Source: the human T2T-CHM13v2.0 reference genome, Homo sapiens. Taken from it: a DNA stretch of 64,000 nucleotides. The notes beneath the pieces are model-generated. The model saw nothing but the letters and a program-made list of their open reading frames with translations. It had not been told where the DNA came from and searched no databases. Numbering within the stretch: position 1 is the first letter of the stretch; each line of letters begins with the position of its first letter. The stretch lies in the NCBI RefSeq assembly GCF_009914755.1, contig NC_060932.1; one strand, written 5' to 3'. Position numbers and translations under genes: made by a program. Shown piece by piece: positions 1 to 64,000 of this stretch.

Positions 1-169
1 TCCAATTCCCAGAGTCCAGCACGTGGCCCAGCAGAGTGCTGTGAGGTTCTCCTGGGGTCATGAAGCTGACCCCAAAATTAAGCTGCATTGTCTTGTGTTA
101 TGTGTACGTGGTGACTCATTGCACAGACGTTTGCATTCATCTTGGGATGCGACAACTCTGTGTCTGTCG

Positions 170-278
170 CTGCTGGGACAGGACAGCCTATGCTACTCTT
201 GTCCTGGTGTAACTGTCAACAAGGCCCCTTTCACTCTCACAATTGTCCAGTTTGGGTGACATATTATATGGTCACCTA
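170..278 (-). mobile_element. MER94-like hAT-Blackjack MITE
   Basis: ...cccctttcactctcacaattgtccagtttgggtgacatattatatggtcaccta matches the reverse complement of the MER94 start (TAGGGTGACCATATAATTT...GAGAGTGAAAGGGG). Confidence 0.65.
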
Positions 279-1278
279 AGATATGGGATTTTGAACAGTG
301 ATCTACAAAGCTATTTTTCAATGTTATTAAACTATGATATTTATAAACTAAAGGTAGCACATTTGAGGAGAGGACTGAAGATCCTAACTCAGTATTTTAG
401 TGAGAGCTCTTGCTGCCCCTAAAATGTCAAGCAACAAAGTAAAGCCTCCATTGCACAGGCATCCACAGAGAGCCAGCATTTTGGAAAACACTTGATCATA
501 TTGTTAGTTATCAACAACCTTTTGAGCTGTCTGTGATGTTCAATGGCTGCCATCTCTTGTATTTCAAATATAAATCATTATTCACTTAGCTTCTGATGAA
601 AAACTATGCCTGTTGGATGGTCTGTAGGATTGCTTGTTTACCCCTCAGTGTTATAATGCCTGTTTGTTAGCTCATTAATGCTTTGGGCCAAGACTTTAAG
701 AACTGCCTGAACTGCAGTTGAAATAGGAGCCACTCCCACTCCCATAGTTAAAGCAAATCTACACTTAACCCTGCTTCACTGAATGCAGTCGTACCATGAA
801 ACTTCATTGCTATCACTGAATTCTTTTCCACTGGCAACTGTGGAAGGGAAGAGTACCTTTATTATGGTGCTTTGCCCTGACTAAGCAGTTAGAAAAAATA
901 TAAGGGTCCTTGGGCCAGATAGAGGACACAGAGCTAGTGAGACCACCATTTGGGGTGCTTCTGTGAAAGTTAAGAGGTGAGGCTCCCGGTACAGGGCAGT
1001 GGCAGGAGACGGAGGGCACATATGAGGAGTGCAGTTCCAGGGCCCCAGAAAGATATTTTACACATCTGGCCACTTGTAGTCTGGAATTTTAGACGGAGTC
1101 CAAGTCCGAATCTACAGTTCTTTGGGACGTATCTGTGATCTTTACAAAGTAATATACTCTAAACTATTGAGACTCACATCCAAAATGGGCAGTTTTCATG
1201 ATTTGTCTCTACAGAACAGGTAAGAACGTTATCAAAACAAAGAAGTGACATTGCTCTTTCATCAACAAACTTCCTTGA

Positions 1279-1608
<330 letters not shown>

Positions 1609-1827
1609 AGAAGATGTAAACTTTTAAATCCAAGGTAAAAAAAATGATGTGATGGGTCCCTATTTTACAACATGTAATCAAATGCTTAGATTGGTTCCCT
1701 GCCTGAAAGTCTCTTTGCATATATCAAGTTACGTTTTATCATTTGTGCCCAACAATTTCTTCCAAAAAAAATCCCTTGTTCTTTAATGAGGAAAAAGAAC
1801 ATCTTTGCTGTTTAGAAAAGGGCGTAA

Positions 1828-2236
<409 letters not shown>

Positions 2237-2466
2237 CTAAAACATTCTTAGACCAAAATTTTCAGAGGAACTTTGCAGATTGCAAACAAACCCATCAAAA
2301 TAACCCAGTTGGCCTTAGTTGCCAATGACCAAACAAAATGTGACGTTTACAGAGTCCTGAAATTCTCATGCTGTAGAAGCCACCAACGAGCTCTGAAATT
2401 TGACAGGAAACAAATGCTAGAGTCATAAAGCAAGTGATATAATCATTCAAGACAAATGAGGGAGTC

Positions 2467-2697
2467 TTTTTTTCTTTTTTTTAATGAGAGGGGGTCTCAC
2501 TGTGTCACCCAGACTGGAATACAGTGGCACAATCACGGCTCACTGCAGCCCCAACCTCCCAGGCTCAAGTGAGCCTCCCACCTCAGCCTCCCCAAGTAGC
2601 TGGGACTATAGGCATACACCACCACACTCAGCTAATTTTCAATTTTTTTTTTTTTTTTTTTTGTAGAGACTGGGTTTTTCCATAATGCCCAGGCTGG
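2467..2697 (-). mobile_element. AluJ, partial
   Basis: caggctcaagtgagcctcccacc AluJ right-arm signature; left arm truncated. Confidence 0.9.
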
Positions 2698-2805
2698 AAG
2701 CAAGTCATTTCAACTTTTTAAATACTTAATACCAGGAAAAAGAAATAGCTTCTTCCATGCTGTTTTCTGGTGATTAAATCAACATTATTTTGTATGTATG
2801 TCCAA

Positions 2806-2825
2806 ACACACACACACACACACAC
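2806..2825. repeat. (CA)n microsatellite
   Basis: about 10 CA units. Confidence 0.9.
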
Positions 2826-5189
2826 TGTCTGTTTCATCTCCCTAGCTTACTCAAAGTGATAAAACAGGCTCCAGCCAGAAACATCACTGATGGAAACTGT
2901 GACTTTTATTTTAACTAATGCGTCTATTAAAATGAGGCAGGGTTCGGTCGTTGAAGTCAGACGTGGCATTCAAATCACACCCATGGACACATAATTGTCT
3001 GTAGAAGAGAGTACAAGTGAATCGAATCTTACAGCAGCAGAGAAGTTCTCCATGTCGTCGCCATGATTTCATCAGCTTCTCTTTAGTCTCTCCTGCACGT
3101 TTCCTTCAGTCTGAGCAATTCATGCTGAACCTCCTGATCTTCCAACCAAGATTTGGGCTGCAAATTCCTCCCCAGCAGAACTGGAGAACTGGAGAAGCTG
3201 AGCTCAGTGCCATCAGCCCACCACTGGGACTCTGTGACAAATGGAGTGCAGAGGTGACAAATGGAGTGCAGAGGCCGGAGGAAGCTGAAGACCCCTGGCA
3301 GAGCCCTGGGGGTGCCATCACACAGCCTCCCGGGGCACAGCGACAGGAATCCAGAGAGGCGGCCCAGTTCAAGTCTCACAGAAAACCCAGAGTCTGATTA
3401 ATATTAGAACATGGCTCTCGGCAAGGCCCTCATCATCCACAGCACCACAGCCACTGAAATATTCAGGAAGGCTAACAAGCAGGTGCCCTGGGGAGTTAAT
3501 AGCAGAGACGGAAAGCCTCTCGCCAGCTCCATAGCCAACACAGAGCCAGGTGGGATTGTCAGTAATTAAAAGCCTTACTCAGTAGAAGCCTTTATAAAAT
3601 GAATTGTCGAATTCCATCAGCATTAAAGAATAGGCATTGAACTTTCAAAATTACATAAGAATTTTTTAAAGCCAGAATTAAAAACGCTTGACTACATTTT
3701 GCTTTTTGTTTGTTTAGTCATTCACACATATCTATCTGATGCCTACCGTGTGCCTAAGCCCTGCATATACGGAAAACTAATAGGCCAGGAGAAGGTTCCC
3801 TTGGTTGCCACAGCCAGGCCTGGATCACTCTCGATAACTAGCCCACAATAACTGCTGGGACTTCGAGGAAAAACTCATTTTGAATAGTGCCGCCTTCCCG
3901 AAGGCCTGCTGGAAGCACGAGTGGTGAGAGGATGCCCAGAAGTTGCTCCTGGAGGAATGAGGGTGGCCTGTCCTGGGTCTCTGTCCCTGGGTCTCAGGAC
4001 ATAGCACTATCGCCTAAGGATGAAGGTGATCCGAGATTTGGCAACAACGATTGTGAGCACCTCCATGGCAGGAAGCAGGATATGGGCTTCCTACACTCGT
4101 CCCAAGGCAGTGAAGAAAGGCATGGGCCAGGATGCAGCTCTCAGTACATTTTCTGTCACAGGGATGTGAATCCAGCCCAGCAAAGTTCAACCCAGTTGTC
4201 AACTGAAAAGATGGGGAAGACCTTGGATTCCCAAGACTCCGTGAGGGCAGAGCTCATGGCTTAACCTCTCTTTCCCCCCACCGGCTGAGGCAAAAGGCAA
4301 GCGCATGAGATCATTATTGATACATGCAGGAAAGTATGTATTTCATCAGGTAACATTTATTTTAACTAATAAGCACTAAGAACTTCAGCATTTATTAAGT
4401 AGAACACAGCAAACTTCAGCATGTCCTGATCTGTGTGAACTATGGATGGAGAAGGTAAGAAAGTGGGGTTCCGTTTTTCCCTTTCAAGTCCTTATGCCCT
4501 CATGAAGACTGAATTTTCACCCCACCAAAATTAAGGAAGCAAAGTGGCTTCCCGGAGTTCAAAGGGACAGCTCAGCCCCATCTTCGCGTCATGCAGAATG
4601 CATGAGCTGATTCTACTCTCAGCCTCTAAAACAGTAGGGAGATGATAACCTGCAACACAGCTAATTTAGAGGTCACCCTGATCCGGTGGGTAAGAACGCA
4701 TTTCTTCTTACTCAAAATTTAGTCCCATTATTTAGCCCTCGTACACAACTCAGACAGCATTCCCGACGAATACCTACATCTCGTGCTCCTTTTCACAAGG
4801 TGCTGACATACCTAATAGTGCTTTTTTCCCCTCCTGGGCTCTGGGGGTGCCATGAAGGCTGGAGATAGACAGCAAATGAAGGAATAACAATTTTTTTAAA
4901 TCTAGAACTTCCACTGCTTTTATTTCTGCATGAACGTGGAAAAGCCTCCTACTAGGAGAAATAACGTCGTGTAGATTCTGTAATACTTGCCAATAGGTAG
5001 GCCTCCCATCTGTAGACAGCTGTGGCTAAGCCACAGCTTATGGTAATTCGACAAAATTACCATTACTCACAAAAGTAAACAATTTTCTTGAAACAACAAG
5101 GCAGACAGGGTTGTAAGCAGAGGGCTTCATGGTAAATTTCTCTAGTAACTAAGCTAAGTTGGTCTTTTTGGAAACAAGAGTTGCATCTT

Positions 5190-5850
5190 GGCTCAAGCAC
5201 ATGTTTACTGAGTACCGAAATATTTTCAGGTATGGTGATAGGGGCTGTAGATTCAGAGCAGTGTGCTATAAAAGTTGTATCTTCCAGTGGTAGACACAGA
5301 TGCTAAACCAGTAACATTGGTGAATGTCAGTGAAGAGATTTTTGTAGGATCCCAGACAGCGTAGATGATTCATACCCAACCTACAGCCTGAGGTTCAGGG
5401 ATTTTTCCCAAAAAGCCATGCCCTAAAGAGGTCTGGAGGTGTTAAAACAGTAATAGTGAGGCTGCTCATTAGCCATTAGCTGGTGTGTGTCTTCCCTGTG
5501 AGTTCCTTCATGGAACCATTCATGTGCAGATACAACCCTACTGCCTGACACACAGAGATTGTTTGCTATATATTAATATCTGTTGACTGAATTCATGGAA
5601 GCAGAAATCATGGGATCTATTCTCGACCAATTAACTTTTTTGTCAATTTTCCTTTTTGAATTAAATATTGTATCCAGTAAAGTAATGTGTCTTCAAAGGA
5701 GTCTGTTTCTCTCTTTTACAAGATACTGTCAGCTTCTTGAGGGCAGCTGTGTGTCTTATTTATCTGTGTATCTCCAGCAGGTAGACCAGAACCTTGACAT
5801 TACAGATGCCCAGTAGCACCTATTATGTTAAACTGTGTTAAAATGAACTA
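5190..5850. mobile_element. degenerate L2 fragments
   Basis: L2 3'-end-like motifs (tgtttactgagtacc; cttcttgagggcag...; gttgactgaattcat). Confidence 0.45.
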
Positions 5851-7219
5851 AAAGCGGGCAGTCTCTCTAAAGATGCTTCATTTTAACTACTTAAATAGAA
5901 TATTTTGTTGAAATAATAAAAGCTAAGGATTATATATATATGTGTGTGTAATGTATAATATATAACAGTAAATAATGCATCATATATACAACAGTATTAC
6001 ATGTATTATATATGAAATGTAAAGCCCAATATAAGCTAACACATGTTGTGTAATTTTGTATTTATTATATAAATTCACCATGAGATCCCATTACAGAAGG
6101 AGCCTTCCTCGGCATAATGGGAGTGATAGATCACTCGACTTGTAAGAAAGCAAAGGGATAGAAGTATGGCAAAGGCAGGGGAAGAGCTCCGTGAAGATCC
6201 CAAAACACCACACATGAGGACAGCAGCCTGTCTTCTGCTCTTTTTTGCTTACTCTGTGGAACATGACTGAGGCTTCCTCTGCAGAAGGCAGCGTGCAAGT
6301 CCAGATAAATTTGCCTATGAACCTACTGTGACCTTTCCAGGTTCCCCGTAGGAAGAAACCCTGGATCTCAACAGGAGGAAAACGCTCTCCTTTGGAATTT
6401 CAAGAATTCACCACTAAAACGAATGTCCTCTTCTACTCTGATTGTACCACCGAGAAAGGACAGTGAATGTGGCTACGGTCATAATCGACACATACGTTTT
6501 CTGAAATAATGTGAGATTTTTGCCCAAGTTATTCAAGTGGTACAGGGGACTTCACATCTGACCCGGCAGCCCCTCCAATGAAGTAAGTACTTTCTTCTCA
6601 GGGGTAGGATCAAGCACGCCATGTGTAAAATGAATTGAGGTCTTTGCAGAAAGGTGCTGTGCAAATAACTGGTATTACCGTGTTCCCATCTTGATATAGA
6701 GCTCATTTCAATCATGGTATTAGGAACAAAAGTAATGTGTTCAGTTATTGTGAGCTTCAGTTGGCTTTTTCAGGAGCTTCAAATTCAATTACATTCTGAG
6801 ATGAACATGAAATCCATTGAACAGCTGGATGAATGGTGATCTTATTTACCCAATTCTCTTTAAATTCCAGACTTTCATAAGACAATCAAATGCCTCTTGT
6901 GTGCTTTCACATTCTAGTGAATTTTGCAAGGAGAAAACAGAATTATTTTAAGCATGCTCCCGAAAAGGATTTCATACTTATGTACGTACATACAAATATA
7001 TGTGTGTGAATGTATCATATTAACAAAAGCTAAATTATTTGTTCATTCAACAATGCAACAATCATTGTATACAATCACGTATACTCTAACTGACTTATAG
7101 CAAGTGTATTTTAGGGGTTCAATGTCTCAGATTATATAGCTATTACCTTCCAGAGATGGACTTGCCTTAAACTGGCTAGCACTTTCTTACTTTCTTTTTT
7201 ATTTAAACTTTACTAAAAC

Positions 7220-7516
7220 AGCTGGGTGCAGTGGCTCATGCCTATAATCCCAGCACTTTGGGAGGCTGAGGTGGGAGGAGTGCTTGAGTGTGAGACCAGC
7301 CTGGGCAACATGACAAGACCCTGTTTCTACAGAAAATTAAAACATTAGCTGGGCATGACGACATGCATCTGTGGTCCCAGCTACTCATGAGGCTGAGGCA
7401 GAATGATCCCTTAAGCCCAGGAGTTCAAGGCTGCAGTGAGCTATGATTACGCTACTGCACTCTAGCCTGGGCAACAGAGCTAGATCCTGTCTCAAAATAA
7501 ATGAATAAATAAATAA
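7220..7516 (+). mobile_element. AluJ
   Basis: gcccaggagttcaagggctgcagtgagctatgat AluJ signature; (TAAA)n tail. Confidence 0.92.
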
Positions 7517-7902
7517 ACTTTAATACCAAAACAAATATTTTCTCATCATTACAAGACTTTATTTCACAAATTACGTTCCGAATATTCTATCCTAGTCTTT
7601 AATCTATAGGCAAATATTTGTGCATACATGCCCATAAAATTAGAGTTATGTTAGACTGAATAGTAATAGGTTATTTGCCATGGCAGAACCCAAATGTAAG
7701 GCTCCCATGGGCTGTAGAAGTATGAAGGTGGAGAGCTTATAACATCCTGGAAAGAATGTGTGGTTTGTGGGGTGAGGGTGTAAGACAAGGGCTTAACAGA
7801 ATACAGTCTTGGAATTGAAATTGAAAACATCAAGAAAACAGCAAGGAATGAAGCAAAAAAAAAAAAAAGTGAGATAATGTTGTCTAAGAAAATAAGATGA
7901 TG

Positions 7903-8202
7903 GGCCGGGCGCGGTGGCTCACGCCTGTAATCCCAGCACTTTGGGAGGCCGAGGCGGGTGGATCACGACGTCAGGAGTTCAAGACCATCCTGGCTAACAC
8001 AGTGAAACCCCGTCTCTACTAAAAATACAAAAAATTAGCCGGGCGAGGTGGCGGGCGCCTGTAGTCCCAGCTACTCGGGAGGCTGAGGCAGGAGAATGGC
8101 GTGAACCCCAGGGGGCGGAGCCTGCAGTGAGCCGAGATTGCGCCACTGCACTCCAGCCTGGGCGACGGCGAGACTCCGTCTCAAAAAAAAAAAAAAAAAA
8201 AA
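7903..8202 (+). mobile_element. AluY, Ye5-like
   Basis: CpG-rich; diagnostics gggcgaggtgg, gaaccccagggggcggagcctgc and the 2-bp deletion in gcgac(a/g)gcgag; perfect TSD aaaataagatgatg. Confidence 0.9.
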
Positions 8203-9196
8203 AATAAGATGATGAACAAGGATCTGTTATATTCTGTTCCTTTACTGGTTAATAGTATGGAGGGTGCAGAGTTTCATACTCCTTAAGAGTATGAAGAGTT
8301 TCCAAACATAGGAACTGATTATTAAGTGTATGACTGGTTTTAACCTAACACACTAGGTTGTAATGATCACTAGGAAGCAACATGGTTTCACGAAAAAAGG
8401 TGAAACCAGAATCATGTGTCTGCTATTCATGATAGAAAAGATGGAGCATTTCATCAGCACAGCAGAGCTGGGTTTCAGCAGTGTGTGGCCGAGTCTCCCT
8501 TGACATCACCATAAGATAGAAAGTACTGAACCAAATGGAAGAGGAACTGGGGGAGTCCCAGGGGGCTGAGTAGTCATGACTCCCCCGAAAATGTCAGCAA
8601 GAGGAGTGAAACCCTGAAGGGCAGTTTCAAGTGGCATGCCACCTGAGTAAGCTCTCCTTCCCATCCTATGCAAATTTAATCATCAATTTTCATAAGGCCA
8701 GAACAGGCTTGCATCTTATTGTGGAGACACAAGTCAGGAGGAGCAGCACATGCAATGGTTGGCTCGTTCAGTCCTCACAAGTCCCCTGGCAAGTGGCAGA
8801 GATGAGGCAAAATGAAGAAAAAAAGAGTCAATGGAGATAAATGACAGCCTAACAACCAAGATGTTACTATGTCTCATCTGACTTAGCAATCCGGGATCTC
8901 GGAATAGACAATTTAAGGATAGCTTATTATTTATAGTAATAGCGACTGCACTGCTGTCGGAAAGAAAATGGCATCAGAATGCATAATGGCAATAGCTCCC
9001 TACTCCAAAATTTAAAACCCACATCATTTCAGGTGACGTGAACAGAAATACGGGAGCCAGAACAGGGACTGCTGATGGTAGCCAGGTGTTTCTGGCCAGC
9101 CGAGATCCTGAGTGCATTGTTTCCAGTCCTGGCGTCATAATTTAAGTGGGGCTTTGACCAAGTTGAGGCAGTCAAGAAGCATGAGGGCCACAGTCA

Positions 9197-9935
<739 letters not shown>

Positions 9936-10129
9936 AAGTGGATTTGGGGTTTATAATAAGGAAGAAATTTCTATTGATTAGAACACTTCAAAAGTGGAAT
10001 GATCTGACGCATGAAGTAAACTACATGGGCCTGGAAAGGAAAGCACTTCCTCTGTTTCTCCATCTGGCTGGGCCTTCCTCATGTCTAGGGAGAATTACTA
10101 ACCTGCCCTCACCACTGTAATTTAAGATT

Positions 10130-10330
10130 CTTTCTTCTTCCCTATGCTCTATGAATGCTCGCTGTATATTCTTATTAGATCACTTTGCAGTACATTTTCA
10201 TCACGGGCTTTCCTGGTTGCCTCCCCAAACAAACTGTAGAGAGCAGGAAAAAAACTGTCATTCTTCTCATGTCCTGAGCACCTAATGCATTATTTGCACA
10301 TCATGAAACTGAGTAAATGCAGTTGAATAG
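10130..10330 (+). mobile_element. L2 3' fragment
   Basis: ...gagcacctaatgcattatttgcacatcat...gagtaaatgcagttgaat. Confidence 0.45.
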
Positions 10331-10549
10331 GTACAAGAGGCCCACGTTTCATCTTAGAAAAGTACAAATGACTGCAGATAATCTAACAATTGGCTGAAAG
10401 TGAGAAGAAAAGGCAAGAAAAGAAATTAAAAATTAACCTGAAGTGAGAAAATGGAAATCATGGAGGAGGCTGCCATTGGAGACAGCAGAGATGTTGCTGT
10501 GACCTGACCTGATGTTGAGATCTTGGGTTAGAGCACCAAGGTATTCCGT

Positions 10550-10745
10550 TACTCACAATGGTATATTGAGCACTTGCTACATGCTGGGCACTCTGTGACA
10601 ACCCTGGGCCCTGGGCTTTGTCATGATTCCCATCTCACAATTGAGTAATCAGTCTTAGAGAGTTCAAGGCACTTGCTGGCATTATAGGCTGGTAAGTTAT
10701 TCCAGGATAGGAATTTCATTCTGTCTCATCCCAAAGCACTTTGTT
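10550..10745 (-). mobile_element. MIR
   Basis: tattgagcacttgctacatgctgggcact...cccatctcacaattgagtaa. Confidence 0.6.
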
Positions 10746-10882
10746 CCAAAGAACTAAAAACAGCCTGCCAAAATGCAGACACTAGGAAAATAAAGTGGAA
10801 AAGTCACGGTAAAAGAAAAATCAAATTATGAAAAATAAAGCCAGGAGTGATATTGTATATGCCATAGTTCCTATTAAGGTAG

Positions 10883-11395
<513 letters not shown>

Positions 11396-11555
11396 TGACT
11401 TGCCAATTTAAAACATCTCACTATTTATTAATTATATTATCACTGATATATTTCAATGATCCGTATATTATGCAATCGATTTGACAGAGCTTGCTTTGAT
11501 TCCCAAGTAAAGGATAGCACCTTTATTCATACAGCAATATATAGTTCATAAGACA

Positions 11556-12152
11556 CAGTCAGTTCTGCTATAACATGATACATGTGTTCTGAAAAACCAC
11601 CTCATTATACAAAATTGCACAACAAAACCATGAGGCTTATGGAGAAAATCAGGTTAGCAGAATAACACTCAAAAGCTTTACCAGTGACACATAAATTTTT
11701 TAAAAGAGAGAAAATAAAAATGGTAGCACAATTTTGCATGTTTTACGTGGTTAAAAATACATAAATAGTCCAATGAATGTGACAATTTATCTGGAAGCTT
11801 GCTTGTGGAAGTTTGCCTGTGGAAGGATCACAGTAGGTGAGTTTTTGTGAAGGGGCAGAGGAGAGTCATCTGAAATGGGGCAGAAACTTGTAACACCACG
11901 TGCAGATGTCTGGGCTCCTAACATGCAGGTTGAACAGAGGTTGCTGGTTGAAGTTTGAGGTACACGTGTTTTGTGTATTCCTGTATATACTCTGTGGTTA
12001 AGCTGGATGTAGGTTTCTGCGTTCACTTAGTATTTCTTGAGATGAAATCATACATAAGCAAACTTAAAATTAGCATTATGTGTAAATTTCTCCCTACTAT
12101 ATCAATTGCATTAGAATAGATTTGCATTTCAATATGTGTTACAGAATTGACT
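11556..12152 (-). mobile_element. MER82 (TcMar-Tigger)
   Basis: TIRs cagtcagttctgctataac ... gttacagaattgact; internal ttctgcgttcacttagtatttct...cataagcaaac matches MER82. Confidence 0.75.
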
Positions 12153-12288
12153 ATTCATAAAATAATGTATAAAATATTATACATGTTATCTTATTTTATG
12201 CAATGAACTTATAAAATAGATATTATTTTAGTTCCCCATCCTAACTCTCAGATGAAGAAACTGAGTCCAAAATGATTTCAGGACTTCA

Positions 12289-13695
<1,407 letters not shown>

Positions 13696-13783
13696 TAATT
13701 TAGAAACTCTTGTTGTCTATTAACAGTATATCAGATCTCAAATACAAGTGTTCTTTTTCCAATTTCTCCATGCTTTTCCCTAA

Positions 13784-14136
<353 letters not shown>

Positions 14137-14539
14137 AACTTTTTCATTTAATCTGACACATACACATAAGTAGATTTAAGTTAAAAAATACTTATTTCAA
14201 TAAAAAAGTCTGCATCATAACTTTATAAATATGACATGCCTAATCACTCATAACATACACTTTTTATATGTGTTTCAATAAGGAACTATATCCTCATCTT
14301 ATAACTCTGATATTTTTCTGGTTATCATAGTAAATCTACCTATCAATAGTTGTATTTGTATATTTGAAGTTATATTTACATATACTCTAATATATAACTG
14401 AGTATATTTAAATTTAGTCCCTTTCATTATTATTTCACGTATTATTGAAAAAAATTGAATTTGCAGCATAAAAGCTAATTCATAAAGGAAATAGAGGAAG
14501 AAATGTACATACCTATACGCCTTGGCAGAAGAATTATGA

Positions 14540-15010
14540 TGTATTCATCCAAACATTTATTCATTCAATAAATATCTATTAGTGCCAGTTCTAATAAGAT
14601 CTGTGCTAGGGACTGAGGCCATAGGGTTTCATGCCATTTAACAAACATAACAAATGCTTATTTTGTGCCAGAAGAGATGTTGGTTTCTCTGGACACAAAG
14701 ATGAAAAGGATGCAGCATCTGATACAGAAACGGGTTCTGCAAAGAGTGGTAAGTGCTGTAAGAAAAGTACTCAAGAGCACTGAAGAGGACGGGGCATCTG
14801 AGCTCACCTGAGTCAGGCAGGAGCCTCCAAGAAGAGGAGACACTGAGCTGAAGGATCAGTACAGGACGCAGGACGGAGGGAAAGCCACAGGGTTCCAGGC
14901 GGGGCACGCAGCAGGCACAAATGTGGACACAGACGCAGCCCTGGGGCAAGCAGTGCATGATCGGACGGGGCAGGTGGGAATGCGGCTGAAGTGGGATGAG
15001 GTGAAATCCA
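14540..15010 (-). mobile_element. L2 fragment
   Basis: ttcattcaataaatatctatt...tgtgctagggactg; gacactgagctgaaggat; ttccaggc...cagc...caaa. Confidence 0.6.
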
Positions 15011-16884
15011 AGGAAACAACTTCCTGTTGTGCTTGGATGAACGTCACTGCTCAGGTGGGACAGTTCATACACCCTACAAGGCCAAAAGCTATGTGGTTAT
15101 ATGAGTAAGACCTGCTGGTCCCCTCTGGGAATTACTCAGCTACGTATGTCCAGGATCCAGGGGGCATAGCTGAGATCAATGTTGCCAGTCGGCCTCATCC
15201 TACCGACCAGGATTCTGTTGACAATATCTCAATCTAATGTTGTATGAGACAAATTAAACACATTTTGTCCCAGCCCCTGTCAGTGTGTCTAATCTGAGCT
15301 GCTGACAGGGTGACAGACTTGTGTGAAAACTTCAGTCCAACCAAGAAGGTGGAGGGACAAAAGGGTGAATTGTGGAGAGGGATGTCGCCGCACGCCTGTG
15401 CTCATGTCCCAGTTCACAAGGCTTAACTGTCCTCAGATCCTGAGCTAGCTCTGCAGCGAGTTGCATAGTATCAGGTAGGCTGAGGGAGTTACAGCCAGCA
15501 CTACTCATTCCTGCTGGGGCAGGGGTGGGGACTGGCCTGTCCATGCTTTAGAAAGGCTGCCGAGCTCATGGCCATGAGTGCCTCAACTACGGCACCACCC
15601 ACTGCGTGCATAGTCACCATCTGGGTGTATCACATTTCATGGAACTTCGAGACAGGAGTACTGGGGCCACCACACTGATGCTGTCAGCCTTGCTGTGCAC
15701 AGGAATCTCATTGCCTACTTCCAGCTCTGATGAAGCCACCTCAAGCCAAGCTGCTTGCTTGCTTAGTTGTTCTTGTTGGAGTCATGCCATCCTCTGTGAC
15801 ATTGGGGTTGTGCCCTGACATCGGGCAGGAGATGAAAGCAGGAGTTTCCCATGCAGCCAGACTTGGATGACATTCAGCTTTGAATGCATTGTGTCTTAAA
15901 GAGAATCCATGATGAGATTTCAAGACAGAGGTGGTGGTGGTGGTGGTGGTGCCCCAAGCAGCCTTCATTCCTGTGACATTAAGGACTTCAAGGTACAGAG
16001 GCTAAGAGACGTGAAGAAAGACAGCAAGACTGAGATAGAAATGAAAGAAGGAGCCAGGCCCAAATAAGTATTTCTGTTTCTGTCTGATCCTTGGCTATTT
16101 TCCAATCCTCAACCAAGATGAAAACTCCCCGAATTTGGCTTTGGATTAGAATTGCTCTGTCCCTCGGATGAGAGGCAGTAAAAACTTCCTGGCTGAACTG
16201 CTGCTCTGCCGGGCCTTCACTTCACTTCAAACGGCATGCATTGTCTAATTTGCATAGTTCTGCATTTGTGATTTGAGCTAAGTTTGTGGAGATGGAAAAG
16301 ATGAGGTTCTTCCTATCCTAACAGCTAAAACAGATGGCCGTGGATCCAATTTGTTTAGAATAAATTACTGCTACCGTAAGTGGAATAATTTACCCATATG
16401 ATTTTTGTAAAAATCCTTCAGCTAAATCAGCTAGTCTCAGTAACACTACTTGGATAATGACTCTCCTTAGAGAATATAATTTACTGAATACCAGGTAAAC
16501 AGAAATTAGCAAATGCAACTGAGCAGTGATTTTGAGCATCTAGGTGATGATGTAAGGAATCTACATAATATAAAATTGTAATAATTTACAAACAAAAAAC
16601 TTACCACCTTATATTAGAATCTAAGATCCCACACATGATAAGGTACTGTATTATCACCACTAAAAAAGACCTAGTTATGGTTTAGAACTCTTCCATTATA
16701 ACATAGACCTCATTCCAATCAGAAACTCTCTCTTTATAGGACAGTCACAACTTTTGTCTCCAGGAATTTCTTTCAAGCTGTTGATATCCTGCCTTCAAGT
16801 TTTGATGCTCATACTTTTAAAATTTTACTAGAATGTGTCAAGGGAAAATTCCTAAACAATGAGAAAGCCATTTAAAATGCCAAT

Positions 16885-17468
16885 TGTGATAGTTAATTTG
16901 GGCTGTCAACTCGACTGTATACCCAGACAGCTGGTAAGGCATCCTTTCTGGGTGTGTCTGGGAAGGTGTTTCCAAAAAATAAAAAGAAATGGCATTTGAA
17001 TCAGTGGACTGAGTAAGAAAGATCCACCCTCACACAGTGTAGACAAGCACCAATCGATCAGCTGAAGTCCCCAATGGAAAAAAAGGCAGAGAAAAGGTGA
17101 ATTGTCTCTCTCTCCTGTAGCTGGGACACCTGTCTTCTCCAGCCCTTGGACATGAAAACTTCAAGTTCTGCAGCCTTTGGACTCCAGGACATGCAGCAGC
17201 AGTGCCTCCGTGTTCTCAGGCCTTCAGCCTCTACCTGAGTTACACCACCAGCTTCCTTGGTTCTGGGCCTTCAGACTTGGACTGAGCCATCCTGCTGGCT
17301 TCCCTGATTCCCGAGCTTGCAAATCTATGGTGGAAATTATAATCCTCCAAAACCACATGAGCCAGTTTTTCCTAATAAATCCCTTCTCATATATCTATAC
17401 CTATCTGTTATAGATATGTGTACGTATATACTTTTTTATTGTTTCTATCTCTCTGGAGGACTAATACA
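16885..17468 (+). mobile_element. MLT2 (B/C-like) 5' LTR of an ERVL
   Basis: tgtgatagttaat...gtcaactcgact...ctgggtgtgtctg...gactaataca; aataaa near 17374; joined directly to ERVL internal sequence. Confidence 0.9.
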
Positions 17469-17591
17469 GATGTTGGTCCCATGAGAGGTTCTGGAGAAGG
17501 AGAATTTTAAGGATGAGTTCCCAGCATTGGTTTTAGGTGCTCTGGCATTATCTCTCTCATCAGATTGCACTTTAAAATGCTAAGGACTGCA

Positions 17592-17897
<306 letters not shown>

Positions 17898-18018
17898 CTA
17901 AGGACTCTATTACTACTAGTACAGGGAGCACTGATAATCCGTAATGTAACTCTTCATACAGACACACAAAACATCTGCATTAGATTCTCCTAATCAACCC
18001 CTTATAGGAGGCAGAAAG

Positions 18019-19255
18019 TTTTTTCTTTTTTCCTTCCAACCTCATTTTAGGTTCAGGGGGCACATGTGCAGGCCTGCTGCACAGACCATCTCCTCACCCA
18101 GGTAATGAGCACAGAACCCCATAGGCAGCTTTCCAATCCTCACCCTCCTTCTGCCTCCACCCACAAGCAGGCCCCGGTGTCTACCACTCCCCTTCTTGTG
18201 TCCATGTGTACTCAATGTTCAGCTCCCACCTGGAAGTGAGAACATGTGGTTATTTGGTTCCCTACTTCTCTGTTCATTGGCCCAGGACAATGGCCTCCAG
18301 ATCATCCAGGCTGCCACAAAGGTCATAACCTTGCATCTCCCTGTGGCTGTGTAGTATTTCATGGTGTTGATGCACCACACTTTCCCCAACCAGTCCACTG
18401 CTGATGGGCATCCACATAAACCCCCTCTCTCTGCTGCTGTGAATAGTGCTGTGATGAACATGTGTGTCCATGTGTCTTTATGGAGGGTTGACTAATACTC
18501 CCCTGGGCACATATCCAGCAATGGGACCACTGGGTCGAATAGTAATTCTGTTTCAGATTACCTGAGAGATCTCCAAACTGCTTTTCACAGTGGCTGAACC
18601 AATCCACATTCCCACTAGTGGCGTACAAGCTCTCTACCTTCCCTGCAACCTCACCAGCACCTGCTTCTTAACTTTTTAGTGCTAGCCATTCTGACCAGTG
18701 TGAGATGGCATCCCACCATGTTTTGGTTTGCACTTCTCCAATGAATAGTGATGTGGAGCATTTTTCCATATGTGTGTTGGCCACATGCGTGCCTATCCTC
18801 AAGAAGTGTCCATCCACGCCCCTTACCCCTGTTTCAATGGAGTTGTCTGTTCCTTTCCGGCTGATTTAAATTCCTTATAGATTCTGGATACTAGATCTCT
18901 GTCGAATGCATAGTTTGCAAATATTTTCTCCCATCCTATAGGTTGTTCACTCTGCTGACAGTTTCTTCTGCTGTGCAGAAGCTGCTCAGTTCAACCAAGT
19001 CCCACTTGTCAATGTCTGCCTTTGTTGCAGTTGCCCCTGGAGTCTTCATCCTGAAATCCCTGCTGGCACCAATGTCCAGAATGGTACTTCCCAAGATTTC
19101 CACAGCTTTATGTGTTACATTTAAGTCTTTATCTTGAGTTGATCTCCATACATGGTAAACGGAAGAGGTCCAGTCCCAATGTCCCCACACAAGGCTAACC
19201 AGTTATCTCAGCACCATACACCAAAACAGGGGGTCCTCTCCCCACTGCCTGTCAT
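18019..19255 (-). mobile_element. L1PA (old primate, PA13-16-like) 3' fragment, A-to-G hypermutated
   Basis: T-rich tail, then antisense 3'UTR and ORF2 end; ORFs on - give degenerate ORF2 (MFITALFT..., [21 protein letters not shown]). Confidence 0.9.
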
Positions 19256-19384
19256 TTTTGGCCCATAGGCAAGAAACGTAGTGACTCTATATAATACTTT
19301 CAAACCTGTGGAAAACTAAAGAATATGATGGTTGGCTGTTCCTAATGTCACTGACAGAATGGAGAAAGAAGAGGGTTAGGTCAA

Positions 19385-19822
19385 TGATGTAGCTTGGATA
19401 CTTGCCAACGTGCCCATCTCATGTTGAAACGTAATCCCCAATCTTGGAGGTCGGGCCTGGTGGGAGAGGTGTTTGGACCGTGGGGCAGACCCCTCATGAA
19501 TGGCTTGGACCATCCCCTTGGTGATGAGTGAGCTCTCGCTCTGAGTTCACACAAGTTCTGGTTGTTTAAAAGTGTGTGGCCCCTCCCCTCATTCTCCCTC
19601 TCCCTTTCTTTCTTGTTCCAGCTTTCACCGTGTAACGTGCCTATTCCCTCTTCACCTTTAGCCATAATTATTGTTTCCTGAAGCCTCACCAGAAGCTGAC
19701 CAGATGCCAGCACCATGCTTCCTGTACAGCCTGCAGAACCGTGAGCCAATTAAACCTCTTTTCTTTATAAATTACCCAGCCTCAGCTATTTCTTTATAGC
19801 AATCCAAGAATGGCCTAACGCA
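19385..19822 (+). mobile_element. MSTB-like MaLR solo LTR
   Basis: atctcatgttgaaacgtaatcccc...gagccaattaaacctcttttctttataaattacccag. Confidence 0.9.
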
Positions 19823-20580
19823 ATCAGGGATTTGAATTTCCATATCACGCTCCACATAAATAACCTAAGAATTTCTAGGTATGCCTTGAAGGAGAATCTT
19901 CTCTCTGTAGCTATGGGACAGAAATGGCCAAAAATCAAACACTACTCCTCATCGTGTGATTCTGCCTGAATTACAACAAAAGTTGAACTCTCAGCCTTGC
20001 AAGCTATCTACTGTTAAAGTGAAGACCTTGGTTGGGGAAAAATGGGATCTTGCAAGTTGTGAAGGGGACATGTGAGAAGCCCCTGATGGGGCTGGGGACA
20101 CTGCATCTCTAAATTCTGATGAGTTATTTTTGCCAAAGAAAGTGGCCTCCCCACCTGCAGTGGTATTGGCCTCTCCACTTATGTCTAAGGAGATTAACCC
20201 TGCAGTACCTGAGAAAACAGCACTACTCCCCTGAGACAGTTGTCAAGCAAGACAAAGCTAATGCTCCTCAGGACCCACCCCAGTTTCTCTTTGCTTCTAG
20301 ACTTATAACCAGACCCACATCCCAGCAGCCCCTAAAGACAAGGTACAATGTGTGGCCCAAGAGAAGCTGCCTGCTCTGCAAAAGAACTCCTTGAGTTTCC
20401 TGATTTGTACAAGCAGAAATCTGGGGAACACATGTGAGACTAGATATTAAGGGTGTGGGATAGTGGTAGAAGGAACATAAAGTTGGATCAGAGGATCAGA
20501 CTGAATTCATTGACATGGCTCCACTAAGCAGAGATTCTACATTTATTGCTGTAGCTTGGGGAGTTAGAAAGGGTTCTAAT

Positions 20581-20616
20581 GGTTGGTTGGTTGGTTGGTT
20601 GGTTGGTCAGTTGGTT
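20581..20616. repeat. (GGTT)n microsatellite within ERVL gag
   Basis: about 6 perfect GGTT units plus a degenerate continuation. Confidence 0.85.
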
Positions 20617-21285
20617 ATCTAAAACATGGAGCAAAATATGCCCCACTGTGAATTAGTTGGAAATCCCTGATTTCTCCTGCCTTAACTTAGAGGAAGAGAT
20701 TTAAAGGCTTAGGGTGATTGAAATGCAAGAGTGGAATTGTCACTTGGGACTCACTCACTCACCCCGGAAGGGTCCAAAAGACATACCGTTCACCAATACC
20801 TTGTGAAACAGACTCATGAGGGGAGCCCCAGCATCTTTGACGAGCTCCCTGATTGTGTGGAACCACAAACACTCAACCGGAAAACTTAATGCGATAACAT
20901 AATTGGATCCCAGGGTGACAGGAGCCAGATGGCGGTACTCAGTGGCCAAAGGAAAAGTAGATGGAGTTACTGGGAGGCACAGCATAGGCAAAGCAACCAT
21001 CAGAATAATCTGATTCATGTAGATCTATGGCATTGGCTAATCATGGTGTTTCAAGACGTGAAATAGATGGGATAGCCTAGTAAACTCCTAATTGATCTGC
21101 ATAAGGAGAAAACTTCAGGTCAAGTAAACAAAAGTCTAACTCAAATCATAAAAAACAGAGAAACAGGGCCCCTTAATTAATTCCCAGACTTGGGCCAGTT
21201 TACAGGCCCAGAATCCCTTGAATGAATGGGACGTCAGATCCCCTCCAGGAAGGACCCTAATACACTATCGAAAGTGTATACTGTT

Positions 21286-22543
<1,258 letters not shown>

Positions 22544-22545
22544 CC

Positions 22546-23070
<525 letters not shown>

Positions 23071-23273
23071 AGTTGGAGAAGTATGTGTTAAAGCAAGGAT
23101 TCTAAGCAATACTGAACTGGGAGGTGTTGGACACAAAGCGGTGAAGCTGCAGGTTGCAGAAGCAGATGAATTATGGGAATAAAACTGCTGTTGAGACTAA
23201 AGTCAATGTCAAGGACAACACATGGAACAGAGAGACAAAACAGCAATGATGGTAGAGTAGAAGTGTCCCAGGA

Positions 23274-23627
<354 letters not shown>

Positions 23628-25269
23628 CTATATGGCTTGATATGGGTCCAAAAGTCTAGAGGAGGAATCCCTCAAAGTGGTTTCCTTTAATGTCTCTGTC
23701 TACTTTGACTTCGCCTACTGGACCCTACTGCCTTCTCATAATAAAATTTAATAATTGAAAATGTATCTTGAGTAGGAAAAAAGCTAAGAAACAGCAAATG
23801 ACCTCCAAGTTTGATATTATAAGTCCACAGAGACACATTCCAGACCGCATAAGGCCACCATGGTTGTGCTGTTTTTTTAAAAAAGTCACTCAGAATCAGT
23901 GTATATATCATAACAGCACCTACTTGAGAAATTCACATGAAATACTCATATTCGCTTAGGGTTATTTTTAAAAAGAAAAGAATGAAACCATATTCTCTAT
24001 TCTCAGATAAATAGTTTTGGAAGAAGAAAATCTCAGCATGAGCATATTGGGAAAAACAATCAACAGGAGTATTTTGGGTTGCAGTCGTGATCACTGCATG
24101 TGACTCACCACCACAGCCAAGAAAACTGCCTGTGGGCAATGTTTCCATCAACAAGAGATGGGCGCATCCTGTTGCAGAAAAAAACAATTCCAAATCTCTA
24201 GATCGTAATTTCCTTGAAGGTGACTGAAATTACTACACTTCACTGGATATTTGGTGGCCGGCGGGGGATGCAAAGAAAAATAACAAAGAAGAATCCACTG
24301 AAAGGTTCTTAGATGTTTAATCAAAAAGCAGCACACTAAACTGTTAAGTCCTGGATCTGTCGTGCAGTGGCAAAGCAGCTGGAGTAGGTATCAGGAAGCT
24401 GGTATCCAGGTATGAATCCCTCACTCTTCCTCCCTTTCGGACTTGCTGACTTTCTTGAAGAGGACTCAGATCCACATCTGTCTGTCTTTATGTTGTATAT
24501 GCATTGGGGTTTGTGATCATATTTAAAAGATTTTTGAGGGGGGGACATAAAATATAATCTACATTGATCAAAACTATTATAGTCTACTAAAATTTATCTT
24601 GAGTAAAATAGAAGAAAAGGGCAGTAACGCTTCAGTGAATGTCTTTATTTTCCATTTTATAGGCATTGTTGAATGGATTCCGCATTTGATCATACTATAA
24701 AGGCCTCCCCTGACAACGCAGCATCTCGAAAGTAAAATTTAAGGACCTCCTCTAACATAACTCATTCTTGTCCTGCACTCTGAGTTTTCTACCAGGAGAG
24801 TTATTCCTGTAAGGCAGTATTTCTAAAAATGCATTCCGAGAACTCTAAAATTCTTCCCTGCCCCATCCCACTCCCAACAGATTTTCCAGTAAAATAAGTT
24901 TGAGACATGCTGCGTACAATATTCCCCCTCTTGAAAATGTGTCGTCTATAATAGCATATTAAGGTCTCTGTTTATTGATCCAATAAGTTTGAAAGGTTTG
25001 TAAATGTGTCTAGTAAGTTTTGGAAGTGTCTTCCTATGTAAGAAATGAGTAAACAAGCCCGTTGGACACACCTGGGGAAAGCATTCTGAATAGAGTGTCC
25101 ACCATCTATCTGTCCTGTAAATATGTTAAATTAAATGGGAACAGCAATATATCTATATCATTTGTGAAAGCAAATGATAACAAGTTTGGAAAAGCTTCAG
25201 CACAGGGAAAAAAACCATGGTGAGCATGAGAACTGTCAAGGGAGGCCATACCCAATGGGGTACACACCA

Positions 25270-25427
25270 GGGCACCACATCTAAAACTCTCACACGCATG
25301 ACCACTGGGGAGTTGTTGAGACACAGATCCGTGGATGCTCCCTCTCAGAGACTCTGATCCAGCAGGCCCGGGGCCCCAGAATTCACATTTATAACAAGCT
25401 CCTAGGGGAGGCTGGTGATGCTGGTCT
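25270..25427. mobile_element. MER5A-like hAT-Charlie MITE
   Basis: cagagactctgatccagcaggcccgggg...taacaagctcc...gatgctggtc. Confidence 0.65.
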
Positions 25428-25599
25428 TAATTAAGAGTCTGTCAAAGAACAAGTCAGCTCTGAGACCCTACCAAGGGACCAACACTGCTTTTGCCTTGTG
25501 GGGAGGCGGATAAGAAGCTCGCAGCATGGTCCTTGCCTGCTATCCTGTGAAAGCCAAAATTAACGCACAAAAAAGAACCATACAGTATTTTAATAAAAA

Positions 25600-25830
25600 T
25601 AGTTAACTCTTAAATAGCACCTACGATGTGCCAAATACTCCTCCAAGTGCTTTACACATACGACCTCCCTGGATTTCAACTGAGGTCCACTGAGGGAAGC
25701 ACTGCTTGTTACCTCTTTTACCCACATAAGAAAATGAAGCCCAGAGAGATTGAGTGACTCATCCAAGGTCTCCCAGGAATTAAGCCCATAGAGCAGGGCT
25801 CCAGAGGCAGTAAACTTCCACTACATTGCC
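25600..25830 (-). mobile_element. MIR
   Basis: agcacctacgatgtgcca...gaagcccagagagattgagtgactcatccaaggtc. Confidence 0.75.
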
Positions 25831-26171
25831 TCTCTCATTGACACATACAGCTGATGGTGTGAAAGTTGATGAGGTTTGGATGCACTGGGGAATGAGGGTG
25901 CCTAAGTCAACTTGACAAGCTGTGGTGCACAGCAGACTCAGAGTGACACCACCGGAGAATGTTGCCAGCACCACTGCCATTAGTGACAGAACCACGGCCT
26001 GGGCAGACAGGGATTGTAAAACTCTCCCAGCATGGCCACCGAGTGAGAACCAGGGCCAGGGCCAAGCCTACCTAACATGGAAATTGGCCACATACAGGAG
26101 AATTGAGCAAATAAATTAAAATATCCATGACAATGAAAGCCAAGTTCCTCAATACTGGCGAAGGGTGTTCA

Positions 26172-26633
<462 letters not shown>

Positions 26634-26705
26634 CTATCCTACAGACACCAAGGCTGCAGCAGGACACTCAGAATTTGTCTGCCTACCTGATGGGAAGAGA
26701 ACACT

Positions 26706-27053
<348 letters not shown>

Positions 27054-28119
27054 TTAAATTGCTACAGTGAAAGCAATTACTGTGATTGACCAATATTTAC
27101 TTTGCGTTTGCAGAACTCAATCTTCTTACAATAGGATTTCTAAAGAAGAGCAGACAGCACCCTGCAGCTGCACTTTGATGAGAAAGAAAATCAATGCTTC
27201 TGCATTTGCACACTCAGGAGAAGGGGTGAGGGATAATCATGTCCACCAGAAATCACTAGTTTGGGTGAAAGTATCACAGGGCTTGGTGGAAACCAATAAT
27301 TTCCTCAAACCACTTAAGCACAGAGAATTCATAAAGCTTCTCAATTCTCCTGTTGCTGCAAAAACATGTTTCCATGGTGTGTGTAACACAGTGAGGGCTA
27401 CTGGCGTCCAGCCACCTGAGCACGCAAAGCTAGCTAGTAGCACAGCAAAAATAGTATTTCGTACTGATGCAGAGAGCCTGCTCATTGCTAAATCATTATC
27501 TAACAAATGTTCAAACCAGCATGACACAAATTATTATTATGGGATGATATAATAACATAACATTCGTGGATACTAGCCCTACGCAGGAGTTTCCATAAAA
27601 CTCTTTTTAGACAACGTAGGAAAGTTAATATTCTGCAGGGAAGGAGACGGGAGGAGCTCTAAACCTAAGACAGTCACCACCAACTCCATCACCAAGCCGC
27701 AGTGCTGTCCTGCTCTCTTCTATCTGGCGTCCTTTGTTCCCAAGAAACCTCATTTTGCAGATCTGTGGACTTTGAATAGATCCTGAGACACAGAGTCACC
27801 TCTTATACACGGTTGAAATATCCAGCTGCCCGGAGCTGGTGGCATGGGGGAGAAAGGCCAACCAGATACTGGTCAACAGTGAGAGGGGTCAAAGCCTGAG
27901 AGTGAGGAGCCATCATCAGGCCTGGTACAACAGGCTCTGGGCGCTGACTTGGTGGCACCAGAGGGGCAGAGCATGCGTCTCCTCTCTGCGGCGTACCTGC
28001 CACCCTCCACAAGCCCAGCGCTCCACCTCCTAGGAGATCCTGGGGGCACCTGTTCCTGACTCCCCACTGTCGAGTGCTTGGCTTGAGAAGCTGCTGTCGC
28101 CTCGCTCCCAACAACCCAA

Positions 28120-28985
28120 ACCCCAAGACAGCCAGAATGTTTCCATCATTCCACCCCACCGCTGTGCTCAAATCTTGTCCCATCCAGAATAAAATCCCGA
28201 GTCCCAGCCACGCCTGCGAGGATTCCAATGGTCCGGCCTCCCTCCCTCTCCTTCCCCACGCAGTCCTCCAGGCTGCTCCTCCCACACACCAAAGAGGCTA
28301 ACCAATGGGGCTGCTGTCCTTGGTTCTAACTTGCTCCCCATACGCATGTGGCTCCTTCTCCACCTCCTTGACGATCTCTGCTTCAAAGACACTTTGTCCA
28401 GAAGCCTCCCATGATCAAACACATAAAGCAACTCAAGCCTCCCCATCTGATGGGTTTTTGTTTGTTTGTTTGTTTGTTTGTTTTTTGAGACGGAGTCTCG
28501 CCCTGTCACCCAGGGTGGAGTGCAGTGGTGCGATCTCGGCTCACTGCAAGCTCCACCTCCCGGGTTCACATGTTCTCCTGCCTCAGCCTCCCAAGTAGCT
28601 GGGACTACAGGCGCCCGCCACCACCCCCGGCTAATTTTTTGATTTTTAGTAGAGATGGGATTTCACCGTGTTAGCCAGGATGGTCTTGATCTCCTGACCT
28701 CGTGATCTGCCCGCCTGGGCCTCCCAAAGTGTTAGGATTACAGGCATGAGCCACCACACCCAGCCTGCTTTTTTCTTTTTCTTTTTTTTTTAACTTTGCT
28801 TTATTTGTTTTCAAAGCCCAAGCAGACATAGTATACGTTTTACATATTTCTTCATCTCTCTGTGCCTACAGGAATCAAACTCGATAAGAACAGGGTTTTA
28901 CTTCGTTTGTCCATGAGTACATCCACAGCATTCACAACAGTGCCTGCATATGGTTGCTCAATAAATGTCCACTGTTACTGAATAC
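28120..28985 (+). mobile_element. L2, interrupted by an AluY
   Basis: ctctgcttcaaagacact...agaagcctccc; acagtgcctgcatatggttgctcaataaatg. Confidence 0.6.
28455..28765 (-). mobile_element. AluY with (TTTG)n tail
   Basis: gcaagctccacctcccgggttcac; gtgttagccaggatggtc. Confidence 0.95.
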
Positions 28986-29039
28986 GGCTGTTCCCTGTAT
29001 GGTGTAACGTGTGTGACTTTTGGGAAGCAAATCAGAAGA

Positions 29040-29510
29040 TATACTTTGCATCATCTTGCCATTGAGTCTGCAGGGTCTAACTGCATTAACTAATTATGGA
29101 TCCCTTTGATGGATATCTGGCAATAATGGTGGTTTTTTTAATCATCTGAGATAAAGACTAGTTGTGCTGCGATTGAACTGTAGCTGTGCATTAGTAATTG
29201 ATTCCTCAGGGATAAATGGATGGCTGTAATTGGGAGTAACTAAGATAAGATTTAATAAGCGTCTTGAACTTTCCCAAGAATCTAGTTGCTCAGATTAGTC
29301 TGTCATCTCTGAAAGCTATAAGTAATGCAAACAATTTATATATCACTCTCAGAAACTTGCGACTTAGGGGATGTCATGCGAGTGCTGAAGAATCTGACTC
29401 TTTTCATAATCTGATTTGCCTACTGCCGATGTATGTGCACGGTGGATTTTTAAAAGGTCATTGTAATTTCTGTAGTTATTTTTATTAAATTACAGTGATT
29501 AATTTTTAGG
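29040..29510. promoter_or_regulatory. candidate developmental enhancer (non-repeat, motif-dense)
   Basis: clustered TAATTA/TAATTG, CTTTGAT, AGATAA, TGTCA, AACAAT and AAAGGTCA. Confidence 0.4.
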
Positions 29511-30800
29511 ATACATTTTGTTTTCACTATTCCAGGGAAGTTTTTAACAAAATTGGTGTACCCTTTAAATAGGAAACAAAAAAGAAAATAAACCCCCCAG
29601 ACCACCCACTCATTCTGCAGCAGCTGGAGAATGAATGTACCTGCCCCTCTTTGTTCCTTATTCACCACCCACTGGAGGAGTCTACATGGGGGGGTCCCAA
29701 GTCTCCCCAACAGGAGTGCCTCTCACAGCTGGTCACTGGGTCCTAAGTGATGCATGAGCTGGCTACATAGGACCGAACACTGGGACAGGTCACACCTACG
29801 AGCTGTGCTTGGTACAGAACAGGCATTCAACAGAAGTTGGAAACTTTATTCACTTTATCACCTACTCACCCATTTGTTAACACTAACTGGTCAGAAAATT
29901 TGGAGACATTCAGAGTCAAGGAGAAATTAAAAGCTACCCATTTTCTTACTAACAAAGAGACATTTCCCACGTCCCACAGCCCTGTCTCATCTCCCCCTCC
30001 TGCGCTGGATTCATGCACCTGTTTCTGTATCAAGAAACTACCATGGATGGTCCCAGTGCCCTGCTGCCCCCCTCACACCCCCTCAACAAGGGTAAAGCTG
30101 CTCAAGGTTCAGTCTCTTTCTCACCATAGAGCCACGATTCTTAAATTTCAAAAGAGGAATTTTTTTTCCTTTATACCCCACCCCAGAGAGAGATGCCCTT
30201 CTCCCCAGCCCCAAGTGAGAGTTTAAGTTTGCTCTTATGCAGAGAATGCTCAAGTGCTCCAGAGCAGTGATCCTCCTGCCAAGGAGAGGAAGGAAGACAG
30301 GAAAGGAGGAGGAGGAGGAGATCTGGCAACGCTGGTGCTTTTTCCTGGAGATTCACAGCAATGGTGACTCCAAAATCTTTCTCACAAGCTCTGTTCTCTT
30401 TCCTGAGCTGCATATTTCTCCCTCCCAGACAGACGTGTTCACCTCACCTGAGATGCCAAATATCCAAAACCTCAGCTTCCCTGCAAAAAAGAAAGAAAAC
30501 CATGCCTCTTGCTTTCCTCTCTTTGGTAACAGTTGCCCCGTCTTCCCAAGACCCTCAGCTTGGGAGCCGGGACACATTCTCTTCGTGAACAGTCTTGACA
30601 TTTTGCCCTGTAATCATTCCCAGCTCCACTGCCATTATCAGCATACAAAATCACATCATGGTTCACATGTATCTTCCCAGCCAGACTCCAGTCAGTCCCC
30701 TCTCCTCTATCCATCCCACTCCAGTGCTATCCACCTACCCCGATTCTCATCTGTCTCAAACACCACTTCGATCCTACTTTTCCCCTCATCAAGAATTTCT

Positions 30801-31130
<330 letters not shown>

Positions 31131-31211
31131 TTAAATAAATCTCTTCACTCTTTAATATGATCCAAATTTTATATAATATATAATCACTGTATCATATATA
31201 GCATATATCAA

Positions 31212-31237
31212 ACACACACACACACACACACACACAC
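31212..31237. repeat. (CA)n microsatellite
   Basis: about 12-13 CA units. Confidence 0.9.
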
Positions 31238-31259
31238 CCAAAGTCCTGGCCAAATGCAA

Positions 31260-31592
31260 TACCCTGAGCATCTTCCTGCCTTTCCACCTCCACGTCTTCG
31301 GATTCTACCCAATGCCTGGAATTGAAGTCTTTATTACTGCAAGGCTGATCTCAAATAGCCCCTGAGTAACATCTAGATGCCACCTACTCACACAGCACCT
31401 CTTCCCTCTGAATCATATATTGCTTTTTTAAAGTTCCATGGACTTTGCCTTAATTTTTTTAAATAAAAATTTAAATACTCAATATTAAGTTCCATAAGGG
31501 CAAAGACTGTCTTAGGCATCTTTATTTTTCCAGTTATTCATATGATATTTGATAGACTGTAGTTGCTCAATGTATGTATTTGGCAAATGAAC
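31260..31592 (+). mobile_element. L2 3' fragment
   Basis: taagttccataagggcaaagactgtct...tagttgctcaatgtatgtatt. Confidence 0.55.
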
Positions 31593-32949
31593 TTGAAAAT
31601 ATCTCAATAGGAGGACTATTCATGTTAAAATTAAAAGTGATTTAATTTTAATTAAGTTAAATTATAGTCAGCTCCCAACTGACACCAACCAAATGTGGGA
31701 GGACTGGGCTGCAAAATATATTACTCAACTATGACCATAACGTTAGTCCTCAGGATGTTTCAGAAAAATTTTGAAATTAACTGAACTACTTCTCGAATCG
31801 ATTTCTTTCCTGGCCTGAAACCACCTGGGAGCTCATGGTAGGAGAGAACGTTAATGTGATTGTTTAGCCTGTGCTAAAATATAACTGCATTTGGTGTGAC
31901 CACCCATCTACTTGTAAAAACACTCCCTCCAATCTCTGTATACTCATATGTTTTCATAAAGGCTGCAAACATAAGATCAAGAATCAGTCTCACTTTTCTC
32001 TCCATCTTCTCTTCTGTCACAAATTTCAGCAGTTCCTGAAGTGCCAGATTTCCTGGGGACATGGTTGGCATCCAGCTAAGGGAAGCTGGGTGGGATTTAC
32101 ATTTAGTTTGAATTTAGTGGAAATATTGAGGCAGTTAGAAGTCCTTTGAAGTCACTAGGTTATCGCAAATTGCCTTAGTGTAAGAATATGGCCTCCAGGA
32201 ATGCTCCTATCACCCACTGTGCCAATTCTCCTCGCAAATTGACACAAAAGCCAGGCTCAGAGGTCACATAAGACATACTTATGTGAGACATACTTGTATG
32301 AGATGCACTTCCAATATATCTGGCATTGGAGTATGTGAGTAATAAAAGGTAAACAAGGTTTGAAAGGTACAGAGCCAAAGCTAATCTGTGGAAAATCCTC
32401 TGAATCATCAGATATGTAAAACTATAAATAGAAAATTCAATGCTCATAGCTTCCAGTCACAATGGAAGCTGTCTTTTGTCAGGAATAGAGTGGAAATCAT
32501 AGCATATATGATTATAAATACTCCATAATTTTTATTTGTTTTTGATGGAATTAACAGGAAAATAAAACATATTCAAAAGTGTGTTTATAAGGCAGAAATC
32601 TGTAGCAATGCCATATACAAGTATGTCTGTGTATCTGTATATGAAGTTCCTTATTTCAAATACTGCAATACATTAGACCTCACATTTGAATGTCACCTGA
32701 GCATCCTGTCTAGGGCAAGTATGGGGGACCCAGATGAAAACAGTTCACCACTTGCCGCTAAGAGCTGGCAGGAACCCATATAGACAAGTGTTTCAGAGAG
32801 AAGCACCTAGATAGGCCTGGAATGCTTCCGATTATGCCTTATCAATTTTACAAAATTTTTATATTTTATATTTTAATTAATTTTATATGTTTCAGAATTA
32901 TTGGTTGCACTGAAAATCAAATACACCAAAAAATACATCAAATATACCA

Positions 32950-33380
32950 AAAATATGCCCAAAAATGCCTTCAATTCAATAAAGTGAATTGCCAGGAGAA
33001 CTGGCCCAGTGGGTTACTAAAGATTAGTCATTGCTTACAAAACCTTGAAATGTCCTGGCATGTTAAACTCGTGCAAAAAAGAAACTTGATAAATGTTTCC
33101 TCAAACTTCGTAAAATTCCTAAAACTTTTCATGACATACTCAATGACAAATTGTGAAGCTGGAAGAAACTTATCTAAAATATCAATAATAATACACAAAC
33201 TTCGATCTGGCACAATAGAGAAAAAATCCCTCCATTCCTCCTACACAAGAAACAATATTATAAAATTATCCTATAAAAGGCTCATATCAGAATATGAGCC
33301 ATAAATTGTAGGAGAAAAATACTATAGAGCTACATTAGGCAATTAATAAAAATATTGTGTTATTTTTATGGATTGTGTGA
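32950..33380 (+). mobile_element. Zaphod-like hAT-Tip100 transposase remnant
   Basis: ORF 32822-33304 contains KLFMTYSMTNCEAGRNLSKISIIIHKLRS, a degenerate hAT C-terminal dimerisation motif (..LP.TSCEAERNFSKL...R.). Confidence 0.75.
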
Positions 33381-34807
33381 TGGGAAAATTAAGGCCAAGA
33401 GAAGTTAAGCCAAGGTCACCAATCACAGCAGGCTGATGACCGAGCTGAGATTCAGAACCAGGAAAAAGCATTGAATCTGTCTCTGTTTTATTTTCAACCA
33501 TTTTAGTATTTCCATTTAAACATTTGGAAAATTGTCCATTTTCCTATTTTAACTTTGGGATTCAGAATCACCTGGAATACATACGATTTTCTATGCATTA
33601 GATTATAATCATCTTATTTTTAAATATAAATATGGTCATTAAGATTTATAGTTTAGCCATTTATGACTGTGTAGGATAAATTATATCACATGGTTATAAT
33701 ACTGTAGGAGTAGGAATTTTTGTTGTTAATTACATCGTATTGGAAAGCAGCTTTCTATACATATTTAATGTGTTACCTAACTTGTTCTTGCAGTACTAAA
33801 GAACCCTGGTAAATTCATTCTAATTATTCATATTCCAGGGCTATAACTAAATACGTTTTTAAAATCAAATATAAGCTGGCTCACCCTGAGAGGGAAAAAA
33901 ACTCATAAAATAGCACAGATGCATTTATAACAAATTTCTGAGGTAACTTAAAAGTACTCCCTGAACAGTTCATTGTCATTTAATAAAATTCAGCTTCAGT
34001 TATCTAGAACGTTTAATCAAATTTTATTTTTTCATGAAGTCTTATCATATAAAGTTGAGGACTAATGAAAGCTAATTTTTAGGTAGATAAAATATTTCAG
34101 CAAAAAAGCATGAAAGCATAAAATACCCTTGTTAGTGAAATGCTAATATAAGAGTGTAAACTTCTATAATGAATTAAAAGCATCTCCATATTAACTAAGT
34201 TTAATGACTTTAAAGCACATAACAAAATATATTGCATTATAAGAAAAATATTTGAAACTACTCTGGTATTTCATCCAGAAACAGCTTCATGACCCAGCAC
34301 CAAATAAACTTCCATACGAGTTCATAAACAAGAAGTCCATGAGCATCCTTAGCGGGCAGATTCACTCAATATATTTATGGCCGATAGGTTCAATAAATGG
34401 CTAAATAAAAAATATTGATATAATTCAGTGAGGCACAGTTTCTTGGGATCCATTATATTCAATTAACATAAGACTATTTCTTATGGTAACCAAATATGTA
34501 GATGTACCATATTATAGGGTAAATGATTATATTTTGGGCCAATATTTCTCAAATCAAATATGAATTACCCCCATTTTTTCAGGCCACTATTATAATAGTA
34601 TTTTAGAAGATTTTATATGGCCACTTATGAGTTCCCAGGTGTTGCACATAACCTAAAAAACATAGTTGACCCACTCCATGGCAAAATACTCAAGGAAAAT
34701 CTCCCTTTATCCCCATTAGAGTAGTAATCTACTTAAATTTTATAATATAACATTAAACTTCAACCCACTTCTTCCATTAATTAGTTTAGTACTAAAGAAG
34801 CAGGAAT

Positions 34808-35160
<353 letters not shown>

Positions 35161-35389
35161 TTATAAATTAGAAGTAAAAACATATATGTTTATTTTATAA
35201 ATTAGAAGTAAAAATATAATGTATGTGTACTGACAATGACTACAAAATAAAAAGTGAAGCCAAATAGTCACACATTAACCTATTTTTTCCATTTTTAAGC
35301 ATATGCAATAGGTACCATTTCTAATAACCAACTTAATTTAAGTGTTTATAATGTATAAACACTTTAATATCATCAAAATAATACCAGCT

Positions 35390-35540
35390 TATTTTACTGG
35401 GGTAAAAACACGTACAATTCCATATTGTTAACTTTGAGGTACAATGCCATACAGCAGATCACTAGAACTTAATTATCCTGCATACCTGAAACTTCATACC
35501 CATTGAATAGCAGCTCTCCATTTCCACCTCCACTCTCAAG
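35390..35540 (-). mobile_element. L1M (MA/MB) 3'UTR fragment
   Basis: atacagcagatcactagaactt...ctgaaacttcatacccattga. Confidence 0.65.
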
Positions 35541-37198
35541 CAGCTATCATATTCTCATTTAGCAAGTAAGAAAAATATGCCCAGGAGCTTATGTGTTTTT
35601 TTAAGAAGGCTCATAAAAAGTGCACATCAGCACTGGGACACATACTCTGGTCTACTATTTCAAATTTTTTTCATTCTGACTCTACCATCCCTTACACATA
35701 GGTGATGTTCCTGTTTTCAAGGACTATATGTAATGGCAATGTTCTTAGAATAATATTCTTGAAAATCAATCACAAATTTTAAACCCATTGAGATCATCAA
35801 GCCTGGAAGTTCTCAATTCCTTTCCCTTATTGCAAAACACACACCACATCACTCTGACATGAGCAATGGATAACCATCTACTGTATTTATATTAAAATCA
35901 GCTAAAAGTTATTTGCAACGTCTGATGTATTTGCGGTAACCACACTTCTTTCTGCCTGGCAAGAAATCATCAGAACTCAAGTGATGGCGATATTATTGTA
36001 GGAACAGTCTTGAAATCAGTAGTTTAATCGCCATTAATAAGGGTTGCTTGGAAATCACCTCAAAAATTATCTCAAAATATCAGAATATAGAAATAGTCCA
36101 GCTGTGGGTGGCAGATTTGAGCCCTTCATTGCATCTGTAAGGCCTAGAAGTTGAGCAACTGGTCCAATGAAGGAGTTCTGGTATATGGTAGAAGCAGTAC
36201 TAATATTCAGAGATCCTAATTCTGTTCTTCCCACCATTCTATTATCTCTTCATCTGCTTGTAGAGGTGAGAGATGTGAAATACCAGGTTTGGATTCACGA
36301 ATTCAGGAGTTAGATTAAAACATATTTCAGTATCTGTCTTCTCTGTTTCTTGCGCCATTCAACAATAAGGATACATAGTAGCTAATATTAGAAAAGGGAC
36401 TTGTGGATCTGAGAAGAATATCCAGAAGAAAGAATAACACACAAGGTTTCTGGGGAAAGTAGTTGAAGAAAGGAATTAAAATACAAGAGTGAGGCCTTTC
36501 ATCCTGGACTCTGTCTGCCACCAGCTGCTTTTCTCTCAATAAACTCGTGAATCACTGAATCAAGTAATTATTGAATATCTAGTATGAACCATGTACTACA
36601 CTTGTTACTAGAGGATATGTAACTTCTTTTGTAACACTTCAGTTACCTGAAGAAATTGAAGTTCTACATATAAGGAATTTACTAAAGACCCTAAAAATTA
36701 AGAATCAATACCCAATAGTGAGCACTGTACAAGTATTTGTTGATGGAACTATATTGATACTACCACTGTTTTAACATCAGATTTACTACAAATATGTTTC
36801 ATTCCCACTTGAAAACAGATGTTGGCTTCTCACAAGAAAACTCAACATCTCTATTGCTATATAGTTATATATTTAAACTTATTTTAAACCACAAAGTCTC
36901 ATTTTGGAGTGACCTAGATAATACCATCACCATATTGATAAAATATAGAGAAGAACTGCAGCTCTTTGGGACAATGGTTTCTAGCTGTGAAAGAGAAAGA
37001 CCTTTTATATTATTAAAATAAATTTTGAGGATATAAGTCTTTGAGAAGATTGAATAGTTATCTTTTGTGTGTTATCTCTTGTGACGCTATGAGAAAGATG
37101 TATACCTAATTGGTTCAAAGCTTGGTACTGATAAACAATAGCTTGATAAATACCGAACAAAAGCATTTTTTTTTTCATTTTAACAGTTGTACTTATCA

Positions 37199-37493
<295 letters not shown>

Positions 37494-37750
37494 TTATACT
37501 CATCAGAAGAATTAATGGTAAAAGTAAAGAACACAAACTAAATGTTTAGTCCTGTGCCCATATAAAGAGACAATTAATAAATGGAAGAGATTTTGATTTT
37601 GATTGCTCTAATAGATGATGGGTTTTGTCAGTAGGATGTAACTTCCCTCTAACTTCCTGAAATACATGTGACTACTTCCACTGAATGGTAGAATGTCAAA
37701 GTAAAACATTCTCAAAAGGTCAACTGAAAGTTCATCATTTTTAGGCCCTG

Positions 37751-37752
<2 letters not shown>

Positions 37753-37781
<29 letters not shown>

Positions 37782-38042
37782 ACAGAGTCTTGCTCTGTCA
37801 CCCAAGCTGGAGTGTAGTGTCAGCCTCTACCTCCTGGGTTAAAGCAATTCTCCTGCCTCATCCTGCCAAGTAGCTGAGACTACCAGTGTGCATCCCCATG
37901 CCCAGCTAGTTTTTGCATTTTTAGTACAGACAGGGTTTTGCCATATTGGCCAGGCTGGTCTCGAACTCCTGGACTCAAGTAATCCACCCACCTCGGCCTC
38001 CCAAAGTGCTGGGACTACAAACATGAGCCACTGCACCCAGCC
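37753..38042 (-). mobile_element. Alu (S/J) with small internal deletion
   Basis: TSD aggccctgaa. Confidence 0.93.
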
Positions 38043-38689
38043 AGGCCCTGAAATTTTTAATAACTGATGGTTCATTGGTTTAGCAAGCAACCATTGATTT
38101 TTTTCAACATTTTACAATATATGGTAGTGTTAGTCAAGAAGAATGGAACATTGTACTCATGACTCAGAGTGCATCCTCCATTTTAACTCTCAAATATTAA
38201 GTAAATATGAATTATTATCTACATTTTATATGTGGGGAACACAAGAACTAGAGACAATCAAAGCCCAAGTTCCAAATACTAATAGGAGGCAGATTATGAC
38301 AGAAACATCTTGATGTCCCCAAAGCCATAATATAACTTTTTTTTTTTCTGGCATCCACCTTGAAAATGACGCTTCTATTATTTTAAGGTTTACCAGGTTT
38401 CTGGTTTACAAAATATACCAATACCTGTTTTCTTTTATGATTGTATCACTGGACTTAACTCAATACAATAAACATTTATACAATGTATGCTTTCTCCAAA
38501 TGTTATCTTTTTATCACACAATCTCAATCATCCAGCAATACCTGCGGTTAGGGCCCAGCAGGGCAAGGTAGTAGGTTGTGTTTTTCATCTAAAAAATAAA
38601 TAAGAACTTTATTATAAATAGGGTTTAAAGTGGGCCTCTTCCATAAGGAAGCCTCCAATTTTTTTAACATAAAAAAATTAATGTAAAGG

Positions 38690-39169
<480 letters not shown>

Positions 39170-40314
39170 TGATACAAATGTAGTGTGGTACATCAGCATC
39201 CAGAAACCTAAAATACAGTTGGCATTGCAAGACTTCTACTTCTGATAATGACGGATTAGGTTATTCAAACCACCATTCCTGTTGAGAAAAATGGGGAATG
39301 CCAGACAAATTTAAAAGTCTGTCTGAGGACATTGTGGAGCTAAGAAATCAGTGAATATTTACAAGACTATGGCATAGAAAAAAATGTACCACCAGAGAGG
39401 CAAGCTCAGCATTTGGTTCTGCCTTTTCTGTAAGGTCTGTGTACCAATTCAGAACATGCAGCTGAAAGGCTGAGAATGCTGAGCAGAGTGTTTTAACAGC
39501 CCCATGTAAATAATGGCACAAATATTAGATTCCAAGACTTACCAAGCAGAAGGAACACTAGGAAACAAACACTTTGAATTGAGACCCCAAAACTGCAGCC
39601 TTTAATTAAAGGTGAAATAGAAACACACTGGACCTATAAGAAATGAAGCCCAATTTTGTAAAATCTCAATCACTGAAATTAGTTTGTGATGATCCAGATT
39701 TGCCAATGTCCCTAGCAACCAGCCACAAGCAAAATATATTCTAAAAAAGAATGAGACACATAGGGGACAGGACTATGTGATTTAAAAAGAGAAAAAACAG
39801 GCAAAACAAACAGAACCACAGGAAATCTAACAAATAGTTACAAGATAAAGAATTTTAAATAGCTAAGCTGAATATTTTCAAGAAGATAAATTTAAAGCTC
39901 AAGAAAGTTGGCAGATAAATGGAAACAAAGAAATGAAAATTTCTAGAACTGGAAGAGAAATTAAATGAAATTAAGAATTTAAAGGATGTGCTTAAAAGTA
40001 GATCAGATGCAGCTAAAGAGAAAATCTGTGAACTTGAAGATTGATCAGAAGAAAACACCCAGGATGAAGCATAAATAAACAATAGAACATAAAAAGGCAA
40101 CAAAATGAGCTTAAAGTAATAGAAGATACAGTAAGAATACACACAAACACACACAATTGAAGCTCAGAAAAACAAAGGAGAAAGAGTGGGAAAGAAGCAA
40201 TATTTAAAGACATGAAAAATTCCTGAAAATTTCCCAATGCCAAGGAAAGGCATCAAGGTATTGAGTCAAGAATTCTAGCATATCACAAGCATGATAAAAA
40301 AAAAAAAACTACAC

Positions 40315-40765
40315 AGTAGTGGGTTGAAGAGTGTTCTCCAAAAATCCATGTCCACTCAGAACCTCAGCTTCTTGACCTTATTTCAAAATAAGGTCTTTGC
40401 AAATGTAATTAATTAAGGATACCAAAATTAAATTATCCTAGATTTGGGGTTCACCCTAAATCTAGTCGCCAGATTCCTTATAAGAAGAGGAGAGGATACA
40501 TCAAGAAGAGAAGAAGGCCGTGTGAAGATGGAGACAGACACTGGAGTGATGCTGCCATAAGCCAAGAAATGCCTGGGGCCACAAGAAGCTGGAAGATGCA
40601 GGAAAAACTTTTTTCCTTGAGCCTCCAGAGAAAGTTTGCTTTCTTCTGCTATCTTGATTTTGGCTTAACAACAAAATTTTCAGAGTTCTAGCCTCCAGAA
40701 CTGTGAAAAAATAAATGTCTTGTTTTTAAACCATCCTGTTACAACAGCCCTAGAAAACTAATTCA
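40315..40765 (+). mobile_element. MLT1C-like MaLR LTR
   Basis: gaccttattt..aaataaggtctttgca; ccacaagaagctggaaga; cctccagaactgtga; aactaattca. Confidence 0.85.
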
Positions 40766-40903
40766 TACCCCAAGAACTTTAAAGTTCTGAAAATTGCTTC
40801 AGAGCTTCAGAGAAGCCATCAAAAAGACTGACAGGAATCACTTCTCAACAGAAATAAAACAATCAAGAAGATGAGGGAATATTTTCAAAGCACTGAATCT
40901 TAT

Positions 40904-42450
40904 TGTATACATAATCCATTGCTGCATAAAAAGTTACCCCCAAAACTTGGTGGCTGCAGACAATGCATATTTATTATCATTCAGGTTTTGTGGGTAAAGA
41001 ATCCATATGTAGATTAACAGGGTGCCTCTGGCTCAAAGTCATTCCTGCGTCTGCAGTCAAGCCATTAGCCAGGATTAAGGTCCCACCTAAAATCTCAGCC
41101 TAGACAGGAAGGAGGAAACTCCTTCCAACCTCACCTCTATGGTTGTTTGCAAGCCTCCATCCCTTGCCATGTCGGTTTATTGACAAGGATTCCTCCCAAC
41201 ATGGCAAGTAGCTTCAACCAAAGCAAGTCATTCAAGCTCAGGTGTAGATGAACCTCCAAAGGTATAAATCTTTACAGCAACTCAAGTATAGTTCCTCATG
41301 ATCTATAGAGCAGTGAATCTAAAATGACTAGTAATCTTTTCCCAACACACAAAACATACATTGGTGGAACAGGAACAGGATAACCACTATAGACATTTCT
41401 GTTCAAAGAGAGGAAGATGTGAACCACAAACTAGCCACTGGTCCATAGCAATTTTAAAATTGAGATGTGCAAATGTTGCAAGCTCCTTGATTACATCCGA
41501 GGTCTGATAATAATTCCTCATGATTCCCTGCTTCGCTCTCTGTGCTCTTATTTCCACCCTCTAAGGCATCTTTTTTCATGGAAGTTAGTATATGTTTGAA
41601 AACCTCAGTCTGTTTTCTGCCAGAAGCTTCCCTCATCTGGTACTGTGTTCTCCTTATTCCAAGATGCCAATGTTTGTACATATATAACTCTTTTAAAAAT
41701 ATTGTGGGTCTCTTGCCAATCTTCTTGATATTTACTTTATTAGATAAAAAGCTACATCTCCAAATTTCCTCGAGATAAATATGTTTCTATCTTGGATATC
41801 TATAGAGTCATAATACTCTTCAGCTTCTTAGAATCCATATTGTTTAGGAGGATCTACAAGTCCCATGATTAAGTAATTTAAAGAGCTTTACACTTGACTA
41901 AATAATACTCTGAGTAAACCACCTTTGATTTTCCAATTATACCTTCAGCTTCATCCTTAGACCAAATTTTCTTGAGAATGCCTTGTATTTGGTCTTTGTT
42001 CAGAAGCCACTTCTTAACTTTAGCATTATTTTTTATCTGTATAGGCTGAGAATTTTCAAAACCATCAAGTTAAGTTCTGACTCCTTTTTGTTTGACAGCC
42101 CATCTCTCAATTTATCTCTCTCTGCACATTTTGCTATAAGCATCAGAAGAAACCAAGTGACACCTTCAGAATTTTGCTTAGAAATTTTAGTTATGTCATT
42201 CAAAAGGAAATTTTCTACCTTTCATGAACTTTCTGCCACTACATAACAAAAATCTCCTGTCTCCAGTTCCAATAAGATATTTATTACTATCCAGTAAAAC
42301 TTCACTGGCAGCATTCTCAGAGATGATGGGATTTCTCTGAACACTTTCTTCAATGCACTTTAGAGTTCCACTAACTCTCTCTCCTCAAAGTCCACTGAGC
42401 AATTCCAAAGCCACTCACACATTTTAAGTATTTTTTACTTGAAACATCTA
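40904..42450 (-). mobile_element. MLT1F-like LTR plus MLT1 internal sequence
   Basis: attgctgcataa...caaaacttggtggct; internal ggtggaacaggaacaggataaccactatagacatt. Confidence 0.7.
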
Positions 42451-42454
42451 TTTT

Positions 42455-42922
42455 ATACGGAATGAAAAATGACAACCCCAAAAGGCTGCATAGTGTATAA
42501 TTTCAATTAGGTAAACATTCCTCACAGGACAAAATTATGGGAATGAAGAGCAAATCAGTGATCACCAGCGATCAAGGATATGGGAAGGAGGTGTGTGTCT
42601 ATAAAGGGGTAGCATAAAGGACCATGTAATGAGATCAGAGTTATGTATTTGGTGATCAGCGATGGTTACAACAAATCTACACATATGATAAAATTGTATC
42701 AAACTGCATGCACACAAACACACAACTGCATGTAAAACTGGTGAAATGAATATGTTTTGTAGATTCTACCATTCTCAATTTCCTGGATTTTATATTGCAC
42801 CACAGTTATGTGAGATGTTAGCATTGGGGGAAACTGAATAAAGGGTACACAGGACATCCTTGTACATGCTTTTTGGAACTTCTGACAAGTCTATTATTCA
42901 AAATAAAATGTTTTTTAAAAAA
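42455..42922 (+). mobile_element. L1MC/MD 3' end
   Basis: acaaatctacacatatgataaaattg...ggggaaactgaataaagggtacacaggac. Confidence 0.75.
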
Positions 42923-43404
42923 ACTTATCAAAATGGACACAAGAAAAATAAGAAATCTGATTATTTCATATGTAACAAATTTTATCAACAGTTAAAATTC
43001 CAGGCCCATATGGCTTCACCAGTGAATTTTACCAAACATTTCAAAAAAATAAATAAATCCCAACTCATTATATCAAAACACCTTAATCTTGCTACCAAAA
43101 CCTGTCCATTACACGGCATTACAAGGACAAGACAGGGAAATTGCAGTTCTACCTCAATCGTGAATATAGTTAATCCTAAACAGAGTATTTGCAAACTGAA
43201 TCCAGTATAAAAGGGATCATTCATCAAGGCAAAATAGGGTTTATTGTCAGGATTTACAAATTGAATCAACGTTTGAAAATCACTTAATTCACTAGCAAAA
43301 TAAAAGAAAAACTAATACAGATATCAATATATGCCGAAAAATGATAAAATCAAATCCTCATTCATGATTTTTAAATAGTAATAATAACAACTCTTAGAAA
43401 ACTA

Positions 43405-44191
<787 letters not shown>

Positions 44192-44593
44192 AATAATAGA
44201 AGAATATTTCTTAATTTAAGAAAAAGACACCTGCAAAAACCTACGACAAACTTTATACTCAATGGTAAAATACTGAAAGCTTTCCCTCTGAGTTCCTGAG
44301 TGAGACAAAAACTACCTTTAGCTCCATTCAACACTATACTGAAGATTGTAGTCAGCCCCATAAAGCAAGAAACAGAAATAAAAATAGAATAAAATTAGGA
44401 AGAAATAAAGCTGTCATTTTTCCAGACAATATGATTCTATAAAAAATAAATCCCAATAAATCTACATAAAAATTATTAAAAATTAGTGAGCTTAACAAAG
44501 TAGTTCATAAGGCTAATAACCAAAAACATATTCCATCTTTATGCATTAGCAACAAAAATTTGGAAACTACAACTCTGAAAAGATACTATATAC

Positions 44594-44885
44594 AGCCAGG
44601 CACAGTGGCTCACACCTGGAATCCCTGCTCTTTGGGATGCCAAGGCAGGAGGATCGATTGAGACCAGGAGTTTAGGACCAGCCTGGGAAACATAACGAGA
44701 CCCCCTTCTCTACAAAAAATTCAGAAAATTAGCCAAACAGGGTGCCACACATCTGTAGTCACAGCTGCTAGGGAGGATTAGGTAGGAGAATCACATGAGC
44801 CCAGGAATTTGAGGTGGCAGTGAGGTATAATTATATCACTGCACTCCAGTCTCAGCAACTGAGTGTGAACCTATCTTTAAAAAAG
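44594..44885 (+). mobile_element. AluJ
   Basis: diverged J-type Alu. Confidence 0.9.
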
Positions 44886-44888
44886 TAA

Positions 44889-44924
<36 letters not shown>

Positions 44925-45015
44925 ATATATGTGTGTATATATATGTATATATGTGTGTGTGTATATATATATACACACACATTTATATATATACATTTAT
45001 ATATATTTATTTATA
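44889..45015. repeat. compound (TA)n/(TG)n/(CA)n repeat
   Basis: alternating purine-pyrimidine tract. Confidence 0.9.
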
Positions 45016-45909
45016 ATAACTCAAAACCACCTGGTATCCAGGGAGAAATAAATACATATAACAATCTGCATGACTACTAAACAGTAAACTTTAAAACATT
45101 AGTTAAAATAAATATTCTCAAAAAATAAAAATATGGTAAAAAATGATAATTCTCCCCAAATTATCGATAGATTCAGTGCAATTTTAATCAAAATCCCAAT
45201 ATATTTTCCTGTGGAAATGGATACATAAGCTCATTCTACCTTTTATGTAAAAAAAGGCCATAATTAAGCAAGACATTCTTGAAAAAGAATGTTAAGGTGG
45301 GTCTATCATATATAAAGATCAGACATAAAGCTATAGTAATTTAGATGTGGTATTGCCACATGTTTAGCCAAATGAACAAATAGAGAAGAATACAGATTTC
45401 AGAAACAGAACCATTCACATATGGAGAAAGCTGGTGTTACACAACAGAGGGAGAAAGTTATTTCAATAACTAGCTCTTGGTCAAATACATACCCACTAAG
45501 AAAAACAACGAAACTTCATCTCTCACACCATTCACAGAAATTACTTTAAGCAGGTTTTAAACCTAAATGTGAAATAAAAAAAAATAAAGCTTCGATAATC
45601 TAACAGATTAATACCTTCCTTATTCTAATACTTGCCATAAGGAAAGATTAAACAAAATACAAAAAAAAGCAAAAACACAAAATATATTTAGAGTCCATTA
45701 ATAATAATTAATTTAAATCATGTGTTCATTAAAAAAACCCCTATTATAAAAATGAAAAGGCAAGCCATGGAGTGGGGGGGGCACATATTTGCAACACCTT
45801 CAACTGGCGAAAGAATAGTATCCAGAATATAGTAAGAACACCTATGGTAAGAAAAAGACAGACAACCCAACACAAATACAATCAAGAGAATTATTGAACA
45901 GGTACTTCA

Positions 45910-46219
<310 letters not shown>

Positions 46220-46223
46220 TCTC

Positions 46224-46892
<669 letters not shown>

Positions 46893-47123
46893 AAAAGACG
46901 TTCAATTTCATTAGTAATCAGTGAAATGAAAACAAAAAGGTACCACTATATACCCATGAGAATGCCTAATAAAAAAAGACAATACCAAGTATTGACAGGC
47001 AAGTGGGAGATTGGAAATGCACGTGCTCTGTGAGTGGTAAATTTGTACAACCATTCAGAACACACGCATACCCAGCACAAATACACAGGAGTGCTGGACA
47101 TGAGTACAAGAACGTTCATAGCT

Positions 47124-47438
<315 letters not shown>

Positions 47439-47740
47439 GGCCAGGCGCAGTGGCTCACGCCTGTAATCCCAGAATTTTGGGAGGCCAAGAAGGGCAGATC
47501 ACTAGGTCAGGAGATCAAGACCATCCTGGCTAACACGGTGAAACCCCCTCTCTACTAAAAACACAAAAAATTAGCCAGGCATGGTGGCTGGCACCTGTAG
47601 TCCCAGCTACTCGGGAGGGTGAAGCAGGAGAATGCTATAAACCCGGGAGGCAGAGCTTGCATTGAGCCGAGATCGCCACTGCACTCCAGCCTGGGCAACA
47701 GAGCAAGACTCCGTCTCAAAAAAAAATAATAATTAAAAGA
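47439..47740 (+). mobile_element. AluY inserted in the AluSp tail
   Basis: accatcctggctaacacgg; gagcttgc. Confidence 0.92.
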
Positions 47741-48140
47741 AAAGAATGTTCATAGCAGCACTATTCCTAACAGTCCCAATTGAGAAACAAGCCAAATCAT
47801 CAACAATAAAATAAATACAACACAGACAGCCATGAAGTCTGATAAACTGCAGCTACCTTTAGCAACATGATGAATCTCATAAATATAAAGAGAAAGAAGG
47901 TGTGTTCAAGAACACATAGTGTACAGTTAAATTTATATAAAATTCAAAAACAGGCAAAGAAGTCAAGACCTACCCACCTTTGAGAAAGAAGAAAGGGTGC
48001 TGATGGAGAAGTGGTAAAAGACAGAGGTAGTGGGATCCTCAGGGGCTGGCTGTGTCTCTTGACCGCTGTGGTAAATTCGTAAGCATCTTCTCTATCATAA
48101 TTTATTAAGCTGCACATTTCATACTATGCATTGTTTTGTG

Positions 48141-48905
<765 letters not shown>

Positions 48906-48949
48906 TGGGTATTCAATATCAATTAAAGCATCTTTGAATAAAAGGGCAC

Positions 48950-49221
48950 CTGCTTCATGCCCTCTGTTCCTTCTTCATGTTCCTCTGCCCTGATGCCTGA
49001 CGTGCTCATGGGCCAGCTGGTGCCTTAGTTACCATGCTGGACCATGAGCACAAGTTCTGGGCATCATATACATGAGCTAGAAAGAGCCAAGATCCCTGAG
49101 GCCAACATGCTTTCCACAGACTTCCTGCCTCTGGATGTTTATGTGGGAGAAATAAACCTTTACCTGCGGTAAGACACCATAGTTTGGGTCAATGGAACAC
49201 AAATCCTATCTTCACTGATAC
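48950..49221 (+). mobile_element. old MLT1 (J/K-like) LTR fragment
   Basis: atgtgggagaaataaacc...taagacacca...actgataca. Confidence 0.55.
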
Positions 49222-50120
49222 AAAAAGCCAGATCACAAGTCTAAAGCTCACAGCCGTCTACACCCATCTTTTTCCACAACCCTCTCAGAGTCTTACACTG
49301 TTACACCAAATTCTGGAAATTTCGTGTCAAAGAAAAAGCAATCAAATCCATTTATGTAAAAGTGAATATTGGGGCAGTGCCAAAAAAACTTTAATTGGAA
49401 ACTCTCTGATTTGTTACACCTTAAAAAAATCAAACAGTGTTTTATGGCATTGATTTTTCTCTTTTTCAGCTATGGCAGCTGTTGCTTTGTAAAACTGGAA
49501 TGTGACCTTTTCCTTCTTCCCACATGATTTACTCACTCCTGCATGTTAATACTTGGCAAATGATTTTTTCCTGAATATGCAGATATTTCTAAGCACTTTA
49601 TTTGGTTTTTCCCATGACAATTTCAGCGTACACTTAATGTCATTTGGAATATTTTACATGGAAATAAAGAGAGGAAACGGAAGGAAATATGCGAAGATGT
49701 GATTCACTAGCTTAAAAAGCCATTTCCTTGGTAAAGGGTCACTCAAAATGTTTCACGAGGGAAATATACGGCCACATAATCAAACAGAATAAAGCAGAAA
49801 CTCAGTGCAAGAGCTGTCCACTGGCATAAGCAGCTCAAAGACGAGACCTTAACTGGAACTTTGGAGCTCAGGCATGCTTCATCTGAGAAAGTCACAAGTC
49901 ATTTTATAACATCCAGTTTTCTAATTTTCAGCTAACTTATGAGTTTCTTGGTTGTTACTTTTAGTCAGAATCTAATCCAAATAGTATTTTTCATGACCTC
50001 CACTGAGTTCTCCAGGGCAGGGTTCTCTATCCTTACCCACTTTGGCCCTACCTAACTTCATTCCCATTACAAAGGGGACCCCTTAGTGTAACCATGTGTC
50101 TCAGACATGCAAGAAGAGAG

Positions 50121-50499
50121 AGCTATGCACTGAATGTTTGTGTCGCCACCTCCCCACCACCACCAAAATTCAAATGTTAAACCCCAAATCTCCAATGTGA
50201 TGGTATTTGGAAGTAGGGCCTTTGAAAAGTAATTAAATTTAATGAGGTCTTAAGGTCGAGCCCCCATAATGAGACTACTGTCCTTAGAAGAGCAGAAACC
50301 AGAGCTCATTCTCTCTCCATCATGTGAGAACACAGCAAGAAGGCAGCCGTCTACAAGCCAGGAAGAGAGAACTCACCAAGAACCAGATCTGCTGATGGCT
50401 TGATCTCGTACTTCAGCCTCCAGATCTGTGACAAATGTTTGTGATTTAAGCCACCCAGGCCTCGCTATTTTGTTAAAGCCACCCAACTTGACTAAGACA
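50121..50499 (+). mobile_element. MLT1A-like LTR
   Basis: gctatgcactgaatgtttgtgtc...caagaaggcagccgtctacaagccagg...gactaagaca. Confidence 0.88.
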
Positions 50500-51199
50500 C
50501 AAGGGATTAGTATAGCTTGGGAGGGGTTCAAGTTCTGAACATGGTACAGATTCAAAGAAAACAGGACTTGCCCACAAGAAACAAGATTAAGCCAGTACCC
50601 TCAATAGAACAGAAGAGCTAGAAAATAAGGGAAAAGGGACTGGAAAGTAAGAAGGAAGGGATGTGTGTGTGTGTGTCTGCCTGTCTGAAACAGGTACTAC
50701 AGGGACGAGTGGATGACCCAATGGATTCTACACCATCTTCTGGCCTCTGTGCCCATGCTCCACTCCATGTAAGTCTGGGTTCTTTCCTGTGATGGGCTGC
50801 ATCTTTCATGATGGCAGGTCACCATCAACGACTCACTCCTCCTACTTCTTATATTATTAAGTATCTATAAGAAAGGACTGCTCCCTGGATCAGCCTTGCC
50901 CTCAAAGTAGTGTAGGTTCAAGTGGGAGAAGAATTGGAGAGGAGAATAAACAAGGCTTCTGCAGCTCACCAGGGGAAGATGACTTTGAATTTCTTTAAAA
51001 ATTGGATCTTTTATCTCACTGGGAGGTGAGACTAGAGATGATAAAAGGACAGAAATGAACAGAAGCTCCCATACCTCCATCAAGAGCCCACCACCCCCTC
51101 CACCTCTGAAGAATTGCCAATGATTGATCTCTCTGTCCTCTCTCATTTCTTCTACTGCACCCCTGCCCCTGCCTTGCTGTAGCTCAAAGCATCACATCT

Positions 51200-51630
51200 C
51201 ACTAGCTTTTTTTGTATTAGGCAAATAGTACTGAGCCTCAGTTTCTCCATACTATCTCCAAAGATGGTTGTGAAAATTAAAATGAGGTCATATGGGCAGT
51301 GACCCTCACACTGCCTGGTATATAAAGGGCACTCAATAAAAATTTCTTTCTCCTGGCATATTAGAGAGTGTGGCATGAACAAAAACAGCAGAGCACTTGT
51401 TAAAACCCTCAGATTTTCTCTTTTGTTGAGTAGACCTAAAACAGGAAACCTCTTGCTGGGTAACTTACTGAAACTTTAAGCCTCAGTTCCACATCTGTAA
51501 AACTGTGATAAAATTACTTCCTCATAGGAGGATTTGTAAAATAAAAAGATGAGATAACGCCTCTAGAATCTTTAACATAGGATCTGAAACATGGCACTTT
51601 TCAACAAATGGTAGCACCTGATAATGATGA
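51200..51630 (+). mobile_element. two MIR fragments
   Basis: ctgagcctcagtttctcc; aagcctcagttccacatctgtaaaa. Confidence 0.65.
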
Positions 51631-52421
51631 AGCAGGATTCTACAACAGCTTTTTCTGGCTAAGCTTGGATTCAAATTTTGGGAGGGCAGACAACACCTCC
51701 ACCCACCACCCCTAATATAGTTTTATACCTGTTGATATCAATGGCAGCTTTTTAATATATCTGGGTGAAAAGAATGCTACATAGATTTCTCATGGTTTTC
51801 CCATTCAACAAATCCAATAGAGCTGAAGTGTAAATAAGAGAAAAATACATTTAATTTATTAGATTAGTCATAATTGATCAATGTTGAGAAAACAAAGCAT
51901 GGAACATTTATGGTTTGAGCACTATTGTCCTAAACAGTTTAAGGTGGGGAGCAAAAGTCAGAAAGGAATTTACAGGTGCCACAAGCCCCTATTTGATCAT
52001 TTAGTTTGGCACGAGGGTTGCACAATCCACACATTCCTGCAGGTAAACAGTGCAAAGACAGATGTATCCATCTGCATGTATATTCTCCCCGGCCACATTG
52101 CTTGCAGGAATGTGTGCTTTTATCATCTGAAAATCCTTAAACGAGTCTGACAAACCATAGAATTACTTTAAACAAGTATCTGACTGCCTCCTAATGTTTG
52201 GAAATAGAAGCATAGATAAATGACTAAATTGGCAAAGAACTTTCTAGGGGAACATTGATTGGCTCTTCACCATCTTTCTACAACTCTTTAGGGAATGATC
52301 CTGCTGGAAAATGTTTGCAAAGAGAGTTTAAGAAATTTCTCCTTCTTCCCTGATTCCTCAAAAATCATTCATCACACCAAGGGCTGAAATAAAGGATGTT
52401 TTGGACAACTAAGAAATCTCT

Positions 52422-52886
<465 letters not shown>

Positions 52887-53324
52887 CTAGTTAGGCTCCC
52901 AGGGCTCAAATCTCAGGTCTGTCACTCTGTTCCTTGGACAACTTATTTAACCATATCATGCCCCGGGTTCCTTCTTCTGAAAAAAAGGCCAAGTCCTGAA
53001 GTTAAGCATGAATCCTAATCAGCATTTCCAAGAGTCCCTAGAACACAAGAGGTGCTGTGATTATGAGTCCTCACTCTGTTCTTCTGCCTAAACCACCTCC
53101 CTCCTACAGTGCAGAATCTCCTGGAGGGAGGTGATTTAGGAAGCAGAACAGAGTGAGAACTCTCTCTCTATCATTCTCTCCGTCTCTACCATTCTGTCTG
53201 TACCACTTGGAGCTCTGGACTCCCAGATGCATGAACGCAAGCTTCTGAGCCAGCTGCCACTGCCCTGACTCTCGTGCTGTAGTCAGGTTGAGGGCCAACC
53301 GGCCCTTCAAGCTCTTCTGCCAGG

Positions 53325-53475
53325 TAAGATTGCAGCAAGGCAGCCCTCATTGGACACCCCATCTGCTGGCACCTTGATATTGGACTTCCCAGTCTCCAGA
53401 AATGTGAGAAACAAATCTGTTGTTTAGAATATACCCAGTCCGCGGTATTTTGTTACATCAGCCTGAGTGGACTAT
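53325..53475 (+). mobile_element. MaLR (MLT1/MSTD-like) 3' fragment
   Basis: tctgctggcaccttgatattggacttcccagtctccagaaatgtgagaaa. Confidence 0.75.
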
Positions 53476-53539
53476 CATGGGCACATTCGCATCTTGGAGC
53501 AATTGAAATGTCAGTCTACTCCATCTGCTTGGAAGTCAG

Positions 53540-53900
53540 AAGAGGACCCAGTGCAAAATAGAAAGGCAGGGGCTCTTGTTCATAAAGCAGGAACATTTGT
53601 CCTTTGCTCAACAGTCTCTACTAGTCCTGTGCTTATTTCCTATTTAATGTCACTCTCCTGGGGGCATGGGGATCTACATGTGGTGAGTGCAGACTCATAC
53701 AGGTGCCTAGGTGCCCATGGAGTGCAGCTCACAACTCCTTGCAGAGGTGGACGCACCTGACCATGACCTCCCATGGCCTGGCGCAAAGGCACTAGAAGAG
53801 GTGGTAGGGTGGGCAGGGGAGAATCTGCCCTGGGGGAGGGAGGACAGTGCACCCGGCCAGCACCAACCACAACACATACTCCATTGCTCCATCAGAGGTC
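53540..53900. mobile_element. MER45-like hAT-Tip100 element
   Basis: cccagtgcaaaatagaaaggcaggggctcttgttcataaagcagg. Confidence 0.45.
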
Positions 53901-54717
53901 ATCAACAGAACGCAAAGTCAAGGAAGAAACGAAGAACTTCAATAGGGCGACCACAAAGAATTAAACCAAAGTCCACAGGTCACACACTCTCAAAGCTGGT
54001 CCTGACAGGAAACTTGCTTTAGTTCATCCCTTTACAAAAGAATACCTGGTCTCATCTGAAATGTAACTCATCACTTGAGGCTGTGATAAGATTGTCACCT
54101 CCCCCAGCTAGTCCCAGCTGCCAACTGCCCGAGGAAGTCTCAATGCTGAGACACGGGAAGGGTTTTTGCACCTTGAACAAGGAGCATCTTGACTTCTAGT
54201 GCGTGAAAATGGACTTTCATCATTGACTGAACAAATAAAAGGGCAGATTCCATGATCAAAAAGCCAATATGCCACGCTCTTGCTAGAAAAACAAAGAGTT
54301 GTAACAACACAGCCATACAGATATCTAGAGAAATCAATTCACAAAACCTCATCAGCTAGTGTCCATACCGTCCTCAGGTTTTTATTTATAATGGGGGAAT
54401 TGTAACAAAATCCACCTTCTAGGGTTGCTGTTAGGATTAATAAGATGAACACAGAGCTGAGCCCAGAATCTGGCATATAAAGCATTCAATAAGCAATAGC
54501 CAATGTGGTGATTATTATTGAGCGAGAAAAGCATATTCGGTTGCAAGGACATGGAAGGTAGAACCGCATTATCACACACAGACCAGATCAAAACACAGTG
54601 ATACGAAAATTGTGTTTTGGATGCAGTGCAGAGGCCACTCAGTTCAGCACCTGGGTGGTCAGCATATCAGGGAATTCCTGTTAATGGGTAAGTGTCAAAA
54701 TAATTCTGTGGTCACTA

Positions 54718-55108
<391 letters not shown>

Positions 55109-55224
55109 TAATACCCCTACTTTTTGGGAACCACATGCTAAAAGTAAGTAGGGATGAAGCATGATACTTAGAATTTACTGTTTAGCAAAAATTACAGAGA
55201 TGAAGCAAATGTGGCAAATTGTGA

Positions 55225-55729
<505 letters not shown>

Positions 55730-56127
55730 AGGATTTTTATATAATATATTACTACCAGGACCACAGGGCCCTACTGAGGCAGGGCTCACAACGGATAGCC
55801 TGGTAATCATCGGCCCTCTACCTGAGAGCCTCCAGCTGGCTGTGCTGCACACTGTACTGGGAGGAAGAGAGGCTCATGAGAAGACCCTGGAATGTGGAAT
55901 CAAATAGCCCTGGATTCCACTCCGGCCTCTCCACTTTCGAAATAAATCTGAGCAACGTTTCATCGTCCCAAGTCGCCGTGTTCTCAACCACACATTTGGA
56001 AATGGGTTTATGAATTCTGGTAGAGATTTTTTTAGGTAGTTCAATTCCGGCTTAGGTTATTGTCTACGCATGAATAACTCTGAATTCTACATATTTGCTC
56101 TGATTCTTCAACTAAATATGTACATTG

Positions 56128-56558
56128 TGTGATAGGAAAATAAATCTTGGGGCCCCAAAATCACTAAGCTACAGGGAAGTCAAGCTGGGAACTGCTTAGG
56201 GCCAACCTGTCTCCCACTCTATTCAAAGTCACCCCTCTGCTCACTGAGATAAACGCCTGTCTGATTGTCTCCTTTGGAGAGGCTCATCAGAAATGCAAAA
56301 AAAAATGTACCCATGACCTGGAAGCCCCCTCCCCACTTCAAGTTTTCGTGCCTTTCCCGACTGAACCAAGTTTATCTTACATATTTTGATTGACGTCTCA
56401 TGTCTCCCTAAAATGTATAAAACCAAACTGTGTTCTGACCACCTGAGACACATGGTGTCAGGACCTCCGGAGGCCGTGTCACAGGCATGCATCCTCAACC
56501 TTGGTAAAATAAACTTTCTAAATTAAGTGAGACCTATCTCAGATATTTGGGGTTCATA
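56128..56558 (+). mobile_element. MER4A-type ERV1 solo LTR
   Basis: tgtgataggaaaataaatcttggggccccaaaatcactaagct...gtcaggacctcc...aaaataaac. Confidence 0.88.
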
Positions 56559-57885
56559 ATCCCAGTGTCTGCAGAGCACTTGGACGTGGACGTCATTCTC
56601 ACTTCTGAAACCACATATCTATATTCCTCCGATGAGGGCGTCTTCCATATTTCGCATTACTGAATGTGGCCAGACAATTAACAGACCTCACCCACCCCTT
56701 CCAAATTCTCTAAATTTAAAACTTGGGGATTCCAGTTCCCTACTTCGTCTTTCACCAGCAGGCCACAGAATCATTTGATTCTTTTCCCCCAGGAGCTTGC
56801 AAATTCCCCGCTCAGGACCCTGGCTTCTCATGCTGCCCCCTGAAATGTGTGCAGCTCCTCCTTCCTTCCAATGTCAGGTGATCCCACAACAGCGGACACT
56901 GCAGTGCAGCAGACAGTGCAACATCGCAGGCAACAAGTCGTAGAAAAGACAATTTGGTGACGAGAGAGCCAGGTGTGAAAATTCTGGCTCTTCCTTTAAT
57001 TAGCTAAATTATATAACTTTTCTGACACTCAGTTATCTTTTAACTGGGTAGAATCAGTCCTGCATGTCTGCAGAGGATTAACAGTTTTTACAAAGTGTTT
57101 GGTGCAAAATCAATGCTATATAAATTAGAAGCGAGAGAGAAGGGTAAGAGCAAAATGCAGACACAAGTGTACTGTGCTCCTGGCAGGAACAAGAGCAGCT
57201 GGGAGCACTGAAAATAAGCCTTATCTGCTCTGGTCCAAGCTGAGCCCTTGCAAGAGTGTGCCTTGTTAGAGACTACCGCTCACACAGCCTTACCTCTGGA
57301 TAGAGACATCAGAGTAGCTCATAGACTTGAACTGCACTCTGGCCAAAAACACTATATAAAGATTAAGTATGTGACAAAAATTTGTAGCAACATCAGCTAA
57401 TTGCAAAGCTGAGGAAGAGAAAGTAATTAAAGTTAGAGGTGAGCCAGCAAGCATTTCACTGAATTGTCAGCATAGAACATTCCCCAATCTGAAATCTTCT
57501 CTTCCCCTGGTGGGGTTGAGCGGGGGGAGGTCTACAGAACGCTTGCACACCTGTGTCAGTTTCCAGGCGTGACTTCCTGGGGCTGACACAGACTGCCCAT
57601 TTCACCTGCCACAAAGCAGATCAAAGCAATATTGTTTAATGTATTTTCTCTGTGAGTTTCTAAAATTCTTTTTCCCCTAAAGAGTATTTCCTCCACTGAG
57701 CCTAGCTTAAAAATAAAACAGGTAATAGATATTCTATGGACAGGTAATCCACAAACAAGACTCATAACCCAAGGTGACAAATACATTGCAGAGACATCAT
57801 AGCCAAAATCCACATTCCTTCCCAAAAACCACAGATACATGCATCCAGAAGTACAATGAAAAAGGAGAGGAAAGCAGCTCAAAGA

Positions 57886-58430
57886 TATATACCACTTGAT
57901 CCATCAATCCCATTACTGGGTACATACCCAAAGGATTATAAATCATGCTGCTATAAAGACACATGCACACGTATGTTTATTGTGGCACTATTCACAATAT
58001 CAAAGACTTGGAACCAAGCCAAATGTCCAACAATGATAGACTGGATTAAGAAAATGTGGCACATATACACCATGGAATACTATGCAACCATAAAAAAGGA
58101 TGAGTTCATGTCCTTTGTAGGGACATGGATGAAGCTGGAAACCATTCTCAGCAAACTATCACAAGGACAAAGAAACCAAACACCGCATGTTCTCACTCAT
58201 AGGTGGGAATTGAACAATGAGAACACATGGACACAGGAAGGGGAACATCACACACCGGGGCCTGTTGTGGGGTGGGGGGAGGGGGGAGGGATAGCATTAG
58301 GAGATACACCTAATGTTAAAGGACGAGTTACTGGGTGCAGCACACCAACACGGCACATGTATACATATGTAACAAACCTGCACGTTGTGCACATGTACCC
58401 TAAAACTTAAAGCATAATAATAAAAAAAAA
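57886..58430 (+). mobile_element. L1PA (PA3-5-like) 5'-truncated 3' fragment
   Basis: ORF2 C-terminus DWIKKMWHIYTMEYY; G-rich 3'UTR tract; A tail; short TSD aaagata. Confidence 0.95.
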
Positions 58431-58911
58431 GATACCCTAGAGGTTTGTAAGTGAAAGATAATTCCTATTATGGATGACTTCTATGTGTCTGTGGGTCTAT
58501 TTTTTGTTGTTTTGGGGTTTTACTGTGCTTTTTAACCTGTATGTTTCTAGGAGTGTCAAATGAAAAAGTCAACATCATTTTGACAAAATGGCAGGTGCAC
58601 ACACCTCTCTCCTCTCTTCCTGACGGGGCTGGAGGGCTTGCCAGTGTCCTGCATGCTTCTCATTCCCTGTTTCGAAAGTCAGAGAAGCTCAGGTGAACAC
58701 ACAGTCTCTCAAACCATGCCCAAGGCTGCCCTGAAGCAGGGAAGACACTGGCCCAGGAACCCCCAGACCTCAGTCCAGGTGCTGGCTCTGTGTGACCTGG
58801 AGCTCAGTGTGCGCCTCTGCAACACAGAGTTGGTGAGAGCTGCTGAGCTGGCCTCGCATAATTATCAAGGGAAACAAATAAAACAACAGATGAAGGTGCT
58901 TTGGAATCCAA

Positions 58912-59626
58912 TGTGAACCAAAAGTACCTGAGACAGGTCTCAATCAATTTAGAAATTTAGAAAGTATACTTCGCCAAGGTGAAGGACATACTCACGACAC
59001 AGCCTCAGGAGGTCCTGATGACATGTGCCCAAGGTGGTCAGAGCAGAGCTTGGTTTCATACATTTTAGGGAGACATGAGACATCAATTAATAGGTGTGAG
59101 ATGTGCATTGGTTTAATCCAGAAAGGTGAGGCAACTTGAAGTGTGGTTTCCAGGTCTTGGGTAGCTAGGAGACCAACAGGTGCATTCTTTTGAGTCCCTC
59201 ATCAGTCTTTCAGTGAATACACAATTTACAGCTGAGGAAGAGTAGAGGCATAGTCATTGACACCTTAGTCTGAGGCAGTGAATCTACACTTTTACATAAG
59301 CAGTAGGGCAGAGGAAGCAATCAGATTTGCATTTGTCTCAGGTGAGCGAAGGGATGACTGAGTTCTGTCTGTACTTTATCCCACACCTGCGACAACAAGC
59401 TATCAATTCTGATGAAATTCAGCAGAACTATTTTAAGGTAAAATTCTTGAGGGCAACAAAGAATCTCCTTGTGGACAAATCATGAGGGAGGTATACAGCT
59501 TTTTCATCTTGTAGCTATCTTATTTAGGAATAAAATGGGGGGCAGTTTTCCCGAACGCAGCTCCCAGCTTGACTTTTCCCCTTGGCTTAGTGATTTGGGG
59601 GTCCTGAGACTGATTTTCATTTCAAA
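58912..59626 (-). mobile_element. MER4 ERV1 solo LTR
   Basis: cagcctcaggaggtcctgatgacatgtgcccaaggtggtc; 4-bp TSD ccaa on both sides. Confidence 0.88.
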
Positions 59627-59839
59627 CCAACAAGGCCAGCAAACACAGTGTACAGGACTGTTAGCTTCGCATCCTGTGTCTCAGTGCTAACTGGCCCTGC
59701 GGTGACGTCACCATATTTCCAAAGAAAAACTGCTTTTTTATTTTATTCATTAATTGATTGATTGAACAAATATTCTTTTAGGTCCTAGAATGAGCTGTTC
59801 AGATACTGGGGCTCCTGAGAAGCGCTATCCCTACCTGTT

Positions 59840-60230
59840 TTTATCAGCCTGTTCTCACACTACTATAGAGAACTACCTGAGACTGGGTAATTGATAAAGA
59901 AAAGAGGTTTAATTGACTCACAGTTCTGCAGGCCGTATGGGAAGCCTGGCTGTACAGGAAGCAGGCTGCACAGGAAACTCACAATCATGGTGAAAGGCAA
60001 AGGGGAAGCAGACACATTTTCACATCCCCAGAGTAAGAGAAAAAGAGCAAAGGAGGAGGTGCTACACACTTTTAAACACCCAGATCTCATGAGAACTCAC
60101 GATCACGAGAGCAGCAAGAGGCAGATGCATCCTCACGATCTAATCACCTCCCACCAGGCCCCCTCCCCCAACATTGGGGATTACAATTCCACGTGAGATT
60201 TGGGTGGGGACACAAGTCCAACCCATATCA
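59840..60230 (-). mobile_element. MSTA MaLR solo LTR
   Basis: acctgagactgggtaatt...aagaggtttaattgactcacagttc...gagatttgggtggggacac...catatca. Confidence 0.9.
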
Positions 60231-60303
60231 CCGTAATAATCCTTATATTTGAGGTGGATAAACATCTTCAGTAATATCTCTGAAGATGAACCCCGACCAC
60301 TAG

Positions 60304-60732
<429 letters not shown>

Positions 60733-61249
60733 CTGATATCTTGACTATGAAAAAAAAAATTGAGAATTTGAATGCCCGTGAATGTAATGTCTTGGATTAA
60801 ACCTCCCTGTTACCCAGGAAATCTGTCTCTTAGTAAGAGTTAATGCAGAGACAAAAATTCTAAGTCTCAGGTGACAGGAGAAGGTGGTTTATCTGGTGTT
60901 TGCACCCTGGAAATGACCTTCATTGTGAAGCTGGGATAGAGCTGCCCTCTGCCCTCAACCTTTTGGCAAAGCACCCAAAGTTGGAGCAACAAGAGTCAGA
61001 CACACACAAATACATCCAACGAAAAGTCCAGTGCACTAATGATTCTGCCAAATTCCACACATGCACATCTAAATATCAGCTAATATAAAATAGAAACTAC
61101 ACTGGGCACTTTCAAAGGACAGTTGCACGGGCTCTGATAAACTGTAATAGGGATATTTGACCACGGGAGGTCAGCAAAGATTTATCCGAGGAAGGCGCTG
61201 GAGTGGAGATGGGTAGGGTAAGAGTTAAGTAGAAAATAGGACAGAGGTG

Positions 61250-61570
<321 letters not shown>

Positions 61571-61675
61571 AAGAAAGAAAGAAGGAAGGAGGGAGGGAGG
61601 AAGGCAGGAAGGAAGGAAGGAAGGAAGGAAGGAAGGAAGGAAGGAAGGAAGGAGGGAGGGAGGGAGGGAGGGAGG

Positions 61676-61724
<49 letters not shown>

Positions 61725-61800
61725 AGGAAGGAAGGAAGGAAGGAAGGAAGGAAGGAAGGAAGGAAGGAAGGAGGGAAGGCAGGCAGGCAGGCAGGCAGGC
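61571..61800 (+). repeat. compound (GGAA)11-(GGAG)7-(AGGC)~10-(GGAA)12-(AGGC)~6 microsatellite
   Basis: GGAA runs at 61607-61650 and 61722-61769. Confidence 0.97.
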
Positions 61801-62801
61801 TCCAAATAAAAGGAACAAAGTGTGGAAAGGATCTGTGGAGGGAGCAGGGACTAGAAGCAGGTGTGGCTACAGCAAGGAGAGTTTCTGAGCTGAGGATGTC
61901 AGGGAGGTAAATGATAAGCGGAACACGGTTCCCTGGCACATTGCCCCCAGGATGCTTTGTTGCTAGAAAGGTGTCCTAACTGATAAGATATCAGGGTCTG
62001 TGATCTCTTTTGTCTTCTCACGGTGGCATCGGTGTCATAGTTAACATTATAACACTCCTCCTAAGAAGCATACTTTCTTCAACATTACTTTCCAACTAAA
62101 ACTTACAAAATATAATGCCTAATAACAACAGTCTGGATGTCTACATTGCAACTTCAACAAATACGCTGGGATATGAACATCAGATTTCACAAAACTATTC
62201 CCCGGATACCTACGTGGGAAGCTGTATACAAAGTGTATGTGCAAACACACAGTTGAACGTTCAGCCATAGTTGAAGATAAACTTTGGAATATCATTTCTC
62301 CAAGAAACAAATAATTATTCCCAAATGATATTCAGACAAATATTTTCCATCTTTCAAGACCTTACCAAATAATGATTCCGAGGCTCCTATTTTTCAACTT
62401 TACGAATACTCGAGATGCTTCTATTTGCCATTAACAATAGCGGTGGAGGAAAAACAAACAGAATGAGGATATTGCGTCTCTTTTAATAACACATATTTGC
62501 TTTCCAAATGGTCATTACATCTTAACATTAGTAAAGAAAGCTCTGCAGAGGCTCCTGATCCCAGTCCAGGGTTCTCACCGTTATACGGCGGGTGACTCTC
62601 CCTTTGGGTCCTTCTCATTATCTTTGGAAGCTAAAGGCAAAAATTTGTCAGCTCAACCCCAGTCAGAGCCAACCTCTCTCCTGACTTCTCCTAAAGGTGA
62701 CAAAACAAAGAGGATACTGAGGAGCATGGGGTCACAGGGAGCAATGACTCTTTGTGCCGGTAGCCCCAGGCTAAAAGAAATTACCAAGACTGTTGTACGA
62801 T

Positions 62802-63777
<976 letters not shown>

Positions 63778-63909
63778 TTAGAACCGCACACGTGGGATCC
63801 CTCTGAGGAAAAGAGAAGGTCAGGACCAAGTGGCAAGACAAAAGGGACCCATCCCCAGCAAGCTAGATCTTCATCGGAGACCTGCTGAGTTTCCACTTCC
63901 AAGTAATTC

Positions 63910-63972
63910 TGTTACTCGATCCAGACCCTAAGACAGGATTATTGGATCTCATGCAAGAAAGAATTCAGGGCC
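63910..63972 (-). mobile_element. MER41-like LTR 3' terminal fragment
   Basis: gatccagaccctaagacagg...ttggatctcatgcaagaaagaattcagggc; followed by the start of another Alu at the window edge. Confidence 0.7.
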
Positions 63973-64000
63973 AACTGCCACAGCTCACGCCTGTAATCCC

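What the first reader, a model, noticed from the sequence alone, without database searches (positions are those of the whole stretch)
18019..19255. L1 copy with strand-specific A-to-G hypermutation: a candidate ADAR-hyperedited RNA fixed in the germline genome
Seen: compared with the old L1PA consensus as I recall it, this antisense L1 has dense T-to-C changes on + (A-to-G on the L1 RNA strand), often in runs. Examples: tcctttgggtatatacccagtaatgggattgctggg becomes tcccctgggcacatatccagcaatgggaccactggg (~18499-18534); gaactaatttacatt becomes gaaccaatccacatt (~18596-18610); tagtttaattagg becomes cagttcaaccaag (~18987-18999); gcttttgg becomes gcccctgg (~19033-19040). A hand count over ~600 nt gave roughly 60 T-to-C against about 10 A-to-G; this needs a formal alignment. 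Several TTG sites now read CCA (ctaccact, ggaccact, cccaccatg), as expected if T-to-C first created CpGs that later decayed, so the event is ancient. The flanking ERVL and the other L1s here (12295-13695, 57886-58430) show no obvious such bias. Established: reverse transcriptase reads inosine as G, and APOBEC3 editing gives G-to-A instead. Inference: this L1 RNA was in dsRNA, was hyperedited by ADAR, and was still inserted. Editing would wreck ORF2, so either it happened after translation or the RNA was mobilised in trans. That would be an RNA-editing-to-DNA route of mutation and a fossil record of ADAR anti-L1 activity.
Basis: partly seen in the sequence, partly recalled or inferred. Interest (0 to 1): 0.9.

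Follow-up and report, generated by a model that had tools for sequence, protein, structure and literature searches.

The report
A-to-G hypermutated L1 insertion, ADAR-like
An old, truncated L1 retrotransposon copy on human chromosome 8 carries about 116 extra A-to-G changes on its RNA-sense strand only, confined to the inserted piece, which is best explained by ADAR editing of the L1 RNA before it was copied into germline DNA.

Summary
I compared the copy with 29 L1 copies from the same genome. It has T>C at 142 of 497 T sites on + (28.6%) and A>G at 21 of 244 A sites (8.6%). All other substitution classes match the 29 copies (T>C pooled 5.2%; p=1e-59; about 116 excess changes).

- **Extent:** the excess fills every 100-bp bin of the insert. 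It falls to a mild bias in the flanks.
- **Insertion type:** two paralogous "empty sites" show a canonical L1 insertion with an 11-13 bp target-site duplication and a poly-A remnant.
- **Age:** new CpGs created by the changes have decayed (10 of 12 against 7 of 92), so the burst is ancient.
- **Sequence context:** edited A's prefer a 5' U or A (46%, 39%) over G or C (20%, 11%), as ADAR does. The 3' G enrichment is only a trend.
- **Siblings:** none found.

Best reading (~0.7): ADAR-hyperedited L1 RNA was reverse-transcribed and inserted. Primate orthologues and a genome-wide scan could not be run. My ten paper searches found no report of such an L1 fossil.

The parts
18009..18020 (.). Left copy of the target-site duplication (AGGC-AGAAAGTT). 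Its last bases merge with the T-run.
   Evidence: In two paralogous copies of the host repeat (L061, L062) the left and right flanks are contiguous and overlap by 9-13 bp.
18019..18031 (-). Remnant of the L1 poly-A tail. It is a T-run on + of 13 bases with one C at 18025.
   Evidence: Read directly from the sequence. It lies between the left duplication copy and the first L1-homologous bases.
18032..19262 (-). Body of the 5'-truncated L1 (C-terminal part of ORF2 plus 3' UTR), with the L1 sense strand on -. It carries 142 T>C changes on + (A>G on the L1 sense strand), from 18032 to 19253.
   Evidence: Own-genome search gave 15421 first-look candidates, 40 of them scored. Substitution spectrum. 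Even spread of 21-50% of T sites per 100-bp bin. L1 homology ends at 19248-19262 in 16 of 22 local alignments.
18942..19142 (-). Stretch whose translation matches human LINE-1 ORF2 protein residues 961-1031.
   Evidence: phmmer against PDB chains: 8uw3_A, 8sxt_A, 9k6g_A and others, E = 3e-16 to 7e-16.
19263..19266 (.). Four bases at the 5' junction of the insert, of unassigned origin (either the L1 end or filler).
   Evidence: They lie between the last L1 alignment end (19262) and the start of the right duplication copy (19267).
19267..19279 (.). Right copy of the target-site duplication (AGGCAAGAAACGT).
   Evidence: same paralogues as for the left copy.
17881..18008 (.). Left flank. It is part of an older interspersed repeat into which the L1 inserted, and served as a control.
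   Evidence: 71 genomic candidates, 40 scored, at 71-82% identity. Pairwise window=C/other=T 43 against T/C 21; G/A 41 against 33; 10 pairs.
19280..19840 (.). Right flank. It continues the same older repeat and includes a roughly 450-bp LTR-like repeat at about 19370-19840. It served as a control.
   Evidence: Pairwise counts for the LTR-like part: 414 against 279 (C/T) and 302 against 277 (G/A), 29 pairs. For 19267-19400: 22 against 13 and 33 against 30, 7 pairs.

Best explanation
A sense-strand L1 transcript of a family now about 14% diverged was held in long double-stranded RNA, most simply paired with an antisense L1-containing transcript. An ADAR adenosine deaminase deaminated about a quarter of its adenosines to inosine over at least its 3' 1.2 kb. 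The L1 machinery then used this RNA for ordinary target-primed reverse transcription. Reverse transcriptase read each inosine as G. The 5'-truncated copy, with its poly-A tail and an 11-13 bp target-site duplication, was fixed in the germline inside an older repeat.

Shown here: the strand-specific A>G burst, its confinement to the insert, the canonical insertion anatomy, its antiquity and the absence of siblings.

Inferred: that the deaminase was ADAR, that the substrate was dsRNA, and the timing relative to translation.
For: 1. Specificity. Only one of 12 substitution types is raised: T>C on + at 142/497 against 5.2% in 29 other copies. A>G is 8.6% against 6.7%, C>T 8.3% against 11.5%, G>A 13.1% against 11.5%, and transversions 3.9% against 4.9%. 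A base-specific deamination fits this. A sloppy polymerase does not.

2. Strand. The changed base is A on the L1 RNA-sense strand. The sense strand is identified by the ORF2p match on - and by the poly-A/T-run.

3. Extent. Every 100-bp bin has 21-50% of T sites changed. The first change is 13 bases inside the left edge and the last is about 13 bases inside the right edge.

4. Boundaries. Flanks that are contiguous in paralogues L061 and L062 define a target-site duplication. Net pairwise C/T excess is 1.1-1.8 per 100 bp in the flanks against 8.3 in the insert.

5. Context. Edited fraction by 5' neighbour: U 34/74, A 77/198, G 13/66, C 12/107 (chi-square p=4e-8; G against the rest, odds ratio .51, p=.04). 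3' G is highest at 24/67. Published ADAR context is G depleted upstream and enriched downstream (PMC4365171, passages read) and an excess of 5' A/U (PMC8586724, passages read). The low value for 5' C is expected, because A>G there creates a CpG, half of whose decays revert the edit.

6. Age. At + TG dinucleotides, G>A occurred in 10 of 12 cases where the T had become C, against 7 of 92 where it had not (p=4e-8). Divergence at non-T sites is 13.9%, equal to the median of the 30 compared copies. This fits one burst at or before insertion followed by ordinary decay.

7. No siblings.

8. Plausibility from papers. Sense and antisense young LINE-1 RNAs form dsRNA and are A-to-I edited in mouse embryonic stem cells (PMC13674447, passages read). 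ADAR-type A>G clusters are carried into integrated retroviral DNA for RAV-1, ALV, HTLV-2 and STLV-3 (PMC8586724, passages) and for BLV (PMC8025556, passages).
Against: - The enzyme is inferred. No test here can show ADAR action.
- 3' G enrichment, part of the published ADAR motif, is not significant (24/67 against the rest, odds ratio 1.33, p=.32).
- 5' G depletion taken alone is only p=.04.
- The raw order G > C at the 5' position differs from the recalled ADAR1 order C > G. I explain this by CpG decay, which is an inference.
- The W-A context is also the hotspot of error-prone polymerase eta (recalled).
- Cell-culture work found no A-to-I changes in more than 2.5 kb of L1 RNA with ADAR1 over-expressed (PMC5224506, passages). 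None were found with ADAR2 over more than half of the element (PMC8677026, passages).
- The flanks also show a mild same-direction bias (C/T ratios 1.5-2.0 against G/A 1.1-1.2). So up to about 14-22 of the 116 excess changes could be regional.
- Orthologues were not examined. The sibling search scored only 40 of 15421 candidates.
Confidence: 0.7

Rival explanations
1. An error burst during retrotransposition rather than RNA editing. Either first-strand synthesis by the L1 reverse transcriptase or second-strand synthesis by a low-fidelity polymerase repeatedly made the A:C or T:G mispair. A skewed dNTP pool could have helped. The result would be A>G on the sense strand.
For: It gives the same strand and the same confinement to the insert as observed. 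The preference for a 5' A/T neighbour resembles the W-A hotspot of polymerase eta (recalled, not tested).
Against: No other substitution class is raised. Transversions are 3.9% against 4.9% in other copies, and the other three transitions are within the reference range. Known low-fidelity polymerases make many kinds of error (established knowledge, recalled). A rate of about 24% of all A's, and 39-46% at W-A, is far above the recalled polymerase eta T:G error rate of roughly 1 in 18. A dCTP-high, dTTP-low pool would predict enrichment of 5' G and depletion of 5' A through next-nucleotide effects. The opposite is seen (the prediction is my inference).
Confidence: 0.12
2. A post-insertion, DNA-level process on the L1-sense (-) strand at this locus. 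One example is deamination of dA in the DNA strand of RNA:DNA hybrids (R-loops) formed by transcription across the element. Another is a local transcription- or replication-linked asymmetry.
For: The flanks show a mild bias in the same direction (C/T 43 against 21, 22 against 13 and 414 against 279, while G/A ratios are 1.1-1.2). Some regional strand asymmetry may therefore exist. ADARs can edit DNA in RNA:DNA hybrids in vitro (recalled, not read here).
Against: The burst starts and stops within about 13 bases of both insertion junctions defined by the target-site duplication. Its density is 5-8 times that of the flanks. A locus-level process has no reason to respect the edges of a 1.25-kb insert. 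Ten of 12 new CpGs have already decayed, so the changes are old rather than continuing to accumulate. No gene is annotated in or within 100 kb of the window (hub annotation supplied with the finding).
Confidence: 0.06
3. The copy belongs to an unsampled L1 lineage, or was gene-converted from one, whose master already carried these C's. The differences would then be diagnostic positions, not a burst in this copy. Alternatively the excess is an alignment artefact.
For: Only 40 of 15421 first-look candidates were scored. Siblings of this age would be only about 76-79% identical to the candidate, so they would not stand out strongly. One 110-base stretch of another copy reached 85% identity.
Against: That copy (L063) is 72% identical over 1218 bases and reads C at only 10 of 132 edit sites. 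Across 30 compared copies the share of edit sites reading C is 1.4-15.3%. An edit-rich 30-mer matches only itself at up to 3 mismatches. An edit-rich 22-mer gave 15 non-self matches against 5 for the reversed control; none of the 5 closest that I fetched (of those 15) is L1-homologous beyond the motif. The MAFFT-based and BLAST pairwise counts agree. Even an edited master would still need the same mechanism one step earlier.
Confidence: 0.04
4. GC-biased gene conversion or regional drift towards higher GC content in distal 8p.
For: The surrounding region is fairly GC-rich (0.44-0.51 in 400-bp windows). The flanks show slight window-lineage AT>GC excesses on both strands.
Against: The process is strongly strand-asymmetric per available base (28.6% against 8.6%, p=8e-11). 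It is confined to the insert. Biased conversion treats both strands alike.
Confidence: 0.02

Closest known systems
ADAR 'biased hypermutation' carried into retroviral DNA (RAV-1, avian leukosis virus, HTLV-2/STLV-3, BLV proviruses)
   Same: Clusters of A>G on the RNA-sense strand, made on RNA and written into DNA by reverse transcription and integration, with a 5' A/U preference (PMC8586724 and PMC8025556, passages read).
   Different: Those cases are exogenous retroviruses in somatic cells or culture. Clusters can be short (about 70 bp in BLV). Here the template is a non-LTR L1, the tract covers the whole 1.2-kb insert, integration was by target-primed reverse transcription, and the product is an ancient germline allele.
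APOBEC3 DNA-editing fossils in retroelements (Knisbacher and Levanon 2016, PMC4866542; Zaranek et al. 2010, PMC2873906; Carmi et al. 2011, recalled and not held)
   Same: An innate-immunity deaminase hypermutates a retroelement intermediate. The element still integrates and the burst is preserved in the genome as strand-specific clustered transitions.
   Different: APOBEC3 deaminates C in minus-strand cDNA, which gives G>A on the sense strand. Here the sense-strand change is A>G, and the APOBEC direction is not raised (C>T on + 17/205 = 8.3% against 11.5% in other copies). In PMC4866542 A-to-G served only as the reverse-direction filter (passage read).
ADAR1 and ADAR2 as restrictors of L1 retrotransposition (PMC5224506; PMC8677026)
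   Same: The same two players. [quoted passage not shown]
   Different: Those studies detected no A-to-I change in the L1 RNA they sequenced, and ADAR1 inhibition was editing-independent (passages read). This locus would be evidence that hyperedited L1 RNA does exist and can complete insertion.
Hyper-edited cellular RNAs and L1 dsRNA (Porath et al. 2014, PMC4365171; PMC13674447)
   Same: Dense A>G on one strand, upstream G depletion, and long sense/antisense duplexes of young LINE-1 that are edited in embryonic stem cells (passages read).
   Different: Those are RNA-level observations with no DNA consequence. Here the pattern is in genomic DNA.

Membership tests
ADAR (A-to-I) hyperediting footprint | Clustered A>G on one strand only, with no rise in other substitution types | tested here: met
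   Sense-strand A>G 142/497 against the reverse-strand equivalent 21/244. All other classes lie within the range of 29 other copies.
ADAR (A-to-I) hyperediting footprint | G depleted, and U/A favoured, one base 5' of edited A | tested here: met
   U .46, A .39, G .20, C .11. Chi-square p=4e-8. G against the rest: odds ratio .51, p=.04. The motif is as stated in PMC4365171 and PMC8586724 (passages).
ADAR (A-to-I) hyperediting footprint | G enriched one base 3' of edited A | tested here: inconclusive
   G is highest (24/67 = .36, against .24-.32 for the others) but not significant (p=.32; overall p=.40).
ADAR (A-to-I) hyperediting footprint | The substrate was double-stranded RNA | not testable with these tools
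   The source locus and the partner RNA of an insertion this old are unknown. Support is indirect only: L1 sense/antisense dsRNA in embryonic stem cells (PMC13674447, passages).
ADAR (A-to-I) hyperediting footprint | Dependence on an ADAR enzyme | not testable with these tools
   This needs an experiment (see decisive next steps).
LINE-1 insertion by target-primed reverse transcription | Homology to L1 ORF2 and the L1 3' end | tested here: met
   The minus-strand translation matches human ORF2p residues 961-1031, E about 4e-16. The element is 68-73% identical to many genomic copies. Pfam gave no hit for 4 stop-free pieces.
LINE-1 insertion by target-primed reverse transcription | 3' poly-A tail | tested here: met
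   13-base T-run on + at 18019-18031, directly next to the left duplication copy.
LINE-1 insertion by target-primed reverse transcription | Target-site duplication around the insert, and an empty site elsewhere | tested here: met
   The flanks are contiguous and overlap by 9-13 bp in two paralogues of the host repeat, L061 and L062.
LINE-1 insertion by target-primed reverse transcription | Endonuclease cleavage-site consensus (TTTT/AA, recalled) | tested here: inconclusive
   The paralogous empty site reads roughly ...AAACTT/AG... on the primed strand. This is a loose variant only.
APOBEC3 DNA-editing footprint | G>A excess on the element's sense strand (C>T on + here) | tested here: not met
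   C>T on + is 17/205 = 8.3%, against 11.5% in the other copies.
GC-biased gene conversion tract | Equal weak-to-strong rates on both strands, not bounded by the repeat | tested here: not met
   28.6% against 8.6% (p=8e-11). The flanks have 5-8 times lower excess.

The most novel reading that the evidence does not exclude
ADAR hyperediting followed by L1 retrotransposition is a real RNA-editing-to-germline-DNA route. It can write more than 100 A>G changes into heritable DNA in a single event. If so, this copy is one of a scattered, so far uncatalogued class of hyperedited L1 (and perhaps Alu, SVA and retrocopy) fossils. Those fossils would record, over tens of millions of years, that L1 RNA in germline or early-embryonic cells formed long sense/antisense duplexes, met ADAR, and could still be reverse-transcribed.
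Probability: 0.6. Interest if true: 0.75.

Novelty: new variant of a known kind. Interest (0 to 1): 0.68.

Why it matters
APOBEC-type hypermutation fossils in retroelements are well described. ADAR-type hypermutation is known for RNA viruses and for a few exogenous retroviruses. For L1 the published cell-culture work I read found no editing of L1 RNA at all (PMC5224506, PMC8677026). A 2016 review said that a role of ADAR editing in retroelement evolution "has not yet been determined" (PMC4982230, passage, said about Alu).

A clean germline example would show three things:
- Hyperedited L1 RNA exists in cells that contribute to the germline.
- Inosine-rich RNA is an acceptable template for target-primed reverse transcription.
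- RNA editing can become heritable DNA change in one step.

It would also give a simple signature for a genome-wide census: sense-strand A>G excess bounded by target-site duplications. Such a census would make past ADAR-L1 conflict measurable.

Caveat: this is one locus. The literature check covers only the open-access library. Carmi et al. 2011 and the 2015 Knisbacher and Levanon review could not be read and may mention A-to-G cases.

Tried and rejected
- **PDB search with the whole minus-strand translation.** It failed on 12 stop codons. A stop-free piece worked.
- **Pfam.** Four stop-free ORF pieces gave 0 families.
- **Other L1s in the window as references.** Only two short overlaps at 67-69% identity. 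They were too few, so I used the own-genome search instead.
- **Sibling search.**
  - Whole-element search: best non-self hit 72-73%.
  - 131-base edit-rich piece: best hits 85-86% over 91-110 bases. The top one (L063) proved to be an ordinary 72% copy sharing 10 of 132 edit sites.
  - 22-mer pattern: 15 non-self matches against 5 control. I fetched the 5 closest of these 15; 3 match the candidate only over 18-24 bases and 2 not at all. The other 10 were not examined.
  - 30-mer pattern: matches only itself.
- **Left-flank search.** I then fetched only short paralogue stretches.
- **Rejected readings.** APOBEC editing and GC-biased conversion were rejected on the spectrum.
- **Literature.** Ten full-text searches found no paper reporting an ADAR-hyperedited L1 insertion in a genome. 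The nearest item is a tentative remark on the 5' end of an endogenous MMTV whose sequence context did not fit ADAR (PMC12548423, passage). Carmi et al. 2011 is not held.
Full report
**What is there**

Window 18019-19266 is a 5'-truncated L1 3' fragment whose sense strand lies on the - strand.
- The minus-strand translation of 18942-19142 matches human LINE-1 ORF2 protein residues 961-1031 in five PDB sequences, E = 3e-16 to 7e-16.
- A search of the window's own genome returned 15421 first-look candidates. Forty were scored, and the best non-self matches were 68-73% identical.
- The element ends on + with a 13-base T-run (18019-18031), which is the poly-A remnant.
- L1 homology stops at 19248-19262 in 16 of 22 local alignments.

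**Insertion anatomy**

The 138 bases to the left (17881-18018) and the 114 bases to the right (19256-19369) each hit an older interspersed repeat. The left flank gave 71 candidates with 40 scored; the right gave 21 with 21 scored.

At two genomic places the left-flank and right-flank hits abut and overlap by 9-10 bases. Direct alignment of these two paralogues (L061, L062) shows that the window's flanks are one continuous sequence there. AGGCAAGAAAC(T)T occurs once in the paralogues but twice in the window, at 18009-18020 and 19267-19279.

This is a canonical target-primed insertion with an 11-13 bp target-site duplication. The host repeat continues into a roughly 450-bp LTR-like unit at about 19370-19840 and leftwards to about 16884. 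I recall this sequence as a MaLR (THE1/MST-type) LTR, but no tool named it.

**The observation**

I aligned the candidate with 29 L1 copies from the same genome. Reference-to-reference identity averages .764 and candidate-to-reference .697. Each column was polarised by the majority of the other copies.

| Substitution (on +) | Candidate | Pooled other copies |
|---|---|---|
| T>C | 142/497 (28.6%) | 791/15168 (5.2%) |
| A>G | 21/244 (8.6%) | 6.7% |
| C>T | 17/205 (8.3%) | 11.5% |
| G>A | 29/222 (13.1%) | 11.5% |
| Transversions | 46/1168 (3.9%) | 4.9% |

- The same leave-one-out test on each of the 29 copies gave T>C of 2.7-12.7% and T>C/A>G ratios of 0.39-2.40, against 3.32 for the candidate.
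- Candidate against references: p = 1e-59. The excess is about 116 changes.
- Consensus-free pairwise counts agree: 3385 against 670 for C/T, and 1009 against 856 for G/A, over 29 pairs.
- Base composition shows the same shift. T is .302 against .407 and C is .289 against .180. A and G are unchanged.

**Extent and boundaries**

T>C affects 21-50% of T sites in each of 13 bins of up to 100 bp. The first change is at 18032 and the last at 19253.

| Region | Window=C/other=T vs T/C | Window=G/other=A vs A/G | Pairs | Net C/T excess per 100 bp |
|---|---|---|---|---|
| L1 insert | 3385 vs 670 | 1009 vs 856 | 29 | 8.3 |
| Left flank | 43 vs 21 | 41 vs 33 | 10 | about 1.8 |
| Right flank | 22 vs 13 | 33 vs 30 | 7 | about 1.1 |
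| LTR-like unit | 414 vs 279 | 302 vs 277 | 29 | about 1.1 |

The burst is therefore confined to the inserted DNA. The flanks do carry a mild bias in the same direction. It could account for at most about 14-22 of the 116 excess changes (my arithmetic from those calls).

The two other L1 fragments in the window give C/T ratios of 1.01 and 1.38.

**Age**

At majority + TG dinucleotides, the G became A in 10 of 12 cases where the T had become C. It did so in 7 of 92 cases where the T was kept (p=4e-8).

Divergence at sites whose majority base is not T is 13.9%. This equals the median of the 30 compared copies, whose range is 8.9-26.8%. The copy is thus as old as its family, tens of millions of years by inference, and carries one extra burst.

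**Siblings**

- No compared copy reads C at more than 21 of 137 of the candidate's edit sites. The range over 30 copies is 1.4-15.3%.
- A 131-base edit-rich piece found hits of 85-86% over 91-110 bases. The best one is an ordinary 72% copy.
- An edit-rich 30-mer matches only itself at up to 3 mismatches.
- A 22-mer gave 15 non-self matches against 5 for the reversed control. The five closest are not L1 beyond the motif.
- Caveat: only 40 of 15421 candidates were scored.

**Mechanism**

The changed base is A on the RNA-sense strand, and only that one substitution class is raised. This points to base-specific adenine deamination of the L1 RNA before reverse transcription, with inosine read as G (established knowledge).

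The neighbour test on 445 sense-strand A sites, 136 of them edited, gave these edited fractions:

| Neighbour | U | A | G | C | Test |
|---|---|---|---|---|---|
| 5' | 34/74 (.46) | 77/198 (.39) | 13/66 (.20) | 12/107 (.11) | p=4e-8; G vs rest odds ratio .51, p=.04 |
| 3' | .32 | .31 | 24/67 (.36) | .24 | not significant, p=.40 |

In the 29 other copies A>G is .04-.06 in all contexts.

The published ADAR context is upstream G depletion and downstream G enrichment (PMC4365171, passages), together with an excess of 5' A/U (PMC8586724, passages).

The low 5' C value is expected. Editing a CA dinucleotide makes a CpG. Ten of the 12 surviving edits at such sites have lost the C, so a similar number probably reverted. 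That would put the original rate near 20% (inference).

Sense/antisense LINE-1 duplexes that are A-to-I edited have been described in mouse embryonic stem cells (PMC13674447, passages). ADAR-type clusters are known in integrated retroviral DNA (PMC8586724, PMC8025556, passages).

**Rivals**

- **Polymerase-error or dNTP-bias burst.** It fits the strand and the boundaries. It should also raise other error classes, and it does not.
- **Locus-level DNA process** (for example on R-loops). It has no reason to stop at both insertion junctions.
- **Hidden subfamily.** Not supported by the sibling tests.
- **GC-biased conversion.** Excluded by the strand asymmetry (p=8e-11).
- **APOBEC direction.** Not raised.

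**Against the ADAR reading**

- 3' G enrichment is only a trend.
- W-A context is shared with polymerase eta (recalled).
- Two cell-culture studies saw no editing of L1 RNA (PMC5224506, PMC8677026, passages).
- Orthologues could not be checked.

**Novelty**

Ten full-text searches found no report of an ADAR-hyperedited L1 insertion preserved in a genome.
- A 2016 review says the role of ADAR editing in Alu evolution "has not yet been determined" (PMC4982230, passage).
- APOBEC-type fossils are established (PMC4866542, PMC2873906, passages).
- Carmi et al. 2011 and the 2015 Knisbacher and Levanon review are not held and could bear on this claim.

I rate it a new variant of a known kind.

**Verdict**

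The enzyme, the dsRNA partner and the cis-or-trans question remain inferred.

Noticed in passing
window 17881-18018, 19267-19400, 19370-19840: The DNA flanking the L1 shows a mild window-lineage excess of T>C on + (C/T pair ratios 2.0, 1.7 and 1.48). A>G on + is only 1.24, 1.1 and 1.09. This may be a weak regional strand asymmetry linked to replication or transcription, or it may be noise from non-independent pairs.
   Followed up: partly
window 17594-17880: A roughly 287-bp insertion splits the same older repeat. I recall its sequence as an Alu. In a paralogue on contig C11 the sequences on its two sides are contiguous: 2322291-2323016 and 2323000-2323113.
   Followed up: partly
window 12295-13695: Against the same 3'-end L1 copies, this other L1 fragment shows window=A/other=G 401 against window=G/other=A 221 (ratio of G to A 0.55), while C/T is balanced at 328 against 325 (21 pairs). 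The cause could be subfamily differences, CpG decay or a G>A bias on +. I did not examine it.
   Followed up: no
window 16884-17593 and 19256-19840: The L1 and the Alu-like insert both sit inside one older ERV-like element, with an internal part followed by a roughly 450-bp LTR-like unit. Its paralogues are 69-84% identical. No tool named its family.
   Followed up: partly
window 18025: A single C interrupts the poly-A-derived T-run (ttttttcttttt). It could be an edited A within or next to the tail, or a later substitution. It cannot be polarised.
   Followed up: no

What the first reader, a model, noticed from the sequence alone, without database searches (positions are those of the whole stretch)
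18019..19255. L1 copy with strand-specific A-to-G hypermutation: a candidate ADAR-hyperedited RNA fixed in the germline genome
Seen: compared with the old L1PA consensus as I recall it, this antisense L1 has dense T-to-C changes on + (A-to-G on the L1 RNA strand), often in runs. Examples: tcctttgggtatatacccagtaatgggattgctggg becomes tcccctgggcacatatccagcaatgggaccactggg (~18499-18534); gaactaatttacatt becomes gaaccaatccacatt (~18596-18610); tagtttaattagg becomes cagttcaaccaag (~18987-18999); gcttttgg becomes gcccctgg (~19033-19040). A hand count over ~600 nt gave roughly 60 T-to-C against about 10 A-to-G; this needs a formal alignment. Several TTG sites now read CCA (ctaccact, ggaccact, cccaccatg), as expected if T-to-C first created CpGs that later decayed, so the event is ancient. 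The flanking ERVL and the other L1s here (12295-13695, 57886-58430) show no obvious such bias. Established: reverse transcriptase reads inosine as G, and APOBEC3 editing gives G-to-A instead. Inference: this L1 RNA was in dsRNA, was hyperedited by ADAR, and was still inserted. Editing would wreck ORF2, so either it happened after translation or the RNA was mobilised in trans. That would be an RNA-editing-to-DNA route of mutation and a fossil record of ADAR anti-L1 activity.
Basis: partly seen in the sequence, partly recalled or inferred. Interest (0 to 1): 0.9.

Follow-up and report, generated by a model that had tools for sequence, protein, structure and literature searches.

The report
A-to-G hypermutated L1 insertion
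A 1.25-kb LINE-1 fragment on human chromosome 8 carries about 115 extra A-to-G changes on its RNA-sense strand that stop at the edges of the insertion, as expected if its RNA was heavily edited by ADAR before it was copied into the genome.

Summary
I aligned the element to 29 other L1 3' ends from the same genome. It has 138 A>G changes on the L1 sense strand (28.3% of 487 ancestral A). The complementary type, T>C, has 22 (9.2%). The other 11 substitution types lie within the control range. About 115 changes are in excess, spread evenly from window 18043 to 19253.

No other genomic copy shares them; the best other match is 72-74% identical. The signature stops at the insertion. The abutting host repeat shows +strand T>C 6/59. 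Repeats further out show 9/124 and 8/134, and two other L1s in the window are symmetric. Twenty uninterrupted paralogues of the host repeat show the empty site and a 10-12 bp target-site duplication. So the changes arose before or during insertion.

The 5' neighbour pattern is ADAR-like (U~A > G, C). New CpGs have decayed, so the event is old.

Best reading (0.77): the L1 RNA was hyperedited by ADAR, then reverse-transcribed and inserted. I found no printed description (seven full-text searches). Untested: primate orthologues, genome-wide frequency.

The parts
18019..19264 (-). 5'-truncated L1 insertion (3' part of ORF2, 3' UTR and poly(A) remnant) carrying the A>G hypermutation on its sense strand
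   Evidence: Aligns to 29 L1 3' ends. A control ORF matches human L1 ORF2p residues 945-1103 and another matches 1146-1272 of 1275. A>G changes lie from 18043 to 19253, with median spacing 5 nt. L1 homology reaches about 19262-19264.
18222..19264 (-). C-terminal part of ORF2 (from roughly residue 920 to the end), now with many stops in all three frames
   Evidence: The start residue is estimated from the offset to control L005.
18219..18221 (-). Position of the ORF2 stop codon (TGA here, TAA in control L010)
   Evidence: Column mapping. The control ORF ends at ORF2p residue about 1272-1275.
18038..18218 (-). L1 3' UTR, with a 33-nt deletion relative to the controls
   Evidence: Alignment block.
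18019..18037 (-). Poly(A) remnant (T-run on +); sense reads 19 nt with 5 G
18010..18020 (+). Left copy of the target-site duplication (GGCAGAAAG plus TT merging into the T-run)
   Evidence: in 20 uninterrupted paralogues this stretch occurs once (commonest form GGCAAGGAACTT). In the window it occurs on both sides of the L1. Overlapping hits appear.
19268..19279 (+). Right copy of the target-site duplication (GGCAAGAAACGT); ATA at 19265-19267 may extend it
   Evidence: Searches give a 5-10 bp overlap of left- and right-flank matches at three paralogous places.
17897..18018 (+). Host repeat, left of the insertion (low-copy family); no T>C excess
   Evidence: all 39 first-look candidates scored and matched, one of them the window's own place; left flank 4 T>C of 29 T and 5 A>G of 43 A.
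19265..19384 (+). Host repeat, right of the insertion; no T>C excess
   Evidence: all 33 first-look candidates scored and matched, one of them the window's own place; right flank 2 T>C of 30 T and 5 A>G of 40 A.

Best explanation
An L1 sense-strand RNA was base-paired over at least its last 1.25 kb, most likely with an antisense L1-containing transcript or an inverted L1 arm. An ADAR enzyme deaminated about a quarter of its adenosines to inosine.

The L1 reverse transcriptase read inosine as G during target-primed reverse transcription. The 5'-truncated copy was inserted into an older repeat in a germline cell, with a 10-12 bp target-site duplication. The roughly 115 A>G changes became DNA in that one step. 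The copy has since aged like any other L1 of its family.

Shown: the strand-specific excess, its confinement to the insertion, its absence from other copies, the target-site duplication and empty-site paralogues, the 5' neighbour bias, and the decay of the new CpGs.

Inferred: that the changes were made on RNA, that ADAR made them, that a dsRNA partner existed, and that the RNA was used after translation or mobilised in trans.
For: 1. Size and specificity. A>G is 138/487 and T>C is 22/239. The other 11 substitution types lie within the range of 29 controls. z=11.4, and about 115 changes are in excess.
2. Strand. The changed strand is the L1 RNA-sense strand.
3. Evenness. The rate per 100-nt bin is 16-39%, with heterogeneity chi2 P=0.40. 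Changes reach within 2 nt of the end of the aligned L1 and within about 25 nt of the T-run.
4. Confinement. +strand T>C in the flanks:
   - host repeat abutting both ends: 6/59, with A>G 10/83 (Fisher vs the L1 P=0.0017);
   - repeat at 19385-19822: 9/124;
   - repeat at 16885-17399: 8/134.
   Together this is 23 of 317. The two other L1 3' ends in the window are symmetric: 7.2/7.2% and 12.2/10.2%.
5. A real retrotransposition event. There is a poly(A) remnant, a 5' truncation, a duplicated GGCA(A)GAAA(C/G)(G)T stretch, and 20 of 20 fetched paralogues uninterrupted at the site.
6. Private to this copy. Controls carry G at only 2-21 of about 135 of the changed columns. The best other genomic match is 72-73% for the whole element, with 40 of 15421 candidates scored. 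It is 74% for its first 296 nt, with 40 of 2986 scored.
7. ADAR-like 5' neighbour.
   - Changed fraction: 0.45 after U, 0.38 after A, 0.19 after G, 0.11 after C (chi2 P=1.3e-7).
   - Controls are flat at 4.1-6.4%.
   - 5' G vs 5' A/U: odds ratio 0.36, P=0.0011.
   - Depletion of G upstream is the published ADAR motif (Porath 2014, PMC4365171, passages seen).
8. Old event. Of 114 ancestral CA sites, 10 now read TG and 2 read CG. CpG count is 8 against 68.6 expected.
9. Precedent. ADAR-type A-to-G hyperediting has been reported for Rous-associated virus, avian leukosis virus, HTLV-2 and STLV-3 (PMC12925331, passage seen).
Against: - G is not significantly enriched 3' of the changed A (24/67 vs 110/378, P=0.31).
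- The lowest 5' neighbour is C, not G. I attribute this to decay of the new CpGs. That correction is an inference.
- No dsRNA partner or source element can be identified.
- This is one locus. Orthologues were not examined, so a single-step origin is inferred from confinement and CpG decay, not seen directly.
- In HeLa cells no editing was found in more than 2.5 kb of ectopic L1 RNA, and ADAR1 restriction of L1 was editing-independent (PMC5224506, passages seen). Reviews repeat this view (PMC6757416; PMC12925331).
- Hyperedited RNAs are said to be retained in the nucleus (PMC9148063, passage seen). This would make use of such an RNA as a template rare.
Confidence: 0.77

Rival explanations
1. 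Polymerase hypermutation at insertion. The L1 reverse transcriptase put dC opposite rA, or the second-strand polymerase put dG opposite dT, many times. A skewed dNTP pool could cause this, with no RNA editing involved.
For: It would also give changes confined to the insertion, on one strand, made in one step. Unbalanced dNTP pools are listed among host factors that raise viral mutation rates (PMC5075021, Table 2 seen). The 3' neighbour test for ADAR is not significant.
Against: The 5' neighbour bias (U~A high, G low) matches ADAR. From established knowledge (recalled), a next-nucleotide effect with excess dCTP should favour a 5' G in the template, which is the opposite of what is seen. All other substitution types are at the background level, so fidelity did not collapse in general. 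I know of no report of A>G hypermutation by L1 RT (recalled; not searched for specifically).
Confidence: 0.1
2. Mutation in place after insertion. Candidates are a strand-asymmetric process (transcription- or replication-associated), GC-biased gene conversion, or adenine deamination in an R-loop acting on this stretch of chromosome 8p.
For: T>C on the L1 sense strand (9.2%) is at the upper end of the controls (2.4-9.8%). The window is fairly GC-rich at 0.44-0.51 around the element. Some AT-to-GC drive in the region is therefore plausible.
Against: - The excess is on one strand only (ratio 3.08).
- It is missing from 223 compared columns of host repeat abutting both ends.
- It is missing from repeats 130 nt and 620 nt away and from two other L1s in the window.
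- It fills the insertion evenly up to both ends.
- The new CpGs have decayed, so it is not ongoing.
Confidence: 0.04
3. A G-rich L1 lineage. The copy descends from a subfamily or master copy that already had these Gs, or it was converted by such a copy.
For: The subfamily could not be named because no repeat library was available. Only 40 of 15421 candidates were scored.
Against: The scored candidates are the best of the first look, and the top one is only 72-73% identical; the first 296 nt gave at most 74%. No control shares more than 21 of about 129-138 changed columns, and the ones sharing most are simply the most diverged. For every substitution type other than A>G the element is as close to this family as its own members are (9.7% vs mean 10.0%).
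Confidence: 0.03
4. ADAR editing of the DNA strand of the L1 RNA:cDNA hybrid during target-primed reverse transcription.
For: [quoted passage not shown] 2017, as described in PMC12925331, passage seen).
Against: The cDNA is the antisense strand. Its A>G changes would appear as T>C on the L1 sense strand, which is at background (22/239). The observed strand is the opposite one.
Confidence: 0.02

Closest known systems
ADAR-type A-to-G hyperediting reported for retroviruses (Rous-associated virus, avian leukosis virus, HTLV-2, STLV-3; reviewed in PMC12925331, passage seen)
   Same: Dense A>G on the RNA-sense strand of a reverse-transcribing element. The review cites regions in which nearly 50% of A were changed. 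By the established retroviral life cycle (my inference, not stated in the passage), such changes pass through reverse transcription.
   Different: Those are exogenous retroviruses in infected cells, and the edited regions were short. Here it is a non-LTR element inserted by target-primed reverse transcription, fixed in the germline, and edited evenly at about 24% over 1.25 kb.
APOBEC3 G-to-A hypermutated retroelements fixed in vertebrate genomes (Knisbacher and Levanon 2016, PMC4866542, passages seen; Zaranek et al. 2010, PMC2873906, passages seen)
   Same: A host deaminase leaves a strand-specific, clustered, single-type footprint confined to one retroelement copy. The copy still integrates and becomes part of the genome.
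   Different: The enzyme, substrate and direction differ: C>U on minus-strand cDNA gives G>A. Here G>A is at the low end of the controls (16/206), and the change is A>G on RNA. In the passages I saw, those screens used A-to-G only as the opposite-direction filter.
Hyper-edited RNA clusters in human transcriptomes (Porath et al. 2014, PMC4365171, passages seen)
   Same: Dense A-to-G clusters on one strand, G depleted one base upstream, and a long dsRNA substrate.
   Different: Those are RNA-DNA differences that leave the genome unchanged and lie mostly in Alu. Here the changes are in the DNA itself.
ADAR1 restriction of L1 retrotransposition (Orecchini et al. 2016, PMC5224506, passages seen)
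   Same: It places ADAR1 on the L1 ribonucleoprotein.
   Different: That work saw no editing of L1 RNA, and inhibition was independent of the catalytic domain. This locus suggests that editing of an L1 RNA did happen at least once in the germline.
Biased (A>G / U>C) hypermutation of RNA viruses such as measles virus (PMC5075021, passage seen)
   Same: The same enzyme family and the same all-of-one-type hypermutation.
   Different: Those are RNA genomes with no DNA record.

Membership tests
ADAR hyperediting footprint | One substitution type only (A>G) on the RNA-sense strand | tested here: met
   A>G 138/487 and T>C 22/239. The other 11 types lie within the control range.
ADAR hyperediting footprint | High density over a long stretch (tens of percent of A) | tested here: met
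   28.3% raw and about 23.6% in excess. The rate is 16-39% in every 100-nt bin, with median spacing 5 nt.
ADAR hyperediting footprint | G depleted one base 5' of the edited A | tested here: met
   5' G 13/68 vs 5' A/U 109/273, odds ratio 0.36, P=0.0011. Controls are flat. The motif is as stated in PMC4365171.
ADAR hyperediting footprint | G enriched one base 3' of the edited A | tested here: inconclusive
   3' G is the highest (24/67 = 0.36) but not significant (P=0.31).
ADAR hyperediting footprint | Substrate was double-stranded RNA (a complementary partner exists) | not testable with these tools
   The source locus and partner are unknown. No inverted L1 3' end lies near the element in the window: the others are at 12966-13696 (same orientation) and 57890-58430.
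ADAR hyperediting footprint | Dependence on an ADAR enzyme | not testable with these tools
   This needs an experiment.
L1 insertion by target-primed reverse transcription | L1 sequence ending in poly(A), 5' truncated | tested here: met
   ORF2p residues about 920-1275 plus the 3' UTR and a T-run on +. There is no L1 beyond about 19264.
L1 insertion by target-primed reverse transcription | Target-site duplication and an identifiable empty site | tested here: met
   A 10-12 bp stretch is duplicated at 18010-18020 and 19268-19279. It is single in 20 of 20 uninterrupted paralogues. A test using the two flanks alone was not significant: 26% of shuffles scored as well.
APOBEC3-edited retroelement | Excess G>A on the sense strand | tested here: not met
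   G>A is 16/206 = 7.8%, below every one of the 29 controls (8.5-20.2%).
GC-biased gene conversion / regional AT-to-GC drive | A>G and T>C equally raised, extending into the flanks | tested here: not met
   The rate ratio is 3.08. Flanks are at 6-10% T>C and 6-12% A>G.
Distinct L1 subfamily | Other copies share the diagnostic bases | tested here: not met
   The best other copy is 72-74% identical. Controls share 2-21 of about 135 changed columns. Only 40 candidates were scored per search.

The most novel reading that the evidence does not exclude
This copy is not a one-off. It would be the visible tip of a class: ADAR hyperedits L1 (and perhaps Alu, SVA and mRNA) templates in primate germ cells often enough that edited RNAs are repeatedly written into DNA.

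If so, editing-dependent ADAR activity against L1 exists in vivo despite the editing-independent picture from cell culture. RNA editing would then be a direct, saltatory source of germline mutation. The even editing up to both ends, and perhaps into the poly(A) remnant (5 G in 19 nt), would mean that sense-antisense L1 duplexes form on RNAs that still reach the retrotransposition machinery.
Probability: 0.3. Interest if true: 0.85.

Novelty: new variant of a known kind. Interest (0 to 1): 0.72.

Why it matters
Deaminase footprints in retroelements have been catalogued in genomes for APOBEC3 (G>A). For ADAR and L1, the literature I could read says the opposite. No editing of L1 RNA was seen in culture, restriction was editing-independent, and the role of ADAR editing in retrotransposon evolution was described as "not yet determined" (PMC5224506; PMC6757416; PMC4982230).

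This locus is a clean natural example. It is bounded by a target-site duplication and by empty-site paralogues, and it shows that a heavily A-to-I edited L1 RNA can complete retrotransposition in the germline. It shows that RNA editing can become heritable DNA sequence in one step, about 115 substitutions at once. It gives a template for a genome-wide search for such fossils. It also offers a way to ask when and how often L1 RNA was double-stranded in germ cells.

Tried and rejected
- Pfam on the element's longest ORF2-frame stretch and on a control ORF gave no family. Identity as L1 ORF2 came from PDB sequence matches instead.
- A target-site duplication sought by local alignment of the two flanks alone was not significant: score 14, and 26% of 2000 shuffles scored as well. 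It was established only through the paralogues.
- The immediate flanks do not belong to the repeat family at 19385-19822.
- The 3' neighbour preference is not significant.
I fetched 16 short regions instead.
- Carmi et al. 2011 and Orecchini et al. 2017 RNA Biol are not held. What they say about A-to-G clusters was therefore not seen.
- Seven full-text searches listed no paper describing an ADAR-hyperedited L1 or retrocopy fixed in a genome. The library lacks most subscription journals, so this is absence in that library only.

Full report
**What is there.** Window 18019-19264 holds the last 1.25 kb of an L1, antisense on the + strand. A search of the window's own assembly (chr8 of a 3.1-Gb, 24-contig genome) found 15421 first-look candidates. 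Forty were scored, and apart from the query's own place the highest identity was 73%, with the top-scoring ones at 72%. Open stretches of two of these copies match solved human LINE-1 ORF2 protein at residues 945-1103 and 1146-1272 of 1275. The element therefore covers ORF2 from roughly residue 920 to its stop codon (window 18219-18221). The 3' UTR follows, with a 33-nt deletion, and then a short poly(A) remnant. Pfam had no model for these stretches. The L1 subfamily could not be named because no repeat library was available.

**The observation.** I aligned the element in sense orientation with 29 other L1 3' ends (L002-L030; MAFFT, 1658 columns).
- Its base composition is A 0.30, C 0.19, G 0.29, T 0.22. 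The controls have A 0.36-0.43 and G 0.15-0.22, with C and T unchanged.
- I polarised each sequence against the column majority of the others (at least 60% support, at least 10 sequences). The element then shows 138 A>G among 487 ancestral A (28.3%) and 22 T>C among 239 T (9.2%).
- The other ten types are also ordinary: A>C 9, A>T 14, C>A 2, C>G 5, C>T 29, G>A 16, G>C 3, G>T 3, T>A 3, T>G 6.
- The 29 controls have 12-54 A>G (mean 24.3) and an A>G/T>C rate ratio of 0.87 +/- 0.37 (range 0.34-2.25). The element's ratio is 3.08, and its A>G rate lies 11.4 sd above the controls.
- Without A>G its divergence is 9.7%; the control mean is 10.0%.
- A regression of A>G rate on the other divergence in the controls predicts 23 background changes. 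About 115 are in excess, which is 23.6% of all A.
- The contrast holds at majority thresholds of 0.8 and 0.9.

**Distribution and privacy.**
- The A>G changes run from window 18043 to 19253 with a median spacing of 5 nt and a largest gap of 55 nt.
- Every 100-nt bin has 16-39% of its A changed, with no significant heterogeneity (chi2 P=0.40).
- No control shares the Gs. Each carries G at 2-21 of the roughly 135 changed columns, and 103 of the 138 columns have G in at most two controls.
- A second genome search with the first 296 nt found nothing above 74% identity besides the element itself (40 of 2986 candidates scored). This is one private copy, not a subfamily.

**Confinement to the insertion.** The 120 nt on either side belong to one low-copy repeat family (33 and 39 candidates, all scored).
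- At three paralogous places the matches to the left and right flank abut and overlap by 5-10 bp.
- I fetched 20 paralogous stretches. All 20 are continuous across the site and carry a stretch, commonest form GGCAAGGAACTT, once. The window has GGCAGAAAG(TT) directly before the T-run (18010-18020) and GGCAAGAAACGT directly after the L1 5' end (19268-19279).
- This is a target-site duplication of 10-12 bp, possibly longer if ATA at 19265-19267 belongs to it, together with an empty-site reference. The two flanks compared on their own had not given a significant match.
- Polarised against these paralogues, the abutting flanks (223 columns) show +strand T>C 6/59 and A>G 10/83. Fisher against the L1 gives P=0.0017.
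- Further out, the repeat at 19385-19822 gives T>C 9/124 and A>G 5/83 (29 relatives).
- The repeat at 16885-17399 gives T>C 8/134 and A>G 10/111 (16 relatives).
- The two other L1 3' ends in the window are symmetric: 12966-13696 at 7.2% and 7.2%, and 57890-58430 at 12.2% and 10.2%.
- The excess therefore begins and ends with the inserted DNA. It arose before or during insertion, not in place.

**Which process.** The changed strand is that of the L1 RNA.
- The fraction of A changed depends on the ancestral 5' neighbour: U 0.45, A 0.38, G 0.19, C 0.11 (chi2 P=1.3e-7). In the pooled controls it is flat at 4.1-6.4%.
- 5' G against 5' A/U gives an odds ratio of 0.36, P=0.0011. G depletion one base upstream is the published ADAR motif (PMC4365171, passages).
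- The very low value after C is expected from later CpG decay. Of 114 ancestral CA sites, 10 now read TG and only 2 read CG, against a mean of 2.7 TG in the controls.
- Allowing for an equal number of reversions to CA, about 15% of CA sites would have been changed, similar to GA. This correction is my inference.
- The 3' neighbour effect has G highest at 0.36, but it is not significant (P=0.31).
- G>A, the APOBEC3 direction, is 16/206, below every one of the 29 controls (8.5-20.2%).
- ADAR editing of the cDNA strand of an RNA:DNA hybrid (mentioned in PMC12925331) would give T>C on the sense strand, which is not seen.
- Polymerase hypermutation at insertion remains possible. It does not predict the 5' neighbour pattern and would more likely raise other error types too.

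**Timing.** The element has 8 CpG against 68.6 expected from its composition, and the CpGs created by A>G after C have nearly all decayed. Its non-A>G divergence equals that of its family. The A>G burst is therefore old, which is compatible with the moment of insertion. Orthologues would show this directly, but none were available.

**Mechanism proposed.** An L1 sense RNA was duplexed over at least its 3' 1.25 kb and deaminated at about a quarter of its A by an ADAR. It was then used as a template for target-primed reverse transcription, which reads inosine as G. The copy was inserted 5'-truncated into an older repeat in the germline. Whether the RNA was edited after its own translation or was mobilised in trans cannot be told, nor whether the partner was a separate antisense transcript or an inverted arm. 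The poly(A) remnant has 5 G in 19 nt. This might mean the duplex reached into the tail, or it might be ordinary decay.

**Literature.**
- ADAR-type A-to-G hypermutation is known for RNA viruses (PMC5075021) and was reported for several retroviruses (PMC12925331).
- APOBEC3-hypermutated retroelements fixed in genomes are well described (PMC4866542; PMC2873906).
- For L1, the accessible papers report no editing of L1 RNA and editing-independent restriction by ADAR1 (PMC5224506; PMC6757416). A 2016 review calls the role of ADAR editing in Alu evolution "not yet determined" (PMC4982230).
- Seven full-text searches listed no description of an ADAR-hyperedited L1 or retrocopy fixed in a genome.
- Carmi et al. 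2011 and Orecchini et al. 2017 were not held, and subscription journals are mostly missing. Prior description cannot be excluded.

**Verdict.** I rate it a new variant of a known kind: a deaminase footprint in a fixed retroelement, but from ADAR, on RNA, in L1. Interest is 0.72. It is a single locus, and its wider weight depends on the orthologue check and a genome-wide scan.

Noticed in passing
Its family was not identified here. The uninterrupted paralogues serve as empty-site references.
   Followed up: partly
window 17590-17896: An Alu-like element (about 300 bp, matched by some 20 Alu copies lying in the flanks of the control loci) lies 120 nt from the L1 3' end. It interrupts the sequence to the left of the host repeat.
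   Followed up: no
window 19385-19822: A roughly 430-bp repeat of a large family (7816 first-look candidates, about 80% identical; 11.4% from its family majority) adjoins the host repeat. Its substitution spectrum is ordinary. The family was not named.
   Followed up: partly
L030 (G000:C11:110556026-110560174), locus positions 1501-2649 (+) and 3135-4021 (-): Two L1 3' ends lie in inverted orientation about 490 bp apart. An arrangement like this could fold into a hairpin of about 0.9 kb if co-transcribed. This copy itself shows no A>G excess (25 A>G).
   Followed up: no
window 18019-18037: The poly(A) remnant reads, in sense, 19 nt with 5 G. This is about the same G fraction as the edited body. 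It could mean the duplex reached the tail, or it could be ordinary decay.
   Followed up: no
window about 18075-18110 (3' UTR): The element lacks 33 nt that are present in the 3' UTR of 14 of the 15 control copies shown (L019 has a 13-column gap within that stretch).
   Followed up: no
window 12966-13696: This other L1 3' end has high C>T (36/129) and G>A (21/113) relative to the same reference set. This is probably CpG decay plus a difference in subfamily. It has no A>G bias.
   Followed up: no
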